In this document: piece by piece, positions 1 to 64,000 of the stretch
How the letters are laid out: every line of letters starts with the position of its first letter
Position numbering within the stretch: the stretch's first letter is position 1
Assembly: GCA_047971215.1 (NCBI GenBank)
Contig: JBKDZI010000025.1
Span: 8,704 to 72,703, forward strand
DNA: 64,000 nucleotides
Reading direction: 5' to 3'
From: Bacilli bacterium
GTDB lineage: Bacteria; Bacillota_I; Bacilli_A; RF39; JBKDZI01
The notes under the pieces: generated by a model
Told to the model about the DNA's origin: nothing
Database searches by the model: none
The model's input: only the letters and a program-made list of their open reading frames with translations
Made by a program: the position numbers and the translations under genes

Positions 1-150
1 TTATTCAAAAAGATTTAAATTCTAATATTATGGAAGAAATATTAAAAAGTAAAGATAGAAGAAATGCATTTATAAAAATTTCTAGTGTAGGATTATATTT
101 AAAAGATGTTTATTATAAATAAAAATCAATAGTTTTCCACCATTGATTTT

Positions 151-696
151 TTATAATTCTCTAATTTTACCTTTTTTCTCAAACGGATCTTTTTTATTAA
201 TTCTATCGTAATACAATTTACCATCTAAATGATCAATTTCATGAGCAAAGGCTATAGAAAGTTCTTCTCTAACTCTATAAATTTGTTTTTCACCATTTTC
301 ATCAAAGCATTCTACTTTTAATCGTGCATGTCTTGGAACTATTCCTTCATAATCTTTTGTAACAGAAAGACAAGCTTCTCCAGCGCCAACACAAATCATT
401 TCGGCAGACCTACTTAAAATTTTAGGATTTATTACAACATAATTTTTAAATTTATTATCTTCATACTCATGTACTATAACAAAAATCTTTTTAGGTATTC
501 CAAGTTGTATAAAAGCTAAACCCATACCAGGTATAATATCATATTTATCAGCCAATTCTAAATTTTGACTATTAGTAAGATAAGTAATTATTTCTTTAAT
601 TATTTCTTTATCTTCATTTGAAAGAGGAAAAGTTACATCTTCTGATTTTTGACGAAGAATTTTATTTTTATCATTAACAATGTTTAAAAGTTTCAT
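151..696 (-). CDS. def: Peptide deformylase. The likely start is the MKLLNIV methionine; the track ORF extends 4 codons further upstream.
   Basis: Motifs GxGxAAxQ-like (GLAFIQLGI), EGCLS and HEIDHLDG are recognisable in the translation. Length is about 181 aa. Confidence 0.85.
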   Translation of the reverse strand: MKLLNIVNDKNKILRQKSEDVTFPLSNEDKEIIKEIITYLTNSQNLELADKYDIIPGMGLAFIQLGIPKKIFVIVHEYEDNKFKNYVVINPKILSRSAEMICVGAGEACLSVTKDYEGIVPRHARLKVECFDENGEKQIYRVREELSIAFAHEIDHLDGKLYYDRINKKDPFEKKGKIREL

Positions 697-777
697 AAAT
701 ACCACCATTAAATATAATAAGAGAAAAAAATGGAAAAGTCAAACAATAAAAGAAGCAAACGCTTCTTTTTGGTTAAA

Positions 778-960
778 TTAAAGAGCAACTCTAGTACCAA
801 TTACTATTACTAGTAATATAAATAATACTAAAATTATAGCTGCTGTACTACCAAAACTACCTTGGTTTTGATAACAATAAGCAGGGTAAGGTTGTCCGCA
901 TGATTGTCCACAAGATGATTGTCCGTAACCAGAAGCTCCACCGTATCCATAATAATACAT
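778..960 (-). CDS. Small Gly/Tyr/Cys-rich protein with a C-terminal transmembrane helix (YjcZ-like sporulation protein family?)
   Basis: The 60-aa reading frame MYYYGYGGASGYGQSSCGQSCGQ...AAIILVLFILLVIVIG follows a strong AGGAGG RBS at the correct spacing. The longer track ORF (107 aa) lacks an RBS. The composition resembles YjcZ-type small spore proteins. Confidence 0.45.
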   Translation of the reverse strand: MYYYGYGGASGYGQSSCGQSCGQPYPAYCYQNQGSFGSTAAIILVLFILLVIVIGTRVAL

Positions 961-1074
961 ATTAATTACCTCCTTATATGATAGTTTATTTATTTTTAGT
1001 AAAATTGTTATAATTAACGCCCAAAATATTTTAAAATTGTTATATATATGATATATTAATGTAGAGGTAATACT

Positions 1075-2283
1075 ATGAAAAAGGATACTATATTTAATCA
1101 TATTGATAAACCATTATTGTTATTATTGCTGATTACAACATTATATGGACTTATAATGCTTTTTAGTGCTAATAGTATTACATCCTTAATTTCAACTCAA
1201 AATATATATTCTGAGTTTTTAAAACAATTTGTCTATTTACTTTTGGCCTTTATTCTTTATTTTATATTAGCAAAATTACCAACAAGAATTTATAAAAAAT
1301 GTATTCCAATTTTAATTTGGCTATCATTTTTTTCTCTTATTTTAGTTTATTTTTTTCCTTCAACAAGAGGAGTTCACAGTTGGATTAAATTTGGTCCAAT
1401 TTCATTACAACCTAGCGAGTTTTCTAAAATAATTTTTATTGTTTATATGGGAGTGTTTTATGGACAAAATATTAAGAAAAAAGCTTTAAAATATACTTGG
1501 TTCATTCCTTTAATAATTGGAGTAATTTTTTGGTTATTAATTTTTATGCAAAAAGACCTTGGAACATCAATAGTTCTTGCAGGTATAGTTTATTTCACAT
1601 TTATATCTTTGCCACTTCAAATAAGAATACAAAATTACTATACAAAAAAAATCAGTCCAAAAATAAATTTTAGGATAACAAGTATTTTTAAAACATTAGG
1701 CTTATTAGGTATAGTTTTCTTGTTTGGATTATTAATATCAGGTGGATTAAATATTATCTTAACTAAAACCCAAATAGAGCGTATTAAATTTGATGATGTA
1801 TGTACTAAAGAAAAATATTATACTACTGGTATGCAACTTTGTAATAGTTTTATTGCTTTTAATAATGGTGGACTTACAGGACTTGGAATAGGTAATAGCA
1901 AACAAAAACTTTTATATTTACCAGAACCTGATAATGATTTTATTTTTGCTATTGTGGTAGAAGAAACAGGGGCACTAGGTGGTATGATAGTTCTTATTTT
2001 AGTATTATCTATTATTTATAGATGTTTAGTAATTTCTAAAAATTCTACTACATTACAAAATTCAATAATATCTTTAGGCGTTGGTGTTTTTCTTTTAATG
2101 CATGTTTTAATAAATGTTGGAGGTGTTAGTGGAGCAATACCTATGACAGGACTACCATTTCCATTTTTTTCATCAGGAGGATCCTTTTTATGGACAATAT
2201 TTATTTCTATGGGAATTGTATCTAGAATATCAATTGAAAATAGTTTAAATCAAAAAAAAATAAGAAGAACAGTTAAATTGTAA
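1075..2283 (+). CDS. SEDS-family peptidoglycan glycosyltransferase (FtsW/RodA/SpoVE family)
   Basis: About 10 TM segments are visible. The conserved SEDS motifs FxIxxEExGxxG (FIFAIVVEETGALGG) and the GGLTGLGIGNSKQK-type loop are present. Confidence 0.85.
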   Translation: MKKDTIFNHIDKPLLLLLLITTLYGLIMLFSANSITSLISTQNIYSEFLKQFVYLLLAFILYFILAKLPTRIYKKCIPILIWLSFFSLILVYFFPSTRGVHSWIKFGPISLQPSEFSKIIFIVYMGVFYGQNIKKKALKYTWFIPLIIGVIFWLLIFMQKDLGTSIVLAGIVYFTFISLPLQIRIQNYYTKKISPKINFRITSIFKTLGLLGIVFLFGLLISGGLNIILTKTQIERIKFDDVCTKEKYYTTGMQLCNSFIAFNNGGLTGLGIGNSKQKLLYLPEPDNDFIFAIVVEETGALGGMIVLILVLSIIYRCLVISKNSTTLQNSIISLGVGVFLLMHVLINVGGVSGAIPMTGLPFPFFSSGGSFLWTIFISMGIVSRISIENSLNQKKIRRTVKL

Positions 2284-2330
2284 TTTCTTTTTTCTTTTTG
2301 TGGTATAATATAATTAAGGAGATGATAGTT

Positions 2331-2852
2331 ATGAAAATAATGATACGTGGAAGTAAAGTTGAAGTTACAAATTCAATGAAAAACATGATTGAAAAGAAAT
2401 TAAGTAAAGTTAATAAATTTATAGCTGATGAAAATAAAGAATGTAAAGTTGTAATTAAACAACAACATAGAAATTACAAAATTGAAATTACGATTAATAC
2501 TCCTTACTTTTTAATAAGAGCTGAGGCTTTAAATGATGATATGTATTCTACTATTGATTTAGTGGTAAGTAAACTTGAAAGACAATTAAGAAAGACTAAT
2601 GCTAAATTAAAAAAACATAAAAATGTTAGTGTATTTTCTTTTGAAGAATTTAATAATCCTACAATTGAAGAAGATTCATTAATTGAGAAAAGAAAAACAG
2701 TTGAACTTAAACCTATGAGTGAAGAAGAAGCAATACTTCAATTGGAACTTATTGGACATAGTTTTTATATATTTAAAAATTCTGATACAAATAGTGTTTG
2801 TTTACTTTATAAAAAAGGAAATGGAAATTACGGAATTATTGAAACTAATTAA
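2331..2852 (+). CDS. hpf: Ribosome hibernation promoting factor (long form, S30AE family)
   Basis: The N-terminal S30AE/YfiA-like domain (MKIMIRG..VEVT..M...IEKKL.K) and the C-terminal dimerisation domain typical of long HPF are both present. An RBS AAGGAG precedes the ATG at 2331. Confidence 0.8.
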   Translation: MKIMIRGSKVEVTNSMKNMIEKKLSKVNKFIADENKECKVVIKQQHRNYKIEITINTPYFLIRAEALNDDMYSTIDLVVSKLERQLRKTNAKLKKHKNVSVFSFEEFNNPTIEEDSLIEKRKTVELKPMSEEEAILQLELIGHSFYIFKNSDTNSVCLLYKKGNGNYGIIETN

Positions 2853-2861
2853 TATTTATAA

Positions 2862-2892
2862 AACTCAATATAAAATTGAGTTTTTTATTTAA
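2862..2892 (+). terminator. Rho-independent terminator after hpf
   Basis: The hairpin aaactcaat-ataaa-attgagttt is followed by a T-run. Confidence 0.6.
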
Positions 2893-2944
2893 AAATTAAT
2901 ACTTGTATTTTTGTGAGATAATGTTATAATTGTATTAAATATTT

Positions 2945-2985
2945 GCTTTCTTAGCTCATTTGGTAGAGCAATTGACTCTTAATCA
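2945..2985 (+). pseudogene. Truncated tRNA-Lys 5'-half copy (acceptor 5' strand through anticodon loop, no 3' half)
   Basis: GCTTTCTTAGCTCATTTGGTAGAGCAATTGACTCTTAATCA matches the 5' 40 nt of the intact tRNA-Lys at 3306, including the spliced CTCTTAATC junction. No T-arm or acceptor 3' strand follows. Confidence 0.6.
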
Positions 2986-3120
2986 TAAGGTCTAAACTCT
3001 ACTATACTTAAACAAACCCTTATAGATAAAGGTTTTAGAGTTAATGAACATAAGTTAAACACTCTATCGTACGTAGAATGTACGTAGAAAAAGAAAAAAA
3101 GCACTAAAAGTGCAATAAAT

Positions 3121-3162
3121 GGGACGTTAGCTCAGTTGGTAGAGCAACTGACTCTTAATCGG
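3121..3162 (+). pseudogene. Truncated tRNA-Lys 5'-half copy
   Basis: GGGACGTTAGCTCAGTTGGTAGAGCAACTGACTCTTAATCGG is near-identical to the 5' exon of the downstream tRNA-Lys plus the first 4 nt of exon 2. It has no 3' half. Confidence 0.65.
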
Positions 3163-3305
3163 CGAGTGTCATTAAGCAAATAAGGTGTAACCCCTTTACT
3201 GATAAGGGTTTATAATATATAGGAATTATACTAATACATGAAATATCGGACTTTTATCGGACAACCGATTAAAAAACATGATTTTTATGTTATAATTCTA
3301 TTCAT

Positions 3306-3647
3306 GGACTGTTAGCTCAGTTGGTAGAGCAACTGACTCTTGGTAATCACACTGGGAGTGTATCATAGTAATATGATAATGAAAATCGAGCAAAAACGGT
3401 AAACGCTGAAATGCTAATACCGTGCTAACTTAATAGATAACGATAAGGCTATTAAGCAGTGTAACGCATAGGAACTGAATAAATATAATGTTCCCACGAA
3501 TGCTTGACAACCTACTTTATAATAAAGGGTTGATAATGTATGCTGAACTATATAGAACAACAATATATAGATGTATCGGATAAAAAGCCAATACGATAAC
3601 AAAATGTAATCAGTGGGTCTGGAGTTCGAGCCTCCAACAGTCCACCA
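3306..3647 (+). tRNA. tRNA-Lys(CUU) interrupted in the anticodon loop by an intron of about 266 nt. The exons are 3306..3340 and 3607..3647, with CCA encoded.
   Basis: The 5' exon is GGACTGT TA GCTC AGTTGGTA GAGC A ACTGA CTCT. The 3' exon is TAA TCAGT GGGTC TGGAG TTCGAGC CTCCA ACAGTCC A CCA. Acceptor, D, anticodon (ACTGA/TCAGT) and T stems all pair. The spliced anticodon loop is CTCTTAA. Confidence 0.8.
3341..3606 (+). ncRNA. Putative group I intron in tRNA-Lys
   Basis: The 5' exon ends in U, which can pair with G in a P1 helix (exon ACUCU with intron GGAGU at intron nt 15-19). The intron ends in G before exon 2. The size of about 266 nt is typical of bacterial tRNA group I introns. No long internal ORF is present; the 62-aa track ORF on the minus strand is spurious. 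Confidence 0.55.
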
Positions 3648-3725
3648 TGAAGTAATTTAAGGGCTACTAGCAATAGTACTCTTTTTTAGTGTTATAATTA
3701 TATTGCTCCGACATTAGTAAATGTC

Positions 3726-4724
3726 TTGAGTGATATTCTAGCATGCGATAATACAATGTCTATCAATTTGTTGAACACATATAAAAATAAAACTGAAGAA
3801 TTATCAATTTTTTTAAATGATTTAAATCGTCAAGGCATAAAATATAATAATTTATTTGTTGATAGTGAACATACTGAAGAAATATTATCATTAATTGAAA
3901 AATTAGTATATGATGGGTTTGTACAAAAATCATACGAAGAAATTTTTAGATGTGATTGTGGCAAAGTTGATATATTAAAACAAGGCATCAATCCTAGTGT
4001 AAGTAAATTGTATTATGAAAAGAATGATGAATATTATTGTAAAGATTGTGGTACTGAATGCAAATCTTTTAAAGAGGAAGTATTAACCCTAGAATTGCCT
4101 GAAGACATTGATGACTCTTTAATAATAGTACCAACCTTCTTAAAAAATGATGCTAATCATTTAAGTAAAACTTTTAAGGGAAGCAAATTACTTGTTTCGA
4201 AACAAAGAGAAACTGGTCATCAAATAACTATTAACGATAAAACCTTTAATATAGATGTCGATTTTATTTGGACTAACTATTTTAGATTATTTGATAATGA
4301 ACAAATTATTATGCTTGCAAGCAATCATCAAACTTATCAAATGTATTTACTGAATTATTTAAACAGAATCATTGGTGGCAATGAAATTTGTTTTGTTGCT
4401 AATCCCTACATGAACCAATCTAAAACTATAAATCCATTGACTGAATACGAAAAAACAACTGACGATATTTACAAAAAATTATTTATTCTATACAACTTGA
4501 AATGGAGAAACAAAAATTGTGATTGGTCTAGAAGTGTAATAGATTACTTGAGTAATACAAGTATTACAAGAAGAAATAATTTGTATAAGGTTATCCAAGA
4601 TTGCGGAAAAAAATTTAACGAAAGCAAAATGCAAACTGATTTATATTTAGAAAGTATTTTACACAAAGGAATAAATATGCAAACAAATATTCCTGAGTCA
4701 AAAAAACTAGTAAAAAGATTATAA
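3726..4724 (+). CDS. Hypothetical protein with paired CxxC zinc-ribbon motifs
   Basis: The frame is 332 aa with CDCGK...CKDCGTEC. No synthetase HIGH or KMSKS motifs are present. It is the first gene of the island downstream of the tRNA. Confidence 0.4.
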   Translation: MSDILACDNTMSINLLNTYKNKTEELSIFLNDLNRQGIKYNNLFVDSEHTEEILSLIEKLVYDGFVQKSYEEIFRCDCGKVDILKQGINPSVSKLYYEKNDEYYCKDCGTECKSFKEEVLTLELPEDIDDSLIIVPTFLKNDANHLSKTFKGSKLLVSKQRETGHQITINDKTFNIDVDFIWTNYFRLFDNEQIIMLASNHQTYQMYLLNYLNRIIGGNEICFVANPYMNQSKTINPLTEYEKTTDDIYKKLFILYNLKWRNKNCDWSRSVIDYLSNTSITRRNNLYKVIQDCGKKFNESKMQTDLYLESILHKGINMQTNIPESKKLVKRL

Positions 4725-4756
4725 TAATAGTAAAATAAATATATGGAGATGATATA

Positions 4757-5443
4757 ATGTATAGTATATTTTTTAGTAAAATAGAACTTGGTATGGATTT
4801 AGTAATAGAACCATTAAAAAAAATCGTTAAACTTAATTCTAAAATTGCAATTTTTCCTTGGGCTTTTCCTATTGAAATAACTTCCAAAGAATTTGAAACT
4901 GATTATTTTCCAGTCAAAGGAAAAAGATACAATAAATATTTAAATGAATTAAAGAAAATTGGAATAGAAGAACAAAATGTGATTGTATGTAATCCTTATA
5001 AAGATACAAGAAAAGAATTACAAGAAATTATTAAAACTAGTGATATTTTATTACTACCTGGTGGTAATCCTGAAATGTTTTTTAAAAAAATATTACACGA
5101 CACAGAATTAATATATGATTTTAAACATTATAAAGGAATTGTAATTGGTGAAAGTGCTGGAACTGAGTTACAATTAAAAAGATATTTTATTACAAGTAAA
5201 AATAATTACTATGAATATTTTGCTGTTTATGATGGATTTGGACTAATAGACAATGAATTTTATATAGATGTCCATACACAAGATAATGAAGAATACCTTA
5301 ATGAATTGAATAAGTATTCAAAGAAAACAAAATCAAATATTTATGCAATATTTGATGATGGTGCTATAATCTATAATAGAAAAACAAATGATTTAGAACA
5401 ATTTGGTAACATTAAAATTGTAGAGCCTAACGAAGAAAGTTAG
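4757..5443 (+). CDS. Peptidase S51 family protein (dipeptidase E / cyanophycinase-like)
   Basis: The LLLPGGNPEMF motif and the GESAGTELQL serine-nucleophile motif (GxSAG) are present. Confidence 0.55.
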   Translation: MYSIFFSKIELGMDLVIEPLKKIVKLNSKIAIFPWAFPIEITSKEFETDYFPVKGKRYNKYLNELKKIGIEEQNVIVCNPYKDTRKELQEIIKTSDILLLPGGNPEMFFKKILHDTELIYDFKHYKGIVIGESAGTELQLKRYFITSKNNYYEYFAVYDGFGLIDNEFYIDVHTQDNEEYLNELNKYSKKTKSNIYAIFDDGAIIYNRKTNDLEQFGNIKIVEPNEES

Positions 5444-5737
5444 GTTTTTCTATGTGTGTGCCTATTAGTCCACTATACTGCTTTTGTTTATTCTAAATAA
5501 TTAGATTTGAAATGATACCCCCTAGTGATTATTTATCATTCAGTCGGACAGTAAATCGGACAAATATTTAATAAAGAGTATTAAAAGATAATAAGTCATG
5601 TTATTGCTATAATAGACAATCGCTAGTATATACTAGTATTTATCACTTTATAATAAACCATAATAACTAACTTTTAAAACTCTTAATCGCTAGGTCGTGT
5701 GTTCTAGTCACACAGGGAGCACCATTAAGAATTTAAG

Positions 5738-5768
5738 ATGGTATCTTTGGATATCATCTTTTTTAATG
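5738..5768 (+). terminator. Rho-independent terminator
   Basis: The hairpin agatggtatc-tttg-gatatcatct is followed by TTTTTT. Confidence 0.5.
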
Positions 5769-5865
5769 ATATAATAGTGATAGAAAACTTCTGTTTATAT
5801 AGTTAAGTTTGTGAGGTGTAAATATAACTAATGATAAAAAGTATATAGATTATATTAATGAAAAA

Positions 5866-8800
5866 ATGGTTTTATTGAATGAAAGCGTTAGGTTAAGTGG
5901 GAAACAAAGTTTATTTGATATAAATATTATAAGCGAAAACTTCTACAGAGATTTATTAGGAATAATTGAAGATGATGAACTTGCGAATGGGAATTTCTTT
6001 GAACAGAATAATGCTGTTTTTGACTTATATAGTGATAAAACAAGGAAATGTTATCAAGTAACTTCAAGAAATGATAAAGCTAAAATTGATGACACTATCG
6101 ACAGTTTTAATAATACGGAGAAGAAACTTTATAATAATTATGATTTACATTTTATAATTATTGGTAAAAAAGTTAATAATCAAAAAATTGTTAAATCTAT
6201 AAATGGTACTCTATTTGATACAAGAAAAATAATAGATTCAGATGATATTTTAACTAAAATTAAAAATTGCAGTATAGAAAAGAAAAAAGAAATATTTGAT
6301 TTTTATAGAAAATATTTTGATAATCAATTAATTAATTTAGATATAAATTTTTTTAGAAACATTTTAGAAGAAAATATTGAAAATTTAGGAGAACGATATA
6401 ATAAACTTATTAATATTTTGACCCCTTTAAATGATTCATTATCTACCTACTTTGTTAATTCAAATGACAAATATAAGTGGCTTAATTCATCAAAATTTTC
6501 TATTGAAAAACTTATTTTAAAAGGTGTTTCGCTAAATACATATAATGACGACTTTATAATTTTTAATAAGGAAGTTAGAAATAATGTCTTTTCAAATATT
6601 ATTATATATTTAAATAATGTTATTAAAAAAACGGATGTATTATTAGAAAGTTTAGATTCGAAAGATGATAAAAATTATTATACAATCAATGAATTAAATA
6701 AACAAAAAGATATTTTATTAGGTATTATTAATAACTTTAGTGTTGCCAATAAGAGTTTGTTTGTATTAAAAGGAAAAGCTGGTATGGGTAAAACACATAC
6801 TGTTACTTATTTTGTAAAAAATGAAATCGAAGAATACAATAAATACTCTTTACTAATTTTAGGACAACATATTAATCAAAGAAGTTCAATAGATTCACAA
6901 ATTATAAATAATTTGAATCTAAATATGACTTTTGATGAGTTGCTTTTTGCTTTGAATGAATATGGATATAAAAAGGATTGTACAGCATCTATAGTTATTG
7001 ACGGAATAAATGAAGGATTGGAATCTTATAATTGGAGAAACTATATTAATGGAATTGTTCAAAAGATTTCCAGATATAACTTTGTAAAAGTATTAATTAG
7101 CATACGTAGTGAATATGTTGATAGCTGTTTGCCAGATGAATTGTTCAATAATGATTTAGTATATACAAAAGAGCATCAAGGATTTAAAGAAAATTTTACT
7201 ACTATAATGACTCAAGTATTTGATTGTTACGACTTAACAATGCCTGTTTTTCCAATCATTGACCATAATTTTTCTAACCCGTTATTTGTTTTTACATTTT
7301 GCAAAATGGTAAAAAAACTAAATAAACCACTAATTATAAAAAAGTATGATGATTTCACTCAGGTCTATATTGATTATATTAATCTCGTTTCAACAAAATT
7401 ATCAGCTTTATTTCATTACGAAAAAGACGATGAAATATTGCAAAACATAATCAAAACATTCATAAACTTTATTTTAGAAAATAAAACTAATTATATTTAT
7501 AAAAAGGATTTACTAAAAATTATAACTGATTCTACTAATGGATATGGTATTGTTGCGAATGATTACCTAATTGCAATGAAAAGTGAAGGATTGATTTACA
7601 AAGATTATGCTTATGTTAAAAATGGAGAAAAAGACGATGCTTATGCTGATGTGATAAGATTTTCATTTGAACGATACGAAAAAATACTGACTGCAACATA
7701 TTTGTTAGATAAGTACAATGATGTTGAAACATTGGAAAGTGACATCAATAACGAAAATAATATTGGGGAATATTTTTCTACATCTAGATATAATATAGAT
7801 TTTGGTTTAATACAGGAGCTTTTTATTATTATACAAAATAGATTTAAAACGGAGATATATGATATTATTGATTTTTCTGGTACGGAGGGTTATTTTCAAG
7901 CCAGATTATCTTAAATTTATATTGAAAGTTTGATATGGAGAAAAGAAATATACGATGGTAAGGAACTAGAAAATTTTAGAACTTTTATTAATGATTTTGT
8001 TGCAAAAGATTTAGAAATATTTGATATATTTATAAAATTATTGATTAAAACATCTTTTATTAAAAATCATCCATTAAATTCTGATTTTTTACATAACTGG
8101 CTTTTTAATAAAAAATTAGGAGAACGAGATTATATTTGGACGATAACTATAAATAACCTATATTTGTATGACAACGAAATATTTGATATGTTGTATGAAT
8201 ATTGTATGACACAGGGAAATAAAAACCTTGATGATGAAACTATCTTGCTATTTTCACAATTATTAGGTTGGTTTTTTACATCTTCTAACAGAAAAATGAG
8301 AGACAAGTTTACAAAATGTCTCGTATCTATACTAGAAAACAAAATACATTTAATGACTAATCTCATCGATATTTTTTTGGAAGTTGATGATATGTATGTG
8401 CTTGAAAGAATATTAGCAGGGTGCTATGGAGAGATATTAAGAAGTGACATATTGGAGCCTAGCAATGTATTTTCCGACTATATTTATAATAGTTTTTTCA
8501 AAGATAAAGTATTAAATCCTAATATCCTAATTCGCCATTATTGTAAATCAATCATTGAATTTGCTACTAGAAATTTTACTATGAATTTTGATATCAATGA
8601 AATATATAATCATAAAAAAAATGAATGGTACAAACAGAAAGAAATTCCTACCTCGGAAGAAATAAAAGAAAAATATGTTTATGACTATAGAGACGAAAAA
8701 ATAAAAAGATATTATTTTTCTTCAAATACAATAGTAAGCTCAATGACTACGGAACATAGTGACCTTGGAATGTATGGAGATTTTGGTAGATATATTTTTG

Positions 8801-9966
8801 AAAGATTAGTAGACCAATGGAAACATCATTTTAGAAAGCAGCAAATATTAGCAAATATCGTAATTAAAAGAGTATTTGATATGGGATATGATGTTGAAAT
8901 GCACGGAATTTATGACTCCACCACTCACAATTATGATAAATATTCTCACAATCCTGAAAGAATCGGTAAAAAATATCAATGGCTTGCTACATACGAATTA
9001 ATTGGAAAATTATGTGATAATTTTAGTATGATAGAATATGTATATAGCGATACTCCAATTGATTTAGAAAAAAATAAGTACCTAGATAGACATTATAATG
9101 AAACAAAGAGTTTAAATAAAATTAATTACGTTATTGTAAATAAATACGATATGAATGATTCATCAATTATTAATATTGATCCATCATTATTTATTACTGT
9201 ACAAGAAAGAAAAGCAATAAAAATTGAATCTAGCAATAGCGATTGAGTTAACCAAGATATAGACGTAAAAGAAGTGATATTCAAAACTATAGATGGTGTA
9301 GAATATATATCACTCGGGAATGTTGAAGAGTGGGTTAATGACGAACATATTGCTGACTGGCACCACCCTTTTAAAAAACGTGTTGCTATAAAATCAATGT
9401 TATTCTTAACTGCAGATGCCAAAAAATTTATGAAAAAAGATTCGAGTATGCTTTGCGATTTAGGATGGAGTTCTCACCTCAATACATATATATTAGAACT
9501 CAGTAAATCAAATTATTATTATGAACAAATTGTGCCTGATGAATATTGTTCTAAGAAGGATGATGACATTGCTTTCTCATTTAGTGAATATTGTTGGGAA
9601 AATGGTGGATACGATGGTTCAATCGATGAAAGTATTAATATCTATTTCCCTTGTTTCTTCTTAATTAAACTCTTAAATTTGAAACAGAAAAATGACTATC
9701 GTTGGTATGACGAAAACGATAACCTTATATGTTTTGATACTTCATTAACAAATGGAATCAACAATTTGTTAATTGAGAAAAATATATTTTTAAAATTTAT
9801 TGAGGATAATGGCTTTTCTTTTGTTTGGGGAATGTATTACGAAAAAGACACAAATAATTGGAGAACTAGCTGGAGAAAAAATGTTACAATAGATAAACTA
9901 GATAAACATGGAAAAATTAGAGAAGTTGTTTTGGAAAAAGAAAGTTATAAATTAAGACAATTTTAA
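5866..9966 (+). pseudogene. NACHT/STAND-like P-loop NTPase, a single 1367-codon reading frame interrupted by two in-frame stop codons (TAA 7912..7914, TGA 9244..9246)
   Basis: The track ORFs 5866..7914, 7930..9246 and 9274..9966 are all in the same frame. Only one stop codon separates each pair, and the latter two lack ATG starts (TTG and GTG are the first codons). Walker A is LKGKAGMGKTHT and Walker B is SIVIDGINEG (hhhhDGxxE, NACHT-like). A roughly 300-aa N-terminal domain and roughly 750 aa of C-terminal helical region are typical of STAND sensors. Confidence 0.5.
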
Positions 9967-10152
9967 AAGCAACTAAATAGTTACAAGATAATAAACAGCT
10001 GATATTGATTTTTATTTTCTATTACATACATTAGCAATTTATTTATCAAGTGTAATAGCCATATGAATTAAAATTAACGTAAAAGATTATATAAACAAGA
10101 AGAATCAAAAATTTTCAATTTATCCATAGAGATATTTAATATTATTATTTTG

Positions 10153-10183
10153 TTGTTTATTATATTTAAAATTGTGATATAAT
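10153..10183 (+). promoter_or_regulatory. Putative sigma-A promoter with extended -10 (TGaTATAAT) upstream of xfp
   Basis: TTGTTT (-35-like) is followed by a 19-nt spacer and TGATATAAT about 25 nt upstream of the ATG. The RBS is AAGGGG. Confidence 0.35.
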
Positions 10184-10207
10184 TTATACAGAATAAGGGG
10201 AATAAAA

Positions 10208-12577
10208 ATGATAGAAGAAATTAATGTTTTATCGTCTAGTGAACTAGACAAAATGGATAAATATTTTAGAGCTGTAAACTATTTATCAGTTGGACAATTG
10301 TATTTGCTTGATAATCCACTTCTTAGAGAACCTTTAAGAATAGAACATATTAAGCCATATGTTGTTGGACACTGGGGAACAATACCAGGACAAAACTTTG
10401 TTTATATGCATTTAAATAGAGTTATTAAAAAAGATAACTTGAATATGTTATTTATATCAGGGCCAGGCCATGGAGGACAAGTTGCTGTTACTAATTCATA
10501 TTTTGATGGTAGTTATAGCGAAATTTATCCACATATTACTCAAGATATGACTGGTCTTAAAAAATTGTGTAAACAATTTAGTTTTCCAGGAGGTATTTCA
10601 AGTCATGCAGCACCTGAAACTCCAGGTTCTATTAATGAAGGTGGAGAACTTGGTTATAGTCTTTCTCATGCTTATGGTGCAGTGCTCGATAATCCTGATT
10701 TAATCGTTGCTTGTGTTATAGGAGATGGAGAAGCAGAAACAGGTCCACTTGCTGGTTCTTGGTTTGCTAATAAATTAATTAATCCTGAAACCGATGGTGC
10801 TGTTTTACCAATTTTACATTTAAATGAATTTAAAATTGCTAATCCTACAATCCTTTCAAGAATAGGCGATAGTGAATTAATTAGTTATTTTAAAGGTAAT
10901 GGTTATATGCCATTTATTGTTGATTATTCAACATCAACTAATATACATGAAACTATGGCAAAAGCTATGGATACTTGTATAACTTTAATTAAAACTATAT
11001 GGAAAAATTCTCGTGAAAACAATTCAGATAAAAGACCAACATGGCCTATGATTATACTTAAAACACCAAAAGGGTGGACAGGACCTAAATTTGTTGATGA
11101 AAAAGAAATTGAAGGAACTTTTAGAGCCCATCAAGTTCCAATTCAAGTAGATAAAGATCATATTGAAAATTTAGAACTTCTTGAAGATTGGCTTAGAAGT
11201 TATAATATAGAAAATCTTTTTGATGATAATGGACGTTTGATAGAAGAACTTAGAGAACTTACTCCAAAAGATGATTTTAGAATTGGATTAAATAAGCATG
11301 CTAATGGTGGTGGTTTATTAAAACCTTTAATAAAACCTAATGTTAGTCATTATGCTGTGGAAATTGAAGCTCCAGGAAATACAATTGCTGAGGATATGAA
11401 AATTCTTGGTAATTATATTAAAGATTTAATTTCATTAAATGAAAAAACTTCTAATTATAGAATTTTTGGTCCAGATGAACTTGCTTCAAATAGACTTTAT
11501 GCAACTCTTGATGTTACTAAAAGACAATGGATGGGAGATATTAAACTTAACGATGATGGATTAGCTAAAAATGGTAGAATTATTGATTCAGTTTTATCTG
11601 AACATTTGTGTCAAGGTCTTTTAGAAGGATATCTTTTAACTGGTAGACATGGATTTATGCATAGTTATGAAGCATTTATTAGAATAATTGATTCTATGAC
11701 AAGTCAACATGCAAAGTGGCTTAAAGTTACTTCCCAGTTGCCATGGCGTCATAAAATTTCATCTTTAAATTATATTTTATCTTCTCATATTTGGCAACAA
11801 GATCATAATGGGTATACTCATCAAAATCCTGGTTTTATAAATCATGTACTTTCATTAAAACCTGAATTTACTAGAGTTTATTTACCAGCTGATGCAAATA
11901 GCTTATTATGTTGTTATGATAAAACTATAAATACTAAAAATTTAATTAATGTTATTGTGGCATCAAAACATTCACGTCCACAATGGCTTAATATGAAAGA
12001 AGCTATTAAACATTGTAATAAAGGAATTGGTATTTGGGATTTTGCAGGAAATGCAACTGGTGAGAAAGTTGATTTAGTTATGGCTTGTGCAGGTGATACG
12101 CCAACTCTTGAAACAATTGCTGCTGTTAAAATTTTAAATGAAAAATTACCAGAACTTAAAGTAAGGGTAATAAATGTTGTAGATTTAATGACACTTCATT
12201 CAAAAGAAGATCATCCAAATGGACTTTATGATTTTGAATATAATTCTTTATTTACTAAAGATAAACCTATTGTATTTGCTTTTCATGGATATAGAGAAGT
12301 TATTAAACAATTAACTTATTCTAGAGTAAATAAAAATATGAATATTCATGGATATTTAGAAGAGGGTACTATCACAACTGGATTTGATATGAGAGTGCAA
12401 AATAAATTAGATAGATTTAATTTAATTATATCAGCACTTGAAAAATTAAATTTGGATGATAATAAAGCATCTTTATTATATGATTGGTGTAAAAATAAAT
12501 TAATAGAACATAAAGAATACATTCATGAAATAGGTATTGATATGCCAGAAATTAAAAATTGGAAATTTAATGATTAA
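10208..12577 (+). CDS. xfp: Phosphoketolase (xylulose-5-phosphate/fructose-6-phosphate phosphoketolase)
   Basis: The protein is 789 aa. The signature EGGELGYSLSHAYGAVLDNPDLIVACVIGDGEAETG and the TPP-binding motifs typical of the XFP family are present. Confidence 0.9.
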   Translation: MIEEINVLSSSELDKMDKYFRAVNYLSVGQLYLLDNPLLREPLRIEHIKPYVVGHWGTIPGQNFVYMHLNRVIKKDNLNMLFISGPGHGGQVAVTNSYFDGSYSEIYPHITQDMTGLKKLCKQFSFPGGISSHAAPETPGSINEGGELGYSLSHAYGAVLDNPDLIVACVIGDGEAETGPLAGSWFANKLINPETDGAVLPILHLNEFKIANPTILSRIGDSELISYFKGNGYMPFIVDYSTSTNIHETMAKAMDTCITLIKTIWKNSRENNSDKRPTWPMIILKTPKGWTGPKFVDEKEIEGTFRAHQVPIQVDKDHIENLELLEDWLRSYNIENLFDDNGRLIEELRELTPKDDFRIGLNKHANGGGLLKPLIKPNVSHYAVEIEAPGNTIAEDMKILGNYIKDLISLNEKTSNYRIFGPDELASNRLYATLDVTKRQWMGDIKLNDDGLAKNGRIIDSVLSEHLCQGLLEGYLLTGRHGFMHSYEAFIRIIDSMTSQHAKWLKVTSQLPWRHKISSLNYILSSHIWQQDHNGYTHQNPGFINHVLSLKPEFTRVYLPADANSLLCCYDKTINTKNLINVIVASKHSRPQWLNMKEAIKHCNKGIGIWDFAGNATGEKVDLVMACAGDTPTLETIAAVKILNEKLPELKVRVINVVDLMTLHSKEDHPNGLYDFEYNSLFTKDKPIVFAFHGYREVIKQLTYSRVNKNMNIHGYLEEGTITTGFDMRVQNKLDRFNLIISALEKLNLDDNKASLLYDWCKNKLIEHKEYIHEIGIDMPEIKNWKFND

Positions 12578-12721
12578 TAAAAACTTTTAAGCTACAAAAA
12601 ATCTAATATTTAATGTTATAAATGAACTAACTAGAGAAAATTTGCCTATTTTTGTTAATCATGCTGTAACTGTAATAAATAATTATTCTTTAGACAAACC
12701 TAAAAAAATTAAATAATCTAA

Positions 12722-12752
12722 AAACCTCATTTGTAAAAAATGAGGTTTTTTA
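12722..12752. terminator. Bidirectional rho-independent terminator between xfp and the bacteriocin operon
   Basis: The perfect hairpin aaaacctcat-ttgtaaaaa-atgaggtttt has A/T runs on both sides. Confidence 0.65.
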
Positions 12753-12758
12753 TATAAT

Positions 12759-12911
12759 TTAAGACTGATATTTACACACTTTTTCATTATATGAGTAACG
12801 CATATAAGTTCCTGTATATGTTCCTATATCATATAGAATAGAAATTGCAATTAAAGCTATTGGTATAAAAATAATAGGAAGAAATTTTTTATAACCTTCT
12901 ATATTTTGCAT
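12759..12911 (-). CDS. Small membrane protein, candidate bacteriocin immunity protein
   Basis: The 50-aa frame MQNIEGYKKFLPIIFIPIALIAISILYDIGTYTGTY... carries one TM helix. Its start overlaps the last codons of the upstream GG-leader peptide gene. It ends immediately before the terminator. Confidence 0.35.
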   Translation of the reverse strand: MQNIEGYKKFLPIIFIPIALIAISILYDIGTYTGTYMRYSYNEKVCKYQS

Positions 12912-13066
12912 AGTTTTTTTGCACTTACAAATCTAATCGCTGAACCAAGACCACGTCCAACTTCATAAATTTTGCCTATTCCTCTAATTAACGCATTTAA
13001 CATAGTACCTGATATTCCAGCACCACCATTTATTTGTTTTAATTCATAAGTTGTATATTCAACCAT
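12899..13066 (-). CDS. Double-glycine-leader bacteriocin precursor (class II-like)
   Basis: The 55-aa frame is MVEYTTYELKQINGG | AGISGTMLNALIRGIGKIYEVGRGLGSAIRFVSAKKLCKI. The leader carries the E-L-x-x-I-x-G-G consensus. A strong AAAAAGGAGGAAAA RBS lies 7 nt upstream. It is located immediately downstream of a C39-peptidase ABC exporter. Confidence 0.6.
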   Translation of the reverse strand: MVEYTTYELKQINGGAGISGTMLNALIRGIGKIYEVGRGLGSAIRFVSAKKLCKI

Positions 13067-13078
13067 TTTTCCTCCTTT

Positions 13079-13238
13079 TTAATTATTACATTTATTTGGG
13101 TTTGTATATCCTGAAAATACACCAATTAAAAATATTACTATACCGGAAATAATTATTGCACCACCAGCAGAAATACCACCACCATTAACGTTTAATAGCT
13201 CATTTTTATTTAATTCTCTCTTTTTAAACTCCTTTCAT
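13079..13238 (-). pseudogene. Second double-glycine-leader peptide gene with an apparent 1-nt frameshift at the start codon
   Basis: The frame ...KEFKKRELNKNELLNVNGGG | ISAGGAIIISGIVIFLIGVFSGYTNPNKCNN has a classic GG leader and a hydrophobic core. The only ATG (13236..13238, preceded by no better site) is offset by one nucleotide from this frame (ATG AAA G|GAG TTT). It is either a frameshifted gene or a sequencing error. Confidence 0.4.
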
Positions 13239-13336
13239 AAAATTTATTAAATGATTTATAATAAAATCATCATCTTTATTAAAATTTAAATAAATTACAT
13301 TATTCTCATGTTTTTGATTTTTATTTAGTTTAAATT

Positions 13337-13666
13337 TTAATAATATTTTTTATAATTAATACCTTGTTCATCTATATATAAATTTTCGTCAATACTATCA
13401 ATATAATAACTTAGTTTTTTTCCATTAATATATACTTTATTGTCTTTTGTAATATACTCTATATCCTTTGAATTTGTAATAACACTAACTATATAATCGT
13501 TTCCACTTTTTTCTACTATTGCATATGTTTTATAAAATGTTTGATACTTGACTTTAAATAAAGTACATATAAATATTAAGCTAATTAATACTATAAAAAT
13601 AGAGTAAAAGTATAATTTATTTGTTTTTTCATTAAAGTCAATTTCATTTATCATTATAATCTCCAA
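13337..13666 (-). CDS. Small single-TM protein, possibly a truncated HlyD/ComB-like bacteriocin secretion accessory protein
   Basis: The 109-aa protein has an N-terminal TM helix followed by a beta-rich segment. Its position between the ABC exporter and the peptides matches the ComB/LcnD slot, but it is far too short for an intact accessory protein. Confidence 0.3.
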   Translation of the reverse strand: MEIIMINEIDFNEKTNKLYFYSIFIVLISLIFICTLFKVKYQTFYKTYAIVEKSGNDYIVSVITNSKDIEYITKDNKVYINGKKLSYYIDSIDENLYIDEQGINYKKYY

Positions 13667-14435
13667 AATCTAAACATTCATTAAATAGATCACTATTATT
13701 ACTTCTATGAGAAACAATAAGTATAGTCTTATCTTTAAATTCTTTAAATATAAATTTAAGAATTTTTCTTTCTAATTTTATGTCAATTTCACTCAAAGCT
13801 TCATCAATTATTAGAATATCAAAATTTTTATAAATACTTCTAGCAAGTATTATTCTTTGTTTTTCACCACCTGATAAATTAAATCCATTTTCTTCTATTA
13901 ACATATTTAAACCCAAATTAGATTTGTCATAAATTGTATTAATGTCAAATTTTTCACAAATATTAATAACTTTTTCTAAATCTTTTTCTTCATCAATAGA
14001 AATATTATTATAAATTGTATCATTAAACAAAAGCTCATTTTGTGAAACATATCTAATATTTGATCTAATACAATTAATACTATAATTATTTAAATCTATA
14101 TCATCTATAAATATTTTGTTATTATCAACTTCATAAAATTTGCACAATAATTTTAAAAATGTACTTTTGCCACTTCCAGAATTACCCTTGATTAAAACTT
14201 TAGACCCTGATTTAATATTTAAATTTAGATTTTTTAAAATTGGATTGTGAATATGGGAAAAATTTAAATTGTTAACCTTTATATTTCCTATTAGATTTTT
14301 ATTTATTTTATTTTCATCACTCATAGATTCATTTTTTATAGAATATACTTCATTAATTCTTTTAAATGAAATATCATATTTTTTATAAATTAAATTAAAA
14401 TCTATTATATGTTTAATCGGATCAATTAAATGCAT
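13644..14435 (-). CDS. ABC transporter ATP-binding domain, the C-terminal part of a split bacteriocin-processing exporter
   Basis: Walker A is GNSGSGKST, the ABC signature is LSGGEKQR, and Walker B is ILIIDEA. It overlaps the upstream TMD ORF by 10 nt in a different frame. Confidence 0.7.
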   Translation of the reverse strand: MHLIDPIKHIIDFNLIYKKYDISFKRINEVYSIKNESMSDENKINKNLIGNIKVNNLNFSHIHNPILKNLNLNIKSGSKVLIKGNSGSGKSTFLKLLCKFYEVDNNKIFIDDIDLNNYSINCIRSNIRYVSQNELLFNDTIYNNISIDEEKDLEKVINICEKFDINTIYDKSNLGLNMLIEENGFNLSGGEKQRIILARSIYKNFDILIIDEALSEIDIKLERKILKFIFKEFKDKTILIVSHRSNNSDLFNECLDFGDYNDK

Positions 14436-15709
14436 AATAATATAATTAACACTAAATCACCTAAAGTAAATTTATTTTTCAAAATAAGTAAACTTCCTAA
14501 GAAAATTAAAATATAAATAATAAAATTTTCTATAAATGATTTAATCAAATTTATAAATGAAATTTTTTTTGAAAAATTTAGAGATTTATTTGTGAAATTA
14601 CTATATAAAAAATTAAATTTATTATTTAAGTTTTTTTCTATATTCATACCTTTTATAGTATCAAAAGAGTTTATACTTTCAATAATATTACTACTTGTCT
14701 TTTCTTCTAAAGTTATAAGATTATAATATTTTTTATATAGACGATTATTAGAAATTAAAGTAAATATTATATAAAAACTAAGTATTATAATTACAATTAT
14801 TAAAAGCAAACTACTTAAAAAATAGAATATACATAAACTACCAATTAATAGAATTAAATCTACAGAAAAGGTTACTATTAATGTAAGTATTGTATCTTTT
14901 AAAACTGAAATATCACGAATTCTTTCTACAAATTCTCCTGCAGTTTTGCTTTTAAAATAATTGTATGGGAGAGTAATAATATGATTATAAATACTAAGCA
15001 TTAATCTTAAGTTAATTTTTTCACCTAAAATTACAAGAAGTCTATATCTTATAAATTCAGTTATACTTTTTAAAATAATAACAACTAAAAATAAAATAGA
15101 TATATTGACTATATTTTCTAAATAACTATTTTGAATATTATCCATAATATATTTCAAATAATAAGTATTTAAAATACTAAAAAATGTAAAAATTATTGAA
15201 ATTATCACTATTAAAAATATAAATGGCTTATATTGAAAGATCAAATCAAATAAAAATTTAGATGTACTTGTTTCATCAATTTTAATTAATTTTTGGGAAA
15301 CATCTATTAAAATTAAAACTTCATTATATATTTTTCTAAATTCATCTAATTTATACTTAATCATACCTTTAGCTGGATCCATAATTTCAATATATTTCTT
15401 ATTAATTTTATAAATTACAACAAAATGCTTATAAGATTTATCAATTGTTACATTAGCAATAGAAGGAAGTTTATGTTTTTCATTTACTAATTGTTCAAAA
15501 GAACATTTATATCCTATAGAATTAATATTAAGTTTTTTTAATGTATTTACAATATCAAAAGCAGTAGTACCATGTTTATTAGTATTTGTCATAAGTTTTA
15601 ACTGAGCAGAGGGATAATTTCCATTATAATATCTTAAAACAGATAAAATACAACTGACTCCACAATCTTTATATTCCTTTTGAAGTACTACATGTTTTTT
15701 CATTTTCAT
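14426..15709 (-). CDS. Peptidase C39 domain plus ABC transmembrane domain, the N-terminal part of a split ComA/LagD-type bacteriocin exporter
   Basis: The N-terminus QKEYKDCGVSCILSVLRYY carries the C39 catalytic Cys motif. About 6 TM helices follow. It would be fused to the NBD in an intact exporter. Confidence 0.7.
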   Translation of the reverse strand: MKMKKHVVLQKEYKDCGVSCILSVLRYYNGNYPSAQLKLMTNTNKHGTTAFDIVNTLKKLNINSIGYKCSFEQLVNEKHKLPSIANVTIDKSYKHFVVIYKINKKYIEIMDPAKGMIKYKLDEFRKIYNEVLILIDVSQKLIKIDETSTSKFLFDLIFQYKPFIFLIVIISIIFTFFSILNTYYLKYIMDNIQNSYLENIVNISILFLVVIILKSITEFIRYRLLVILGEKINLRLMLSIYNHIITLPYNYFKSKTAGEFVERIRDISVLKDTILTLIVTFSVDLILLIGSLCIFYFLSSLLLIIVIIILSFYIIFTLISNNRLYKKYYNLITLEEKTSSNIIESINSFDTIKGMNIEKNLNNKFNFLYSNFTNKSLNFSKKISFINLIKSFIENFIIYILIFLGSLLILKNKFTLGDLVLIILLCI

Positions 15710-15778
15710 TACCTCCTATGTATATTCTACATAAAAGATTTAAAAATCCCTTTAAAAAAAACACTTTTTTCAAAGTGC

Positions 15779-16024
15779 TTAATTTACAAATTTATCTATA
15801 TCTTTTGGAACATTATCATTTACTATAGTTTCAATGATTTTTTTTCTTTTTTCTTCAGATACTTCTTTACCAGTCATCACAGAAATATCATTAATAACTT
15901 CATTTAATGTTGATTCATCTTTAAAATCACCATTAGATAACTTATTAGCTAAATTTAATATTGTGTTTTTATCAACACTAGTTTTTTGTTCAATCTTTTT
16001 GAAAAATTTATCTGAAAATCCCAT
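15779..16024 (-). CDS. Small conserved protein (possibly SpoVIF/YjcC-like)
   Basis: The 81-aa frame MGFSDKFFKKIEQKTSVDKNTILNLANKLSNGDFKDESTLNEVINDIS... resembles small sporulation-associated proteins by eye only. It lies immediately downstream of der. Confidence 0.25.
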   Translation of the reverse strand: MGFSDKFFKKIEQKTSVDKNTILNLANKLSNGDFKDESTLNEVINDISVMTGKEVSEEKRKKIIETIVNDNVPKDIDKFVN

Positions 16025-16070
16025 ACATTCCCCCTTAATTCATTATATGAATTATAGGTAAAAATGTGTA

Positions 16071-17369
16071 TTAGTCATTTTTGTTTTTAAATTTAATAAC
16101 AATTTTAGTACCTTCAAAATCAAAATTTTCTCTAAGTTTATTAATTAAATAACGTTCATAAGAAAAATGAACTAATTTTTTATCGTTTACAGAAAAAGTA
16201 AAAGTAGGAGGCTTAATTCCTGTTTGACTTGAAAAATAAATTTTTAATCTACGACCTTTATAAGAAGGTGGGGGAGTTAAAAGTTGAGCTTCTACAATAA
16301 CTTCATTTAAAACACTAGTTTTAATTCGTTTTGAATAATTTTCATATGTCTTAATAATTTCGGGCATTAAAGTATGAATTCTTTTTTTAGTTAAACTAGA
16401 TAAAAACACTACTGGAACATAAGTTAAAAATTGAAACTCAGCTCTAATTAATTTTTCATATTCTTTAGTACTTTTATTTTTAATTAAATCCCATTTATTA
16501 CAAACTATAACAAGTGCTTTATTATTTTCAAGCGCGTAACCTGCTATATGTTTATCCTGTTCACAAATTCCTTCATTAATGTCTAAGACTAAGACACAAA
16601 TATCAGCATTTTCAATAGCACGAATACTTCTTAAATAACTAAATTTTTCAGTCGATTCATAAATACGACCTTTTTTTCTTAATCCTGCTGTATCAATTGA
16701 AATAAACTTTTGTTTCTCATAATTAAATGGAACATCAACAGAATCGCGAGTAGTACCTGCAATATCAGAAACAATAACTCTATTTTCATTTAAAATAGCA
16801 TTAATTAAACTTGATTTACCAGCATTAGGTCTACCAATTAAGGCAAATCTAATTGTATCATCATCATTATTTTTTTCTTTTTCTAAAATATTTTTAGTTA
16901 TTTCATCTAAAAGTCCACTAATATTAATGCTATGTTCAGAACTTATTGCAACAAGTCTATCAAATCCAAGTTCATAAAAATTATACATATACATTTCATC
17001 ATTAGGATTATCAAGTTTATTTACAGCGACAATTACTTCTTTACCACTTTTTAATAACATATCACGACAATAGTAATCATTAGCATTTAAATCTGCTTTA
17101 CCATCTATAAGAAAAACAATAATGTCAGCTTCATTTATAGCAAGTTCCACTTGAAGTTTAATATCAGCATTAAAATCACCTTGTCCAAGATCTATACCTC
17201 CGGTGTCAACTAAATGAAATTGTTTATTTTTATGCTCACATTTAGTGTAAATTCTATCCCTTGTTACGCCTGGTTTATTTTCAACTATAGAAATCCTTTT
17301 TTTAGCAATTTTATTAAATAGGGTACTTTTACCAACATTAGGTCTACCTACAATAGCAACAGTTTTCAT
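16071..17369 (-). CDS. der: Ribosome biogenesis GTPase Der (EngA), tandem GTPase domains plus a KH-like domain
   Basis: Two G-domains are present: GRPNVGKSTLFN...DTGG and GRPNAGKSSLIN...DTAG, each with NKxD motifs (NKLD, NKWD). Confidence 0.9.
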   Translation of the reverse strand: MKTVAIVGRPNVGKSTLFNKIAKKRISIVENKPGVTRDRIYTKCEHKNKQFHLVDTGGIDLGQGDFNADIKLQVELAINEADIIVFLIDGKADLNANDYYCRDMLLKSGKEVIVAVNKLDNPNDEMYMYNFYELGFDRLVAISSEHSINISGLLDEITKNILEKEKNNDDDTIRFALIGRPNAGKSSLINAILNENRVIVSDIAGTTRDSVDVPFNYEKQKFISIDTAGLRKKGRIYESTEKFSYLRSIRAIENADICVLVLDINEGICEQDKHIAGYALENNKALVIVCNKWDLIKNKSTKEYEKLIRAEFQFLTYVPVVFLSSLTKKRIHTLMPEIIKTYENYSKRIKTSVLNEVIVEAQLLTPPPSYKGRRLKIYFSSQTGIKPPTFTFSVNDKKLVHFSYERYLINKLRENFDFEGTKIVIKFKNKND

Positions 17370-17378
17370 ATTATCTCC

Positions 17379-17966
17379 TTATTTTTTTAACTCTTCTTCA
17401 ATTATTTCATGAACTTTTTCTTTACCTTCTTTTGTTACGGAAGAAAATAATATATATTTATCTTCATAAGCAAGATCAAAACTTTCTAAAATAATACGTT
17501 CATATTTATGTTTTACAGTTTTTCCAATTTTATCAACTTTAGTTAAAATTAATACAATAGGAAGGTTATAATGTTTTAAGAAATTATACATTAATAAATC
17601 ATCTTTAGAAGGCTTATGTCTAACATCAACTATTAAAAAAATCTTTTTTAGTTGCTTTCTTGTTTCAAGATATTCCTCAATCATTTTTCCAAATTTTTCT
17701 CTTTGAGATTTACTTACACTTGCATAACCATAACCTGGAACATCTACAAAATTAAATTGTTCATTAACGTTATAAAAATTTAATGTCCTAGTTTTACCCG
17801 GTTTACTAGAAGTATGAGCATAATTTTTTCTATTAATTATTGTATTTATAAAACTACTTTTTCCTACATTACTTCGACCTAAAAGTAAAAATTCTGGAAT
17901 ATATTCACTTGGATATTGACTACTTCTAACAGCACTAATTGTTAAATTTACAGTTTTTATAATCAT
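17379..17966 (-). CDS. engB: Ribosome biogenesis GTP-binding protein YsxC/EngB
   Basis: G1 is GRSNVGKSSFIN, G3 is DVPGYGY and G4 is TKVDK. The start is placed at MIIKTVN with an AGGAGG RBS. The track ORF is extended upstream through the RBS. Confidence 0.85.
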   Translation of the reverse strand: MIIKTVNLTISAVRSSQYPSEYIPEFLLLGRSNVGKSSFINTIINRKNYAHTSSKPGKTRTLNFYNVNEQFNFVDVPGYGYASVSKSQREKFGKMIEEYLETRKQLKKIFLIVDVRHKPSKDDLLMYNFLKHYNLPIVLILTKVDKIGKTVKHKYERIILESFDLAYEDKYILFSSVTKEGKEKVHEIIEEELKK

Positions 17967-18253
17967 AACTTCCTCCTTTGTAATTACATAATAGATTATA
18001 CCATAAAAAAAGAAGCATATAGCTACTTTTATTAATTCTAAGCACAATATTTTAAAGTTTTTGTTTTTTCTAATGGAAGAGTAGTAGTATTTTTTAGTGT
18101 CGTTTCTAATCCAAACTTTTTAGCAATCATCTGTTCTTTTTCTTCATTACTTTTTTCTTCATTTAATAAAGAAATATAATTAGTTTTATTTTTCTTAATT
18201 TTATTAACATTTACTAAAAGATTTGATAAAATAAATTTTATTTCAGTAGTATT

Positions 18254-18541
18254 TTAAAAATATTCTATATTTTTATAATTACTAACTTGATATATTGAAG
18301 GAAGAGAAAATACATTATTTATATCATATATTTCAATAATTACTGTTTTTTCTTTAGAAGTTTTTTCAAGTACATATACTAAATTATCTTCAACATCACG
18401 AACAAAATGAGTTTGAATTTGATTTGTTCTTGGATTTTGTAGTAACTTTGGATCTGTTAAACTATAACCATTAACAAATATTTGACCTAATAAATAACCA
18501 TTTAAATCTTTATATTTTTTAAATTCAACTATTTTTTTCAT
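18254..18541 (-). CDS. Hypothetical protein
   Basis: This is a 95-aa ORF with no recognisable motifs. It lies adjacent to the tRNA-Cys locus. Confidence 0.25.
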   Translation of the reverse strand: MKKIVEFKKYKDLNGYLLGQIFVNGYSLTDPKLLQNPRTNQIQTHFVRDVEDNLVYVLEKTSKEKTVIIEIYDINNVFSLPSIYQVSNYKNIEYF

Positions 18542-18746
18542 AAATTCCTCCCTCTAAATCAGTAAATATTATAATATCTTATCATTATAGAAGAAAAAAT
18601 GCAATAGGTTTTATGAAAAAAGGTGTAAAAATTTATGTAAACTTAATTAATATCGTTGAAATTTAAATTATTATATATTTTCAAATAAAAAAACAATTAC
18701 ATATAATTATTTTATATAAATAAGCTTTTTATGCTTTTTTTCATTT

Positions 18747-18812
18747 TGGAGGGCCTAGCCGGATTTGAACCAGCGATCAGGGAGTTGCAGTTTTAGCCTC
18801 TGACCTTCATTA
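18747..18812 (-). pseudogene. Degenerate tRNA-Cys-like 3' fragment (anticodon loop, T-arm, acceptor 3' strand, CCA)
   Basis: The reverse complement ...GGCTAAAACTGCAACTCCCTGATCGCTGGTTCAAATCCGGCTAGGCCCTCCA aligns with tRNA-Cys at 18988..19062 (CTGCAAC loop, TTCAAATCC, GGCCCTCCA). It lacks a pairing anticodon stem and a 5' acceptor strand. Confidence 0.5.
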
Positions 18813-18987
18813 TCCGTCTTTGCCTTTGTTTACTTGATATTAGTTAATTTAAAGTTTCATTGAACATCATTAAATTGTATTAAAACTCATTGGTTTGTGA
18901 CATATTTAGTGACACTAATGCTTTTCTAAGTATCTAATTTATTAAATTATCGATACAGTTTTGTATCGACATATTATAATCAAAAAT

Positions 18988-19062
18988 TGGAGGGCCCGAT
19001 AGGATTTGAACCTACGCGTCGAAGAGTTGCAGTCTTCTGCCTTACCACTTGGCTACGGACCC
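18988..19062 (-). tRNA. tRNA-Cys(GCA)
   Basis: The reverse complement is GGGTCCG TA GCCAAGTGGTAAGGC A GAAGA CTGCAAC TCTTC GACGC GTAGG TTCAAAT CCTAT CGGGCCC T CCA. All four stems pair. Confidence 0.9.
19026..19055. repeat. 30-bp direct repeat (tRNA-Cys D-arm/anticodon region), left copy; the partner is at 28443..28472 (29/30 identical)
   Basis: GTTGCAGTCTTCTGCCTTACCACTTGGCTA versus GTTGCAGTCTTGTGCCTTACCACTTGGCTA. The pair brackets a roughly 9.4-kb block that carries integrase and recombinase genes. Confidence 0.7.
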
Positions 19063-19249
19063 ATTTTATATATTATATGTGATAAGATAGATTTCTTTCA
19101 CTTAATATATTATAACTTTTTTCCTAAATTTAGTCAATTGATATGGCTAAATTTCTACAATTTCCAATACATTCAATGTTTATCAATTTTTTATATATTA
19201 ATTCAGTATAGAAAATTATTTCTTCAACTAAAGTGCTAGACCATTTATA

Positions 19250-19800
19250 GTCAAGCCTAACAAGCGGTTTCTTGTAGCCATGAAGTCTTGTAATAATACT
19301 AATAATAACATAGACAATAAGAATTACTATTTTTTAATAGAAACAGACAATTCAAATAGAGATTACATTAAAACCACTGGTTTTAATGAGAAAAACCGGG
19401 CAGAGAGACCATTCCGGTTTTGAAAAGAACTGGTTATTAAGTTAGTTAATGTATTATCTAAAAACTTTTAAGTGCTTTCAGCCAATGTGGTGGTTGTTTG
19501 AGATGCTTGGAATACCTTTAAATAGGAGTTCAAAAGTTTTTAGAGAGGACAGTGATTAACTGATATTTTCGATACTTGGTCAAAACGTGTGCCAACATGC
19601 TTATTTATAGTTTTGATGGGTATTTTGCTACACGGTGAAATAAACTCCACAAAGGGAGTTTAAATGGGCAAATAGGGCGGAAATTGAGAAGATTTGTCAC
19701 ACATTTTTCAAATTCCATACTTATTATCTTTAAATTGAAAAGATACGAGTTTAATCGTATCCAGGTCATCAGTTATTATAGTAATTATACTTACATTTCA
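19250..19800. ncRNA. Candidate large structured non-coding RNA (GC-enriched, ORF-free region inside the element)
   Basis: There is no ORF longer than 60 codons on either strand across roughly 550 nt. GC content is clearly higher than in surrounding DNA. Several local hairpins are visible (for example AAAACCGGG...CCGGTTTT). Confidence 0.3.
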
Positions 19801-20184
19801 TTATCGATTTATATTAGGGTTAGTTTCATATAGAATTAACTCTTTATTTTTAGCATAAAATGCCCCAATAGCATTTCTTATGCTATCAAATAAGTCATCT
19901 TCAACATGAATTGGTTCTAATCCTTGCCCTGCTGCTTTGATTTTTTGTAAGACTTGTTTTTGTTCTTCTTTAGAAATAGCATCACTATTACATAAATTAC
20001 TATTTAAGAAGTCACAAAAGTATTCAAAGTCACTATCCCAATTTATATTTCCGTTATCTTGTGCTTCCCAAGCCAATTTTTCAATTTGTCTTAGTAACTC
20101 GCCTTGTAAATTATCTGCTTGTCCGCTTTTGGGTATAAGATTGTTCCATATATATTTGCATTCTTTAGCATATTTATATGCCAT
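19801..20184 (-). CDS. Hypothetical protein (element cargo)
   Basis: The frame is 127 aa from MAYKYAKE, with a GGAG RBS. The track ORF starts within the RBS. Confidence 0.35.
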   Translation of the reverse strand: MAYKYAKECKYIWNNLIPKSGQADNLQGELLRQIEKLAWEAQDNGNINWDSDFEYFCDFLNSNLCNSDAISKEEQKQVLQKIKAAGQGLEPIHVEDDLFDSIRNAIGAFYAKNKELILYETNPNINR

Positions 20185-20239
20185 AATATCACTCTCCATT
20201 TCTATTTTAACATATTTTTATAATTATTAATTCTATTAT

Positions 20240-20659
20240 TTAGGACAATTCATTAGGTCTAATACTCTCTATTGAAATCAAATCTTTATCATCAAAGATA
20301 AGTTTAAATACTTCTGGTGCATTAAATGGGTTCTCAAAAATCGTTTTATTTTTAAAATCTCTCGGTAATTCATCATAAGAATTAACTCCATGCGATCTTT
20401 CTCCAAAATCTTCATCAATTAAAATATCTAAATCATTTTTATTAGCAATATATTTAGCTGTTGAAATTGTTCTAACATAATTACTTGAAATAACACAATC
20501 AATATTATTAAACTCTTGTAATTCACTTAATATTTTAGCTCTTTCTTCTCCTAAAACCAATAATATATCTTTTTCATTTCTTAATTGAGGTGAATCATTT
20601 TAATTTAGTTTTTAATCTTTAAAGGTTTAGAATGTCTAATAAAATATATTGTAGTCATA
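20240..20659 (-). pseudogene. Histidine phosphatase (phosphoglycerate mutase-like) family gene disrupted by a frameshift/stop
   Basis: The N-terminal piece MTTIYFIRHSKP (RHG-type motif) terminates after 17 codons. The remaining 106 aa continue in another frame. Confidence 0.5.
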
Positions 20660-20673
20660 AATTAATCGACACC

Positions 20674-22543
20674 TCACATTCTACGCTTATTACTTTGTTC
20701 TTCATAAAAATTAGAATCATTATCTGCCATTTGATTTTGCTGTTCTAATTCCATTCTTTTTTGAACTTCTAGTAAATCAAGTTTAGCAGTCTTTAATAGT
20801 TCGATTTCTTGATTAACAACTTTAGATGGTAAAACCTTTTGAGAAGTATCAGATATAATTTTGCTTGTTTCTTGCTGTTGAAGTGGAAGTAATCTTACTT
20901 GTGATGATATTACATCAAAGCATTTATCATGCTCAAAAAAGGGGATATCTATATATAAATCATTATCACTTTCTCTTACTTTCGCCCCAGATTTTTTAGC
21001 TTCTTTAATTATAGCCTTTTGTATTTCACAAGGAATATTATTCTTAGAAAAAGAAAAATATCCACCATTAGTATCGTGTCCTGCACAGGCTCCAGTAGAA
21101 GTTAATCCTCTTTGAGCAAAACTACTCAATAGGTTTTCAAGAGAAGGTAAATCCTCTGAAAATTCTCGTATTGCTAGTTGTCTTTCATTTTCATCTAATT
21201 TACTTATATCTACATTTGGCTTTCCCTTTGCATAAGAATTTTTCTCATACCTACTTGAAAAGTCAAGCCTGTCTGTAATTTGAGAAGCATCAATTTGAGA
21301 AACAATTTTTATCTCATCTTTAGTTGCAACAATATAATTATTCTCGGTAGTTTGACAGATAAATTCACCATTTTTTGTTTTATGGATATTTTCAAAGCCA
21401 ATATCTGAATGAACTGTTTGTTCTTTATCGCCCCATTGAAAAGTTATATCATGCAATTTCGGGGCAAAACTAGGATCGGAGAGTGGAATTGAATAATTTT
21501 CAATGTGTTCAATAGTGCTTGGAAGTGTCAGTTTTTCTAGAGTAGGTGTAAACATAAGTGCAAATTGTTCTAATTGTAAAACTCCACTAGGAACTCTTAA
21601 ACTTTTTATTCCTCTGCACTTTTTCTTTTTGCATATCAATTTGACATATAGCATTTGTGTTTACCATTCCTAAATCTATACTAACAGCTTTACCGCTTGT
21701 GGATTTAATAATCGTTTGGGAATTCTGAAATGATATTTCAGCAAAATCTCCCCTACGAATTTGAAAAGTATATGGAATACCATTATGCGTCTTTTTAATG
21801 GTTAAAATACTATTTTCCTGTGCTTCAAAAACTCCATTTGATCCATCATATTTGCTATTACCTCTTTTACTACTGCCTGAGCGAGCTTCCAGTGATGTTT
21901 GAAATGGCACTTTAAAACTATCTGGCAATTCTACATATTCTAAACCATTTAGATTACGAAAAGCATTATTTCCAGATTTTTCGACTCCTTCATGTAATAT
22001 TAAAGTCTTTATATTCTTACATTGATTTATAAAATTAGATGGTAATTCTTTTATTGAACCAGCTACTTCAACACGAATTAAATTTGTATCGTGCGATGCA
22101 TACATATTACCTAAAGATTTGATATTATTTCCAAGTACGAGATTTTGAACTTCTGGATACATACCAGTTCCTAAATATTCAATAGTGACAGGTAAATTAT
22201 ATTGTGTTCTTGTTGAGTCAAGAGAATTATTTCCTAAAGTTTTAATACCATTAGGTAATGTTACTTTTTTTAGATTAGAGAAAGCCGCTTCGAAAGTAAA
22301 ATATCCATCTGGAATTTTTGTTATACTTCCATCTCCAAAATTTATTTCAGTTGCTCCAGACATACCCGCCAAAGCTTTGTTAGCAATCATATTAAGGTTC
22401 GGATCAAGCTGCTTAACTTCTTTTGGAATATTATAAACTTGTAATCCTTTAGGAACATCAACTAACATTCCAGTCAATTGATCTATAATATATCCATTAA
22501 TATCTTTTAATTGTTGTTTTGGTTTTCTATCAAATATTCCCAT
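20674..22543 (-). pseudogene. BspA-type leucine-rich-repeat surface-like protein, split into two overlapping ORFs (21587..22543 and 20674..21654)
   Basis: The upstream ORF carries LRR_5-like repeats (NIKSLGNxxF...LxxVxLPxSIxxIG pattern). The two ORFs overlap by 68 nt in different frames, consistent with a frameshift in a T-rich stretch. Confidence 0.4.
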
Positions 22544-22717
22544 TTTTTCACCTACTAATTCCTTTAAATTTGTGCATAATCATTTGTTGCTAGATAATCT
22601 ATTATTAGTATATCATTATTTTGGTTTTTTTCTCCCTATTTAACAAGCATTTTACTAAAAATTATGTAAAACGTTTGTAGTAAATTTATATATTTAAATA
22701 GTTATTGAGGAGTTGCT

Positions 22718-23383
22718 ATGAACGAACTATATGAGGCTGTAGAAAAATGTTTTTCTAATGATGTTGTTTTGGCCGATATTGAGAAGACTTTGAGAAACGA
22801 GTTTCTTGCTGCTAAAGCAAGATACAAACGAGTCCAAGATTATCCAGTAATTGCTAGTAATTATATGGATCATATCACTTCTAAGACTGATTTATCCAAA
22901 CTAAACAAAAGAAAAGATGTTTTAGCTTTTAGGATTGTATTTGAGAATGGCGAAGAAATTTATCTTGATAAGAATGTTGTTGATAATTGGTTTTTTGATG
23001 GAGTAAATGATTCAGAAGATGCTGATGATACTATTTATGATGCTTCTGGAGTTGACATTATAAGAAAGGGTTTAGTTTTTAAGGAGGGCTTTTTGAAGTT
23101 GAAATTATCTATTTTAAGTCATTTATATACAGTTGATGGTATTGAAAGTGGACAGATTGATCCTAATGCAATTGATAGATTAACTGAAAAGATGGATATA
23201 ACTCATATTCTTCTTAAACTAGATAAAGATTCTCCGAGTGAACTTTCATTATTAGTCCCTTATGTTGATAGAACTGATTGCCCACCTATTAGTCTCACTA
23301 TTCCAGCTGTTTTCGAGAACAAGTCCCAGTTTATTACTTATGATGATGATTACTTGTATATTCAGTGGTTAATTTTAAAATAA
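22718..23383 (+). CDS. Hypothetical protein (element cargo)
   Basis: This 221-aa ORF has no recognisable motif. Confidence 0.3.
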   Translation: MNELYEAVEKCFSNDVVLADIEKTLRNEFLAAKARYKRVQDYPVIASNYMDHITSKTDLSKLNKRKDVLAFRIVFENGEEIYLDKNVVDNWFFDGVNDSEDADDTIYDASGVDIIRKGLVFKEGFLKLKLSILSHLYTVDGIESGQIDPNAIDRLTEKMDITHILLKLDKDSPSELSLLVPYVDRTDCPPISLTIPAVFENKSQFITYDDDYLYIQWLILK

Positions 23384-23675
23384 GTTGAAAGGAAGCTGTA
23401 ATTATTGCTTAATCATGGTTAAACATAGATAGAGGTAATTTAATGCCTAATCAAGTGGTTACTACTGGTAATTGAGTTAGATATAAGACTCATTGATAAA
23501 GGGTTCAATTATTGCTCTTATTTTTTTACCTAAGGGTGTCAAATTAAACAATTGATTAAATAGACATTGGTAATTAGAGTCAATACTTGGTGATTAAGGT
23601 GTTAAAAGTGCTTCATTAGTCTAATTATTAAAAAAGATGATTGATTAGACACTTAGGAGAAAGGATGGATTTTAT

Positions 23676-24278
23676 ATGTTTGTAGAGACTGGCACTGAAT
23701 ACGGATATGCGAGAGTATCCACTAATAGGCAAGATGGGGCTTATGAGATGACTGCTTTACTAAATGCAGGAGTCAAGCAGTCAAATATTTTCTTTGAAAA
23801 AGAAAGTGGTAGTAATGAATCTAGAGAAAAGTTTAATGAATTACTTGGAATAGTTAAAGCTGGTGACACGATTCGTTCTACTGAGATTACTCGTATTGCT
23901 AGAAATATGCGCAACCTTATAGATATTGTGGAGCTTACAAATAAATTAAAACTTAGGCTTATTATAGGTAACTTAGTTGTTGATTGTAGAACCGATGAAT
24001 TAGATCCTATTACTGAAGTTACTTTATTAGTAATTGGTATGTTTGGGATGTTCGATTTAAAGATGAAGAAGCATCAAATTATGCTTGGGCTTGAGAATGC
24101 TGTTGCTTCTGGCAATAAATTAGGTAGAAAGTTTAAAACTAAAGATGATATTGATGAGAAGTTTTATAAATACTACTCGCAATACAAAAATAATCAAATA
24201 AATCTAACTGAATTATCTAAACTCTCTGGAGTATGCAGACAGACTTGTTATAATTTGATTGATCTTATTGAAAGTTAA
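23676..24278 (+). CDS. Serine recombinase (resolvase/invertase family)
   Basis: The N-terminal catalytic motif YGYARVSTNRQD contains the active-site serine. The length of about 200 aa, with a C-terminal HTH, fits the family. Confidence 0.75.
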   Translation: MFVETGTEYGYARVSTNRQDGAYEMTALLNAGVKQSNIFFEKESGSNESREKFNELLGIVKAGDTIRSTEITRIARNMRNLIDIVELTNKLKLRLIIGNLVVDCRTDELDPITEVTLLVIGMFGMFDLKMKKHQIMLGLENAVASGNKLGRKFKTKDDIDEKFYKYYSQYKNNQINLTELSKLSGVCRQTCYNLIDLIES

Positions 24279-24324
24279 AAGAAGTTACTCATTTGTGAGT
24301 AGCTTCTTTTTTCTTTTATAATAT

Positions 24325-24984
24325 TTAATCTACATCATAATATGTTGCATTATCATATAGGATTCTTCTAAGAGTGAAGGTATCGTCATCGATTTTGGGG
24401 AACTTTTCTTTAATCATATTAATAATTTTATCCTTATCTCTAGTATATTTACTAAATTCTTCATCATAAAAGCTAGCGATTTCTTCTTTATTCGCCCAAA
24501 GCCAAGAATTATCGTTATTCATTTGTTTTATTGTTCTATTTACTGAATCTTTTGTATGACATTTAATATAACGACCATTAACTTTTTTAAAATTATATTT
24601 TCTAAAAAAATAACCTATTCGATTTGAACTTATATCAGTATCAAATAACTCTTTTATTTTTTTTGCTGCTTCTTTATGTGTAGTTATATTATTTTTCTTA
24701 AAAACTTTTCCTATTTCATATTCATACTCTAGGAGCTTAGGAACATTTGTAGGTTTATGCTTTCTTTTCCATATTTTTTTGTTATATTTCGAAACATAGT
24801 ATGATATAGATCTCCTACTGGCACCTGTTTTGTTTGTTATATAAGTTATATCTTTCCCTTCAGAATATAAAAGAAGCACATTACACATTTTTTCTAATCT
24901 TTCATTTTGAGTTCCCCTAAGTGTTTCTTCTAATGACTTTTTTTGATATTCAGTTAATTTAAAATTTCTTCTTGCTTTTCTCAT
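24325..24984 (-). CDS. Hypothetical DNA-binding protein (N-terminal HTH, transposase-like)
   Basis: The frame is 219 aa. The N-terminal region LTEYQKKSLEETLRG...ITYITNKTGASRRSISYYVSKY looks like an HTH. Confidence 0.3.
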   Translation of the reverse strand: MRKARRNFKLTEYQKKSLEETLRGTQNERLEKMCNVLLLYSEGKDITYITNKTGASRRSISYYVSKYNKKIWKRKHKPTNVPKLLEYEYEIGKVFKKNNITTHKEAAKKIKELFDTDISSNRIGYFFRKYNFKKVNGRYIKCHTKDSVNRTIKQMNNDNSWLWANKEEIASFYDEEFSKYTRDKDKIINMIKEKFPKIDDDTFTLRRILYDNATYYDVD

Positions 24985-25156
24985 ATTTTTTCCTCTAACA
25001 CCAATTATACTTCAAAAACGGATAGCGAGCAATATAATCCGTTTTTTTATGAACTGATTTTCCTCGCTACGGTTTTAACCCTTTATATATAAAGTTCTAC
25101 AAAGGGGTAAAAATATTAAAAAGTTTTTATTTTACTGTGAAAGGAGAAAAACGAAC

Positions 25157-25276
25157 ATGGCAAATCAAATTAACGAACACAGTGGTTGTGGGTCCGGGGC
25201 TCATTATGCCCATTTTGCTCGCTCATGTTTTAGTAGGCATAAGAAATGCCAAACAAAGTTGTTGATGCTCAACTAA
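25157..25276 (+). CDS. Small Cys/His-rich peptide (39 aa), candidate sORF upstream of the RecA-like gene
   Basis: The peptide is MANQINEHSGCGSGAHYAHFARSCFSRHKKCQTKLLMLN. An AAAGGAGA RBS lies 9 nt upstream. Confidence 0.25.
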   Translation: MANQINEHSGCGSGAHYAHFARSCFSRHKKCQTKLLMLN

Positions 25277-25306
25277 AAAGTATCGTTACAGTAAGAGGAG
25301 AATTAA

Positions 25307-26371
25307 ATGAAAAGTAATAAGAAAACTACAGGTGGAACTAGCTTAGCTGATTTGGCTAATTCTCTACCTAACTATTTTAGTGATACTACAATAGTGAAAT
25401 CAGGAATATATTCATTGGATTATTTACTTAAAGGGGGATTACAACTTGGATCATTCATTCAGTTTGTAGCGGAGTCTGGAATTGGAAAATCAACTATCGC
25501 ACTACAAGTTGCTAGTAATCTATGTGAGCAAGGTCATAAGGTTTTATATCTCGATAGCGAGGGTTCAGTAACTAATAAAACGTTGGAATCTACTGGAGTT
25601 TCTAAATATCTTAATAATGGGTTTTATTATGTAAGAGAATCCACTTTTGATAAAGTAGAAAAAAAATTAGATAGATTTATATCAACAAATGAAATATCAG
25701 TTATTATGATTGATTCAATAGCCAATCTAATCAATGAGGGTTTTACTAATTTAAATGATGGTATTTCCATCACAAATAACAATACCAATAATATTAGTGG
25801 CCCATTGGTTAAGTTTATCAATAAATATAAATCAGTAGCTACAAGTTGCAATATCTGTTTCGTGTTAGTAAATCAGTATAGAAATACAATAAACATGAAG
25901 ATAGGAACCCAATTAAAAGAATATGGTTCAAAGAATGTCAGATATGCTTCAGATGTCATTATAAAAATAAACGGGATTAAGTCATTTGGATCAGCAAGAG
26001 ACTTTAAAAATTTAACTAATAGTGCTGATGCAGGGATTGCATTGGAATTAGAAATTGTTAAGAGTAATAAGTCGAGACCTGGTACTATTATGCCTGCTTA
26101 TCTAATTTATGGTAAGGGAATAGACAACATGTGGAATTGGGTTTATGAACTTAAAAAGGCGGATGTCATTAAGCAGGCTGGTAAATATTTCTCTTTAGAT
26201 TATGTGGGGAACCAAATAAAGGAAGATGGTATGCCTAATTTCGTTAGAGCACTAGAAAGCACAGAGTTTAGTGTTGATGACTTTACTAACCTAATGCCAG
26301 TTGGTGATGATTTTGATGGTGAGTTTACTCTTGAATTTTCAACTTCGGCAGATGATGGTGGTGAATTATGA
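25307..26371 (+). CDS. RecA-family recombinase/ATPase (divergent, mobile-element encoded)
   Basis: Walker A is AESGIGKSTIALQ. An L2-like region NQYRNTINMKIGTQLKEYGSKNVRYASDVII parallels RecA NQIRMKIGVMFG...ALKFYASVRLDI. The C-terminal tail is acidic (DDFDGEFTLEFSTSADDGGEL). Confidence 0.7.
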   Translation: MKSNKKTTGGTSLADLANSLPNYFSDTTIVKSGIYSLDYLLKGGLQLGSFIQFVAESGIGKSTIALQVASNLCEQGHKVLYLDSEGSVTNKTLESTGVSKYLNNGFYYVRESTFDKVEKKLDRFISTNEISVIMIDSIANLINEGFTNLNDGISITNNNTNNISGPLVKFINKYKSVATSCNICFVLVNQYRNTINMKIGTQLKEYGSKNVRYASDVIIKINGIKSFGSARDFKNLTNSADAGIALELEIVKSNKSRPGTIMPAYLIYGKGIDNMWNWVYELKKADVIKQAGKYFSLDYVGNQIKEDGMPNFVRALESTEFSVDDFTNLMPVGDDFDGEFTLEFSTSADDGGEL

Positions 26372-27093
26372 GCTATGGTTATTTTAAACCTCAATATGGA
26401 GGTAATTTACAAAAGGGCTCTTTAGAGGGACAATATAAATATCTAAAAAGGATTCCAAACATTAGAGTTTACTATGATCATTATGGAAAAGGTAGTCCTC
26501 ACTTTTCAAATCTGATGAAGAAGTTAAGTGAGGGTGATTCCTTATATGTAACCAATGTAAGAGATTTAGGTAAAACTAATAATGGTGTTTTTACAAACTT
26601 CTTAACACTAAAGTCATTAAAGGTTAATTTATTTATCAATGACAAAAAGATTGATATAGATGGACTCTTTAATGAAATTGATACGATGAAAAAGTTTAAT
26701 TATGCGCATACCAAAGGACAACTCCGAGATATCGACATAGTTGATGCTACCATGCTCAAATATATATATAGTTTTATAGAGAATAAAGGAAAGAAAGTGA
26801 ATTTTGAAAATGTAAATATAGCTGATTTGTTATTAGCACTTGGAGAACAACTTAAAAGTTCTCAAAAACAAAAAGATAGTGCTTCTATTGTTATAAGCAA
26901 GGAACTACTATCTTCAAAGGAAGTATGTGAGTTATATCCATGCTTTACCGATGATAATGCCTTAAGAAAGGCTACAGATAAGGGATTGCCTTATCTGAAA
27001 ACTGGCAGACATAGATTTTATAGAAGAATTGATATTGATGGATGGCTTGATAAACAAATTATTATTGAGGGAAATCAGTTGATGTTTGATTGA
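26368..27093 (+). CDS. Protein with a C-terminal excisionase-type HTH domain (Xis-like)
   Basis: The C-terminal segment LYPCFTDDNALRKATDKGLPYLKTGRHRFYRRIDIDGWL matches the Xis/MerR-type HTH_17 pattern (LPxxKxGRxxxFxxxDIDxWL). It sits immediately upstream of the integrase. Confidence 0.45.
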   Translation: MSYGYFKPQYGGNLQKGSLEGQYKYLKRIPNIRVYYDHYGKGSPHFSNLMKKLSEGDSLYVTNVRDLGKTNNGVFTNFLTLKSLKVNLFINDKKIDIDGLFNEIDTMKKFNYAHTKGQLRDIDIVDATMLKYIYSFIENKGKKVNFENVNIADLLLALGEQLKSSQKQKDSASIVISKELLSSKEVCELYPCFTDDNALRKATDKGLPYLKTGRHRFYRRIDIDGWLDKQIIIEGNQLMFD

Positions 27094-27128
27094 ATATACG
27101 TCACAAATAGAAAAGAAAGGAAGATTTT

Positions 27129-28329
27129 ATGATAAATATTCTAGATACAAAGTATATAAAAGACAAAGGAAACGGAACCTACAGAATTAGGTTTCGTATT
27201 CCTGATGCTTTTGGTAAGAAAAACGATTGGTTCACTAGGCAAATCAAAAATAGCACCATAGAAGATGCTATTCAATTAAGAGATGCTGCTCTAAAAGAAC
27301 TTGCAGAAAAAGGTCAGATTGATAGTACTATGAGAGTAAAGGCTTGTGCTGAACTGTGGATGAATCAAGTAGCTGAAAATATAAATGCAGGTTCTACTAT
27401 TGATGACAAGAAATCTAAACTAACAAATCATATTCTACCATATATGGGTGAAGATAGAATGTGTGATGTTAATCGGGAACGTATTCAAGGGTTAATTAAT
27501 ACTCTTAAGAAGAAAGATTCTCAAAGACATGATAGTAATGGTAAAACAATAAAGTTAAGCTCTACCACTATCAAAAATATTTATAGCATTGTTCGTGCTA
27601 TGTTTGCATGGGCGGCTGATGAAGATATTAACATTATTGAAGTTACACCTTGTAGAAAGATTTATTTACCAGAAGTAGATGAGTATGATAAAGAGGTTTT
27701 TGATACAGAAGAAATAGATAGATTACTTGATGCTATTATTAAGCTTCCTATTCAAAGACAGTGTTTATATTTAATTCCACTGTTTTGTGGTCTTCGTAGA
27801 GGTGAAGTTGCAGGTCTAAGATGGAAAGATATTGATTTTGAACATCAAAAGATTCATATTAGAAAGTCATTATCTATAACAAAATCTAAAGGTACGGAAC
27901 TTAAGAAACCCAAGAGCAAAAAAGACCGAACAACTGGAATGAACGATTGGGTGAAAGATAGTCTTTTGCAGCTCAAGGAGGAGCAGCGGAAATTAAAAAC
28001 ATCAATGGGTAAGTTCTATAAAGATAGTGAAATGGTTTTTACTGATGAATATGGTGGATATTTAACTCCAAATGCTATTATGGAGAAGATTTATAAAGAA
28101 ACATAATTTAAAACATGTAGTTTATCACGGTTTAAGAGCAAGCTATGCGTCTTATCTATATAATCGCGGGATACCAATTAAAGAAATATCCGAATCGCTA
28201 GGTCATAGTAAGACTAGAACAACAGATAAATATTATTTAATAACTGATAGTAATACGAATACCCGTATTTCAGAAGTTACAAATGATTTTAAGAGACCTA
28301 GAACAATAGTGACAACTACCTCTGATTAG
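27129..28329 (+). pseudogene. Tyrosine integrase disrupted by a frameshift (ORFs 27129..28106 and 28072..28329)
   Basis: The first ORF carries the N-terminal SAM-like domain and catalytic Arg (LRRGEVAGLRWKDID). The second ORF carries HGLRASYASYL and LGHSKTRTTDKYY (H-x-x-R and catalytic Tyr). The frame switch lies near ATTATGGAGAAGA, with no homopolymer involved. Confidence 0.8.
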
Positions 28330-28442
28330 AGCAAGGCTTGGGACACTTTTTGTGACATTTTTCATAATAAAAGAGTTTGTTATTTCACAAACCCTTATAA
28401 ACACTAGCTTAAATTGACGCTATCAACAAACATGTCCAATTT

Positions 28443-28490
28443 GTTGCAGTCTTGTGCCTTACCACTTGGCTATAGACTCATTACACCGAT
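28443..28490 (-). pseudogene. tRNA-Cys 5'-half fragment (right att-like repeat of the element)
   Basis: The reverse complement TGAGTCTATAGCCAAGTGGTAAGGCACAAGACTGCAAC matches the D-arm/anticodon part of tRNA-Cys. The acceptor 5' strand diverges. The sequence after the anticodon loop is not tRNA. Confidence 0.65.
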
Positions 28491-28564
28491 AACTATATCA
28501 AAAATAAAATATCTTTTCAATATATTTTATGATGTTTATACAAAAAGTTTCATATTTTTAAAAA

Positions 28565-30076
28565 TTATAGCAAATATTTTGTTTTTATATATGTTGTAAC
28601 ATTTTCTAAATCTTTTGTTGAAGGTCCATAAATAACCTTTCCATTTTTTCTAAAAATAGAACCATGACACATACAATCCCATGTTTTGTTTAAGTTATTC
28701 CATTTTACAGAGCAGAGCATATGTGGACAATTTGGTTTTAGAAAAATAAATTCTTGATTGCTTTTTCTATAAGCAAGATATGTTTTATTATCAAACTTTA
28801 TATGACTGCCTGTATTAATTTTAATATCTTTAAGGTTTACTTTTTTTATTAAAAATCGTGCTATTAAAAGACCATTAATTGCTTTTTTTGTAAATTTAAA
28901 ACTATTTAAAGGATTATTTAAATGCATTGATCTTCTAGGATTAAATAGATTAATATATTTATTTTTTTTATTTAATAAAATATCCGATATTACTTTTGCT
29001 GCTATTTGACTAGTTGAAAGTCCCCATTTTGAAAACCCACTTATCAAATATATTTCATCATTAGAATTATATTTTCCAATTAAAGGAATATAATCAATAG
29101 GAAAAACATCTTCTGAAAACCATGTATGAGTTATTAAAGCGTTTTTATCAAATTTAAATAAATCTTCTTTAAGTTGATTAAATTCAGTTTCTTTATCTAT
29201 ATTTTCTTTTGAAATGGTATCTCCAACTAAAATATTCATATTTTCATTTACTAAGTGTCTAAAACTTCTAATTTTATTATCAACATTTATATATTGACCA
29301 TTTATTTTTTTATTTGATTTAAACCTAATAGCGTAACTTTTTTCTTGATAAAGTTTAGAAAAATAATTATTAACTTTATAATTTAAAGGATATTTTGTAC
29401 ACATTACAATTTTATTACACACTATTTTTAAATTAGAAGCACTACATTCATATTTATTGTTTTTTTTATCAATTGAAAAAATAGAAATATTTTCTAAAAC
29501 TTTAACTTTATCTTTTATTATATTTACTAATCCATTTATATATTTTATAGAGTGAAATTGATATTGATTATCATAAGATAAAGCTTTTTTAACTTCAATA
29601 TTAAGTGGTACTTTAGTCAAAGTTTTAAAATTAATATTCATATGCTTATTAAGATTAGATATTTTTTGTAAAGTTTTAACTCCTTCATTTGTTTGTGCAT
29701 ATATATAAGAAGTAACTTTTTCAAAATCACAATCAATGTTTTCTATATCAATAATATTTTTCAAAATTACCATACCTTCGCTTAAAGCTTCGTAATATAG
29801 TTTAGTGCTTTTTAAATCTTTAGATTTAAATATTTTCAAATATAAATCACTAATAACATTAGTAATTTTACCTGTAGTATGTCCAGTTGCTTTAGATCCT
29901 ATTGTATCTTTTTCTGCAATTGTGCAGTTTATTCCATTTTTCATTAAATTATAAGCAGTTGTAATTCCAGAAATACCACCACCAATTATTAAAACATCTG
30001 TTGTTATAATTTTTGAAGATATTTTTCTTTTATTTATTGCATTTTTTATTTCAAGCCAATAAGAATTATTATCCAT
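28565..30076 (-). CDS. FAD-dependent oxidoreductase with a C-terminal Rieske [2Fe-2S] domain
   Basis: The N-terminus VLIIGGGISGITTAY is a Rossmann GxGxxG motif. The C-terminus CPHMLCSVKWN...CMCHGSIF carries the CxH...CxxH Rieske motif. Confidence 0.7.
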   Translation of the reverse strand: MDNNSYWLEIKNAINKRKISSKIITTDVLIIGGGISGITTAYNLMKNGINCTIAEKDTIGSKATGHTTGKITNVISDLYLKIFKSKDLKSTKLYYEALSEGMVILKNIIDIENIDCDFEKVTSYIYAQTNEGVKTLQKISNLNKHMNINFKTLTKVPLNIEVKKALSYDNQYQFHSIKYINGLVNIIKDKVKVLENISIFSIDKKNNKYECSASNLKIVCNKIVMCTKYPLNYKVNNYFSKLYQEKSYAIRFKSNKKINGQYINVDNKIRSFRHLVNENMNILVGDTISKENIDKETEFNQLKEDLFKFDKNALITHTWFSEDVFPIDYIPLIGKYNSNDEIYLISGFSKWGLSTSQIAAKVISDILLNKKNKYINLFNPRRSMHLNNPLNSFKFTKKAINGLLIARFLIKKVNLKDIKINTGSHIKFDNKTYLAYRKSNQEFIFLKPNCPHMLCSVKWNNLNKTWDCMCHGSIFRKNGKVIYGPSTKDLENVTTYIKTKYLL

Positions 30077-30167
30077 AGTATCACCAAAAATATTTTGTGA
30101 TAATAATAATTAAATATACTAAAATTAAAAAAGTATGATATACTTGTAAGGTGCGAGGTAAGTTTTT

Positions 30168-30836
30168 ATGAGAATTGGAATAATTGGTCCATCTAAACAA
30201 GAAATAATGCCTTTTATTTCTAATTTGAATATTAAAAATGAATCTGAAAATTCGATGATGTCATTTTTTGAAGGAGCTTTTAACAATATAGAAGTTGTAG
30301 CTACAATTTGTGGAATATGTAAAGTAAATGCTAGTGTTAGTGCTAGTTTGCTTATAGATGTATATAAATGTAGCCATATTATAATTATTGGAGTTGCTGG
30401 AGCAATTGATAAGAATTTAAAAATATTTGATTGCGTAATTAGTGATAAAGCATGTTATCACGATGTACTGCCTTATCTTTTAGAAGAGGACCCACCATAT
30501 ATGAAAAAAGCTGTATTTACTGCTGATAGTAAAATGATTGCTGATATTAAAAATTCATATAAACAAAAATTGTTTGTAGGAAAAATTGTAACAGGAGAAA
30601 GCTTTATAACTAAGGATAATAGAGATACAATAATTAAAAAGTTTAATCCATTAGTTGTTGATATGGAAACTGCTGCAGTAGCTCACGTGTGCTATTTAAA
30701 GAAAGTTTCTTTTGTTTCTATTAGAACTGTCACAGACACTAAAGATTTATGTGGGATTGAAGAATTTAGAATAAACCTTGTAAAATGTGCACAAAAATCA
30801 ATTGATGTATTAGAAAGTTATATAGGTAATTTATGA
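30168..30836 (+). CDS. mtnN: 5'-methylthioadenosine/S-adenosylhomocysteine nucleosidase
   Basis: The protein is 222 aa and belongs to the PNP_UDP_1 family (MRIGIIGPS, ...VDMETAAVAHVC). Confidence 0.75.
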   Translation: MRIGIIGPSKQEIMPFISNLNIKNESENSMMSFFEGAFNNIEVVATICGICKVNASVSASLLIDVYKCSHIIIIGVAGAIDKNLKIFDCVISDKACYHDVLPYLLEEDPPYMKKAVFTADSKMIADIKNSYKQKLFVGKIVTGESFITKDNRDTIIKKFNPLVVDMETAAVAHVCYLKKVSFVSIRTVTDTKDLCGIEEFRINLVKCAQKSIDVLESYIGNL

Positions 30837-31702
30837 AAGAAAATAGAGTAATTAAAGTCAAAAGTGATGACAAACTTTTAGAATTCATTTTAAAAAATGC
30901 TGAAGATTTACCAAGAAAAAAAATAAAATTTATGCTTACTAAAAAATTTATTTTTGTAAATGGTAGAGCTGTTTCTAAATTTGATTTTCGACTTTACAAA
31001 AATGATGAGGTTACTCTTGACTTATTAGGAAGTTTAAATTTGCTTGGTACGTATAACATTGATTTAATTTATGAAAATAAAGATTTAATTGTTATTAATA
31101 AACCAAGTGGTATGCTTTCTATTGAAAACAATAATTCTAATTTAATTACAGCTTATAGAATTATGATGACTTATACAAAACTTAGTAATAGTCAAAATAG
31201 AATATTTATAGTTCATAGATTAGATAAAGATACATCAGGTGTATTAATATTTGCTAAAAACGAAAGAATTAAATTCAAATTGCAAGAAAATTGGAATGAA
31301 AATGTAAAAATTCGTGGATATTATGCAGTAGTAGAAGGTAAATTAAAAGAAAAAGAAGGAAGGATTATATCTTTTCTTAATGAAGCAGATAAGCAATATG
31401 TATTTTCTACTAATGATAAAAGTGGTAAAAAGGCTATTACCGATTATCGTGTTATAAGTGAAAATAATAATTATTCACTAGTAGATGTGGACATTAAAAC
31501 TGGACGAAAAAATCAAATTAGAGTTCATTTAAAAGAACTTGGTCATCCAATAGTTAAAGATAAAAAATATGGATCTAAAGATAAAGGTTTAAAAAGATTA
31601 GGGCTTCATGCGTATAAATTATCATTTATTCATCCTGATACTAAAAAGACATTGACTTTTACAACTCCAGTGCCAAAAGAATTTATAAAAATTAGTAAAT
31701 AA
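30833..31702 (+). CDS. RluA-family 23S rRNA/tRNA pseudouridine synthase
   Basis: An S4-like N-terminal domain is followed by the catalytic motif HRLDKDTSGVLIFAK with an Asp. The start overlaps the mtnN stop (ATGA). Confidence 0.8.
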   Translation: MKENRVIKVKSDDKLLEFILKNAEDLPRKKIKFMLTKKFIFVNGRAVSKFDFRLYKNDEVTLDLLGSLNLLGTYNIDLIYENKDLIVINKPSGMLSIENNNSNLITAYRIMMTYTKLSNSQNRIFIVHRLDKDTSGVLIFAKNERIKFKLQENWNENVKIRGYYAVVEGKLKEKEGRIISFLNEADKQYVFSTNDKSGKKAITDYRVISENNNYSLVDVDIKTGRKNQIRVHLKELGHPIVKDKKYGSKDKGLKRLGLHAYKLSFIHPDTKKTLTFTTPVPKEFIKISK

Positions 31703-31711
31703 GGAGAAAAA

Positions 31712-33244
31712 ATGAAATTTAACGAAATGAATTTGAGCGAAAAAACTTTAAACGCTCTTGAAACAATGGGATTTGAAACATCTCTACCAATACAAGAAAA
31801 AGCTATACCTGTAATTTTAGAAGGTAAAAATGTAATAGGAGAGGCCAAAACTGGTGCAGGTAAAACATTTGCATTTGGTCTTCCAATTTTTGAAAGAATT
31901 GATAGTGAATCTAAAGATTTAGAAGCATTAATAATTTCACCAACTCGTGAACTTGCACTTCAAATTGCTGATGAGCTTATTAAATTATCAAAATTTCACA
32001 AACAAAAAGTTGTATCTTTAGTAGGTGGAGTAAATATTGGTGGTCAAATTTCTGAATTAAGAAGAAATCCTAAAATAATAGTAGCTACACCTGGAAGACT
32101 TTTAGATCATATGCAAAGTAATAGAATCAATTTTAGTAATATTAAAATGTTTGTTATTGATGAAGTTGATGAATTAGTTAAAGCTGGTTTTAAAGAAGAT
32201 GTTACTGAAATTAGCAAAAATTTTGATGAAAAAGTACAAAAGTTATTATTTTCAGCAACAATTTCAAAAGAAGTAATGGATACTGCCAATAATATGATGG
32301 AAACTTATGAGTTTATTTCTGTTCTTAATAAAGAGGAAAATAAAAATATTACTCAATATGGTATTGTTATTACAGAAAATAATAAACTTAAAGTTTTAAA
32401 AGATCTTTTAGACTTAAATCTACCAAAACTTGCAATGATATTTGGTAGAACTAAAAGACGTGCTGATCAATTAGGTACTGCTTTAAAACAAATGGGATTT
32501 CAAGCAGAAGCACTACATGGTGATTTATCTCAAAAACAAAGAACAGATATAATGACGAAATTTAGAAAAGGTGAAATTAATATTTTGGTAGCTACAGATG
32601 TTGCTGCTCGTGGTATTGATGTTAACAATGTTGAATATGTTTATAATTTTGATCTTCCACAAGAAGTTGAATATTATGTGCATAGAATTGGTAGAACAGG
32701 ACGTGCTACTAAAACAGGCATTACTTATTCTTTTATTAAAGATAGAGAAGTTACGCATGTAAGAAAAATTATGCATGAAACTGGCTTTGATATAGAAATG
32801 GTCAAAACTCCAAATTTTGAAGATTTAAAAGAATCATATGAAAAGAAAGTAATTGAGAAAATTGAAAAAATTAAAAATTATGGTGATACTAAACGTCATG
32901 CTTCTTTAGCTAAAGAGTTAATTCAAATGTATGATGCTGAAAAATTAGTTAGATATTTTGTTGAAAATATAATAACTAACAATGATGCTCAAATTATGAA
33001 ACTAACTGGAGAACCTTCTGTTGCTATTAAACATGGAAATGACAGAATGAATAGAAGAGATAAATCAGGTAGAAGAAGTAACTCTAATGGTAGAAGAAAT
33101 AATTTTAATAGAGATGATTCATTTTCTAATAATAGAAAACCTCATAGGACTGAACGACATAAAAGACATAATCCTAAAAAAAATACTGATAATCACAGAA
33201 GAGAAAATTTCAAACATAAAAGAAATGACAATAAAAATAAATAG
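31712..33244 (+). CDS. DEAD-box ATP-dependent RNA helicase with a basic RG/RN-rich C-terminal tail (CshA-like)
   Basis: The Q motif, Walker A AKTGAGKT, PTRELA, DEVD, SAT and HRIGRTGR motifs are all present. Confidence 0.85.
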   Translation: MKFNEMNLSEKTLNALETMGFETSLPIQEKAIPVILEGKNVIGEAKTGAGKTFAFGLPIFERIDSESKDLEALIISPTRELALQIADELIKLSKFHKQKVVSLVGGVNIGGQISELRRNPKIIVATPGRLLDHMQSNRINFSNIKMFVIDEVDELVKAGFKEDVTEISKNFDEKVQKLLFSATISKEVMDTANNMMETYEFISVLNKEENKNITQYGIVITENNKLKVLKDLLDLNLPKLAMIFGRTKRRADQLGTALKQMGFQAEALHGDLSQKQRTDIMTKFRKGEINILVATDVAARGIDVNNVEYVYNFDLPQEVEYYVHRIGRTGRATKTGITYSFIKDREVTHVRKIMHETGFDIEMVKTPNFEDLKESYEKKVIEKIEKIKNYGDTKRHASLAKELIQMYDAEKLVRYFVENIITNNDAQIMKLTGEPSVAIKHGNDRMNRRDKSGRRSNSNGRRNNFNRDDSFSNNRKPHRTERHKRHNPKKNTDNHRRENFKHKRNDNKNK

Positions 33245-33293
33245 GGTATTCCTAATTTATTTTTTTATGATACAATTATTTTAGGAGGCTGTT

Positions 33294-33464
33294 ATGAATG
33301 AAAAAGTATTAGAAATCTTAAAAGAAAATAAAGAACCTATGAAGGCTGGGGAAGTAACTGAAAAATTAGGTGTTGATAAAAAAGATATAGATAAAGCAAT
33401 TAAATCTTTAGTAAAAGAAGATTTGGTTGAGAGTCCTAAAAGATGTTTTTATAGTGCTAAATAA
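33294..33464 (+). CDS. Small winged-helix-like protein (56 aa)
   Basis: The protein MNEKVLEILKENKEPMKAGEVTEKLGVDKKDIDKAIKSLVKEDLVESPKRCFYSAK follows a strong AGGAGG RBS. It is below the 60-aa cutoff of the ORF track. Confidence 0.35.
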   Translation: MNEKVLEILKENKEPMKAGEVTEKLGVDKKDIDKAIKSLVKEDLVESPKRCFYSAK

Positions 33465-33519
33465 AGTAAATATTAATTTTTATAGACAAATTTGTAATAT
33501 TATGATATGCTTAGATTGG

Positions 33520-33606
33520 ACTTATTATAGTCTAAAATTACATACTGTGTTAAAATAAGCGTAAGCTTAAAGATTTAGGAAAAGCACATGTGCTTTTCCT
33601 TTTTTA
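33520..33606 (+). ncRNA. tracrRNA-like RNA of a degenerate type II CRISPR-Cas locus
   Basis: The anti-repeat TAGTCTAAAATTACATAC (33529..33546) is perfectly complementary to 18 nt of the orphan repeat at 33995..34030. The downstream GTTAAAATAAGCGTAAGC resembles the conserved AAGTTAAAATAAGGC nexus of type II-A tracrRNAs. It ends in the intrinsic terminator AGGAAAAGCACATGTGCTTTTCCTTTTTT. Confidence 0.5.
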
Positions 33607-33667
33607 ATTGCCAAAATTGAAAACCTAAAACTGTATGTTATAATCAAATCAGATTGAGAGGAAAATT

Positions 33668-33982
33668 ATGGAAAAATATACTTTAGCATTAGATATAGGT
33701 ACAACCTCAGTTGGATGGACTGTTATAAATGACAAGTTAGAAATTTCAACATTTAATGAAAAAAATCTTTGGGGTGTAAGATTATTTGATTCTGCTTCCA
33801 CTGCAGAAGTTAGAAGAACTCAACGTGGGTCAAGACGTAGATATTTAAGACGACGTAGAAGATTGGAATTATTGCAATATTTATTTCAAATGGAAATGAA
33901 TAAAATAGATACTAATTTTTTTGATATTACTGTTGAAAATGATAAATGGCTTAAAAATAAACGCTTTATCGCATGCTTGTAA
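33668..33982 (+). pseudogene. cas9: Cas9 N-terminal stub (RuvC-I motif plus arginine-rich bridge helix, 104 aa)
   Basis: MEKYTLALDIGTTSVGWTVIND parallels Cas9 [23 protein letters not shown], with the catalytic Asp conserved. RRTQRGSRRRYLRRRRRLELLQYLFQMEMNKIDTNFF parallels [36 protein letters not shown]. The ORF stops after about 100 residues, directly before a CRISPR repeat. Confidence 0.75.
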
Positions 33983-33994
33983 GAAATTACTTGT

Positions 33995-34030
33995 TTTAGA
34001 AGTATGTAATTTTAGACTAGGTGGAAATGA
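33995..34030 (+). CRISPR. Single orphan CRISPR repeat (type II-like, GTTTTAG... start), the remnant of an array
   Basis: GTTTTAGAAGTATGTAATTTTAGACTAGGTGGAAAT is complementary to the tracrRNA anti-repeat 465 nt upstream. No convincing second repeat follows. Confidence 0.45.
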
Positions 34031-34192
34031 AATAGAAGAAATTATTTCATAAAATAAAAATTTAGAACTAAAACTTATGGCTAAGAAAATATTTCTATAT
34101 TAAAGATTTAATATGCCAAATTTTACAATAAATGTGTATACAAGAGTTTTAATACTTTATAAAATAAAGAATTATGATATATTTGTATTAAG

Positions 34193-35044
34193 GTGATATT
34201 TATGGAAAGACAATTTGAAAATGATAATAAATTAAAAGGATATCTTTCGAATCAAGCCAAAAAAAACAATATATCTTCAAACTATGCGTATACATATTTT
34301 TTTCTGCGTTGTTTTTTAGAAATATTAAATAAAAATAATGATGATTTAATAATTACTGGCAGTTTTTCCAATTTTGCTCATACTAAAAAAATATATAGAC
34401 CTATTACAGATTTGGATTTACAAACAAAAATAGAAAATCTTGATAATTTTGATAATACGGTTTCTAATTTAAATGATAATAATTTAGGAGTTAATTTTAA
34501 TGTTAAACAACGTTTTGTAACTGAAAATGGTACTATAAATTATAGAATTTTATGTAATTTTGGAAAGTTAGAAAGAATTATTAAATCTGATATTAAGATT
34601 GTAAGAAGTGCCCCATTTTCAAAAGTAATAATTCCTAAATTGTTTGATGCTGATTCGCAGATGCTTTTTAATGTTACAGAATTTGAAAAACAAATTGCAG
34701 ATAAATTGTGTATAATAATAAGAAAATTATATACTTATAAAAATTTAAACAATGAATACAAACGTTATAAAGATATATATGACATAAGTAATATAGTAAA
34801 GAATAATAAAGAAAAAATAGATTTTGACAAAGTTTTATTTTATGTAAAAAGTAGATTACAAAATGATGATTTAATTAAAGATCTTAGTAAACAAGATATT
34901 TTAAATTTACTAGACATATTAAACCAAAAATTTTTAGAAAATAATGAGAAATCTTATAATGAAGATGCTAAAAAGTTTCAATTTATGAATAAAATTGATA
35001 ATAATTTGAAAGAAGTAAAACAATCGATCAAACGAAGTTTATAG
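34193..35044 (+). CDS. Nucleotidyltransferase AbiEii/AbiGii toxin family protein (orphan)
   Basis: The length is about 283 aa. The N-terminal segment LIITGSFSNFAHTKKIYRPITDLDLQ fits the GS...R.T.DxD nucleotidyltransferase motif of DUF1814/AbiEii. No AbiEi partner is detected. Confidence 0.5.
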   Translation: MIFMERQFENDNKLKGYLSNQAKKNNISSNYAYTYFFLRCFLEILNKNNDDLIITGSFSNFAHTKKIYRPITDLDLQTKIENLDNFDNTVSNLNDNNLGVNFNVKQRFVTENGTINYRILCNFGKLERIIKSDIKIVRSAPFSKVIIPKLFDADSQMLFNVTEFEKQIADKLCIIIRKLYTYKNLNNEYKRYKDIYDISNIVKNNKEKIDFDKVLFYVKSRLQNDDLIKDLSKQDILNLLDILNQKFLENNEKSYNEDAKKFQFMNKIDNNLKEVKQSIKRSL

Positions 35045-35066
35045 ATATTAATGGGAGGTAAATATC

Positions 35067-35756
35067 ATGATTTGGATATTAACTATTTTTATAGCTATTT
35101 TTATGACTATAGTAGAATTTTTTACAGTAATTTTTATGTTAACAGGACTTTCATATTCAAAAAGTAAATTTCAAGTAATTTCAATGCTAACAAGTACAGG
35201 ATTTACAACAAAGGAAAGTGAACTTATCATGCTTGATCCAAAAAGAAGAAAATTTGCTCAAAACCTTATAATATTTGGATATTGTGCAACTGTAACAATT
35301 GTTTCAATGTTAGTAACTTCACTTAATACAAGTAATAATTGGTATGAATATTTACTTGCAATTATTGCAATAGTAGCTTTTTTAATTATGCTAAATAGCA
35401 AAAGTTTTAGAAAAATATTTGATCCCAAAATTGAAAAATTTGGTTCAAAGTTTCTTTATGATGAAGCAGATAATTATCTTATAATTTTAGAAACCTTACA
35501 TGAAAAAATTGTAGGTAAAATTAAACTGAAAAAAGTTCCAGAGGAATTTATTAATAAAAAAATAGGAGAAATGAAAATAAATAATAAGTATGGAATTCAA
35601 CTTTTAGGTATTGAAAGAGATCGAAAAACATTAAAAATTACAAAAGATAGTTCTTTTGAAAATGATGATTTAATAATATTATATGGGGATAAAGATATTA
35701 TATGTAAGGCTTTAAAAATAGTAAAAACTTCAAAAAAAGATAAAAGAGTTATATAA
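35067..35756 (+). CDS. Membrane protein with a C-terminal TrkA-C (RCK_C) domain
   Basis: Three or four TM helices are followed by a KLKKVPEEFINKKIGEMKINNKYGIQLLGIERDRKTLKI...LIILYGDKDII segment that is typical of TrkA-C. Confidence 0.45.
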   Translation: MIWILTIFIAIFMTIVEFFTVIFMLTGLSYSKSKFQVISMLTSTGFTTKESELIMLDPKRRKFAQNLIIFGYCATVTIVSMLVTSLNTSNNWYEYLLAIIAIVAFLIMLNSKSFRKIFDPKIEKFGSKFLYDEADNYLIILETLHEKIVGKIKLKKVPEEFINKKIGEMKINNKYGIQLLGIERDRKTLKITKDSSFENDDLIILYGDKDIICKALKIVKTSKKDKRVI

Positions 35757-35982
35757 ATTTTGATAACTTATATCATAATGGAATTATGTAGTCAATATTT
35801 ATGAATCTTTGTTTAAATTGTGATTAATCAATAAAAAATATAATAAGGATAAAGGTGTAAAACTTTTTAATTTATTTATAATATTTTTTGTTTTCAATGT
35901 TAGTAAAACATCTTAATCTTAAAAAAATATATTCAATTGCAACAAAAGATATTAAAAAAGGAGAATAAAATTACTTTCCTTT

Positions 35983-36862
35983 TTAGTTTATTTTATTAAT
36001 CAGTTTTTTTAAATCTTCCTTAGTAAAATCATAATTTTTATTACAAATGTTACAATGTAGATTAGCTTTTTCATCTTCTTTTAATATTATTTTTAATTCT
36101 TTTTTACCTATTGCAATTAAAGCTTTTTCAACCTTGTTTTTATTACAATTACATTTAAACTGAACATTTTTTTCTTCAGTTATTTTCACATCAAAATCTT
36201 TAAGTACAAATTGAATTATTTCTTCAAGAGAATTATATTTCATTGTAAGAGTAGTAAATGAAGGTAAATTAGTAAGTTTATTTTCTAATTTAGTAATTAT
36301 ATCATCGTTTGTTTCAGGCATAAGTTGGATCATAAATCCACCAGAATGTTTTACAGTTAAATCATTATTAACTAAAACACCTAAAGAAATGCTACTTGGG
36401 ATTTGTTCACTTGTAGCATAATAATAAGTTAAATCTTCAGCAATCTCACCAGAAACTAATTGAATTTGTCCGCTGTATGATGTTTTAAGTCCTGTATCTC
36501 TTATTACATTTAAATAACCACTTCCAACTGCACTACTTACATCAAGTTTTCCATTTTCTTTTAAAGGTATATCTATATTATTTACATAAGGATACCCCTT
36601 AACAATACCCTTAGAATCAGCACTTACAAGCAACCCTTTTATTGGTCCATCACTAATAATATTTAATGTAAGTAAATCAGTATCATTTTTTAATAAAGAT
36701 CCCATTAAAAGACCACCAGTTAAAAGTCTTCCCCTAAAGCAGCTGTAACAACAGGTGATGTTTTATGTATTGTTCTTGATGTTTCAACAACTTCTTTAGT
36801 ATAGGCAAATGTACCAACTATACTACCATTTGCAGCAGTTATTTTAATTATTTTATCTTTCA
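35983..36862 (-). pseudogene. hslO: Redox-regulated chaperone Hsp33 (hslO) with a 1-nt frameshift
   Basis: The N-terminal 48 codons (MKDKIIKITAANGSIVGTFAYTKEVVETSRTIHKTSPVVTAALGE) are in one frame. The remaining 240 aa (LLTGGLLMGSLLKND...CNCNKNK...CNICNK zinc centre) are in another. The shift sits in an A-run (GAAGA). Confidence 0.7.
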
Positions 36863-37099
36863 TAAAAACCTCCAATAGTTTTCTCTACTATAAAACAATA
36901 ACATAATTTTTGCAATTTTTCACTATAATATAGTTATATATTATCAAAATTATAAGAGTCTTTAATTGATTTAAACACATAAAAGAGTAATAACTATAAT
37001 ATTTTTTTAATATAGCAACTAAAATTTTACATAAAGCAACTAAAAATGTGTAGTAATTATCATAATTTTAAACTATAATTTAAATATAAAGGAGAATTT

Positions 37100-37792
37100 A
37101 TGAATATACTTGAAGTTAAAAATTTAACACGTACATATGGTAAAAATAATAATAAAATATTTGCTTTAGATGATGTTTCTTTTTCAGTGAAAAAAGGAGA
37201 ATTTATTGCAATAGTTGGTACTAGTGGTTCTGGTAAAAGTACATTACTGCATATTTTAGGTGGTGTAGATAAACCAACAAATGGGACAGTTTTAATTAGT
37301 GAAAAGGACATTTATAAGTTAAATGATGATTCATTAACAAAATTTAGAAGAAGAAATATAGGATTAATTTATCAATTTTATAATTTACTTCCTATGTTAA
37401 ATGTAAAAGAGAATATTGAATTACCACTTCAATTAGACAAAAAAATTGTAAAAAAAGAAGACTTTGAAGAAATAATAAAAGTTCTTGATATAGAAAATAG
37501 ATTAAAACATTTACCAAATGAATTATCTGGTGGACAAAAACAAAGAGTTGCTATTGGTAGAGCATTAATTACAAAACCTTCTATAATTTTAGCAGATGAA
37601 GCAACTGGTAATTTAGATTCTAAAACCTCAGAAGAAATCATAAATTTATTTAAAAGATTAAATAAAAATTTTAATCAAACTATAATTATGATTACTCATA
37701 ATCTTGATATTGCTAGTGAAGCTGATAGAATAATTACTATTAAAGATGGCAAAATTATAAGTGATGAGGTAAAAGAACATGAAAATAACTAA
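37100..37792 (+). CDS. ABC transporter ATP-binding protein (MacB/BceA-like)
   Basis: Walker A is GTSGSGKST, the signature is LSGGQKQRVAIGRAL, and Walker B is ILADEATGNLD. Confidence 0.85.
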   Translation: MNILEVKNLTRTYGKNNNKIFALDDVSFSVKKGEFIAIVGTSGSGKSTLLHILGGVDKPTNGTVLISEKDIYKLNDDSLTKFRRRNIGLIYQFYNLLPMLNVKENIELPLQLDKKIVKKEDFEEIIKVLDIENRLKHLPNELSGGQKQRVAIGRALITKPSIILADEATGNLDSKTSEEIINLFKRLNKNFNQTIIMITHNLDIASEADRIITIKDGKIISDEVKEHENN

Positions 37793-40307
37793 TAAACTTG
37801 TAATAGAACGTTTAAAAAAGAATAAAAATAGAAGTTTAGGTACTTTATTTGGTATAACATTATCCAGTATAATAGTTTGTTGTGTATTTTCGCTTCTTAT
37901 GACTTTTAGACTTTTAATAATTGATTCAATTACTATGGACCAGGGTCCTTATTATGCTTTTGTAACTTTAAAAGATAGTGATGATTTAAATGAGTTAAAA
38001 AAAGATGATAGAATAGAAAAATTATTAATTCAAAATGATTTAGGATACGCGGATAATAATCTTAATATTGATACAAAACCTTATTATGAAGTATCGCATA
38101 TTAATAATATTGGTTTAGATAGTCTAGATTTAGTAGAAGGAAAGCTTCCAACTAATGATAAAGAAGTTTTAATTCCGAAAAGTATGCCAAAAGTCAAAAT
38201 TGGTGATAAACTTAAGGTAAATATAGGAAAAGTTTATGATATAGTAACTAATACTACTACAAATGAAATTACAAATAAAAACGAAACTAACTACATAAAT
38301 AATTCAGATAAAATTAGTTTTGAAGAAGATGGAATAACTTATGAAGTTAGTCAAACTTTAGAAAATACTAAGGAACATAATTATATTGTAGTTGGTACGT
38401 ATAAAAGTAATAAATATGATAAAATGTATTTTCCTTATTATACATTATTATCTTATACTGAAGTTGGTACTTCTTTAGGTATTACAACTAAAAATCCAAA
38501 AGATATCTATAATTTTATTGAAAAAGATTATGAAGAAAATTTTGAAAGTTATGACTATAATACTCTACTACTTTTTTTAAATTTCGCAAGTAAAAATGAC
38601 AATGATAATTTAATTTTATTAAAAGTTGGTGGAGTAATTTCATTTATTGTAATGATTGTTTCGATACTGGTAATTTATAATGCTTTTGCTATGACATTTA
38701 TAGAACAAAAGAAGTTATATGGAATTCTTAGAAGTTTGGGATCAACAAAAAAACAAATTAGGCAATTTGTATATAAAGAGGGGTTATTCCTTTGTATTAT
38801 TGGTATACCACTTGGAATTTTTCTTTCAATTTTTGGTATAAATGTTGCTTTATACTTTATTAATAATCATATTTCTATAATTTCAGAAAGTAATATGAGT
38901 TTTAAATTTGTTTTTAATATTTATATTGTTATTTTAACAATTGTTTCTTGTATAATAACTGTATTTATTTCTTCATTACTACCAGCATATAGAGCAAGTA
39001 AAATTTCTCCTATTGAAGCCTTAACTGGTCAAGGAGATGTTAAAATATCTAAAAAGAAAATAAAAGCTGGTTTATTATCTAAAAACATATTTGGAGAAAT
39101 TGGTGTGCTTGCCTCAAAAAATTATAAACGAAGTAAATCAAAATATAGAATAACTTCAATTGCAATAGTAATGAGTATATTATTATTTATGATATTCAAT
39201 ACTTTCTTTAATTATATTAAAACAGGTCTTGAAGCAAATTTTAATCTATTAAATTTTAATTATTATGTAGAATCAAATAATAATAAGGAATTAAAAATAA
39301 TTGATAATAGTTTAAACAATAGTGAATATATTAAAGACTATTTGCATGTAAACAGAATATTTAATTATGAAGAAAATATTTTGGATGTCGATGTTTCTAA
39401 ATTAACAGATATTGGAAAAACAGCTATTTTAGAATTAGATAACAATCTATCTTATGGAATAAATATTTTAACAGAAGAGAGTATGAAAAAAATACTAAAT
39501 CAAGAAGGTTTAAAATATTCAAACTTCAATGATCAAAATAACCCTAGAGGTCTATATGTTAATAATATAAAACAGTATTTTAATAAAAAACATCATATTT
39601 TTAAATTATTTAAAAAAGATATATCTTCAGTAAAACTAAATAATAAAAATTTTGAAATGTACTCTATTAAAAATAATTATACAGGTATAGAAAATTATAA
39701 CTCAATTATAGATATTAATATTTATATAACAAAAGATATATTTGAAAAAATGTTTAAAGGTAATATTGATGGTGGAAATGTATTTTTAATTAACACAACA
39801 GATTCTAAAGGGCTTACAGATGAATTGAAAAATATAAATGAAAATATTGTTTATGAAGATATTTCAATACAACTTAAACTTATGAATGATGTGCTTTTAA
39901 TAATTGGGGTGTTTGTATATGGATTTATTATAGTAATTAGCTTTATAGGAATAATAAATATTTATAATACAATAAATTCAAATATAATACTTCGAAAAAG
40001 AGAAATTATGATATTAAGATCTGTTGGTATGACGAATAAACAAATGAAAACAATGATAATATACGAAACATTCTTATTTACTATTAAAGCTATTGTTTTA
40101 TCAATACCACTTACTTTTGCTTTTACTTATTTAATTCATATTTTATTTTCAGAGACATTATATACTGATTATAAATTTCCATTTATATCTTATGGATTAT
40201 GTATTGCACTAGTATTTATACTCGTTTACTTTGTTGCATATTTAACTGTTAAACATTTAAGTAAAAATGGAAATATCATTTCAAATATAAATTCAGATAA
40301 TTTATAA
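37779..40307 (+). CDS. ABC transporter permease with two FtsX-like domains (BceB/MacB-type, 10 TM)
   Basis: The protein is 842 aa, with two 4-TM FtsX modules and a large extracytoplasmic insertion. It is adjacent to its ATPase. Confidence 0.75.
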   Translation: MKITNKLVIERLKKNKNRSLGTLFGITLSSIIVCCVFSLLMTFRLLIIDSITMDQGPYYAFVTLKDSDDLNELKKDDRIEKLLIQNDLGYADNNLNIDTKPYYEVSHINNIGLDSLDLVEGKLPTNDKEVLIPKSMPKVKIGDKLKVNIGKVYDIVTNTTTNEITNKNETNYINNSDKISFEEDGITYEVSQTLENTKEHNYIVVGTYKSNKYDKMYFPYYTLLSYTEVGTSLGITTKNPKDIYNFIEKDYEENFESYDYNTLLLFLNFASKNDNDNLILLKVGGVISFIVMIVSILVIYNAFAMTFIEQKKLYGILRSLGSTKKQIRQFVYKEGLFLCIIGIPLGIFLSIFGINVALYFINNHISIISESNMSFKFVFNIYIVILTIVSCIITVFISSLLPAYRASKISPIEALTGQGDVKISKKKIKAGLLSKNIFGEIGVLASKNYKRSKSKYRITSIAIVMSILLFMIFNTFFNYIKTGLEANFNLLNFNYYVESNNNKELKIIDNSLNNSEYIKDYLHVNRIFNYEENILDVDVSKLTDIGKTAILELDNNLSYGINILTEESMKKILNQEGLKYSNFNDQNNPRGLYVNNIKQYFNKKHHIFKLFKKDISSVKLNNKNFEMYSIKNNYTGIENYNSIIDINIYITKDIFEKMFKGNIDGGNVFLINTTDSKGLTDELKNINENIVYEDISIQLKLMNDVLLIIGVFVYGFIIVISFIGIINIYNTINSNIILRKREIMILRSVGMTNKQMKTMIIYETFLFTIKAIVLSIPLTFAFTYLIHILFSETLYTDYKFPFISYGLCIALVFILVYFVAYLTVKHLSKNGNIISNINSDNL

Positions 40308-40383
40308 CTAACAAAACAACTATTTATATTTTTAGTTGTTTTTATTTTAAGTTCACATAAAAAATATGCTATAATCATACTAG

Positions 40384-42684
40384 GTGATGTATATGAATAT
40401 AAATACCATTAATGATAATTCAATTATAATAACAACCTTCCAAAAAAAAATGGAATTATTAAATAAAATAAAAAGTTTTTCAAAAATTAAAATATTCACA
40501 AAAGAAGAATTCTTAAAAGAATTCTTCTTTGAAATTGATAAAAATTCTATTTTAATATTATCAAAACAAACGGGATATGATTATGAATTTATTAAAATAT
40601 TATTAAATAATTTATTTTATCAAAGTAATACTGTATATTTTGATAAAATGAAAAATTTAAATAAAATATTAACTATACTCAAAAATGAAAAATTAGTTAT
40701 TAATAACAACTATTTTCAAAAATTTTTATCAAACAAAAAAATATATGTATATCTAGAAGAAAAAGATTTATTTTTATTAAAAATTCTAGAAAATTATAAT
40801 TATGAAATTATAAAAAAAGAAGTAGAAAAAACTAAAAAAATAATTTGCTATGAATTTGAAAATATTTTAGATGAAATTGTTTTTATTTCAGAAAAAATTG
40901 TTGTATTAATTAATGAAGGTATTAATATTAATAACATTAAAATAGTAAGTCTTTCAAAAGATTATAAAAATATTCTTTTACGTGTATTTGATAATTGTAA
41001 TTTGAATTTAATCTTTGAAAATGAAAATTCTATATATTCTTATGAAGAAACCCAATATTTTTTAAATTTATTGAATAACAACAATATAAAAGAATCATAC
41101 TTAAATTTAATTAAAAATTTTACTAATAATAAAATTACAACTGCTATTTGTTTAATTTTAAATAAATATAATTTTGAAAATTTGACTAAGTCTTTTTTAG
41201 AATATGAATTTAAAAATAATTATATTAATGTTGAATTAAATAATACAATTGAAGTTTTGCCATTAAATAAAGTTAATTCAACTGATTATGTATTTATAAT
41301 AGGGTTTAATGATGATACATATCCTAAAGTTTATTTAGATGATGATTATTTAAGTGATATAGAAAAAGAAAAATTATCAATACCTACAAGTATTGATAAG
41401 AATTTAGAAGAAAAAGAAAAATTAAAAAATCAGTTGTTATCAATTTCAAATTTGGTTTTAAGCTATTCTAAAAATATTGATTCTAAACAATTTAAAATTA
41501 GCAGTATTACAACATCAAATAACTTTGAAATAATAAAAGATTTAAAATTAGGATATACAAATTTTAAAAATACAAAATTCCAACTAGCATATGAACTAGA
41601 TAAATTTAATAAATTTAAAATTAAAACTCAAAATTTTAATTACATTTCAAAACTTTTAGATAATTCATTTTATAAAAGTTTTGATAATAGATTTTTAATA
41701 CTTAGTAAAAGTACGATTATTGATTTAACTAAAAAATTAAGTTTATCATATAATTCATTAAATAATTACTACAAATGTAATTATAAATTTTTACTTGATA
41801 ATTTGATAAAATTAGACGAATTTAAAAATGAAAAAATGATTATAGGAAATTTGTTTCATTTTTGTTTGGAAAAACTTTTTAAAAATGAATATGATGAAAT
41901 TAATATAGATATTGTTAAAAAATTTAGTGATGAATTTTATGAAGATAGAAAATTAAATGGTAAAGATAAAATATTTAAAAAAATATATGAAAATAAAATT
42001 TTAGAAGTAGCACAAAATATATTTTCACAAACGGAAAAAATGTCGTTTATTAGTGCTTTTTTTGAAAAAGAATTGTATTATGAAATGGATGGGGTTCCTA
42101 TAAAATCAATAGCTGATAAAATTTGTATTTCTGATAATTTAAATGATGAATATGCTTTTATCGTTGATTATAAAACTGGCTCTTTTGAACGAAAATATGA
42201 TTTAATTGATTTTGGAATTGATACACAACTTTTATTTTATGCATACTTAATATCTAAAACAATGAATTATAAAATTGCTGGTTTTTATTTCCAAAAAACA
42301 TTATATAATAAGGAAATAAATAAAAATGAAGTTAAATTTATGCTTGAAGGATATACAATTGAAGATGATAATATAGTTTCAAATATTGATAAATATTATA
42401 ATATTAATAGTTTTATTAAAAGTATAAAAATTGACAAAAAAACAGAAAAACTAAAAAATAATGAGTATGTTTTTGATAAAGTAGAGCTTAAAAATAATTT
42501 GGAAAAAATTGATTTTAACATTAAAAATGGTATTAAAAAAATTAAAGATGGTCAGTTTACGATTAATCCAAAAATTTATAAAAAGAAAAATATATCTTGT
42601 TCTTTTTGTCAATACTATGATATTTGTTATAAAAAATATAAGGATTTTGATTTTTTAAAGGGGGATAATGATGGGATGGACTAA
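40384..42684 (+). CDS. AddB/RexB-type helicase-nuclease subunit (short form)
   Basis: The C-terminal PD-(D/E)xK nuclease domain has Cys residues (CSFCQYYDIC) consistent with an AddB Fe-S cluster. It is immediately upstream of addA and overlaps it. Confidence 0.6.
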   Translation: MMYMNINTINDNSIIITTFQKKMELLNKIKSFSKIKIFTKEEFLKEFFFEIDKNSILILSKQTGYDYEFIKILLNNLFYQSNTVYFDKMKNLNKILTILKNEKLVINNNYFQKFLSNKKIYVYLEEKDLFLLKILENYNYEIIKKEVEKTKKIICYEFENILDEIVFISEKIVVLINEGININNIKIVSLSKDYKNILLRVFDNCNLNLIFENENSIYSYEETQYFLNLLNNNNIKESYLNLIKNFTNNKITTAICLILNKYNFENLTKSFLEYEFKNNYINVELNNTIEVLPLNKVNSTDYVFIIGFNDDTYPKVYLDDDYLSDIEKEKLSIPTSIDKNLEEKEKLKNQLLSISNLVLSYSKNIDSKQFKISSITTSNNFEIIKDLKLGYTNFKNTKFQLAYELDKFNKFKIKTQNFNYISKLLDNSFYKSFDNRFLILSKSTIIDLTKKLSLSYNSLNNYYKCNYKFLLDNLIKLDEFKNEKMIIGNLFHFCLEKLFKNEYDEINIDIVKKFSDEFYEDRKLNGKDKIFKKIYENKILEVAQNIFSQTEKMSFISAFFEKELYYEMDGVPIKSIADKICISDNLNDEYAFIVDYKTGSFERKYDLIDFGIDTQLLFYAYLISKTMNYKIAGFYFQKTLYNKEINKNEVKFMLEGYTIEDDNIVSNIDKYYNINSFIKSIKIDKKTEKLKNNEYVFDKVELKNNLEKIDFNIKNGIKKIKDGQFTINPKIYKKKNISCSFCQYYDICYKKYKDFDFLKGDNDGMD

Positions 42685-45600
42685 AGCTCAAGAAAAAGCA
42701 ATTTTTGGTAATGTAACTAATACAATTGTTAGTGCAGGTGCAGGTAGTGGTAAAACATTAGTTTTGTCTACTAGAATTTTAACTCACTTGAAAAATAATA
42801 TTGACGTTAGAAATTTAATTGTTTTGACATTTACAAATGCTGCTGCAAAGGAAATGAAAGAACGTGTAATTAAAAATATAAATAAAAACATAGATGAATT
42901 TCCAAAATTAAAAAAACAATTAAATTTTATTGAGAATGCTAGTATAACAACTTTCGATAGTTTTGCTTTATCTCTTGTTAAAAAACATCATTATTTAGTT
43001 AATTTAAATAAAAATATTTCTATTGTAGAAAAAAGTATAATTGAAATAAAAAAAGATGAAATATTAAATGAAATTTTTTTAGAATATTATGAAAATGATG
43101 ATTCTAAATTTGTAAATTTAATTGAAGAATTTTGTGTAAAAAATGATAATGATATTAAAAAACATATAAAAAACATTAGAAATCAAATTGATTTATTATA
43201 TGATAAAGAGGATTTTTTAAATAATTATATTAAAAACTATTATAATGATAAATTTATTAAAGGTTCAATAAATCAATTTGTAAATTTAATTGAAGTAAAA
43301 AAAATTAAGATTAAAAATTTATTAAATAATTGTTTTCAAATGAACACAAATGAAAAAATGTATGATTATTTTGATAAAATAAAAAGTAATTTAAGTTCAT
43401 TATTAAATGTATCTTGTTATAATGATTATTGTAATTTAAAAATAGAAATACCTAGAAGACCTTCTTGTCCAGATTTAGAAGAGGAAGAAAAACAATTAAT
43501 TAAATCTAATATAGATAATATTAAAAGTTTAATTGGAGAAATACAAAATTTTATTAATATTTTTACTAATGTAGATGAAGTTAAATATGGAATTTTAAGT
43601 ACAAAAGATAATGTAAAAATAATTATAGAAATAATTCAAAAGTTTGATAAGCGACTTATGGATTACAAATTAGAAATAAATAATTTTGAGTTTTCAGATA
43701 TATTTAGATTTGCAATTAATATAGTTAAAAATAATCAATTTATTCAAGACTTTTATAAAAGTAATATTTATGAAATAATGATTGATGAATATCAAGATAC
43801 TAGTAATATCCAAGACTATTTTATTAGTTTAATATCTAAAGAAAATACTTATATAGTCGGCGATGTAAAACAATCAATTTATGGGTTTAGAAATGCAAAT
43901 CCAAATATATTTATTCAAAAATATGATGATTTTTCATCTCATCAAACTTATAAAAAAATTGATATGAATAAAAATTTTAGGTCAAGAAAAGAAGTTATTA
44001 ATAATATTAATAAAATTTTTTCTTTAATTATGGATAAAGCAATTGGTGGAGTAAATTATAAATATAACGAAGAGCTAGAATATGGTAATAAAAATTATGA
44101 TATATGTGCTAATCAAAATTATAATATGGATATTTTAAATTATGATTTTTCTAATTTTAAAAAAGATTATTCAAAAACTGAAGTAGAAGCTTTTATAATT
44201 GGTAATGATATTAAAGAAAAAATAGAAAATAAATATCAAATTTTTGATAAAGATAAAAATATATTAAGAGATTCTACTTATAGTGATTTTACTATTTTAA
44301 TATCACAAAAAAAAGATTTTATACTTTATTATAAGATATTTAATTATTTAAATATACCACTTTTAATTCATAATTCTCAAAACTTTATAAATAGTGACGA
44401 AATATATACAATCAAAAATATTTTAAATTTAATATACTTATATAAAACTCATAATTTTTCTAATATTAAACATAGTTTATACAGCGTTTTAAGAAGTTTT
44501 GTGTATGGTTTTGATGATGAAACCATTATAAATTTAATTAATAATGAAAATATATTAAATGAAATTAAAGATTTAGAATTAATCCAAAAAGTTCAATTAA
44601 TATCATCACAAAATTTAAATTGTTATGAAACTTTGTTAAAAGTATATCAAATTTTTGGTATTTATGAAAAATCATGCACATTAGAAAATGTCGATTTTAT
44701 CCATAAAAGATTAGATTATTTACTTGATATTTCAAAGAAGATTAGTGAATTAGGATATAACTTACAAGAATTTATCGATTATTTAGAAATTCTAATTACT
44801 GATGAAAATTTAGATGTTGAATTTAATATGCAAGAAAAAAATGATTCAGTAGTTAACATAATGAGCATTCACAATTCTAAAGGATTAGAATATAATGTTT
44901 GTTATTTTAGTGGACTTGATTCAAAATTTAAATTAAATACAAAAGATCATTTCTTTTTCAATTATAATTATGGAATTATAATTCCCTTTAATAAAGACAA
45001 TCAATTATATGAGGGGCCTTATAAATATCTTATTAATGAAGATTATAAAATAAATGAAATCTCTGAAAGAATTCGCCTTTTTTATGTAGCTCTTACAAGA
45101 GCTTGTGAGAAAATTATTATGGTTTGTGATTTTAATAAAGAAAGCAATGTACATAATAATGAGTTTGTAAATAGTGATGTTAAAGAAAATTATTCATCGT
45201 TTTTAGATTTTTTAATATCAATTAAGAAAGAGCTGTCTTTATTTTCCAATATTATTAATATAGAAAATTTAAATATAACAGCAAATTATGAAATGTCAAA
45301 TTCTATTACTATTGAAAATAATATAATAAAACACGATTTTATTTCAATCAAAAGACCTATAATTGAAGAAGAAAAAATAAAAGAAATTACTTTAATAGAA
45401 AACGATATAAAAAAATCGATAGAATTTGGTACAAAACTTCATAAAATATTTGAATATTTTGATTATTCTAAAAAGGACATAACAAGGATAGAAATGGAAA
45501 ATAGAAAGTATATGGAAAAATTTTTAAATTCAGATTTAATAAAAAACTTTGAGATAGAAAATTACATAACAGAATATGAGTTTATAAAAGACAATAAACT

Positions 45601-45796
45601 ATATAAAATAGATTTGATTTTAGAATCTAAAGACAAAATTTTATTAATTGATTATAAACTTAAAAATTTATGATTAGATTATGATGAAAAAATATTGTTT
45701 TACGAAGATTTTGTAAAGAATATGACAAAAAAAGAAGTTTTAAGTTATTTATATAGTATAATTGATGGTAGTTATAGAAAAATAGAAAAGAGGAAA
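42668..45796 (+). CDS. addA: AddA/RexA UvrD-like helicase-nuclease; the last roughly 40 codons are in a shifted frame (45674..45796)
   Basis: Motif I is AGAGSGKT. UvrD motifs and the RecB-family nuclease motif LIDYK near the C-terminus are present. The main ORF stops at 45673. The remaining conserved tail (DYDEKILFYEDFVKN...) is readable only after a frame change. Confidence 0.7.
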
Positions 45797-45798
45797 TA

Positions 45799-46356
45799 AT
45801 GAAAGAAAAATATATAAACTTATTAAAAAGTACAAAAAGAGAAAATATTGAAAGTTTAATTTCATATTTAGAAAATGAAACAGATTTTTTTAAAGCTCCA
45901 GCAAGTAGTAGATTTCATGGAAACTATGAAGGAGGTCTTTTAGAACATAGCTTAAATGTTTATACTAGGTTAAGTTTATTAAATAAAATAGAAGAAAAAA
46001 AACTTAGTGAAGAATCAATAATTATATCATCACTTTTACATGATATTTGTAAAGTTAATATGTATGTAGTTGAACTTAGAAATACTAAAAATGAATGTGG
46101 AGAATGGATTAAAGTACCTTTTTTTAAAGCTTTTGATAAATCACCTTATGGTCATGGAGAAAAGTCAGTTAGAGAAATTGAAAAATTTATTAAAATATCT
46201 GAAGAAGAAGCATATGCAATAAGATGGCATATGGGAGCATTTGAAGGAGAGAGATTTTATAATTTAATTGATTCTGTATATACTTCAAATTTACTTGCAC
46301 TTCTTTTACATCATGCTGATGTTTATGCATCAAAAAGAATGGAAAAGACTGTTTAG
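45799..46356 (+). CDS. HD-domain phosphohydrolase
   Basis: H...HD motifs are present (SLLHDICK, RWHMGAF). Confidence 0.55.
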   Translation: MKEKYINLLKSTKRENIESLISYLENETDFFKAPASSRFHGNYEGGLLEHSLNVYTRLSLLNKIEEKKLSEESIIISSLLHDICKVNMYVVELRNTKNECGEWIKVPFFKAFDKSPYGHGEKSVREIEKFIKISEEEAYAIRWHMGAFEGERFYNLIDSVYTSNLLALLLHHADVYASKRMEKTV

Positions 46357-46364
46357 GAGGTTTT

Positions 46365-46982
46365 ATGTTTTCTTTTGAACATTTAATTTATGCAATCCCC
46401 ATATTACTTTTATCATTAACAGTACATGAATATGCTCATGCTTTTGTATCATATAAACTAGGCGATAAAAGAATAAAAGAAACAGGAAGATTATCATTAG
46501 ACGTTAGAAAACATATTGATCCAATAGGTTTTCTAGCACTAATTATTTTAGGTTTTGGTTGGGCTAAACCTGTGGAGGTATATCCTCAATATTATAAAAA
46601 TAAAGAAAATGGTGTGTTTTATGTAGCGCTAGCAGGACCGCTTTCAAATCTTTGTCTTGCAGCAATTGGTATTTTAATTCAAATTATATTATTACGATTA
46701 GAATTTTTCAATATTAATATATTTTCAGTTTTATCATATTTTTGGCAAATAAATATAGCGCTGTTTATATTTAATTTAATACCCGTAATTCCTTTAGATG
46801 GATCAAAAATATTAAATAGATTTTTACCTAATTATATCAAAGAATTATACGAAAAAATAAATATATTTTTAGTTATTATATTAATGTTTTGTTTGTTTTT
46901 CACTGGAATTTTCGACAATTTTCTTGTTGATGTTTATAACAAAATTATTTTTGATATTATATATAAATTTGGAGTATTTTAA
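46365..46982 (+). CDS. Site-2 protease family (peptidase M50) membrane metalloprotease
   Basis: The HEYAHA zinc-binding motif sits in the first TM helix, with multiple TM helices following. A later LDGS-type motif (PLDGSK) is also present. Confidence 0.6.
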   Translation: MFSFEHLIYAIPILLLSLTVHEYAHAFVSYKLGDKRIKETGRLSLDVRKHIDPIGFLALIILGFGWAKPVEVYPQYYKNKENGVFYVALAGPLSNLCLAAIGILIQIILLRLEFFNINIFSVLSYFWQINIALFIFNLIPVIPLDGSKILNRFLPNYIKELYEKINIFLVIILMFCLFFTGIFDNFLVDVYNKIIFDIIYKFGVF

Positions 46983-47020
46983 AATTAATTTTTTAAATAT
47001 AATTAAGTATAGGAGGATTT

Positions 47021-48475
47021 ATGAAATTTTATGAAATTATTAAAAATTATAAAGTAGATATTATTCAATCTAAAGAAACTACCATTAAACACTTAAGTAT
47101 TGATTCAAGAGATATAAAGGAAAATACAATGTTTTTTTGTATAGAAGGTTTAACTTTTGATGGTCATAACTACATTGATAAAGTTGTAAAAAAGGGAAGT
47201 AATACTATTGTTGTTAGTAAAAATTTAAAATTTTATCCTAAAGATATTGCTGTTGTTAAAGTTGATAATGTTAGAGAGTTTATGGTTCATTGTGCTTCAA
47301 ATTTTAATAATAACTCTCATCAGAATGTTAAAATGATTGGAGTAACTGGGACAAATGGTAAAACTTCAATTGTCCACTTTTTAAAAAGCGTTTTAGAAAA
47401 GAATAGTATAATTACTGGTTCAATTGGTACAGTTGGATTTAAAGTAGGAGATGAAATAATAGATAAAAGTGTTAAAACTTCTAGTTCTCCTGATACAATT
47501 GATTTACATGAAATTATTAATATAATGGTTAAAAAAGGTGCAACACATATAGCAATGGAAGTGACTTCTCATGCATTAGCATTAAATAAATGTTATGGAA
47601 TAAATTTTGAAGTTGGTATTTTTACTAATCTTACTCAAGATCATCTAGATTTTCATAAAACCATGGAAAATTATTGTGATGAAAAAGTTAAATTAATGAA
47701 AAAGTCTAATGTTAGTATAATAAATGTTGATGATAAATATGCTAATAAATTTATTGAAAATGCTAAAAATAAAGTTGTTACATATTCTATTAAAAATGAT
47801 TCTGATTTTAAAGCATCTAATATTATTTTTGAAAATAATTCTATTACATATAATTTAAAGTTTAATGAAAATATTTATAATGTTTATGTTCCAATACCTG
47901 GAGAATTTACAGTTTATAATACTCTTGCTACTATAGCAGCACTTGTAAATTTAGGTCTTAACATTGAAAGTATTATTAATACGTTTAAAAACATAAGCGG
48001 TGTTTTAGGCCGTATGCAAAGAGTTGAAAACGATAAAAATAAAACCATTATTATAGATTATGCTCATACTCCAGATGCTCTTGAAAATGTTATTAAGTCA
48101 ACTAAAAATTTTTCAAAAGGTAAAGTAATTACAGTATTTGGATGTGGTGGCAATAGAGATAAAACTAAAAGAAGTACAATGGGGAAAATTTCTGGGCAAT
48201 TATCTGATTTTACTATTGTTACCTCAGATAATCCAAGAAACGAAGATCCTAAAAGCATAGTTTTAGAAATTGAAAATGGAATAAAACAAGTTACAAAAAA
48301 TTATAATGTTTTAGTAAATAGATTTGATGCTATTAAAAAAGCAATAGAAATTGCTAATGAGCAAGATGTAGTAATTATTGCTGGAAAAGGACACGAAAAT
48401 TATCAAGAAATTTGTGGAGTAAAACATCATTTTGATGATTATGAGGTAGCAAAAGAAATATTGGAAAGCTTATGA
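47021..48475 (+). CDS. murE: UDP-N-acetylmuramoyl-L-alanyl-D-glutamate--2,6-diaminopimelate ligase
   Basis: The Mur ligase core is GVTGTNGKTS. The DNPR motif (SDNPRNEDP) indicates meso-DAP specificity. Confidence 0.85.
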   Translation: MKFYEIIKNYKVDIIQSKETTIKHLSIDSRDIKENTMFFCIEGLTFDGHNYIDKVVKKGSNTIVVSKNLKFYPKDIAVVKVDNVREFMVHCASNFNNNSHQNVKMIGVTGTNGKTSIVHFLKSVLEKNSIITGSIGTVGFKVGDEIIDKSVKTSSSPDTIDLHEIINIMVKKGATHIAMEVTSHALALNKCYGINFEVGIFTNLTQDHLDFHKTMENYCDEKVKLMKKSNVSIINVDDKYANKFIENAKNKVVTYSIKNDSDFKASNIIFENNSITYNLKFNENIYNVYVPIPGEFTVYNTLATIAALVNLGLNIESIINTFKNISGVLGRMQRVENDKNKTIIIDYAHTPDALENVIKSTKNFSKGKVITVFGCGGNRDKTKRSTMGKISGQLSDFTIVTSDNPRNEDPKSIVLEIENGIKQVTKNYNVLVNRFDAIKKAIEIANEQDVVIIAGKGHENYQEICGVKHHFDDYEVAKEILESL

Positions 48476-49806
48476 ATTTAAGTTTACTTGAAATTGAAAA
48501 AAGTGTATCTGGAAAATTATTTAATAAAAATGATGAAATAATAACAAATATCACAACAGATAGTAGAAAAATTAAAGAAAACACACTATTTATTCCCTTA
48601 AAAGGAGAAAATTTTGATGGTCATGATTTTATCTCTTCTACTTATAAAAATGGATGTTTATGTGTTTTATCTGAAAAAAGACTTGATATAAACAAACCAT
48701 ATATTTTAGTTAAAGATTGCTACAAAGCATTACTCGATTTAGCACAATATTATAAATCACTTTTTAATATTACTGCTATTGGTGTTACAGGAAGTGTTGG
48801 TAAAACTACTACTAAAGAAATGATTGCCTCTGTTTTAGAAACCAAATTTAATGTTTTAAAAAATGAAGCAAATTTTAATAATCATATTGGTCTACCACTT
48901 ACTGTTTTTAATCTTAATAAAACACATCAAATTTTAATTAATGAAATGGGCATGAATCATTTTAACGAGATAAATAAATTAAGTAAGGTAGTTTGTCCTA
49001 ATATTGCAGTTATTACAAATATTGGAACTGCTCATATAAAAAACCTTGGTAGTAGGAAAGGCATTTTAAAAGCAAAAATGGAAATACTTGAACATATTAA
49101 ACAAGAAGGCATTTTAATAGTAAATAGTGATGATGATTTATTATGTAATGTCAATTATAAAAATACTTTGTTTTATGGTATTAATAATAAATCTTGTATA
49201 AGAGCAAACAATATTGTTGAAAATGAGGATAATATTTCATTTGATTTATCTTATGATAATAAAGATATTAATGTAGTTTTAAATACCAGTGGTATTCATA
49301 TGGTTAAAAATGCTCTTTGTGCAGCATTAACTGGTTTTTCATTAGGTCTTTCAAAAGAGGAAATCAAATTAGGTCTTTCAAATTATAAAAATGCTGAAAG
49401 TAGATATGAAATAATAAAATTGAAAGATTTTACTTTTATTGATGATTCATATAATGCTTCATATGATTCAATAGTTGCTTCAATTACAGCTTTTTCAAAA
49501 AGAAAAGGTACTAAACTTTGTATTTTAGGAGATGTTTTTGAGGTAGGAAATCAATCAAAAACTATACATGAAAATATTGGTTTATTTTTAAATTCAGTTG
49601 ATATAGACAAAGCTATATTTATAGGAAAAAATTCTAAATTTGCATATGAAAAATGTAATTTAAATAAAGAATATTTTGATATATTAGAACAATTTTTGAC
49701 AATAGTAGATGAAAAAGTAAAAATTTTTGATAATGTTTTAACTAAAGCATCAAATGGAATGAAATTTAATCAAATCAAATCACATATTTTAAATACATAT
49801 AAATAA
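48472..49806 (+). CDS. murF: UDP-N-acetylmuramoyl-tripeptide--D-alanyl-D-alanine ligase
   Basis: The Mur ligase core GVTGSVGKTTTKEM is present. The gene follows murE with an ATGA overlap. Confidence 0.85.
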   Translation: MNLSLLEIEKSVSGKLFNKNDEIITNITTDSRKIKENTLFIPLKGENFDGHDFISSTYKNGCLCVLSEKRLDINKPYILVKDCYKALLDLAQYYKSLFNITAIGVTGSVGKTTTKEMIASVLETKFNVLKNEANFNNHIGLPLTVFNLNKTHQILINEMGMNHFNEINKLSKVVCPNIAVITNIGTAHIKNLGSRKGILKAKMEILEHIKQEGILIVNSDDDLLCNVNYKNTLFYGINNKSCIRANNIVENEDNISFDLSYDNKDINVVLNTSGIHMVKNALCAALTGFSLGLSKEEIKLGLSNYKNAESRYEIIKLKDFTFIDDSYNASYDSIVASITAFSKRKGTKLCILGDVFEVGNQSKTIHENIGLFLNSVDIDKAIFIGKNSKFAYEKCNLNKEYFDILEQFLTIVDEKVKIFDNVLTKASNGMKFNQIKSHILNTYK

Positions 49807-49858
49807 TTTTGTGCTATAATTTGTATAGAATACATATAAATATATAAAGGAGATGTTT

Positions 49859-50245
49859 ATGAATTATGGAAAAGTAGTTTTAATTGTAATAGCTTGTATT
49901 GCTTTAATTGGTATTGTTTTCAATTATAAAATAAATAATCATAATAATGTTGATGCATCAATTAAACAAATTTCTAGTGTAGATTTAATTAATTTTATGA
50001 GCGAAAATCCAAGCTATCAATATATTGATGTTAGAGAATTAGATGAAGTTTTAGATAGCTTTGTTGAAGGTTTTTCAAATATACCACTTGAAAATATTGA
50101 AAAAGGTAATTTTGCATTAAACAAAGATATACCAGTTGTTGTTTTATGTAGAAGTGGAAACAGAAGCATGGATGCAGCAAGAATTTTAATTAAGGATGGA
50201 TATAAAGTTTATAATGTTGAAGATGGAATTCTTGGAATGGAATAA
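49859..50245 (+). CDS. Rhodanese-domain protein with an N-terminal membrane anchor
   Basis: The active-site loop CRSGNRS is present. The start is chosen at the second ATG for RBS spacing. Confidence 0.55.
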   Translation: MNYGKVVLIVIACIALIGIVFNYKINNHNNVDASIKQISSVDLINFMSENPSYQYIDVRELDEVLDSFVEGFSNIPLENIEKGNFALNKDIPVVVLCRSGNRSMDAARILIKDGYKVYNVEDGILGME

Positions 50246-50311
50246 TTTAGTTGCATTATTCCTTTTTTTTTGATATATTTAATTAGTAATAGTTACTATT
50301 TTGGAGGGATT

Positions 50312-50683
50312 ATGAATTATTCTATTCAAAGAAACTTAATTTTAGAAGAAGTTAAAAATAGATGTGATCATCCAACAGCTGAGATAATTTATGAATCAAT
50401 AAAATTAAAATTACCAAATATTAGTCTTGGAACAGTATATAGAAATTTATCAAAATTATCAGATTTAGATTTAATAAATCGAGTTACTATTCCAAATTCT
50501 AAAGATAGATTTGATAAAACATTATTACATCATAGTCATTTTATTTGTTCAAATTGTGGTATTGTTTATGATTTATTTGAAATTGATAATAAAAGTATAA
50601 TTAATACAATTGAAAAAACAAAAGAATATAATGTTAAAGATTTGTCATTAACAGTAAGTGGTACTTGCGCAAAATGTACATAA
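50312..50683 (+). CDS. Fur-family transcriptional regulator (PerR/Fur/Zur-like)
   Basis: An HTH is followed by HHSHFIC and by CSNCG...CAKC metal-binding motifs. An RBS GGAGGG is present. Confidence 0.7.
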   Translation: MNYSIQRNLILEEVKNRCDHPTAEIIYESIKLKLPNISLGTVYRNLSKLSDLDLINRVTIPNSKDRFDKTLLHHSHFICSNCGIVYDLFEIDNKSIINTIEKTKEYNVKDLSLTVSGTCAKCT

Positions 50684-50690
50684 TTTTAGA

Positions 50691-50715
50691 ATAAAATCCT
50701 ACATGGATTTTTTTG
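50691..50715 (+). terminator. Rho-independent terminator
   Basis: The hairpin AAATCC-tacat-GGATTT is followed by a T-run. Confidence 0.55.
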
Positions 50716-50829
50716 TTCATAATTTTTGCATTTAGAAATATATTATTATTTAAGAGCAAGTTTTCTTTTTTATAAAAGATTTATTCTTATAAAATAATAT
50801 GATATAATTGAAAAGGTAGAGGTGACAAA

Positions 50830-51108
50830 ATGGAAAATAAACAGGTTTTATATATTGCTAATATAGCAAAATTAAATGTTAATGAAGAAAATATTAATAA
50901 TTATAAAAATAAACTAGAAATTCTTATTGATGAATTAGATAAAATTATAAAATTAGATATGACTTCTAAAAAAGTATTTTCTACAACAGATAATTTGAAT
51001 AAATTTAATGTATTAGATATAGAAAAAGTTGATAAAAAAGTATTGTTTAAAAGTATTAAAAATGAAAATGAAGATTATATAGAAACAGTGAAGGTGCTGC
51101 ATGACTAA
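50830..51108 (+). CDS. gatC: Glu-tRNA(Gln)/Asp-tRNA(Asn) amidotransferase subunit C
   Basis: A 92-aa protein precedes gatA and gatB in a conserved operon arrangement. Confidence 0.8.
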   Translation: MENKQVLYIANIAKLNVNEENINNYKNKLEILIDELDKIIKLDMTSKKVFSTTDNLNKFNVLDIEKVDKKVLFKSIKNENEDYIETVKVLHD

Positions 51109-52525
51109 TTATTTAGATTTGAGTTTAGAACAAATACATAATAAACTTAAGAAAAAATTAATAAAACCAATTGATCTTGTAAATGAGGCATTTGAAAAAA
51201 TAGAAAAAGAAGATTATAATGCGTTTATTACATTATGTAAAAAAGATGCTATACAAAAAGCTATAGAACTTGAAAATAAAGAAGTTGATAATCTTTTTTT
51301 TGGTATACCAATTACCGTAAAAGATATATTTTGTACTAAAGGTGTTAAAACTACTTGTGGATCTAAGATGCTTGAAAATTTTGTTCCAATTTATGATGCT
51401 ACTGTAATAAAATTTATAAAAGACGCTAATATGATTATTATAGGAAAAACTAATATGGATGAATTTGCTATGGGAGCAAGTGGAGAGACTAGTTATTTTG
51501 GAGCAACAAAAAATCCTTTTGATTTAAATTACATTACTGGTGGTTCTTCATCTGGTTCAGCTGCAACAGTTTCAAGTAAAATTTCTTCAATTTCTATTGG
51601 CACAGATACTGGAGGGTCAGTTAGACAACCTGCAAGTTATACTGGTTGTGTAGGAATGAAACCAACTTATGGTAGAATTTCTAGATATGGTGTTATTGCT
51701 TATGCATCATCTTTAGATCATGTTGGAATTTTTTCAAATAATGTAAAAGATAATGCTCACATGTTAAATTTATTATCTAAAGACTGTTATAATGATTTAA
51801 CTAAATTTGAAACAAATGAAGATTTTACTTTAGAATTAGAAAAGTCTAAAAAATTTAAAATTGCAGTTCCTAACTTTTTTGTTGGTGATATAGTTGATGA
51901 AAAAATTAAAAACTCAATAAATAAAATAATTAATTTATTAAAAGAAAACAATTATTCAATTGATTATATTGATATGCCTTATTTAAATCATTCAGTTACT
52001 TTATATCAAATAATTTCAATGGGAGAAGCTAGTAGTAATCTTGCGAGATTCGATGGAATTAAATATGGTTTTAAACCAGAAAATGTTACTAATTTAAATG
52101 AATTAATTAAAGAAACTAGATCTAATGGTTTTGGAGAAGAAGTAAAAATGCGTCTTATGATTGGGGCCTATATTTTATCAAGTGAAAATGCTCATATATA
52201 TTATGAAAAAGCTTTGAAACTTCGTGGAACAATTATAAATTCTTTTAATAAAGTATTTGAAGAATATGATTTGATAATTGGACCAGTTACAGCTAGTATG
52301 CCTTCAAAAATAGGAGATAATGATGGAAATCCAATAAAAAGTTTTTACGATGATTTATTTACAATACCAGCAAATTTGTGCGGTCTTCCAGCAATTTCAC
52401 TTCCTATAAATAAAAATCAATTTCCTATTGGTCTTCAAATTATTGGAAATAAATATAAAGAAAATGATGTATATAATTTAGCCCATTTTATAGAAACTTT
52501 AGTCAAAGGAGGAGCAAATGATTAA
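51101..52525 (+). CDS. gatA: Glu-tRNA(Gln) amidotransferase subunit A
   Basis: The amidase signature GGSSSGSAATV and the Ser-cisSer-Lys triad region are present. Confidence 0.9.
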   Translation: MTNYLDLSLEQIHNKLKKKLIKPIDLVNEAFEKIEKEDYNAFITLCKKDAIQKAIELENKEVDNLFFGIPITVKDIFCTKGVKTTCGSKMLENFVPIYDATVIKFIKDANMIIIGKTNMDEFAMGASGETSYFGATKNPFDLNYITGGSSSGSAATVSSKISSISIGTDTGGSVRQPASYTGCVGMKPTYGRISRYGVIAYASSLDHVGIFSNNVKDNAHMLNLLSKDCYNDLTKFETNEDFTLELEKSKKFKIAVPNFFVGDIVDEKIKNSINKIINLLKENNYSIDYIDMPYLNHSVTLYQIISMGEASSNLARFDGIKYGFKPENVTNLNELIKETRSNGFGEEVKMRLMIGAYILSSENAHIYYEKALKLRGTIINSFNKVFEEYDLIIGPVTASMPSKIGDNDGNPIKSFYDDLFTIPANLCGLPAISLPINKNQFPIGLQIIGNKYKENDVYNLAHFIETLVKGGAND

Positions 52526-53927
52526 AACAATTGGTATTGAAGTTCATCTTGCTTTAAAAACAAAAGAAAAAGCCTTTTCTAACAGTGTAAATGCTAATTT
52601 GGATGTTCCAAATAGTAATTTTAATTTAATAGATTTTGGATATCCTGGAACTCTTCCACTTATAAATAAAGAAATAATTGATAGTGGATTAAAAATGGCT
52701 TTAGCTCTTAATTGTAAAATTAATAAAGAAATGCATTTTGATAGAAAAAATTATTTTTATGCTGATTTACCTAAAGGATATCAAATAACTCAAAATAAAA
52801 CTCCAATTGGATATGATGGTTATGTTGAAATTTATGTAGATGGACAATTAAAAAAAATTGATATTGAAAGAATTCATATTGAAGAAGATACTGCTAAAAG
52901 CATTCACAATGTAAATAGTACTTATTTAGATTATAATAGATGTGGTACTCCACTTTTAGAAATTGTTACAAAAGCAGTTATTAAAGATGAAAAAGAGGCA
53001 GTAGCTTATCTTGAAACTTTAAAAAATATCGCTTTATTTTTAAATATTAGTGATTGTAAAATTGAAGAAGGTTCAATGAGATGTGATACAAATATTTCAC
53101 TTAGAAAAAATGAAGATGACCCTCTTGGTAATAAAGTTGAAATTAAAAATATTGGTTCATTTAGTGAAGTTGCTTTAAGTATAATTTTTGAAGAAAAAAG
53201 ACAACGTGAATTAATTGAATCTGGTAAAATTGTTGAAGTTGAAACAAGAAGAATTAGTGGTAAAGAAACTCTTCCAATGAGAAAAAAAGAAAAAGGAAAC
53301 GAATATAAATATCATGAAGAACCAGATGTTCCTAAGATTATTTTAAGTGATGAAAAAATATCAACAATGAAAGATGAGGTGAAATTACTTCCTATTAATT
53401 TACATAAAAAATATAAAGATTTTGGATTAAATGATATAATTATTGGTGCTCTTATGAGTAATATTCAGCTTTTAAAATTTTATGAAAAAGTCTTAGAAAC
53501 CAAAGCAGATTATTTAAAATCTGCAAACGTATTATGTAATAATGTACTTAGTTATTTAAATGAAAAAAAATTATTAATTAGTGAAACTAATTTAAAAGTA
53601 GAAGATTTTTCTAAATTAATAAATAAATTAACAGATAATAAAATTAATAATAATATGGCAAAAGATATTATTTTAAAGTTAATTAAAGAGCCTAAAACTA
53701 TAGAAGAAATTCTCAATTGTGATGAATATAAAATATTAGATGAAAGCGAAATTGTTTCTATTATTGAAAAAATAATTGAAGAAAATCCATCATCTGTTGA
53801 AGATCATAAAAATGGTCTTAGTAAAGCAATGAAATTTTTAATGGGACAAGTAATGAAACAAACAAAAGGTAAAGTTGATGCAAAACGTGCAAATGAACTT
53901 TTATTTAATTGTTTATCAAAATATTAA
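52518..53927 (+). CDS. gatB: Glu-tRNA(Gln) amidotransferase subunit B
   Basis: The GatB N-terminal catalytic domain (MRCDTNISL) and the C-terminal YqeY-like domain are present. Confidence 0.9.
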   Translation: MIKTIGIEVHLALKTKEKAFSNSVNANLDVPNSNFNLIDFGYPGTLPLINKEIIDSGLKMALALNCKINKEMHFDRKNYFYADLPKGYQITQNKTPIGYDGYVEIYVDGQLKKIDIERIHIEEDTAKSIHNVNSTYLDYNRCGTPLLEIVTKAVIKDEKEAVAYLETLKNIALFLNISDCKIEEGSMRCDTNISLRKNEDDPLGNKVEIKNIGSFSEVALSIIFEEKRQRELIESGKIVEVETRRISGKETLPMRKKEKGNEYKYHEEPDVPKIILSDEKISTMKDEVKLLPINLHKKYKDFGLNDIIIGALMSNIQLLKFYEKVLETKADYLKSANVLCNNVLSYLNEKKLLISETNLKVEDFSKLINKLTDNKINNNMAKDIILKLIKEPKTIEEILNCDEYKILDESEIVSIIEKIIEENPSSVEDHKNGLSKAMKFLMGQVMKQTKGKVDAKRANELLFNCLSKY

Positions 53928-53972
53928 TTTGATTATTTTTAAACTTTAAAGTATAATTATAAAGAGGTGTGT

Positions 53973-54437
53973 ATGAGAAAATTTATAAAAAGAAATATGC
54001 TTATAATTGGTATGTGTTGTTTTCTATTTTTAGTATTTATATTTTTTATGATTGTTTTGTCATTGTTTTGGCCAAATAAAAGTGTATCTTTATATGGTAA
54101 TAGATTAGATGATATAAAAAAAATTGAATTAGATTCTAATTTACAAACAACTTTGGAATCAAATTTTTCAGATTATAATGTAAAAAGCAGCTATAATATA
54201 GAAGGTAGATTAATTGATGTTTCTTTAAAGTTAAACAATTATGTAGATGAAAGTAAAGCAATGACTGATTTTAGCGAAATTGTTTTAAATTCTTTAAGTG
54301 ATGAAGTTAAGAATTATTATGATATTGAATTATTTATAACTTATGTTGATGCTGAAAAAACAGAAGAATCTGATAAATCTTATGTTAAAATAGGTTATAA
54401 AAACAAAAATAGTAGTAGGATGGTGTTTGCAAAATGA
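53973..54437 (+). CDS. Hypothetical membrane-anchored protein
   Basis: An N-terminal TM helix is present with no known motif. The ORF overlaps the start of the downstream sensor gene. Confidence 0.3.
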   Translation: MRKFIKRNMLIIGMCCFLFLVFIFFMIVLSLFWPNKSVSLYGNRLDDIKKIELDSNLQTTLESNFSDYNVKSSYNIEGRLIDVSLKLNNYVDESKAMTDFSEIVLNSLSDEVKNYYDIELFITYVDAEKTEESDKSYVKIGYKNKNSSRMVFAK

Positions 54438-56437
54438 AAAATCGAAAGTTACTAGCATTAGTAATAGTAGCATTAGTTTTAATTACTAGTGTTGTAATTG
54501 TTACTTTTTTTCTAAATCCAAGTGATGAAACAAATCTCAGTATTCTAGATAAAAAATGGATAGAAGAAAATAAAAATACTATTATTGATAGTTCAATTAT
54601 TAACAATGTTTCGGTTATAAGTAACGAAGGAGAGGGCTTAATATTTGATTTTATTAATTTTATAGAAGCGGATACTGGTCTTGAATTTAACAAAACTGCC
54701 CACGATACTTATTCTAGTGATACAAAAGGTGATGTTGTAATTACTAAAGTAGATACATATAACGCTAATGATTTATTACTTTATGAGGATGAATATGTAT
54801 TTATTGGAAAAGAAGATAAATTATATAATGAATTAACAAGTTTTAATGATAAAAATATTGGTATTATTAAATCAAAAGAATCAGAAGCTTCTATAAAATT
54901 ATCCGATATAAATATAAAATTTTATGATACTTATGAACAAATGAAAATTGCTTTTGATTATAAAGAAATAGATTTTTTCATGGTTCCAAGAATTAGTTAT
55001 ATAGAAAATATGATTAATCAAAATTTGTTTATTAACTATGTTGTTCTTGATATTAATGATTATTATGTGATTAAATTAGATACCAAAAATGAAAAACTTA
55101 ATAATATAATAACTAAAGAATTTAATTTTTTCAAAAATAATAAACAAAAAAAATTGTTAAATTCTCATATTTATAATATATATATAACCGCTAAAAATAT
55201 AACAGAATTAGAACTAACAAATATGAAATCAGTAGTTTATAATTATGGTTACATAGAAAATAGACCCTATGATAGTTTAACTAATAATTTTATAAATAAA
55301 AATATAATTAATGATTTTAGTAAATTTGCAGAAGTAGATATTAAATTTAGTGAATTTAATTCAATTGAAGCTTTAAATAAAAAATTTAATGATAAAACTT
55401 TAGAAATTACTACTAATATGTATTCAAAAACAAATGAAAAATATATTACAAGTATTTCAATATTGACAGAAGATTTAGTAGTTATTACACATTTTGAAAA
55501 TGAATTTTCAATAAATAATATTAATTCTTTAAGTGGTAAAGAAGTTAAAACACTTAATATGGAAACGTTTAATGTATTAGAAAATATTGAAGATATAAAT
55601 TTAATTAAATATAGCACTATACATGAACTTAAAAATAATATTAATAAAGATAGTATTATTGTATTAGATAAAAATGTATATAATTATTATAAAATACAGT
55701 ACTTTAAAGATTATAATATTATATTTGATAATAATAATTTTAATGTTAATTTTTTATTTAATAGTAAATACTCAAATTTAACAGATTTATTTAATTTCTT
55801 TATAAGAATGCAAAATATGAAAAAATATATGAACTATCAAAATGAAATAAATCAAAGTGATATTATAAATATTGCATTGCCTAAAAAAACTATAGGTATA
55901 TTTATAATAGTAGTAATAGTAGTAACAACTTTATTAATTTTAGTAGGTTCTGTTTTTAAACAAAATAAAAAAATATCAAAAATTGATAAGATAAAATATA
56001 TGGATTCTTTAACATCATTAAAAAATAGATCATTTTTAAATGAACATGTTGAAATTTGGGATAAATCTGAAAGTTTCCCTCAAGCAGTAGTAATAATTGA
56101 TTTAAATAACATTCAATTTATTAATGATTCTCATGGTCATGATGAAGGGGATTTAGTTATTGGTAAAGCTGCAAATATTCTTATTAATGAACAATTACCA
56201 AATTCTGAAATTATTAGAACAGATGGGAATGAATTTTTAATTTATCTTATTGGATATACTGATAAACAAATTATGGTGTTCTTAAAGAAAATTTATAGAA
56301 ATTTAAAAGCTCTTCCATATGGTCATGGTGCCTCTTTAGGTTATAGTATGAGAGAAAATAGTTCTAAAACTATTGAAGATACTATTAATGAAGCAACTAT
56401 TTCAATGAAAGAAAATAAAAAATATGAAAAAAGGTAA
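54434..56437 (+). CDS. Membrane sensor protein with an extracytoplasmic solute-binding-like domain and a degenerate GGDEF domain
   Basis: A signal anchor is followed by a roughly 450-aa periplasmic region and a TM helix. The GGDEF-like domain reads FINDSHGHDEGD...RTDGNEFLIYL, with DGNEF replacing GGDEF. Confidence 0.55.
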   Translation: MKNRKLLALVIVALVLITSVVIVTFFLNPSDETNLSILDKKWIEENKNTIIDSSIINNVSVISNEGEGLIFDFINFIEADTGLEFNKTAHDTYSSDTKGDVVITKVDTYNANDLLLYEDEYVFIGKEDKLYNELTSFNDKNIGIIKSKESEASIKLSDINIKFYDTYEQMKIAFDYKEIDFFMVPRISYIENMINQNLFINYVVLDINDYYVIKLDTKNEKLNNIITKEFNFFKNNKQKKLLNSHIYNIYITAKNITELELTNMKSVVYNYGYIENRPYDSLTNNFINKNIINDFSKFAEVDIKFSEFNSIEALNKKFNDKTLEITTNMYSKTNEKYITSISILTEDLVVITHFENEFSINNINSLSGKEVKTLNMETFNVLENIEDINLIKYSTIHELKNNINKDSIIVLDKNVYNYYKIQYFKDYNIIFDNNNFNVNFLFNSKYSNLTDLFNFFIRMQNMKKYMNYQNEINQSDIINIALPKKTIGIFIIVVIVVTTLLILVGSVFKQNKKISKIDKIKYMDSLTSLKNRSFLNEHVEIWDKSESFPQAVVIIDLNNIQFINDSHGHDEGDLVIGKAANILINEQLPNSEIIRTDGNEFLIYLIGYTDKQIMVFLKKIYRNLKALPYGHGASLGYSMRENSSKTIEDTINEATISMKENKKYEKR

Positions 56438-57287
56438 AAATACAAGAAAATTTATAATAATTTATGAATTTTTTAAGAGAATTTCACAATTACCAGTAAC
56501 GAAATTTCTACCTGGTCATATGGCATTTTCTTTAACTTTATCAATCATTCCACTTTTAACAGCTATATTTGTAATAACATCTGCTTTTTCACTTCAAAAT
56601 AAATATATTTTTGAGTTATTAAATGAAGTATTTGATGAAAAAACTGTAACTTCTTTTCAAAATATGGTACAAGGTGATGGTACTTTTATTAGTTCTATTT
56701 TATTTATTATAATCTCAATATATTTTGCATCAAAAGTTATGAGGTCAGTTATTACAGCTTCAAACTATTTATATGATAGGAGTTATTTAAATTATATTAA
56801 AACACTTTTAAAATCATATTTTTTAACTTTAATTTTATTATTAACTTTTATAATTGGTACTTTTATTCCATTGTTATTAGATGTGTTTTATACAATAATG
56901 AAATCTATTCCATTTTTAGGTAGTTTTTATACAAGCATTGCAGGTTATTTAGATACACTTAACATAATTAAATTACCAATTGTATACATATATATATATT
57001 TTAGTGTTAAAACAATGTATTTAGTAACGCCAACAGGTGGATTAAAAAGTAAAGAAGTAAGAATTGGAGCTATTTTAGTTTCATTCTTTTGGTTAATTAC
57101 AACGTATGGTTATTCATTTTATTTAACTAATATGGCAGATTATAGTGCAGTTTATGGTTCTATTAGTGCAATTATAATATTATTATTATGGATTTATTCA
57201 CTATCATATATTTTTATACTTGGACTTGTAATTAATAATCAAATTAAAGAACAAGGAAGTATATTTAATTTTAAAAAGTACGTATAA
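56424..57287 (+). CDS. YihY/BrkB family membrane protein
   Basis: Six TM helices are present. The family pattern is recognised by eye. Confidence 0.5.
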   Translation: MKKGKNTRKFIIIYEFFKRISQLPVTKFLPGHMAFSLTLSIIPLLTAIFVITSAFSLQNKYIFELLNEVFDEKTVTSFQNMVQGDGTFISSILFIIISIYFASKVMRSVITASNYLYDRSYLNYIKTLLKSYFLTLILLLTFIIGTFIPLLLDVFYTIMKSIPFLGSFYTSIAGYLDTLNIIKLPIVYIYIYFSVKTMYLVTPTGGLKSKEVRIGAILVSFFWLITTYGYSFYLTNMADYSAVYGSISAIIILLLWIYSLSYIFILGLVINNQIKEQGSIFNFKKYV

Positions 57288-57370
57288 AATATAATATATT
57301 TTCCATAATATTTGTGGATATATAATTTATATATATCTACGACTACATTTAATATGTGGCTTTTAAGTAA

Positions 57371-57396
57371 AGTAGGTTTAATTCCTACTTTTTTAT
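57371..57396 (+). terminator. Rho-independent terminator
   Basis: The hairpin AGTAGG-tttaatt-CCTACT is followed by TTTTTT. Confidence 0.55.
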
Positions 57397-57440
57397 TGTA
57401 AAAAAAGATTGTATAATATATACTTATACTAGGTGATGTT

Positions 57441-58865
57441 ATGAAGAATAAAAGTGGATTTACTTTAATTGAAATGCTTGGAGTAATAGTAGTGCTTAGT
57501 GTAATTATGGCATTTGCACTACCAAATGTTATAAATATTGAAAGAAAATTAGATAAAAGTAATAAAATAAAAATAAATGAAATGATTTATATGGCAGCTA
57601 GTAGATACATTGAAGCTGATGAAAACATGCTTAATGTTATAAGTGGTATGTCAAATAATAATTGTAATAGCTATATTTCTATCTCATTAAATACTTTAAT
57701 TGATAAAGGATACCTTAGAAAACCTATTATTAATTATTCTAATAATAACGAAATAGATTATGATTTAGCTGTAAAAATTACAAAAAAAGATGATAATACA
57801 TTAAATTATTCTTTTCCTGTAGCAGAATTAGATTATATTCCAAATAGTAATAATATAAGTAAAATAATTCAGTTACCTACAGAAAAAATTGACTCTTTAA
57901 TATTATTAGATAATGGAGATGTATTTGCTAATGGAGCAAATACAAATTATAGATTTGGAGTTGAATCTACTTCATTAACTAATTATGAAAAATTAAATTT
58001 AAGTAATATAAGTAAAATTTCTTCTTCAAATGACTTCTCACTATTTTTAGCAGAAAATGGATCTGGTTTTGCAGTAGGAAATAATTCTAATAATCAAATG
58101 GGTGGATACATTTCTAAAGGAATAGAACAAAATATAGTACCATTATCTTATGCTAAAGATAATTTTGCTATTATTGATATAGCTGCTTCTACTAATTTTT
58201 CAGCATTAGTTGATAAAGAAGGCGATTTATATGTTACTGGAGTAAATACTACTGGTCAACTTGGAACAGGAGATAATAATAATCTTACAACTTATACTAA
58301 AGTTGCAAGTAATGTTAAAAGTGTTGCAGCAGGGGATTTTAGTTTATTTTATATAGATAATGATAATAAATTATATGCTACTGGTATTAATACCAATGGT
58401 CAACTTGGTATTAATAATGGAAACTTAAGTGTTAATTCTTTTACTTTTGTTGATAATGATGTTACAAAAGTAGATAGTTCAAATGTAGCTACAATTTATC
58501 AAAAAACTGATGGTACACTTTATGGCGTTGGTAAAACAAATGCAGGAATTGGTATTATAAGTACTAAGGAAAATATAGAAATTCCAACAAAAATTAATTT
58601 AGGTAATGTGGTTGATTTTGATATAAGTGGATCTGGAACATTGTTTCTAACAAAAAATGGTAATCTTTATGCCTCTGGAACAGATTCTTCTTCAAGCGGT
58701 CAATTTGGACTTGCTAATAAAGGTTTAACTTTAAGTGAACCAACTTTAATTAATACTAATGTAAAAGAAATTAGTAATTCCAGTACTAATTCTATGATTT
58801 TATTTAAAAATGGTTTATTGAAAGTAAATTCAAAAACAGAAGACTTTTCTGAAATATGTTTTTAG
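57441..58865 (+). CDS. Prepilin-type N-terminal cleavage/methylation domain protein fused to RCC1-like repeats
   Basis: The N-terminus KSGFTLIEMLGVIVVLSVIMAF is a class III signal peptide. Downstream are repeated ...TGxNTxGQLGxG... units (TGVNTTGQLGTGDNNN, TGINTNGQLGINNGN, ASGTDSSSSGQFGLANKG) typical of RCC1 blades. Confidence 0.5.
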   Translation: MKNKSGFTLIEMLGVIVVLSVIMAFALPNVINIERKLDKSNKIKINEMIYMAASRYIEADENMLNVISGMSNNNCNSYISISLNTLIDKGYLRKPIINYSNNNEIDYDLAVKITKKDDNTLNYSFPVAELDYIPNSNNISKIIQLPTEKIDSLILLDNGDVFANGANTNYRFGVESTSLTNYEKLNLSNISKISSSNDFSLFLAENGSGFAVGNNSNNQMGGYISKGIEQNIVPLSYAKDNFAIIDIAASTNFSALVDKEGDLYVTGVNTTGQLGTGDNNNLTTYTKVASNVKSVAAGDFSLFYIDNDNKLYATGINTNGQLGINNGNLSVNSFTFVDNDVTKVDSSNVATIYQKTDGTLYGVGKTNAGIGIISTKENIEIPTKINLGNVVDFDISGSGTLFLTKNGNLYASGTDSSSSGQFGLANKGLTLSEPTLINTNVKEISNSSTNSMILFKNGLLKVNSKTEDFSEICF

Positions 58866-58871
58866 AATAAA

Positions 58872-58906
58872 AATCCCATTTCTTATAAAAAGAGATGGGT
58901 TTTATT
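58872..58906. terminator. Bidirectional terminator between convergent genes
   Basis: The hairpin AAATCCCATTTCT-tataaaaa-GAGATGGGTTTT has T/A runs on both sides. Confidence 0.55.
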
Positions 58907-58909
58907 TTA

Positions 58910-60013
58910 TTAATGAGTATTTTTTGAAGCATTAAATATCATTCCAATCATAAGCATATAAGAAATAAGAGAAGAACCGCCATAACTAATAAATGGAAGA
59001 GTAATACCAGTAATAGGTAAAAGTCCTAAAATCATCCCAATATTTTGAAATTGAGAATATAAAATAATTCCAAAAAAACCAATTATCATATATTTATCTA
59101 TATAATTTTTAATTTTTATTGCAATATCAAGAATTTTTAAATTAAATAAAAATAAAATACTAAGAAAAATAAAGGTGGCTAAAAAACCAAAGTTACTTGC
59201 AAAAACAGCAAAAATATAATCAGTATGTGCCTCGGGAATATAAATATCATTACTTGCAAATCCATGTCCAAACAAATGCCCTGAACCAATAGATGCAATA
59301 GCATTTTCATATTGATACCCAGTACCATCTTTCCAACTCATAATCCGTTCCATTCTATAAAATGAATTTATACCAAAAACTTTTTCAAATAATTGTTGAT
59401 TATATAAAAATGAATAAAATAAAAATGAAACAGCACTAATTATAATTGCACCACCAATTATAAAAAAACGAAGTCTAATACCACTAATAAATAACATAAA
59501 AACAAATATAATTAAGTAAATAAATGTGCTTCCTGTATCAGGTTGTATAAATGTAAGTATTGATGGTATTAAAGTAATTACAAATAATTTCAAAATTAAA
59601 ATTAAATCATTTTTAATACTATTGTTCTTACCTTTAAAATTATCAATTATTTTTGCATTTATAAGTATTAAAATTATTTTCATAAATTCACTAGGTTGAA
59701 AAGAACCAAAAGGAGTAATAAACCATGATGTAGCACCGTTTATAACTTTTCCAAAAAATAATACTAATACAAGAGATAGTATACCTAAAACATATAATAT
59801 GAAACTATATTGATATATAAGCTTATTATTTATTTTAAGAAGAATTAGTACAAGAATAATGCCAAGTCCATACCAAACTAATTGTTTCATATATATTCCT
59901 TGTAATGATTCTTTTAATAAGGAATCTGAGGCATATATGCTCGTAATACTAATTATTATTAAAAGAAATAACAGTATTGTTAAAGATACAGATATTTTAT
60001 ATTTTTTTATCAT
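58910..60013 (-). CDS. SEDS-family protein (second FtsW/RodA paralog)
   Basis: Ten TM helices are present, along with motifs PEAHTDYIFAV and GGSSLISYMLMIG. Confidence 0.8.
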   Translation of the reverse strand: MIKKYKISVSLTILLFLLIIISITSIYASDSLLKESLQGIYMKQLVWYGLGIILVLILLKINNKLIYQYSFILYVLGILSLVLVLFFGKVINGATSWFITPFGSFQPSEFMKIILILINAKIIDNFKGKNNSIKNDLILILKLFVITLIPSILTFIQPDTGSTFIYLIIFVFMLFISGIRLRFFIIGGAIIISAVSFLFYSFLYNQQLFEKVFGINSFYRMERIMSWKDGTGYQYENAIASIGSGHLFGHGFASNDIYIPEAHTDYIFAVFASNFGFLATFIFLSILFLFNLKILDIAIKIKNYIDKYMIIGFFGIILYSQFQNIGMILGLLPITGITLPFISYGGSSLISYMLMIGMIFNASKNTH

Positions 60014-60083
60014 ATTTTCACCAATTTTAGTTTATCATTACTATTTTGTATAATTTGTCATAAAATATTCTAGGAGGGATATT

Positions 60084-60422
60084 ATGAACCAAAAAAAGCC
60101 TAAAATTTATACACCACTTACTAATAAATCTTTTAACAATAATATGGAAAACGCTCAAATATTAAATCAACCAAAAGAAGATGAAAACATAGTATTCAAA
60201 AAAGATGAAACTATAGAAGTTCCAAATATAGAAAATATTCAAAATAAAATAGAAAATATTTTAAATTCAGAATATAGTTTTAACGGAATAAGGAGCCTAA
60301 TTACAACTACAAGTGGTACATATCAAAAAAAGATTGCAAAATTAGTATATGATTCTATTATTACAGTTGATGGTGAAATTATACCGATTGAATTTATTTT
60401 AGATATAGAAAAAATGCAATAA
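60084..60422 (+). CDS. Hypothetical protein
   Basis: This is a 112-aa ORF with a GGAGGG RBS. Confidence 0.3.
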   Translation: MNQKKPKIYTPLTNKSFNNNMENAQILNQPKEDENIVFKKDETIEVPNIENIQNKIENILNSEYSFNGIRSLITTTSGTYQKKIAKLVYDSIITVDGEIIPIEFILDIEKMQ

Positions 60423-60474
60423 AATAAATGGACCAAGTGTCTTTTTATTTTATTGCATTTTTAAATTAATTATG

Positions 60475-61662
60475 TTAAAAAGTTCTAATTTTTTTATTTT
60501 CTATTTTGTTTGTCATAGTTTTTTCAACTATTTTTAATAAAGAATTAAGTTGCATAAGTGCTTTTACATCAATATTCAAAAATCTATTTAAGTTCATATA
60601 TTTTTTATATCCATCAACTGATGGATTACGATTAGTTTCTAAATAATACCATTTATTATCATTACTATTATAAATAAAATCAATACCTAAAACTATACCC
60701 TTTGAAGATCCAAAGAGTGGTGCAATTTCTTTACATTGATTGACAATTTCTAGTGGTAAATCAATGTTTTCATTATCAATATTATGAAGTTTTAAAATCA
60801 ATTTATCTGTTTGGCTAATAGTATTTTCATCATTTTTTAATGGTAATACTCTACCACCACTAGATGCATTTGAAATAATATTTTTTGAATTTAAAAAATA
60901 CTGAGAATTTGGATCATTTAAATATTCACATGGATTAAAAATATCAATACCAAAATTTTTAGTTTTATTAATACTTGTTTTATTAGTTGACATTAAAAAT
61001 AATGATGATAATATATCACCTGTGCAAGAAGTAACTACTCTAATAGAAGAGTTAATACCTTCAATTCCAGCAATATATTCTTGAGTGACAAATTCATTTT
61101 TTAGATTAAGTTTTTTACTTTCAGGTAAATCTAATACAGCAATTATTTTTTCTAATTGACTTTGATTTTCAATTAAATATTTATCTTCACCACGATTGGC
61201 AGTGGCATTTTTAAAAATTACTGGAAAAAATGGATTTAAAATATACTCATTTACTGATAAAGTTAAAGGAACTAAAACATTTGAAAAGTTACTTATTTCT
61301 TCTTCAATCAATCCTCTTTTTTTTGATGATCTTCCTAATAAATCAACAATTGGCCCATCGTTTTTATAATCCTTAATATCTGTTATTACAGTGAAGCCTA
61401 ATTTTTGAGCAATAGTATTGAATTTATTCATTATCTCTGATATTTTTATTGTTAGCAATATAGGTATTATTTTTTGTTTTATTAGTTTATATTCATAAGT
61501 AATTTCTTTTAATTCTTTTTCATTATTAGGAACTAAAAGATAAGTTTTTTTATTTAAGCGATATGGAAATTCTTCAACTATTTCATCAGATAAATTTAAA
61601 AATATTGAGGCATCGTTAATATTTTTATTTTTATAATTTTTGACCTTTTGATTTATATTCAT
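60475..61662 (-). CDS. ATP-grasp domain protein (RimK/YheC-YheD-like?)
   Basis: FPVIFKNATANRGEDKYLIEN resembles the ATP-grasp B-loop. The C-terminal ...YYLETNRNPS resembles the Mg-binding E/N motif. Confidence 0.35.
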   Translation of the reverse strand: MNINQKVKNYKNKNINDASIFLNLSDEIVEEFPYRLNKKTYLLVPNNEKELKEITYEYKLIKQKIIPILLTIKISEIMNKFNTIAQKLGFTVITDIKDYKNDGPIVDLLGRSSKKRGLIEEEISNFSNVLVPLTLSVNEYILNPFFPVIFKNATANRGEDKYLIENQSQLEKIIAVLDLPESKKLNLKNEFVTQEYIAGIEGINSSIRVVTSCTGDILSSLFLMSTNKTSINKTKNFGIDIFNPCEYLNDPNSQYFLNSKNIISNASSGGRVLPLKNDENTISQTDKLILKLHNIDNENIDLPLEIVNQCKEIAPLFGSSKGIVLGIDFIYNSNDNKWYYLETNRNPSVDGYKKYMNLNRFLNIDVKALMQLNSLLKIVEKTMTNKIENKKIRTF

Positions 61663-61904
61663 TCTTAACTCCTGTTATATAAATTTTTATATATATATAA
61701 TAATTCAAAACTATGGTAAAGCAACTAAATTTTGTCATTGTTCTAAACAATTCTAATTTATCTTACTGAAGATATTTGTTAAATTATTATATATAGCATG
61801 TGAGGAAAAGAAATTTCTAATTTTCTAATTCTATTTCCTAATTAATCAAGCATATAATTTCTCTTACATTTTTAATAACACTAAAATATTTAGCATAATT
61901 TCTT

Positions 61905-62348
61905 TTATTTCTTTTCATTGCTACTTTTTTCTTCTTCAGTCATCTCTATATATCCTAAAGAAATAGGACTAATAGGGTATGATAATCTAACTATATACTT
62001 ATCTTTGGGAGATAATTCGATATATTGTTTTCTTTTTCCTTTAGCACATATAAACATATAAATATAATAATATATTAATTCATCAATATCATTGACATTT
62101 TCATATGCTTTAGGGAAATATATATGAAGTATATCAAGTGATAAATTAAAACCTGGAGTAATTCGTACTTCGTTAACCTTTATTTGTTCTTTAAAGTTGT
62201 TTTTCCAATATCCCTTTAACAACTCTTTATCAGCACTTTTATAATATATACTGCCACAAATCATATATTGATTGGTAGAATTAACTATTAAATCCTTACT
62301 TTTTAAATTATCTAATATATTACCACTCACTATAAATAATTTTCCCAT
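61905..62348 (-). CDS. Macro-domain-like protein
   Basis: IVNSTNQYMICGS, ITPGFNL and ILHIYFPK parallel the macro-domain motifs VNAANxxLxGGGG, ITxGxxL and VIHTVGP. Confidence 0.3.
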   Translation of the reverse strand: MGKLFIVSGNILDNLKSKDLIVNSTNQYMICGSIYYKSADKELLKGYWKNNFKEQIKVNEVRITPGFNLSLDILHIYFPKAYENVNDIDELIYYYIYMFICAKGKRKQYIELSPKDKYIVRLSYPISPISLGYIEMTEEEKSSNEKK

Positions 62349-62429
62349 ATATTAAATATTTCATATCTCACATATAACAAGCCAAACACTTAATTCATAA
62401 ATATATCGCTACATCTATTATAACAACTA

Positions 62430-63068
62430 TTATTTGATTTCATTAACTAATATCTTAAATGTACCACTATTTGTATCATCTAAATTAGAAAACTCATTCC
62501 ATCTAATATGATATTTACTTCTTAATACTATTGAATTTTCTAGTCCTTTTTTTGTTCCACTACTTGTATTTTCGTGCCAATCTAAAATACCTTCTTTTGT
62601 TGTATTATCATCTAAAGAAAACTGTTCATAAAAACTATTAACTTTTTTAGGATTTCTAGTATAACTAAGTTCGTTAGTAAGAAATATCGTATATCCTTTA
62701 TTAAAATTGTTAATATTATCTTTTATTCTTTCTAATCTCTGAATGTCTTTCAAATATAAATAACAACCAATATCTTTATACCCTTGATTTTTTTAATAAA
62801 ATTTTTCATTATTAACTTTTTTAATACATCGCTTTGTTTTATATTTTAATTCTATTGGTATCCACAAATTTTCAATAATTACTAATATATCAATATGCAT
62901 ATTTAAATCAAATTCAGGACAATATTCTAATCTAACTACTGAATTTTGATACAATTCTCTTATTACCCAAGCAAATTCTAATTGCATATCAGCTTCAGAA
63001 GTAAATATCTTTCTTTTGCTTTTTACTATACCAATTACTTTAAAAATATCAAACATTTGTGTTATCAC
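62430..63068 (-). pseudogene. PD-(D/E)xK-like nuclease-fold protein split by a frameshift in a T7/A7 homopolymer (ORFs 62793..63068 and 62430..62753)
   Basis: The upstream ORF has HIDILVIIEN..IPIELKYK (D...ExK). The downstream ORF has no ATG (the track start is ATT) and continues the protein after the TTTTTTT run at 62787..62793. Confidence 0.4.
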
Positions 63069-63173
63069 CCAACGACATTATAACACAAAATATATAATAT
63101 TAATCATACCAATATTATTTCATATTACAATCACTAATTTCTAATAATTATACAATTGTTATAAGAGGTGTAA

Positions 63174-63504
63174 TATGAACAAACTAATTGAAAATAATTT
63201 TAAACAAGTAAGACTTAACAGAGGTCATAAACAAATAAAGGTTGCTATGGATTTATAAACTACACAAGAAACTATTAGCTCTTATGAAATAGGGAGAATT
63301 TTCTCTAGTTATCCAATTAGCAAATTATTATAATACATCTATTGATTATCTTTTATGTAGAACCAAATATGATATGCCGATAGATACTATTAAATCCAAT
63401 AATATTTCTGATACTGATTTTACTATTATAAATAAAATCAATCACTTATCTAATACTGATAAAGCTAAAGCTGAGGGCTATATTGATAGATTTAATGATA
63501 AATA
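63174..63504 (+). pseudogene. XRE-family HTH regulator remnant with two frame disruptions
   Basis: MNKLIENNFKQVRLNRGHKQIKVAMDL is followed by a stop. The HTH continuation TTQETISSYEIGR and IQLANYYNTSIDYLL lie in the other two frames. Confidence 0.45.
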
Positions 63505-63678
63505 ACTATACTCATTAACTTTTATATAAAGTATTTTCCTTGTTTTAACTACCACTAAATTAAATCAATATAACAAAAGCTTGATTTTTTTATACTAAGT
63601 TTATATATCTATACCTAGTTATATCTGATTATCTTTCTATTATTTGTTATATTTGATTATATACTAATTTTATATATA

Positions 63679-63972
63679 TTATATGATACTTAAAAAGGTA
63701 TTGTATTTTTTTATATTCCCTTTAATAATAGGAGTATTCCTCATTGATAACTCTGTGAATACTCTGCACTTTATTATAATTACTTGATATTTTTTATTGA
63801 TATACTCTTTTTGTTCCTTTTCATCTTTCTCTAGAGTTATATTATAAAAATAATCTTCTATCAATTTAAATTTACTATATATTTTAAATAACTTCTTTTC
63901 GTAAGTAGGTTGACCTATACTATTAGATTTATATTTCTGGTTTAATCTTTCTTTAGAACTCTTTACTTTCAT
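63679..63972 (-). CDS. Hypothetical protein
   Basis: This is a 97-aa ORF with no motif. Confidence 0.2.
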   Translation of the reverse strand: MKVKSSKERLNQKYKSNSIGQPTYEKKLFKIYSKFKLIEDYFYNITLEKDEKEQKEYINKKYQVIIIKCRVFTELSMRNTPIIKGNIKKYNTFLSII

Positions 63973-64000
63973 ATACTCGCTATAATAATCTTTAAGACTA

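Follow-up and report, generated by a model that had tools for sequence, protein, structure and literature searches.

A probable integrative element carrying its own tRNA-Cys gene within a split host tRNA-Cys gene of an uncultured member of the Bacilli

Results

We analyzed a stretch of 64,000 nt, referred to here as the window, from Bacilli bacterium GCA_047971215.1 (contig JBKDZI010000025.1, positions 8,704 to 72,703, forward strand). The host is an uncultured member of the Bacilli, known from a metagenome-assembled genome (MAG) with a G+C content of ~23%. ARAGORN called one intact tRNA gene in the 64-kb window, a tRNA-Cys(GCA) at 18988-19062. The features of the probable integrative element around it are as follows, in window coordinates.

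18747-18783, minus strand: 3' half of the host tRNA-Cys, displaced, running from TCCCT of the anticodon stem (3' strand) to CCA and directly following CTGCAAC; the corresponding tRNA-Cys half in related locus L019 is 95.6% identical to it over 45 bp
18784-18790: core copy 1, GTTGCAG on the plus strand (anticodon loop CTGCAAC), read from the sequence as the junction of element and host 3' half
18791-18987: candidate tRNA-proximal arm of the reconstructed attP; layout homologous to the tRNA-to-core spacer of L026
18988-19062, minus strand: complete element-borne tRNA-Cys(GCA), U73, CCA encoded (ARAGORN; Rfam, 63.5 bits), between the two host halves
19109-19137, minus strand: promoter-like, sigma-70-like site of the element tRNA (TTGACT-17-TATAAT, 11/12 consensus matches); an equivalent promoter lies upstream of the L026 element tRNA
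19140-19800, plus strand: ORF-free stretch, G+C up to 0.36 against ~0.23 for the genome
19801-20199, minus strand: cargo ORF, 132 aa, no family match
20240-20656, minus strand: histidine phosphatase pseudogene (Pfam His_Phos_1 at profile positions 29-84 of 194 only; N-terminal MTTIYFIRHS... with RHS motif, then a stop)
20674-22543, minus strand: BspA-type LRR surface-protein gene, frameshift-split near A-runs; LRR_5 matches in both ORFs
22718-23383, plus strand: cargo ORF, 221 aa, no family match
23537-23650: two imperfect palindromes upstream of the resolvase (TGTC...GACA, 23537-23566; GTCTAAT...ATTAGAC, 23619-23650)
23676-24278, plus strand: small serine recombinase (resolvase/invertase), intact (Pfam Resolvase, 2e-20; phrog_125; 51% identity to the resolvase of relatives)
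24325-24984, minus strand: HTH protein, 219 aa, with IS630-like N-terminal HTH; syntenic homologues in L026 and L040
25307-26371, plus strand: divergent RecA-core ATPase, intact (Pfam RecA, 5e-13; PDB RecA chains, ~1e-10 over residues 26-305; 48-52% identity in relatives)
26368-27093, plus strand: 241-aa protein, its N-terminal part homologous to a 135-aa ORF of relatives and fused to an HTH_17 Xis-like C-terminus
27129-28329, plus strand: tyrosine integrase pseudogene, with an 8-bp deletion that shifts the reading frame at 28080
28330-28442: candidate integrase-proximal arm of attP, with GGGACACTTTTTGTGACAT (28340-28358) and a terminator-like hairpin (28371-28396)
28443-28449: core copy 2, GTTGCAG, read from the sequence as the junction of element and host 5' half
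28450-28479, minus strand: displaced 5' half of the host tRNA-Cys, with three G-to-A changes relative to the L019/L013-type host sequence
28492-28520, minus strand: original host tRNA-Cys promoter as read from the sequence (TTGAAA-17-TG-TATAGT), now directed into the element

The gene content listed in the original prediction (integrase, Xis-like HTH protein, RecA homologue, serine recombinase, HTH protein, pseudogenes and a GC-rich stretch) was found in full, and decay of the cargo is evident in the His_Phos_1 pseudogene and the split LRR gene. The G+C content of the element exceeds that of its flanks. Within the ORF-free stretch, the plus strand of 19330-19720 folds unusually well (z = -3.7, against -1.65 on the minus strand); the stretch (19140-19800) matched no Rfam family, phage or plasmid and had no homology in related loci. 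The palindromes upstream of the resolvase, putative res-like sites to judge from their sequence, lie in a non-coding block that is 76% identical to L010/L012, above the identity of the neighbouring genes. Neither the element nor ~20 kb of its relatives contains virion, packaging or lysis genes, and there were no PHROG structural matches. Searches of Pfam, PHROGs, NCBIfam and PADLOC detected no terS, capsid-size redirection or oriT/relaxase, with many ORFs falling into no family. The sole IMG/VR match was weak and partial (37% over ~50 residues), and no phage integrase was >31% identical to that of the element.

The integrase ORFs (27129-28106 and 28072-28329) match contiguous parts of phrog_1 (114-382 and 381-436) and comprise Phage_int_SAM_3 and Phage_integrase domains. 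The frameshift predicted for this gene was confirmed by alignment with 14 intact relatives, against which 8 bp have been lost (PNAIGNRWRRF to PNAI/WRRF). In this alignment the catalytic residues are conserved, with R and K before the break in the window copy and HxxR, H and Y after it.

Three pieces of tRNA-Cys lie on one strand. The intact gene, correctly predicted at 18988-19062 on the minus strand, is supported by both ARAGORN and Rfam, and its acceptor (7/7) and anticodon (5/5) stems are fully paired. A 5'-half fragment had been placed up to 28490; it is real and on the minus strand, but similarity stops at 28482 and the fragment with its core spans 28443-28479, corresponding to tRNA positions 1-38. 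The earlier reading missed the 3' half of the host gene, which including the core occupies 18747-18790 (minus strand), 196 bp downstream of the intact tRNA-Cys. CTGCAAC adjoins both fragments, at the junctions ...CAAGA|CTGCAAC|AAATTGG and ...CTAAAA|CTGCAAC|TCCCTG, giving a core of 7 bp, or 8 bp with one shared A. This is too short for rebuilding a functional tRNA at attL or attR, and ARAGORN called none at either junction.

The predicted direct repeat (19026-19055 and 28443-28472) is indeed 29/30 identical, or 36/40 when extended, and ranks first among the direct repeats of the region; it has no further copy in the window, and none of 100 shuffles yielded its like. Identity ends exactly after the anticodon loop CTGCAAC, in agreement with the proposed recombination there. 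The repeat is nevertheless not an att repeat of 30 bp: the shared core is only 7 bp, and the similarity extends further since each copy is the 5' half of a tRNA-Cys.

The 5' and 3' host fragments match one another and together make a canonical tRNA-Cys, so the 7-bp core is where the host gene was split. Once joined, they are recognised as a tRNA; with the three G-to-A changes reverted, the product is a clean tRNA-Cys(GCA), separated from the native tRNA-Cys of the L019 host by a single compensatory T-stem pair. At 6-67 and 7-66 the two fragments form T-A and A-T pairs, where the intact gene has C-G and G-C, and the acceptor strand of the 3' fragment (TAGGCCC) is complementary to T6/A7 of the 5' fragment. 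Taken alone, the 5' fragment is about equidistant from both candidate parents (3 versus 4 differences), and it has AA in common with the element tRNA at anticodon-stem positions 28-29.

The proposal of an integrative element at tRNA-Cys is borne out. The extent first given (19026-28490) needs correcting on the left, where the boundary is 18791 rather than 19026 or 19063, as marked by the host 3' half. Very probably, then, 18791-28442 plus one 7-bp core make up a ~9.66-kb integrative element that split the host tRNA-Cys gene at the anticodon loop and carries a complete replacement tRNA-Cys(GCA) gene. The evidence for it in the DNA itself consists of the three tRNA pieces, their junctions, the integrase lesion and the junctions found across the family.

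Both putative attP arms contain pairs of GTGACA repeats, which are conserved family-wide in the integrase-proximal arm and are candidate arm-type sites. In the tRNA-proximal arm, TTTGTGACATATTTAGTGACAC (18894-18915) contains two GTGACA-type repeats; just 3' of the element tRNA lies the hairpin TCGATACA/TGTATCGA (18950-18969). The integrase-proximal motif is kept as GTGACACTTTTTGTGACATTTT in L010, L017, L024, L047 and L048, while L016 has the variant GTGACACATTTTGTGACATTTT. TTGTGACA has two copies in the 64 kb, on the same strand and each within ~105 bp of a core copy; this number of matches is not above chance, and only the placement is notable.

The element is a member of a family in uncultured gut and rumen Bacilli. 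Its closest relatives have intact integrases 51-62% identical to that of the window; these elements are >20 kb, and the junction evidence for them covers the integrase side. Downstream of related integrases, the same GTTGCAG junction abuts 11 distinct host tRNA-Cys 5' halves from different samples (the window, L010-14, L016, L017, L024, L047 and L048). In L010-L014 the integrase is one and the same (P0126) and the element DNA is 100% identical up to the core, beyond which follow at least five different host tRNA-Cys backgrounds, with differing flanking genes; the host acceptor strands beside this identical element differ (GGGTCTA versus GGGGCTT). On the tRNA side, a promoter-tRNA-spacer-core module in L026-28 aligns with 18791-19140 of the window; there it directly follows the integrase and is succeeded by CTGCAAC and a host 3' half unlike the element tRNA. 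L019-21 provide a complete ~10-kb element between 5' and 3' fragments of tRNA-Cys with an intact tRNA-Cys inside, identical in L019 to both flanking fragments. The arm motif in L026 and L019 is AGTGTATCA, not TTGTGACA, and attP is inverted relative to the integrase in window-type elements compared with L019/L026. Across these elements the common core is 7-12 bp.

No empty site was found: within the species collection, the closest genome lacks synteny and encodes a Der protein of only 57% identity, and the flanking oxidoreductase had no homologues above 41% identity. The left junction of the window is known from one MAG contig alone. Only one further assembly, Logan SRR30067258 (L001), covers the element, and it ends at the resolvase, short of that junction. 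L001 may share its source sample with the window MAG.

Discussion

We weighed three other explanations for the locus. The first, which we regard as unlikely, invokes two events: a conventional element supplying a 3' half came first and was later deleted to 196 bp, the present element then supplied a 5' half, and the intact gene is a chimera of the partial tRNAs of two elements. Such a history also accounts for the mutual fit of the fragments, and its hybrid stems would be tolerable (host 5' with element 3' gives 6/7 and 4/5 pairs, allowing G-U). Islands in tandem or as remnants have been described at tDNAs (PMC4383910), and the identity of the intact L019 tRNA to both flanking fragments fits conventional att sites of extended identity. 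However, it requires two elements and a near-total deletion that spared the arm repeats, and the halves of the intact gene are perfectly complementary (7/7, 5/5) despite their supposed separate origins. The whole promoter-tRNA-spacer-core block is moreover collinear with its L026 counterpart, a module that adjoins an integrase and whose tRNA is unlike the adjacent host fragment, and the TTGTGACA repeats of the spacer are the arm motif of the present integrase family, where L026 and L019 have AGTGTATCA.

Very improbable, in our judgement, is a hybrid gene, with an element of 19026/19063-28442 whose attP carried ~37 bp of tRNA 5' portion plus promoter, the intact gene combining an element 5' half with the host 3' half, and 28443-28479 being the displaced host 5' half. 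The 29/30 repeat does stop at the anticodon loop, the AAGA of the fragment would pair with TCTT of the intact gene, and islands with a displaced 5' tDNA fragment are known (159/3919 in Islander; PMC4383910). This is contradicted by the second fragment, a 3' half starting exactly at CTGCAAC 196 bp downstream. T6/A7 of the 5' fragment complement that 3' fragment, whereas with the 3' strand of the intact gene only 5/7 acceptor pairs form; the spacer (18791-18987) has the integrase-proximal arm motif and is homologous to L026 element DNA; and an unchanging 5' half from the element would be unable to pair with the varied acceptor strands beside the identical P0126 element. The functional tRNA did not receive only its 5' half from the element, as originally predicted; the whole gene lies inside the insertion, in a promoter-tRNA-arm-core module homologous to the integrase-adjacent one of L026.

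Least credible of all is that there was no site-specific insertion, only local duplication and decay of tRNA-Cys or misassembly of a metagenome bin: the window does come from a MAG and L001 offers its sole, incomplete counterpart, but one 7-nt core ends both fragments, different samples yield the same core junction in at least 11 independent contexts, and the interval shifts in G+C and encodes an integrase and an Xis-like protein.

Returning to an element that brought a whole tRNA gene, we infer as follows how recombination proceeds, where the arm sites lie, what the element tRNA does and that the host depends on it. In the circular form, the attP core would be the 7-nt anticodon loop of tRNA-Cys (CTGCAAC) with GTGACA-type arm repeats on either side, and a lambda-type tyrosine integrase would recombine it with the DNA that codes for this loop in the tRNA-Cys(GCA) gene of the host; the HTH_17 Xis-like protein encoded next to the integrase may aid excision. 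With no more than 7 bp in common, a tRNA would be rebuilt at neither junction, leaving the host 5' half at one end and the 3' half at the other. To compensate, the element would supply a complete tRNA-Cys gene together with a promoter, located ~200 bp in from the end opposite the integrase. A requirement for the anticodon loop alone would let one element enter hosts with differing tRNA-Cys stems.

The copy in the window is fixed and cannot move: it is locked in by the loss of 8 bp from the integrase gene, which shifts the reading frame, and by decay of the orphaned host 5' half. From its sequence, the cell would now be using a foreign tRNA-Cys. We lean, if only slightly, towards a broader reading in which the elements of a whole non-viral family in gut and rumen Bacilli each bring along a tRNA-Cys and need nothing but the 7-nt anticodon loop of the host tRNA-Cys as a landing site, one that is close to universal, freeing host range and insertion orientation from the host tRNA sequence; the host would become dependent once the orphaned halves decay, and the window would represent an essential tRNA gene permanently replaced by horizontal transfer.

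The family data suggest that a core confined to the anticodon loop opens hosts with differing tRNA-Cys sequences to one element, and the fossil copy points to a route for horizontal replacement of a core translation gene. Pairing one intact tDNA with one fragment, as the earlier reading did, misplaces the boundary by ~270 bp and misreads the mechanism; some catalogued '5'-fragment' islands may be own-tRNA elements of this kind. Intact relatives (integrase, ~300 bp of attP and tRNA) could become integration vectors for small-genome Bacillota.

Comparison with known systems

The closest known system is the tRNA-dependent lysogeny of phages, a strategy shown experimentally for the actinobacteriophages Fionnbharth, LeBron, Gaia and others (Guerrero-Bustamante and Hatfull, mBio 2024; PMC10865867), whose authors suggested it also for prophage Lj965 of Lactobacillus johnsonii. 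The element works like such a system but is not a prophage. Both have a tyrosine integrase (its catalysis here presumed) and an attB within a host tRNA gene, a short core (~8-17 bp there, 7-12 bp here) and a tRNA rebuilt at neither junction. In both, the element encodes a complete tRNA with the isotype and anticodon of the target (here in the window, L026-28 and L019-21), the core is flanked by pairs of arm-type repeats (putative here), and attP is inverted relative to the integrase among related integrases (Omega/Gaia there, window-type versus L019/L026 here). Unlike the phages, the carrier here is non-phage, without virion or lysis genes, and its host belongs to uncultured Bacilli of 23% G+C; the target, tRNA-Cys(GCA), is absent from the isotypes in Table 2 of PMC10865867, and the core is exactly the anticodon loop. 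The window copy is fossilised, so that the foreign tRNA is resident. 'Bring your own tRNA' integration would reach beyond actinobacteriophages to non-phage elements, low-G+C uncultured Bacilli and a new target, tRNA-Cys.

Classical islands and prophages of the Islander type, among them the minority with a displaced 5' fragment, share tens of bp with the tRNA gene, regenerate a hybrid and leave a single displaced fragment (PMC4383910). A tyrosine integrase, an anticodon-centred crossover and ends marked by tDNA fragments are common to them and to the present element, in which, by contrast, both host halves are displaced and the working gene lies wholly inside, 196 bp in. ICEMh1/ICEPmu1 of Pasteurellaceae are likewise non-phage elements with a short anticodon-loop att core, an 11-13-bp direct repeat corresponding to that of tRNA-Leu-UUG, for which the authors argue a broader host range (PMC6861422). 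These ICEs, however, are large and conjugative with an XerCD-like recombinase pair, and they reportedly retain a whole tRNA at attL via a conserved T-arm region, a separate replacement gene of the kind carried here not being described for them.

Three tRNA-Cys pieces at the proposed integration site

ARAGORN and Rfam recognized only one tRNA in the window, a tRNA-Cys(GCA) at 18988–19062 on the minus strand. A copy of its first 37 nt (33/37 identical) lies at 28443–28479 on the same strand; the best repeat block (19026–19055 against 28443–28472) is identical at 29 of 30 positions, or 36 of 40 when extended, and the identity ends precisely after the anticodon loop CTGCAAC. No further copy of this 29/30 repeat was present anywhere in the 64-kb window, and none in shuffled sequence. 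Comparison of the window with related loci by blastn revealed that 18747–18791 matches the 3′ half of a tRNA-Cys (95.6% identity to L019, a locus with a related element), and there are therefore three pieces at the locus: a 5′ half, the intact gene (19062 to 18988) and a 3′ half. The 3′ half, located 196 bp downstream of the intact gene, reads ...GAGGCTAAAA, CTGCAAC, TCCCTGATCGCTGGTTCAAATCCGGCTAGGCCCTCCA on the tRNA strand, and the same 7-nt core adjoins both the 5′ half (28479 to 28443) and the 3′ half (18790 to 18747).

When joined, the two halves were recognized as a tRNA by ARAGORN, and after reverting three G-to-A changes (5′ half positions 2, 28 and 29) they form a canonical tRNA-Cys(GCA), one compensatory T-stem pair apart from the native tRNA-Cys of the L019 host. 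Acceptor pairs 6–67 and 7–66 are T-A and A-T between the halves and C-G and G-C in the intact gene, whose stems pair perfectly with themselves (7/7 and 5/5). Judged alone, the 5′ fragment is at near-equal distance from both candidate parents (3 vs 4 differences), and the AA at its positions 28–29 may have arisen by AT-biased decay or by gene conversion from the element tRNA. Most simply, the three pieces are read as a host tRNA-Cys gene split by an insertion that spans 18791–28442 and includes the intact gene. The original prediction had set the element boundary at the intact tRNA, taken a 30-bp repeat as the att repeat and regarded the working tRNA as the recipient of an element 5′ half only; instead, the host 3′ half at 18747–18790 puts the end at 18791, only the 7-nt core adjoins both halves, and the whole working gene lies within the insertion. 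The predicted empty site consists of the host flank to 28480, then GGGTCTATAGCCAAGTGGTAAGGCACGGGACTGCAACTCCCTGATCGCTGGTTCAAATCCGGCTAGGCCCTCCA, then the host flank from 18746 downwards; at the predicted attP junction, 28442 is joined through GTTGCAG to 18791.

The element tRNA has a predicted sigma-70-like promoter (11/12 match, 19137–19109), and the former host tRNA promoter (28520–28492) now points into the element, toward a terminator-like hairpin. Within 28371–28520 (minus strand), this orphaned promoter (TTGAAA-17-TATAGT) is still directed at the 5′ half-tRNA and the hairpin lies ~50 nt past the core, so that a short half-tRNA transcript could still arise; it would stop just short of the integrase stop codon, without overlapping the gene.

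Gene content and integrase lesion

The genes originally listed between the two tRNA copies were all recovered, together with a G+C-raised stretch free of ORFs. Average G+C of the element is ~0.30 vs ~0.23 in its surroundings.

Features of the element
27129–28106 and 28072–28329: tyrosine integrase in overlapping frames, the two ORFs matching contiguous parts of phrog_1
26368–27093: ORF with an HTH_17 (Xis-like) C-terminus
25307–26371: RecA-core ATPase (Pfam; PDB RecA chains at ~1e-10, residues 26–305)
24325–24984: HTH protein
23676–24278: small serine recombinase
19140–19800: ORF-free 660 bp with locally raised G+C
His_Phos_1 gene: truncated
BspA-type LRR gene: frameshifted

We aligned the reconstructed integrase with 14 intact relatives (38–63% identical, 387–405 aa). 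All 14 keep the motif PNAIGNRWRRF, where the window has PNAI directly followed by WRRF, and the window gene has therefore lost 8 bp. The break falls between R and K on one side and HxxR, H and Y on the other, confirming that the integrase is frameshifted and dead, as had been proposed. An identical 325-aa truncated integrase ORF was called in the Logan assembly of the same organism. Programmed frameshifting was rejected, as all relatives retain the 8 bp that are deleted here and there is no slippery run.

Screening of the cargo with PADLOC and NCBIfam returned no defence system and no named function. Just upstream of the resolvase gene, two imperfect palindromes (23537–23566, TGTCAAATTAA...TTAAATAGACA; 23619–23650, GTCTAATTA...TGATTAGAC) lie in a non-coding block that is 76% identical to loci L010 and L012 and more conserved than the adjacent coding DNA. 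They resemble res subsites; if so, the element would exist after excision as a circle in need of multimer resolution. In the ORF-free stretch, the plus strand of 19330–19720 (G+C 0.32–0.36) folds far better than shuffles (z = −3.7), with no such excess on the minus strand (z = −1.65). Searches of 19140–19800 with Rfam (gathering and E-value thresholds), by blastn against phages and plasmids and by tblastx against all loci gave no match; 19330–19720 could be a novel RNA or the wreck of a gene.

Outside the element, a 104-aa ORF at 33668–33982 (plus strand) corresponds to a Cas9 N-terminus, with the RuvC-I motif DIGTTSVGW followed by an Arg-rich bridge helix; its equivalent in L001, the Logan contig that covers part of the window, bears the Pfam tag Cas9-BH. 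The ORF looks like a truncated remnant, as it is not followed by a full-length Cas9.

Related elements and the origin of the tRNA pieces

The host is a lone lineage, deposited at NCBI as a 'Bacilli bacterium' metagenome-assembled genome. A scan of genome contigs for an empty site using the neighbouring Der GTPase gave a best match of 57% identity, in the nearest species representative, lacking synteny and with no tRNA-Cys nearby; the flanking oxidoreductase had no homologue above 41% identity, its exact sequence occurring on one Logan contig only, in the same arrangement as in the window. Therefore, no empty site was demonstrable.

Relatives of the element are numerous in metagenome assemblies. 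The contexts of six integrase homologues share a module of resolvase, minus-strand ORF, RecA-like ATPase, small ORFs, HTH_17 Xis and integrase, the ATPase being DnaB-like instead in some lineages. One integrase, P0126, is found on at least 24 contigs with differing host genes beyond. In five loci that share it (L010–L014), element DNA is 100% identical up to ...GATGTTGCAG; beyond this point, each of the five has a different tRNA-Cys 5′ half in reverse complement. The same int-side junction occurs at L016, L017 and L024, and also at L047 and L048, the two extra ones from a metagenome scan that found no left ends. These shared junctions indicate that the family characteristically recombines at the anticodon loop of tRNA-Cys and that the element was recently mobile, bearing out the proposed anticodon-loop att site.

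A left-end search with the 104-aa cargo protein of L010 and five contexts (P0191–P0195) reached no tRNA end; the five contexts showed a variant encoding a large serine recombinase, accessory regions of prophages and cargo of the type I R-M kind. Relatives of the element carry type I R-M genes among other cargo. The same 104-aa protein is encoded, along with its neighbours, by an element in which a large serine recombinase takes the place of the tyrosine integrase (L052, 14–6308), and homologues 66–68% identical lie in prophage accessory regions adjoining McrBC and methylase genes (L034–L039), which suggests that cargo modules are swapped among element types.

Complete tRNA-Cys genes beside a split host gene were seen in two related lineages. 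In L026–28 (integrase 46% identical), the order is integrase, consensus promoter, complete tRNA-Cys, ~160 bp with direct repeats, CTGCAAC and a host 3′ half that differs from the element tRNA in its anticodon and T stems; the promoter–tRNA–spacer–core block of the window aligns collinearly with this module, and the alignment extends to either side of the tRNA. In L019–21 (integrase 39% identical), a complete element of ~10 kb is flanked by tRNA-Cys 5′ and 3′ fragments sharing a 12-bp core, CTGCAACTCCCT, with an intact tRNA-Cys 107 bp within the element. This element (L019, 1038–11383; ~10.2 kb; also L020 and L021) encodes, besides the tRNA-Cys, an SSB, an FtsH-like AAA protease, a second tyrosine recombinase and a sortase, and has AGTGTATCAA repeats in both arms; its host locus was formerly a tRNA-Cys/tRNA-Gly tandem. 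The hosts of L013 and L019 are related and have the same flank genes (NUDIX/bPH_3) and tRNA-Cys 5′ half, yet this target is occupied by different elements, P0126-type in L013 and P0135-type in L019, in opposite orientations relative to the integrase.

In the window, TTGTGACA occurs exactly twice in 64 kb, on the same strand, once at 28350 in the int-proximal arm and once at 18895 in the spacer near the tRNA, each copy being a member of a GTGACA repeat pair; the int-proximal pair is kept across the element family. The number of TTGTGACA matches is not above chance, so placement alone carries weight.

The hybrid originally proposed, in which the intact tRNA joins an element 5′ half to a host 3′ half, is the weaker reading. 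It leaves the 3′ fragment and the homology of the spacer to element DNA unexplained, and under it a single, invariant element 5′ half would have to pair with host acceptor strands that differ, the identical element being found in GGGTCTA and GGGGCTT hosts. It is improbable that a conventional element was deleted to 196 bp before a 5′-supplying element arrived: such an origin is compatible with the stems, as hybrid stems would pair 6/7 and 4/5, but needs two elements with perfectly complementary partial tRNAs and a remnant that by chance retains the arm motif of the present integrase family and an L026-like layout. A family supplying the tRNA 5′ half, as a reverse-orientation hybrid, was rejected in view of the 3′ fragment; on that reading it was also puzzling that hosts with unlike acceptor stems share one element.

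Read from its sequence, then, the element appears as a fossilized representative of a family whose members bring a tRNA-Cys of their own and split the host tRNA-Cys gene. Of the original interpretation, the integrative element, its anticodon-loop att site and its dead integrase stand; revision was needed for the boundary, for what the repeat means and for where the working tRNA came from. The broken integrase and the mutations at three stem positions of the host 5′ half make precise excision unlikely, and such an excision would in any case yield no good host tRNA. We therefore infer that the foreign tRNA-Cys is now effectively a host gene.

Comparison with known systems

At classical tDNA islands, the target gene is restored as a hybrid and a single fragment remains, a 3′ fragment in 3760 islands and a 5′ fragment in 159 according to Islander (PMC4383910); with two fragments and a complete gene of its own, the element falls outside that definition. 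ICEMh1-type ICEs share with it the use of an anticodon-loop repeat, and differ in that a complete tRNA is reportedly kept at attL (PMC6861422). In the literature searched, no non-phage element carrying a replacement tRNA-Cys was described, which is no proof of general absence.

The proposed mechanism of the element matches tRNA-dependent lysogeny, in which the stretch common to attP and attB, lying within a tRNA gene, is only ~8–17 bp, the tRNA is not restored, and lysogens need the cognate tRNA carried by the phage, as shown genetically in mycobacteriophages and inferred for Gordonia phages and prophage Lj965 (PMC10865867). Unlike those phages, the element has no virion or lysis genes and is not a phage; the closest phage integrases are ≤31% identical to its own, and a scan of IMG/VR with the integrase alignment gave no relevant match, just one weak, distant and partial one. 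An inverted attP among related integrases, noted for phages with tRNA-dependent lysogeny (PMC10865867), is also seen in this family, where the core downstream of the integrase is GTTGCAG in window-type elements vs CTGCAAC in L019 and L026.

Follow-up and report, generated by a model that had tools for sequence, protein, structure and literature searches.

The question raised by this locus is whether a non-coding stretch of DNA beside a tRNA gene encodes a large structured RNA, of the kind represented by the ROOL and GOLLD RNAs, or is a part of the surrounding mobile element without such a role. The stretch occupies positions 19250-19800 of the window, that is, of the whole 64,000-nucleotide piece of DNA that was analysed. 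A first-pass annotation, made from the letters alone, had proposed a structured RNA on the grounds of GC enrichment, lack of ORFs, multiple hairpins and the neighborhood of a tRNA gene within a mobile element. The strings quoted in it as GC-rich examples, GGGCAGAGAGACC (19398-19410), GCCAATGTGGTGGTTG (19481-19496) and CACGGTGAAATAAACTCCACAAAGGGAG (19630-19657), are found in place, and the stretch is indeed richer in GC than the window (31.8% and 24.1%, respectively), with 33.2% in the part designated here as the core (19351-19739). The absence of ORFs above 60 codons also holds, in that start-to-stop ORFs within 19250-19800 do not exceed 54 aa. Stop-to-stop frames there reach a maximum of 63-67 codons with table 11, one open frame of 63 codons lying at 19232-19420, and table 4 (TGA = Trp) yields no gene. 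In addition, no ORF of the stretch is on record in a collection of 15 billion proteins, and the flanking NCBI locus tags, 02840 and 02850, leave space for just one intervening feature, presumably the tRNA. That tRNA gene, for tRNA-Cys, is adjacent as had been claimed, at 188 nt from the stretch and 289 nt from the start of the core.

The mobile element is described first. The stretch lies inside an integrated island that could be mapped, as the first reading of the sequence had supposed. This island, of about 9.4 kb (19026-28449), is shown to be integrated in the anticodon loop of the tRNA-Cys gene, the 5' half of the host gene being displaced to 28443-28482. The features of the island and its left flank are as follows.

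18750-18800, minus strand: displaced 3' half of tRNA-Cys, from the anticodon loop CTGCAAC to CCA (alignment A1 and sequence)
18988-19062, minus strand: intact regenerated tRNA-Cys(GCA) (ARAGORN; Rfam, 63.5 bits)
19026-19062, minus strand: island-derived 5' half of tRNA-Cys(GCA) (repeat D17)
19026-19032, plus strand: crossover core GTTGCAG (anticodon loop), left island boundary, repeated at 28443-28449
19109-19137, minus strand: island-borne promoter-like site TTGACT-17-TATAAT, 11/12, pointing at the regenerated tRNA-Cys
19741-19762, minus strand: intrinsic-terminator-like hairpin and T-tract, outside the candidate, ending the convergent 132-aa gene
19801-20199, minus strand: 132-aa hypothetical protein, with homologues in immunity-protein-like cassettes
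20240-22543, minus strand: degraded cargo, a histidine phosphatase fragment (106 aa) and two BspA-type LRR ORFs
23676-24278, plus strand: serine invertase (Pfam, PHROGs, synteny with relatives)
24325-24984, minus strand: non-conserved 219-aa ORF
25307-26371, plus strand: RecA/UvsX-like ATPase (Pfam, PHROGs, synteny with relatives)
26368-27093, plus strand: fused 135-aa/HTH_17 protein (Pfam, PHROGs, synteny with relatives)
27129-28329, plus strand: tyrosine integrase (PF00589), frameshifted near 28072-28106, with the catalytic C-terminus in another frame
28443-28482, minus strand: displaced host tRNA-Cys 5' half, right island boundary, 36/40 (90%) identical to 19026-19065

Both copies of the tRNA-Cys 5' half stop exactly at the anticodon loop CTGCAAC (GTTGCAG on the plus strand). 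Relatives of the island were gathered with the integrase alignment A2 against genome contigs (80 loci) and viral contigs and by seven integrase look-ups; the viral contigs gave no relatives. About 25 related islands have the ATPase, the HTH_17 protein and the integrase in common, and most of them also have the invertase; the family loci (L005-L019, L098, L099 and L103) come from gut MAGs whose annotation is Bacilli or Mycoplasmatota. Those relatives that reach the junction end about 115 nt past the integrase stop codon, at GTTGCAG, and the tRNA-Cys 5' half that follows has a host-variable sequence. Integration in this family thus takes place at the anticodon loop of tRNA-Cys, and the 5' half of the host gene is moved away by it. 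Consequently, the island must bring its own 5' half, together with a promoter, at its other end. The same island has also been found beside different host tRNA-Cys 5' halves. In loci L100-L102, which carry integrases of a more remote subfamily (P0133, 46% identity), an intact tRNA-Cys follows the integrase gene after 140 nt and on the same strand, and the att polarity of these loci is opposite to that of the island family in the window.

Such a mode of integration is a minority one, 5' fragments being carried by 159 of the 3919 islands in Islander (PMC4383910), and a tRNA-Cys family which displaces the 5' half and brings its own promoter belongs to it. For islands of this type, Islander looks for a full tDNA together with a cognate end fragment that has the same orientation and, being a 5' fragment, lies upstream; here these are 18988-19062 and 28443-28482, both on the minus strand. 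It also looks for a tyrosine integrase gene inside an interval of 2-200 kb, which here measures 9.4 kb (PMC4383910). The likeness extends to the tyrosine integrase, the regenerated tRNA gene, the crossover in the anticodon loop, the size of 9.4 kb, and the shared orientation of tRNA gene and fragment. The integrase of the window's island differs in being frameshifted, and the likeness concerns the carrier, not the candidate RNA. In this arrangement, the stretch is the non-coding, tRNA-proximal and variable end of a "5'-fragment" island of about 9.4 kb, in which the promoter at 19109-19137 and the new 5' half are supplied by the island, with the core located upstream of that promoter. On the other side of the tRNA gene, the displaced 3' half at 18750-18800 is a scar that an earlier integration left behind, and 18750-18987 is probably such a scar, about 190 nt in size, from a previous island on the 3' side of this tRNA-Cys. 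A pair of GTGACA motifs at 18897 and 18909 resembles the integrase-proximal arm of the family.

The island itself bears signs of decay. The overlapping BspA-type LRR ORFs (20674-22543) are probably one frameshifted gene, and the histidine phosphatase (20240-20560) is truncated; the split LRR ORFs and the phosphatase fragment thus indicate that the island cargo is decaying. Intact homologues of the integrase have 387-399 aa, and an independent Logan contig (L094, SRR30067258) gives the identical truncated product of 325 aa; it is therefore likely that the frameshift is real and that the island is immobile. Furthermore, the cargo between 19063 and 23676 is common to no relative, and the related islands are longer, with over 10 kb of sequence upstream of their integrase gene. 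Degraded surroundings and unshared cargo of this kind are what would be expected if the segment were non-functional island DNA, a lineage-specific leftover in that part of the decaying island where the cargo varies (what is left of ORFan cargo, for instance, or a capture by imprecise excision), whose fold is a statistical accident aided by a few inverted repeats. This explanation is somewhat short of even odds, but no less probable than a functional RNA, and the evidence below bears on it repeatedly.

The composition of the stretch is among that evidence. Its GC excess is mostly the composition of the mobile island and is not peculiar to the stretch, because the coding DNA of the island has 30.0% GC, compared with 23.4% for host coding DNA, and a second intergenic spacer of the island (24985-25306) has 33.9%. 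Moreover, the window contains five ORF-free stretches longer than 850 nt, and hence such stretches are not rare here. Both facts suit a non-functional leftover; against it, the segment has no coding remnant and yet its GC content has not decayed towards the 17-22% of the host spacers.

A recently degraded protein-coding gene was looked for as the refutation that the first-pass annotation had itself named. The neighbours are pseudogenes, the GC content and the positive GC skew resemble those of the plus strand coding DNA of the window, and the 63-codon open frame might be taken for a remnant. However, the codon-usage log-odds of the stretch is at best about 5 in any of the six frames, as against 19.4 ± 7.6 for real genes, that is, non-coding throughout, and a codon-position periodicity score which is insensitive to stops lies between −1 and −11, as against +9.8 ± 6.8 for genes. 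A six-frame Pfam search of the stretch gave nothing at E ≤ 1, phmmer with the 63-aa frame against 1.84 billion representatives gave only low-complexity Asn-rich proteins, and tblastx of the stretch found no match in any of the loci or elsewhere in the window. A degraded gene therefore has no support in the stretch and is very improbable.

Evidence specific to the stretch comes from its predicted secondary structure, in which the claim of multiple hairpins holds beyond chance. The plus strand of 19230-19800 has a minimum free energy (MFE) of −143.8 kcal/mol (z −5.05), while the z-score of the minus strand is −2.83. The core has the following predicted elements, all derived from MFE folding of one sequence, a method for which pseudoknots are out of reach.

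19351-19739, plus strand: candidate core, a predicted closed five-branch junction with two smaller junctions (MFE, pair probabilities)
19351-19363/19726-19739, plus strand: predicted closing helix of the core
19366-19388, plus strand: predicted hairpin H1
19395-19580, plus strand: predicted domain D2 (186 nt)
19414-19433, plus strand: predicted GAAA-capped hairpin within D2
19435-19565, plus strand: predicted long Y-shaped arm within D2
19586-19634, plus strand: predicted element H3
19641-19662, plus strand: predicted element H4
19671-19725, plus strand: predicted element H5

The plus strand of the core folds at −108.6 kcal/mol (z −5.30), with none of 100 shuffles as stable, and the minus strand at −68.4 kcal/mol (z −1.79). 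The centroid structure of the plus strand (−106.2 kcal/mol) is nearly equal to the MFE structure in energy, and the pair probabilities of the model range from 0.7 to 0.99, mostly above 0.8. Among 60 control windows of 571 nt taken from the same 64 kb (mean z −0.8, sd 1.54), the most extreme is one that overlaps the candidate (starting at 19400, z −5.53). Elsewhere, long ORF-free stretches gave less negative values in windows of the same length, down to −3.8 for the region of an intron-bearing tRNA-Lys. With windows of 200 nt across the 64 kb (mean z −0.43, sd 1.31; 3.4% below −3), the plus strand values in the region are −4.26, −4.44 and −4.12; the window starting at 19700 gives −5.49 but takes in the terminator hairpin of the neighbouring gene. 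Judged by these local controls, the modelled fold of the core exceeds chance, and its many G-U pairs make it specific to one strand. Z-scores computed from the MFE of one sequence are weak evidence when taken alone; nevertheless, a z-score of about −5.3, the strong strand asymmetry and the extreme position among 60 local controls count against an accidental fold in leftover DNA.

Other strongly negative values for 200-nt windows are found at 26801-27000 on the plus strand (−5.7), within the 241-aa ORF that directly precedes the integrase gene, and at 60401-60600 on the minus strand (−5.2). The segment 57201-57770 has fold z-scores of −4.4 and −3.5 on its two strands, and the 571-nt window at 57200 has −4.8 on the minus strand.

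A segment so close to an attachment site may also act at the level of DNA, as the distal P' arm of attP, as a packaging or replication site, or as control DNA of the tRNA promoter. In the excised circle the segment would be situated about 0.1-0.7 kb from the attP crossover core; it contains 30-nt inverted arms and an 11-bp perfect palindrome (19366-19388), and its core folded as single-stranded DNA on the plus strand still has a z-score of −3.4. In addition, the motif GTGACA, which is repeated in the conserved integrase-proximal arm, occurs in 12 copies in 64 kb, and five of the 12 are beside att DNA, including the candidate copy at 19695-19701. This is, however, the only copy in the candidate and is about 640 nt from the crossover core, iterons and tandem repeats were searched for in the stretch and none found, the element has neither a rolling-circle Rep nor a relaxase, and double-stranded sites do not predict a large strand asymmetry based on G-U pairs. 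A site of this kind is thus improbable. The nearest known parallel would be the single-strand origins (sso) of rolling-circle plasmids and ICEs, which are non-coding, strand-specific and strongly folded as single strands, properties that the candidate shares in its own strand specificity and single-stranded DNA fold. The candidate differs from them in that the island lacks a Rep or relaxase gene and conserved sso motifs were not identified in it, and it is larger than typical sso elements.

If the core is an RNA, comparison with known families is the obvious test, and the annotation had proposed ROOL, GOLLD, OLE, HEARO and raiA for it. No family is recognised. With Rfam 15 (4227 models) at gathering thresholds over the whole window, the tRNA alone is matched, and 18500-20300, searched at E ≤ 10 with the filters relaxed, gave noise only (miRNA and snoRNA models, for instance), group I and group II introns and rRNA fragments being absent as well. 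Among the individual candidates, ROOL RNA (RF03087) has no covariance-model match at gathering thresholds or at E ≤ 10, and matches to GOLLD RNA (RF01998) and raiA RNA (RF03072) are likewise absent. The partners of OLE RNA are genes of ole-associated proteins; OLE (RF01071) has no covariance-model match here, and the candidate lies between a gene for a small hypothetical protein and a tRNA gene. HEARO, or IscB omega RNA (RF02033), would be expected beside an IscB/HNH gene; its model has no match, and the island has no gene for an IscB/HNH-type nuclease. The proposal that the core is a diverged member of one of these five families draws on a similar setting (tRNA-adjacent and in a mobile element, in the case of ROOL and GOLLD) and on a size of a few hundred nucleotides. 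Against the noise obtained with all 4227 models and, for HEARO, the lack of an IscB/HNH gene nearby, it is effectively refuted.

What stands of the comparison is the setting. ROOL and GOLLD occur near tRNA genes and often in prophages (PMC5737381), and the candidate, being non-coding, tRNA-adjacent and inside an integrated element, is found in a location of the kind reported for them (PMC5737381), a setting which is not specific to these families. The resemblance includes an ORF-free length of several hundred nucleotides with a multi-branch fold, and a host that is a low-GC gut bacterium annotated as Bacilli. The differences are that the core has about 390 nt, compared with 581 nt for the average ROOL, and that its predicted architecture, one five-branch junction with two smaller junctions, is much simpler and is not a fold of the ROOL type. 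GOLLD, at about 800 nt, is also longer than the core. Moreover, the candidate lacks a family of homologues, and its carrier is a small island with an integrase, an invertase and a RecA-like ATPase and no recognisable prophage. The candidate belongs to no known RNA family and, if it is a real RNA, would be a new class that is like ROOL and GOLLD in setting only.

Homologues of the segment were sought in several ways. A blastn search in distant mode of 50,697 phage and 72,556 plasmid records found none at 1e-5, and at E ≤ 10 gave only noise of 25-50 nt. As a positive control, the same search found 62 phage records for the tRNA-Lys intron of the window; therefore, it can detect homologues of structured RNAs from this lineage. 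Searches of 119 fetched loci by nhmmer, blastn and tblastx gave nothing matching the stretch, two covariance models built on the predicted fold and run on the window and 94 loci (1.42 Mb) gave self matches only, and exact-pattern scans, five of IMG/VR and one of JGI metagenomes, gave only chance seeds, including a coincidence that codes for KWANRA. In the sequences recovered from the about 25 related islands no homologue of the segment was found, the tRNA-proximal ends of these islands lying past contig ends or at over 10 kb from the integrase gene and so outside the sequence compared. One relative (L006/L009) has an outward promoter, TCGAAA-16-TGtTATAAT, at the start of its locus, and its first gene begins only about 130 AT-rich nt further on, which suggests, with its tRNA out of view, that it is without a comparable spacer. 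Because of this short distance in L009, the segment would not be a conserved part of the island end in the family. The lack of homologues in the searched data and the seeming lack of the spacer in this relative speak for a leftover and against a functional RNA.

Two other origins of the segment were tried and rejected. Linkage to the adjacent 132-aa gene is not borne out, the homologues of that gene being located in unrelated contexts without the segment. A MITE or other non-autonomous transposon would have only a weak, AT-rich pair of 17 nt with 76% identity (19293-19309 and 19772-19788) as its termini, and a second copy is absent from the window and the fetched loci.

Signals for transcription of the core were looked for on the plus strand. 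No sigma-70-like site of at least 9/12 is found upstream of it, the best promoter-like site by eye being TTCAAC-17-TATAGT near 19223-19251 (8/12), and no plus strand terminator was found for the core. The want of both is again in favour of non-functional DNA.

Taken together, the observations allow the possibility that 19351-19739 is a functional structured RNA of the plus strand, to which a probability of roughly 0.38 is given. This reading has on its side an extreme, strand-specific and well-defined predicted fold, no trace of coding and a GC content kept at 33%; on the other side are the lack of a family match, of homologues and of a convincing plus strand promoter or terminator, the decaying island (frameshifted integrase and truncated cargo), and the seeming absence of the segment from relative L009. 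It is preferred only marginally, as the sole reading that has positive evidence specific to the stretch. If it is right, the core would be an orphan structured RNA borne by the island, on the plus strand and divergent from the tRNA promoter, and its function may reside in the fold; by analogy with ROOL and GOLLD, the five-branch junction might bind protein or serve as a scaffold. Since the island is decaying, the core may already be a relic. The further proposition, that the core is the first example of a new class of structured RNAs of about 400 nt at the tRNA-proximal end of small islands which exchange both the 5' half and the promoter of tRNA-Cys in uncultured gut bacteria with the annotation Bacilli or Mycoplasmatota, is rather unlikely; transcription of such RNAs would diverge from the tRNA promoter, and, working by means of their fold, they would be functional analogues, not homologues, of ROOL and GOLLD.

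A real fold would add another large tRNA-adjacent RNA borne by a mobile element, a small example (about 390 nt) in a compact island of 9 kb and without sequence relation to ROOL or GOLLD, and would suggest that such RNAs have originated repeatedly in mobile elements. If it is not real, the locus is a caution, since the GC enrichment is here inherited from the island, and a z-score near −5, which may be all the evidence there is, is insufficient alone.

Elsewhere in the window, a tRNA-Lys(CUU) gene (3306-3650, plus strand) is split in its anticodon loop by an insertion of about 269 nt, the 5' half being 3306-3341 and the 3' half 3611-3650, with a perfectly matching acceptor stem. A P1-like pairing of GGGAGU with the exon sequence ACUCUU, with U-G at the splice site, can be drawn, and the insert can end in G. 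Furthermore, over 80-86% of its length the insert shares 72-76% identity with sequences in the 62 phage records mentioned above, one of them being the intervening sequence by which the large terminase subunit of Staphylococcus phage SA2 is interrupted. On the basis of this pairing and of the similarity to phage intervening sequences, the insert is recognised from its sequence as a group I intron. Both the tRNA-Lys(CUU) and its intron escaped ARAGORN and Rfam (even at E ≤ 1), and the finding is useful for the annotation of this lineage. Two further tRNA-Lys 5' halves are located just upstream (2943-2985 and 3119-3161). In addition, an ORF of 104 aa with a match to the Cas9 bridge helix (PF16593), at about 33668-33982 (929-1243 of L094) within the ORF-free stretch 33245-34192, is possibly a remnant of Cas9.

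What the first reader, a model, noticed from the sequence alone, without database searches (positions are those of the whole stretch)
33515..34035. Fossil type II CRISPR-Cas locus: tracrRNA, 104-aa Cas9 stub and one orphan repeat
A Cas9 N-terminus is unmistakable. The RuvC-I motif is LDIGTTSVGWTV, with an arginine-rich bridge helix. The ORF terminates after about 100 residues and is immediately followed by a single 36-nt GTTTTAG-type repeat. About 150 nt upstream of the stub, an RNA gene on the same strand has an 18-nt stretch (TAGTCTAAAATTACATAC) perfectly complementary to that repeat. It also carries a GTTAAAATAAGC nexus-like element and an intrinsic terminator, which makes a tracrRNA. The rest of cas9, cas1/cas2/csn2 and the array are gone. 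The layout suggests one deletion fused cas9 codon ~100 to the leader-proximal repeat. It is a clean scar of CRISPR-Cas loss. The tracrRNA:repeat pair may still be transcribed.
Basis: partly seen in the sequence, partly recalled or inferred. Interest (0 to 1): 0.8.

Follow-up and report, generated by a model that had tools for sequence, protein, structure and literature searches.

The report
Remnant of a deleted CRISPR-Cas9 locus
This is the leftover of a type II-A CRISPR-Cas9 immune system: the guide-helper RNA gene (tracrRNA), the first 98 codons of cas9 and one shortened repeat survive. It is a well-preserved example of an ordinary event, the loss of CRISPR immunity by deletion.

Summary
ORF 33668..33982 (104 aa) is a Cas9 N-terminus, with the RuvC-I motif and bridge helix (TIGR01865 E 1e-30; SpCas9 residues 3-101). 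Upstream at about 33517-33605 lies a tracrRNA gene. Its 40-nt core is identical to tracrRNAs beside intact cas9-cas1-cas2-csn2-array loci in related lineages. A 19-nt perfect anti-repeat pairs with a single repeat at 33993-34019.

- **Repeat length.** Only 27 nt of the family's 35-nt repeat (GTTTTAGAAGTATGTAATTTTAGACTGTAATAAAC) are present, not 36 nt.
- **Cas9 breakpoint.** Cas9 homology stops at codon 98, inside AATAAAC (33956-33962). That heptamer equals the last 7 nt of the family repeat and lies exactly one spacer length (30 nt) upstream of the retained repeat.
- **Mechanism.** This points to a short-homology deletion between cas9 and the 3' end of a repeat or repeat-like leader element.
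- **What is missing.** No other cas genes or arrays occur in the window.
- **Assembly.** An independent assembly reproduces both junctions.

Degraded type II loci are well known, so interest is low.

The parts
33483..33511 (+). Putative tracrRNA promoter: -35 TAGACA, 17-nt spacer, TG-extended -10 TATGCT.
   Evidence: Promoter scan gives 9/12 with TG. It aligns with the TGATATAAT extended -10 boxes of L029 and L031 and the TTGACA/TAATAT boxes of L002. The -10 is weaker here, TATGCT against TATAAT.
33517..33605 (+). tracrRNA gene. The 5' end is inferred from the promoter. It contains the anti-repeat (33522-33556), the nexus hairpin AAGC-GUAA-GCUU (33557-33568) and a terminator hairpin plus U-tract (33577-33605).
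   Evidence: A 40-nt invariant core is shared with the tracrRNAs of L029, L031/L032 and L002. The terminator stem has 5 pairs with compensatory changes, and the nexus stem is invariant. The cofold shows a 7-bp lower stem, a bulge and a 19-bp upper stem. There is no Rfam hit.
33528..33546 (+). Anti-repeat core. It is perfectly complementary to the retained repeat.
   Evidence: Inverted repeat I3, 19 nt, 100% complementary. Duplex energy is -27.6 kcal/mol against -12.5 +/- 2.5 for 500 shuffled repeats.
33617..33644 (+). cas9 promoter: TTGAAA, 16 nt, TG-TATAAT. The RBS GAGAGG follows at 33656-33661.
   Evidence: Best promoter-like site in the region, 11/12 with TG. The RBS and ATG are read directly.
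33668..33982 (+). Cas9 stub ORF of 104 aa. Codons 1-98 (33668-33961) are Cas9: RuvC-I with the catalytic Asp in LDIGT, the arginine-rich bridge helix and the start of REC1. Codons 99-104 (RFIACL) and the stop are read from non-cas9 sequence.
   Evidence: Family and structure matches. It is 73% identical to P0002/L029 and 65% to P0003/L031. The alignment with relatives ends after WLKNK.
33956..33962 (+). Junction 1. AATAAAC is shared by cas9 (codons N96-K97-K98 plus one base) and by the 3' end of the family repeat, so it is the proposed short homology used for the deletion.
   Evidence: L029 cas9 has AATAAAC at the homologous codon 97. The L031/L032 repeat ends ...TGTAATAAAC. The heptamer occurs about 3.3e-4 per nt in the window and 1-2 times per related cas9.
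33963..33992 (+). A 30-nt segment, GCTTTATCGCATGCTTGTAAGAAATTACTT. It is either the last spacer or the leader end.
   Evidence: For a spacer: the length equals the 30-31 nt spacers of L032 and L002, and its GC of 0.33 equals the L032 spacer mean, against 0.13 and 0.27 for leader ends. For a leader: its last 10 nt match the conserved leader end TAAATTACAG at 7/10 in register. No protospacer was found.
33993..34019 (+). Single truncated CRISPR repeat: nt 1-27 of a 35-nt type II-A repeat.
   Evidence: It is identical to the L031/L032 consensus at nt 1-26. Position 27 is A, which co-varies with T in the window's own anti-repeat. Then it diverges, GGTGGAAA against TAATAAAC. The window tracrRNA would form a 25-bp upper stem with the full-length consensus, so the ancestral repeat was longer.
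34020..34192 (+). Sequence beyond junction 2. It is unrelated to any part of the intact loci and leads into an AbiEii-family gene (34202..35044).
   Evidence: blastn of the whole L031 locus finds no further match here. AbiEii is called from PF08843 at E 1.7e-8 and PADLOC at 4.7e-11. No terminator-like site lies between the stub and this gene.

Best explanation
The region is the non-functional remnant of a type II-A CRISPR-Cas9 locus in the chromosome of an uncultured, low-GC member of the Bacilli.

The ancestral order was tracrRNA, cas9, cas1, cas2, csn2, leader, array. A deletion of at least about 6 kb removed everything from cas9 codon 99 to a point exactly 30 nt upstream of one repeat. The left breakpoint lies in the heptamer AATAAAC. 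That heptamer is native to cas9 at this codon and is also the 3' end of the family's repeat. The most likely mechanism (inferred) is illegitimate recombination or replication slippage between these two short direct homologies.

The simplest version needs one event. It joins cas9 to the end of the penultimate repeat and leaves the last spacer plus a terminal repeat whose 3' end was already degenerate. The alternative joins cas9 to a repeat-like element in the leader and needs a second deletion that clipped repeat 1 after nt 27.

What remains cannot confer immunity, because there is no REC lobe, HNH, RuvC-II/III or PI domain and there are no adaptation genes. The tracrRNA promoter and terminator, the cas9 promoter, the RBS and the start codon are all intact. 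The tracrRNA and a stub mRNA carrying the spacer-repeat in its 3' part could therefore still be made and could pair with each other. That is inferred, not shown.
For: - **Cas9 identity of the stub:**
- **Homologous tracrRNA next to intact loci:** the core is invariant, the terminator stem shows compensatory changes, and three compensatory repeat:anti-repeat changes occur at repeat positions 17, 21 and 27.
- **Relatives are type II-A:** Cas1 TIGR03639 at 2e-83, Cas2, and Csn2 by PADLOC at 1e-13.
- **Rest of the locus is absent from the window:**
- **Breakpoint mapping:** the cas9 alignment runs through ...AATAAAC in both the window and L029. The repeat ends in AATAAAC, and the gap to the retained repeat is exactly 30 nt, the spacer length.
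- **Truncation of the repeat:** the retained copy matches the consensus for 26-27 nt only, while the window's anti-repeat extends 6 nt further.
- **Precedent for a 3'-diverged terminal repeat:** L034 shows this in the same family.
- **Not an assembler artefact:** the Logan assembly of SRR30067258 is identical over 11,243 nt except for 1 mismatch, and covers both junctions.
- **Chromosomal context:** neighbours include RluA, a DEAD-box helicase, Hsp33, an ABC transporter, AddAB and Mur ligases.
Against: - No genome of the same lineage with an intact locus at this site could be found. The closest DEAD-box helicase is only 50% identical, so the ancestral state is inferred from different genera.
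- Which repeat survives is unresolved. The 30-nt segment ends AAATTACTT, resembling the conserved leader end AAATTACAG (7/10 in register). Only 1 of 75 real spacers does as well.
- The leaders of L031 and L034 carry a repeat-like GTATGT..AAC element about 30 nt upstream of repeat 1. That element could equally have supplied the short homology.
- The stub shows no frameshift, no internal stop and no clear excess of unique substitutions: 8 against 1-7 in relatives, with dN/dS of 0.09-0.27 against 0.12-0.13 and synonymous sites saturated. Neutral decay has not been demonstrated.
- Expression was not tested.
Confidence: 0.88

Rival explanations
1. The retained repeat is the leader-proximal one, and the 30 nt before it are the end of the leader. 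A first deletion joined cas9 codon 98 to the leader. A second event removed the rest of the array, including the last 8 nt of repeat 1.
For: - The best blastn match of the window's repeat region is the leader-repeat junction of L031: 35 nt at 94%, against 26-27 nt for internal repeats.
- AAATTAC sits at -9..-3 in the same register as the leader end TAAATTACAG, which is conserved in L002, L031/L032 and L034.
- The leaders of L031 and L034 have ...GATAAC or ...TAAAAC about 28-30 nt upstream of repeat 1. That could give the same short homology and the same 30-nt distance.
Against: - It needs two independent deletions.
- The first 20 nt of the segment are 45% GC and do not start with the A-run seen in the L031 and L034 leaders. 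Overall GC of 0.33 equals the spacer mean, not the leader ends at 0.13-0.27.
- The last two leader bases, AG, are TT here.
- One ordinary spacer in L032 ends AAATTACTA, so the motif can occur in spacers.
- A repeat with an intact 5' 25-27 nt and an unrelated 3' end is what the terminal repeat of L034 looks like.
Confidence: 0.38
2. The module is retained for a function rather than being debris. One option is that the tracrRNA and the one spacer-repeat unit serve a Cas9 encoded elsewhere in the genome. Another is that tracrRNA pairing with the repeat in the stub transcript regulates read-through into the downstream AbiEii gene. A third is that the 104-aa RuvC-I and bridge-helix peptide binds the RNA duplex.
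For: - Both promoters, the RBS, the start codon, the terminator and the 40-nt tracrRNA core are intact.
- The stub has no frameshift or stop and no clear excess of substitutions.
- No terminator lies between the stub-repeat and AbiEii on the same strand.
Against: - No second cas9 or array occurs in 64 kb.
- The repeat has lost its 3' end.
- The tracrRNA -10 box is weakened relative to all relatives.
- The arrangement is seen in only one organism, so there is no evidence of conservation.
- Intact signals are equally expected after a recent deletion.
Confidence: 0.07
3. It is a mobile-element-borne anti-CRISPR RNA device: a solitary repeat (Racr-like) or a viral sgRNA or tracrRNA decoy that sequesters Cas9.
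For: Solitary repeats and tracrRNA-derived RNAs in phages are known to inhibit Cas9 (bioRxiv 10.64898/2026.06.01.729453, read). The retained pieces are exactly the Cas9-binding RNA parts.
Against: - The pieces keep the native order and spacing of a chromosomal locus, including the cas9 promoter and 98 cas9 codons.
- The neighbours are housekeeping genes, not phage or acr genes.
- The repeat was not found in viral contigs.
Confidence: 0.02
4. It is an assembly artefact: a chimeric MAG contig or a collapsed assembly produced a false deletion.
For: The source is a metagenome-assembled genome, and CRISPR repeats are hard to assemble.
Against: - An independent Logan assembly of run SRR30067258 gives the same sequence through both junctions, with 1 mismatch in 11,243 nt.
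- The junction homology is only 7 nt, too short to mislead k-mer assemblers.
- Flanking genes are continuous on both sides.
Confidence: 0.02

Closest known systems
Degraded or incomplete type II CRISPR-Cas loci, such as those catalogued in Mollicutes (PMC6882279: at least 8 of 21 systems degraded; a putative tracrRNA and array without cas genes in Spiroplasma syrphidicola)
   Same: Part of a type II locus persists after the effector and adaptation genes are lost, in a small, low-GC genome of the Bacilli/Mollicutes radiation. The tracrRNA can outlast cas9.
   Different: Here the breakpoints are mapped to the nucleotide. The loss is by clean deletion at a 7-nt homology rather than by scattered frameshifts. 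Only one truncated repeat remains.
Intact type II-A loci of the same repeat/tracrRNA family (L031/L032, L002, L034, L029: uncultured Erysipelotrichaceae-like and Bacilli metagenomic contigs)
   Same: They share the tracrRNA core ...ACATACTGTGTTAAAATAAGCGTAAGCTT..., the repeat 5' half GTTTTAGARGTATGTARTTT, and a Cas9 N-terminus 65-73% identical. In L029, L031/L032 and L002 the tracrRNA lies immediately upstream of cas9 on the same strand.
   Different: The relatives have a cas9 of 1405-1429 aa, cas1, cas2, a leader ending TAAATTACAG and 5-50 repeats; csn2 was confirmed in L002 and L031. The window has codons 1-98 and 27 nt of one repeat. In L034 the tracrRNA is on the opposite strand.
S. pyogenes type II-A tracrRNA:crRNA module (lower stem, bulge, upper stem, nexus, terminator hairpins; from established knowledge of Cas9 guide RNA architecture)
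   Same: The lower stem GUUUUAG:UUAAAAU has G-U ends. A bulge, a long upper stem, AAG-initiated nexus hairpin and an intrinsic terminator follow.
   Different: There is no sequence similarity beyond the lower stem and the start of the nexus, and no Rfam match. Only one 3' hairpin is present.
Phage-encoded solitary repeats (Racrs) and viral sgRNAs
   Same: An isolated repeat and a tracrRNA-type RNA exist without a cognate Cas9 gene nearby.
   Different: This locus is not on a mobile element and has no acr neighbours. It keeps cas9 5' coding sequence in its native arrangement, so it is a deletion product rather than an exapted decoy.

Membership tests
Cas9 (type II effector, TIGR01865) | N-terminal RuvC-I motif with catalytic Asp, followed by an arginine-rich bridge helix. 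| tested here: met
   TIGR01865 at E 1.1e-30 over model positions 1-87. PF16593 at E 1.8e-9. The alignment to SpCas9 residues 3-101 includes D10 in LDIGT.
Cas9 (type II effector, TIGR01865) | REC lobe, HNH, RuvC-II/III and PAM-interacting domains, giving a full-length protein of about 1000-1400 aa. | tested here: not met
   The ORF stops at 104 aa. tblastn with L031 Cas9 finds only residues 1-109 in the window. The stub is therefore a gene fragment, not a Cas9 enzyme.
tracrRNA | An anti-repeat complementary to the cognate CRISPR repeat, with lower stem, bulge and upper stem. | tested here: met
   A 19-nt perfect match plus a 7-bp lower stem. Three compensatory changes between repeat and anti-repeat across lineages were read.
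tracrRNA | Location next to cas9 with its own promoter and an intrinsic terminator, plus nexus and 3' hairpin. | tested here: met
   The position matches L029, L031 and L002.
tracrRNA | Match to a curated tracrRNA covariance model in Rfam. | tested here: not met
   No hit at the gathering threshold, nor at E<=10 in 33400-34150. From my own knowledge, tracrRNAs are very diverse and curated models do not cover many lineages, so I do not treat the lack of a hit as evidence against the assignment.
tracrRNA | Expression, RNase III co-processing with pre-crRNA, and binding by Cas9. | not testable with these tools
   This needs RNA-seq or northern blots. No Cas9 is present to bind it.
CRISPR array | Two or more direct repeats separated by unique spacers. 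| tested here: not met
   There is one copy only in 64 kb, and it is truncated to 27 of 35 nt.
Type II-A CRISPR-Cas | cas9-cas1-cas2-csn2 operon. | tested here: not met
   The genes are absent from the window. They are present in relatives of the same tracrRNA/repeat family, with Csn2 by PADLOC at E 1e-13 and 2e-10. The subtype of the ancestor is therefore inferred.
Racr / viral sgRNA anti-CRISPR RNAs | Encoded on a phage, prophage or plasmid, usually beside acr or aca genes. | tested here: not met
   The neighbours are housekeeping genes. The repeat is absent from viral contigs.

The most novel reading that the evidence does not exclude
The tracrRNA, the Cas9 N-terminal peptide and the spacer-repeat are kept because they do something. 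One example: the tracrRNA pairs with the repeat in the 3' part of the stub transcript, creating an RNase III site or roadblock that sets read-through from the strong cas9 promoter into the orphan AbiEii toxin gene 180 nt downstream. Another: they serve a Cas9 encoded elsewhere in the genome.
Probability: 0.05. Interest if true: 0.6.

Novelty: new member of a known kind. Interest (0 to 1): 0.2.

Why it matters
It gives a nucleotide-resolution example of how a Cas9 system is lost. A single short homology (AATAAAC), shared by chance between the cas9 coding sequence and the 3' end of the CRISPR repeat, appears to have served as the deletion point. It also shows that the tracrRNA gene and the cas9 promoter can outlast the enzyme.

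For annotation, the 104-aa 'Cas9' in the public record should be read as a pseudogene fragment. The tracrRNA/repeat family defined here, from five lineages, is not in Rfam. None of this changes current understanding of CRISPR biology.

Tried and rejected
- **Rfam scans.** The whole window at the gathering threshold and the locus at E<=10 gave no tracrRNA hit.
- **Word-indexed protein search with the stub.** It found only the stub itself. The exhaustive HMMER search was needed to find P0002 and P0003.
- **Metagenome scan for the tracrRNA core.** It gave 0 hits.
- **Metagenome scan for a degenerate repeat pattern.** It gave 3 loci, L026-L028. L027 and L028 are single matches inside coding sequence. 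About 1-10 chance matches are expected for a 22-nt AT-rich pattern in roughly 1e12 nt (my estimate), so I treated them as chance. L026 is discussed under things noticed in passing.
- **Searches for the repeat and the 30-mer.** Viral contigs, GenBank phages, the window and all fetched loci gave no protospacer and no self-target.
- **Synteny test through the flanking DEAD-box helicase.** The closest homologue is only 50% identical, so no near relative exists for comparing the site.
- **Exact-sequence look-ups.** The 56-aa wHTH protein and the AbiEii protein returned only the same sample or nothing.
- **dN/dS and unique-substitution counts on the 98 codons.** Synonymous sites are saturated, so the test is uninformative about time since truncation.
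- **Alternative genetic code.** I considered TGA=Trp as an explanation for split genes and rejected it. TGA ends 9 of 44 long ORFs, and the stub ends in TAA.

Full report
**What is in the sequence**

The window is AT-rich (24% GC) chromosomal DNA. The public record calls the organism 'MAG: Bacilli bacterium', and the contig is 75,971 bp.

Between a DEAD-box helicase gene plus a 56-aa winged-helix gene (upstream) and an AbiEii-family gene (downstream) lies a compact set of elements, all on the + strand:
- a promoter-like site at 33483-33511;
- an RNA gene ending in the only terminator-like hairpin of the region, 33577-33600 plus a T-run;
- a near-consensus promoter at 33617-33644 (TTGAAA, 16 nt, TG-TATAAT);
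- an RBS and a 104-codon ORF at 33668..33982;
- a single GTTTTAG-type repeat at 33993-34019.

**Checking the observation**

The ORF is a Cas9 N-terminus. It matches TIGR01865 at E 1.1e-30 over model positions 1-87 of 1070 and the Pfam bridge-helix domain. It also matches PADLOC Cas9 models and aligns to SpCas9 residues 3-101, including the catalytic Asp of RuvC-I.

The RNA gene contains a 19-nt stretch (33528-33546) perfectly complementary to 34001-34019. The repeat string is unique in the window and never appears in shuffles. There is no dispersed family of the 18-mer.

The predicted duplex has the canonical type II shape:
- a 7-bp lower stem, GUUUUAG:UUAAAAU;
- a bulge;
- a 19-bp upper stem;
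- a nexus hairpin, AAGC-GUAA-GCUU;
- a terminator hairpin.

Its energy is -27.6 kcal/mol, against -12.5 +/- 2.5 for shuffled repeats.

**Comparison with intact relatives**

An exhaustive HMMER search found two close Cas9 relatives: P0002 (73% identical over the stub) and P0003 (65%, 1412 aa). Their contigs, plus one genome hit (L002, 68%) and one more distant relative (L034), give four further lineages of the same system.

Each has a tracrRNA gene next to cas9. It lies immediately upstream on the same strand in L029, L031/L032 and L002, and on the opposite strand in L034. The tracrRNAs of L029, L031 and L002 share a 40-nt core identical to the window's.

Across these lineages the terminator stem keeps pairing through compensatory changes at 5 of 8 pairs. 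Repeat positions 17, 21 and 27 co-vary with their anti-repeat partners (read).

L031/L032 and L002 carry cas9, cas1 (TIGR03639, 2e-83), cas2, a Csn2 homologue (PADLOC, 1e-13 and 2e-10) and an array, so they are type II-A. L034 has the same gene order, but cas1 and the csn2-position gene are each split. The L029 contig ends inside cas9.

The repeat of L031/L032 is GTTTTAGAAGTATGTAATTTTAGACTGTAATAAAC, 35 nt, with spacers of 30-31 nt. This settles the identity of the window's RNA as a tracrRNA, although Rfam has no matching model.

**What is missing**

tblastn with Cas9, Cas1, Cas2 and Csn2 of L031, and blastn with the whole L031 locus, find only 33522-33899 and the repeat in the window. Tandem Repeats Finder finds no array.

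**The junctions**

The cas9 alignment runs through ...TGG CTT AAA AAT AAA C in the window and ...TGG TTA AAG AAT AAA C in L029, then stops. The heptamer AATAAAC (33956-33962) is therefore native to cas9. It is also the last 7 nt of the family repeat.

It lies exactly 30 nt, one spacer length, upstream of the retained repeat. The heptamer occurs only about 3.3e-4 times per nt in the window and once or twice per related cas9. Finding it at the breakpoint and at the spacer distance is unlikely to be chance. I infer a short-homology deletion between cas9 and the 3' end of a repeat or repeat-like element.

The retained repeat matches the consensus for 26 nt. Position 27 is A, which matches the window's own anti-repeat. 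The last 8 nt are unrelated. The window's anti-repeat would pair over 25 bp with the full consensus repeat. The ancestral repeat was therefore full length, and this copy is either truncated or is a 3'-degenerate terminal repeat.

**Which repeat survived?**

Two readings remain.

*Terminal repeat, one event.*
- The 30-mer has spacer length and spacer-like GC: 0.33, equal to the L032 spacer mean, while leader ends are 0.13 and 0.27.
- The terminal repeat of L034 shows the same pattern, with an intact 5' 25 nt and an unrelated 3' end.
- A single deletion suffices.

*Leader-proximal repeat, two events.*
- The 30-mer ends GAAATTACTT, which matches the conserved leader end TAAATTACAG at 7 of 10 positions in register. 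Only 1 of 75 real spacers matches as well.
- The leaders of L031 and L034 contain a repeat-like GTATGT..AAC element about 28-30 nt upstream of repeat 1. This could give the same homology and distance.

I put these at roughly 55:40. No protospacer or self-target was found for the 30-mer.

**Is it real?**

The Logan assembly of SRR30067258 is identical over 11,243 nt apart from one distant mismatch, and it covers both junctions. It probably derives from the same sample, so only assembler artefacts are excluded, not population heterogeneity.

**Function**

The stub lacks every domain needed for RNA-guided cleavage, and the adaptation genes are gone, so the locus cannot provide immunity. Both promoters, the RBS, the start codon and the terminator are intact. 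The tracrRNA -10 box is weaker than in all relatives, TATGCT against TATAAT. No terminator separates the stub from the repeat or from AbiEii. Transcription and tracrRNA:repeat pairing are therefore plausible but untested.

The stub has no frameshift or internal stop and no clear excess of lineage-specific substitutions. Synonymous sites are saturated, so this says only that most divergence predates the deletion.

**Comparison with known cases and verdict**

Degraded type II systems are common. A survey of Mollicutes reports degradation in at least 8 of 21 systems, and a tracrRNA with an array but no cas genes in one Spiroplasma (PMC6882279).

Phage-borne solitary repeats and tracrRNA-derived RNAs act as anti-CRISPRs (bioRxiv 10.64898/2026.06.01.729453). 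This locus is chromosomal, keeps the native arrangement and has no phage or acr neighbours.

The finding is a correct and neatly resolved instance of a known phenomenon. It is a new member of a known kind and of low general interest.

Noticed in passing
L026 (OEIG01000172.1) 8796-8816, 9651-9671, 10357-10377, 10854-10874, minus strand: There are four intergenic copies (one with 2 mismatches) of GTTTTAGAAGTATGTAATTTT, the first 21 nt of this CRISPR repeat family. Two copies continue AAAAA(A)GGTCTCA, and one lies 22 nt upstream of a tRNA-Leu gene. The contig carries a DNA methyltransferase and several ORFs matching PHROG families. This may be a chance hit on a multi-copy promoter-like motif, or solitary-repeat decoys against this Cas9 family.
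   Followed up: partly
L031 16363-16660 vs L032 7170-8770: This is the same locus in two samples, 99.5% identical. L031 has 5 repeats and L032 has 25. L031 lacks 20 internal spacer-repeat units, a repeat-repeat recombination collapse in the same family.
   Followed up: partly
L034 (Logan SRR12919262_4875) 4561-6608 and 6663-6960: A relative is caught in mid-decay. cas9 is intact, but cas1 is split (97 + 174 aa) and the gene in the csn2 position is split (68 + 135 aa). The tracrRNA is on the opposite strand. The array repeats carry many point changes, and the terminal repeat's last 10 nt are unrelated to the consensus.
   Followed up: partly
Leaders: L031 16325-16362, L034 6623-6662, L002 8165-8210: The array leaders contain a short repeat-like element: GTATGTGATAAC, GTATGTAAAAC or GTATGTAGATACC. 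In L031 and L034 it lies about 28-30 nt upstream of repeat 1, and in L002 about 42 nt. It follows each lineage's own repeat variant and could pair with the tracrRNA anti-repeat. All three leaders end in TAAATTACAG.
   Followed up: no
window 35983..36875, minus strand: The Hsp33 gene is split by a frameshift. The N-terminal 50 aa (36720..36875) and the remaining 240 aa (35983..36705) lie in different frames. This is either a pseudogene or a sequencing error.
   Followed up: partly
window 34202..35044 (+): An AbiEii-family nucleotidyltransferase toxin gene has no adjacent AbiEi antitoxin gene. It lies directly downstream of the CRISPR remnant on the same strand, with no terminator between them.
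   Followed up: no
L029 2975-2995: The closest related cas9 (P0002) is split into 777 + 626 aa at a poly-A run. This is either a frameshift pseudogene or a homopolymer sequencing error.
   Followed up: no
L032 7595-7624: Spacer 7, TTCCATGTATAATTCCCTTGTAAATTACTA, shares CTTGTAA...ATTACT with the window's 30-mer (a 3-nt indel apart) and ends like the leader (AAATTAC). This may be coincidence, or the two may be homologous protospacers.
   Followed up: no
Protein hits P0005, P0008, P0083, P0087, P0094 and others: Many Cas9 N-terminal fragments of 97-140 aa with non-Cas9 tails exist in public protein sets. Truncated cas9 5' ends are therefore common in metagenomic data. How many are contig-end artefacts and how many are real relics was not examined.
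   Followed up: no
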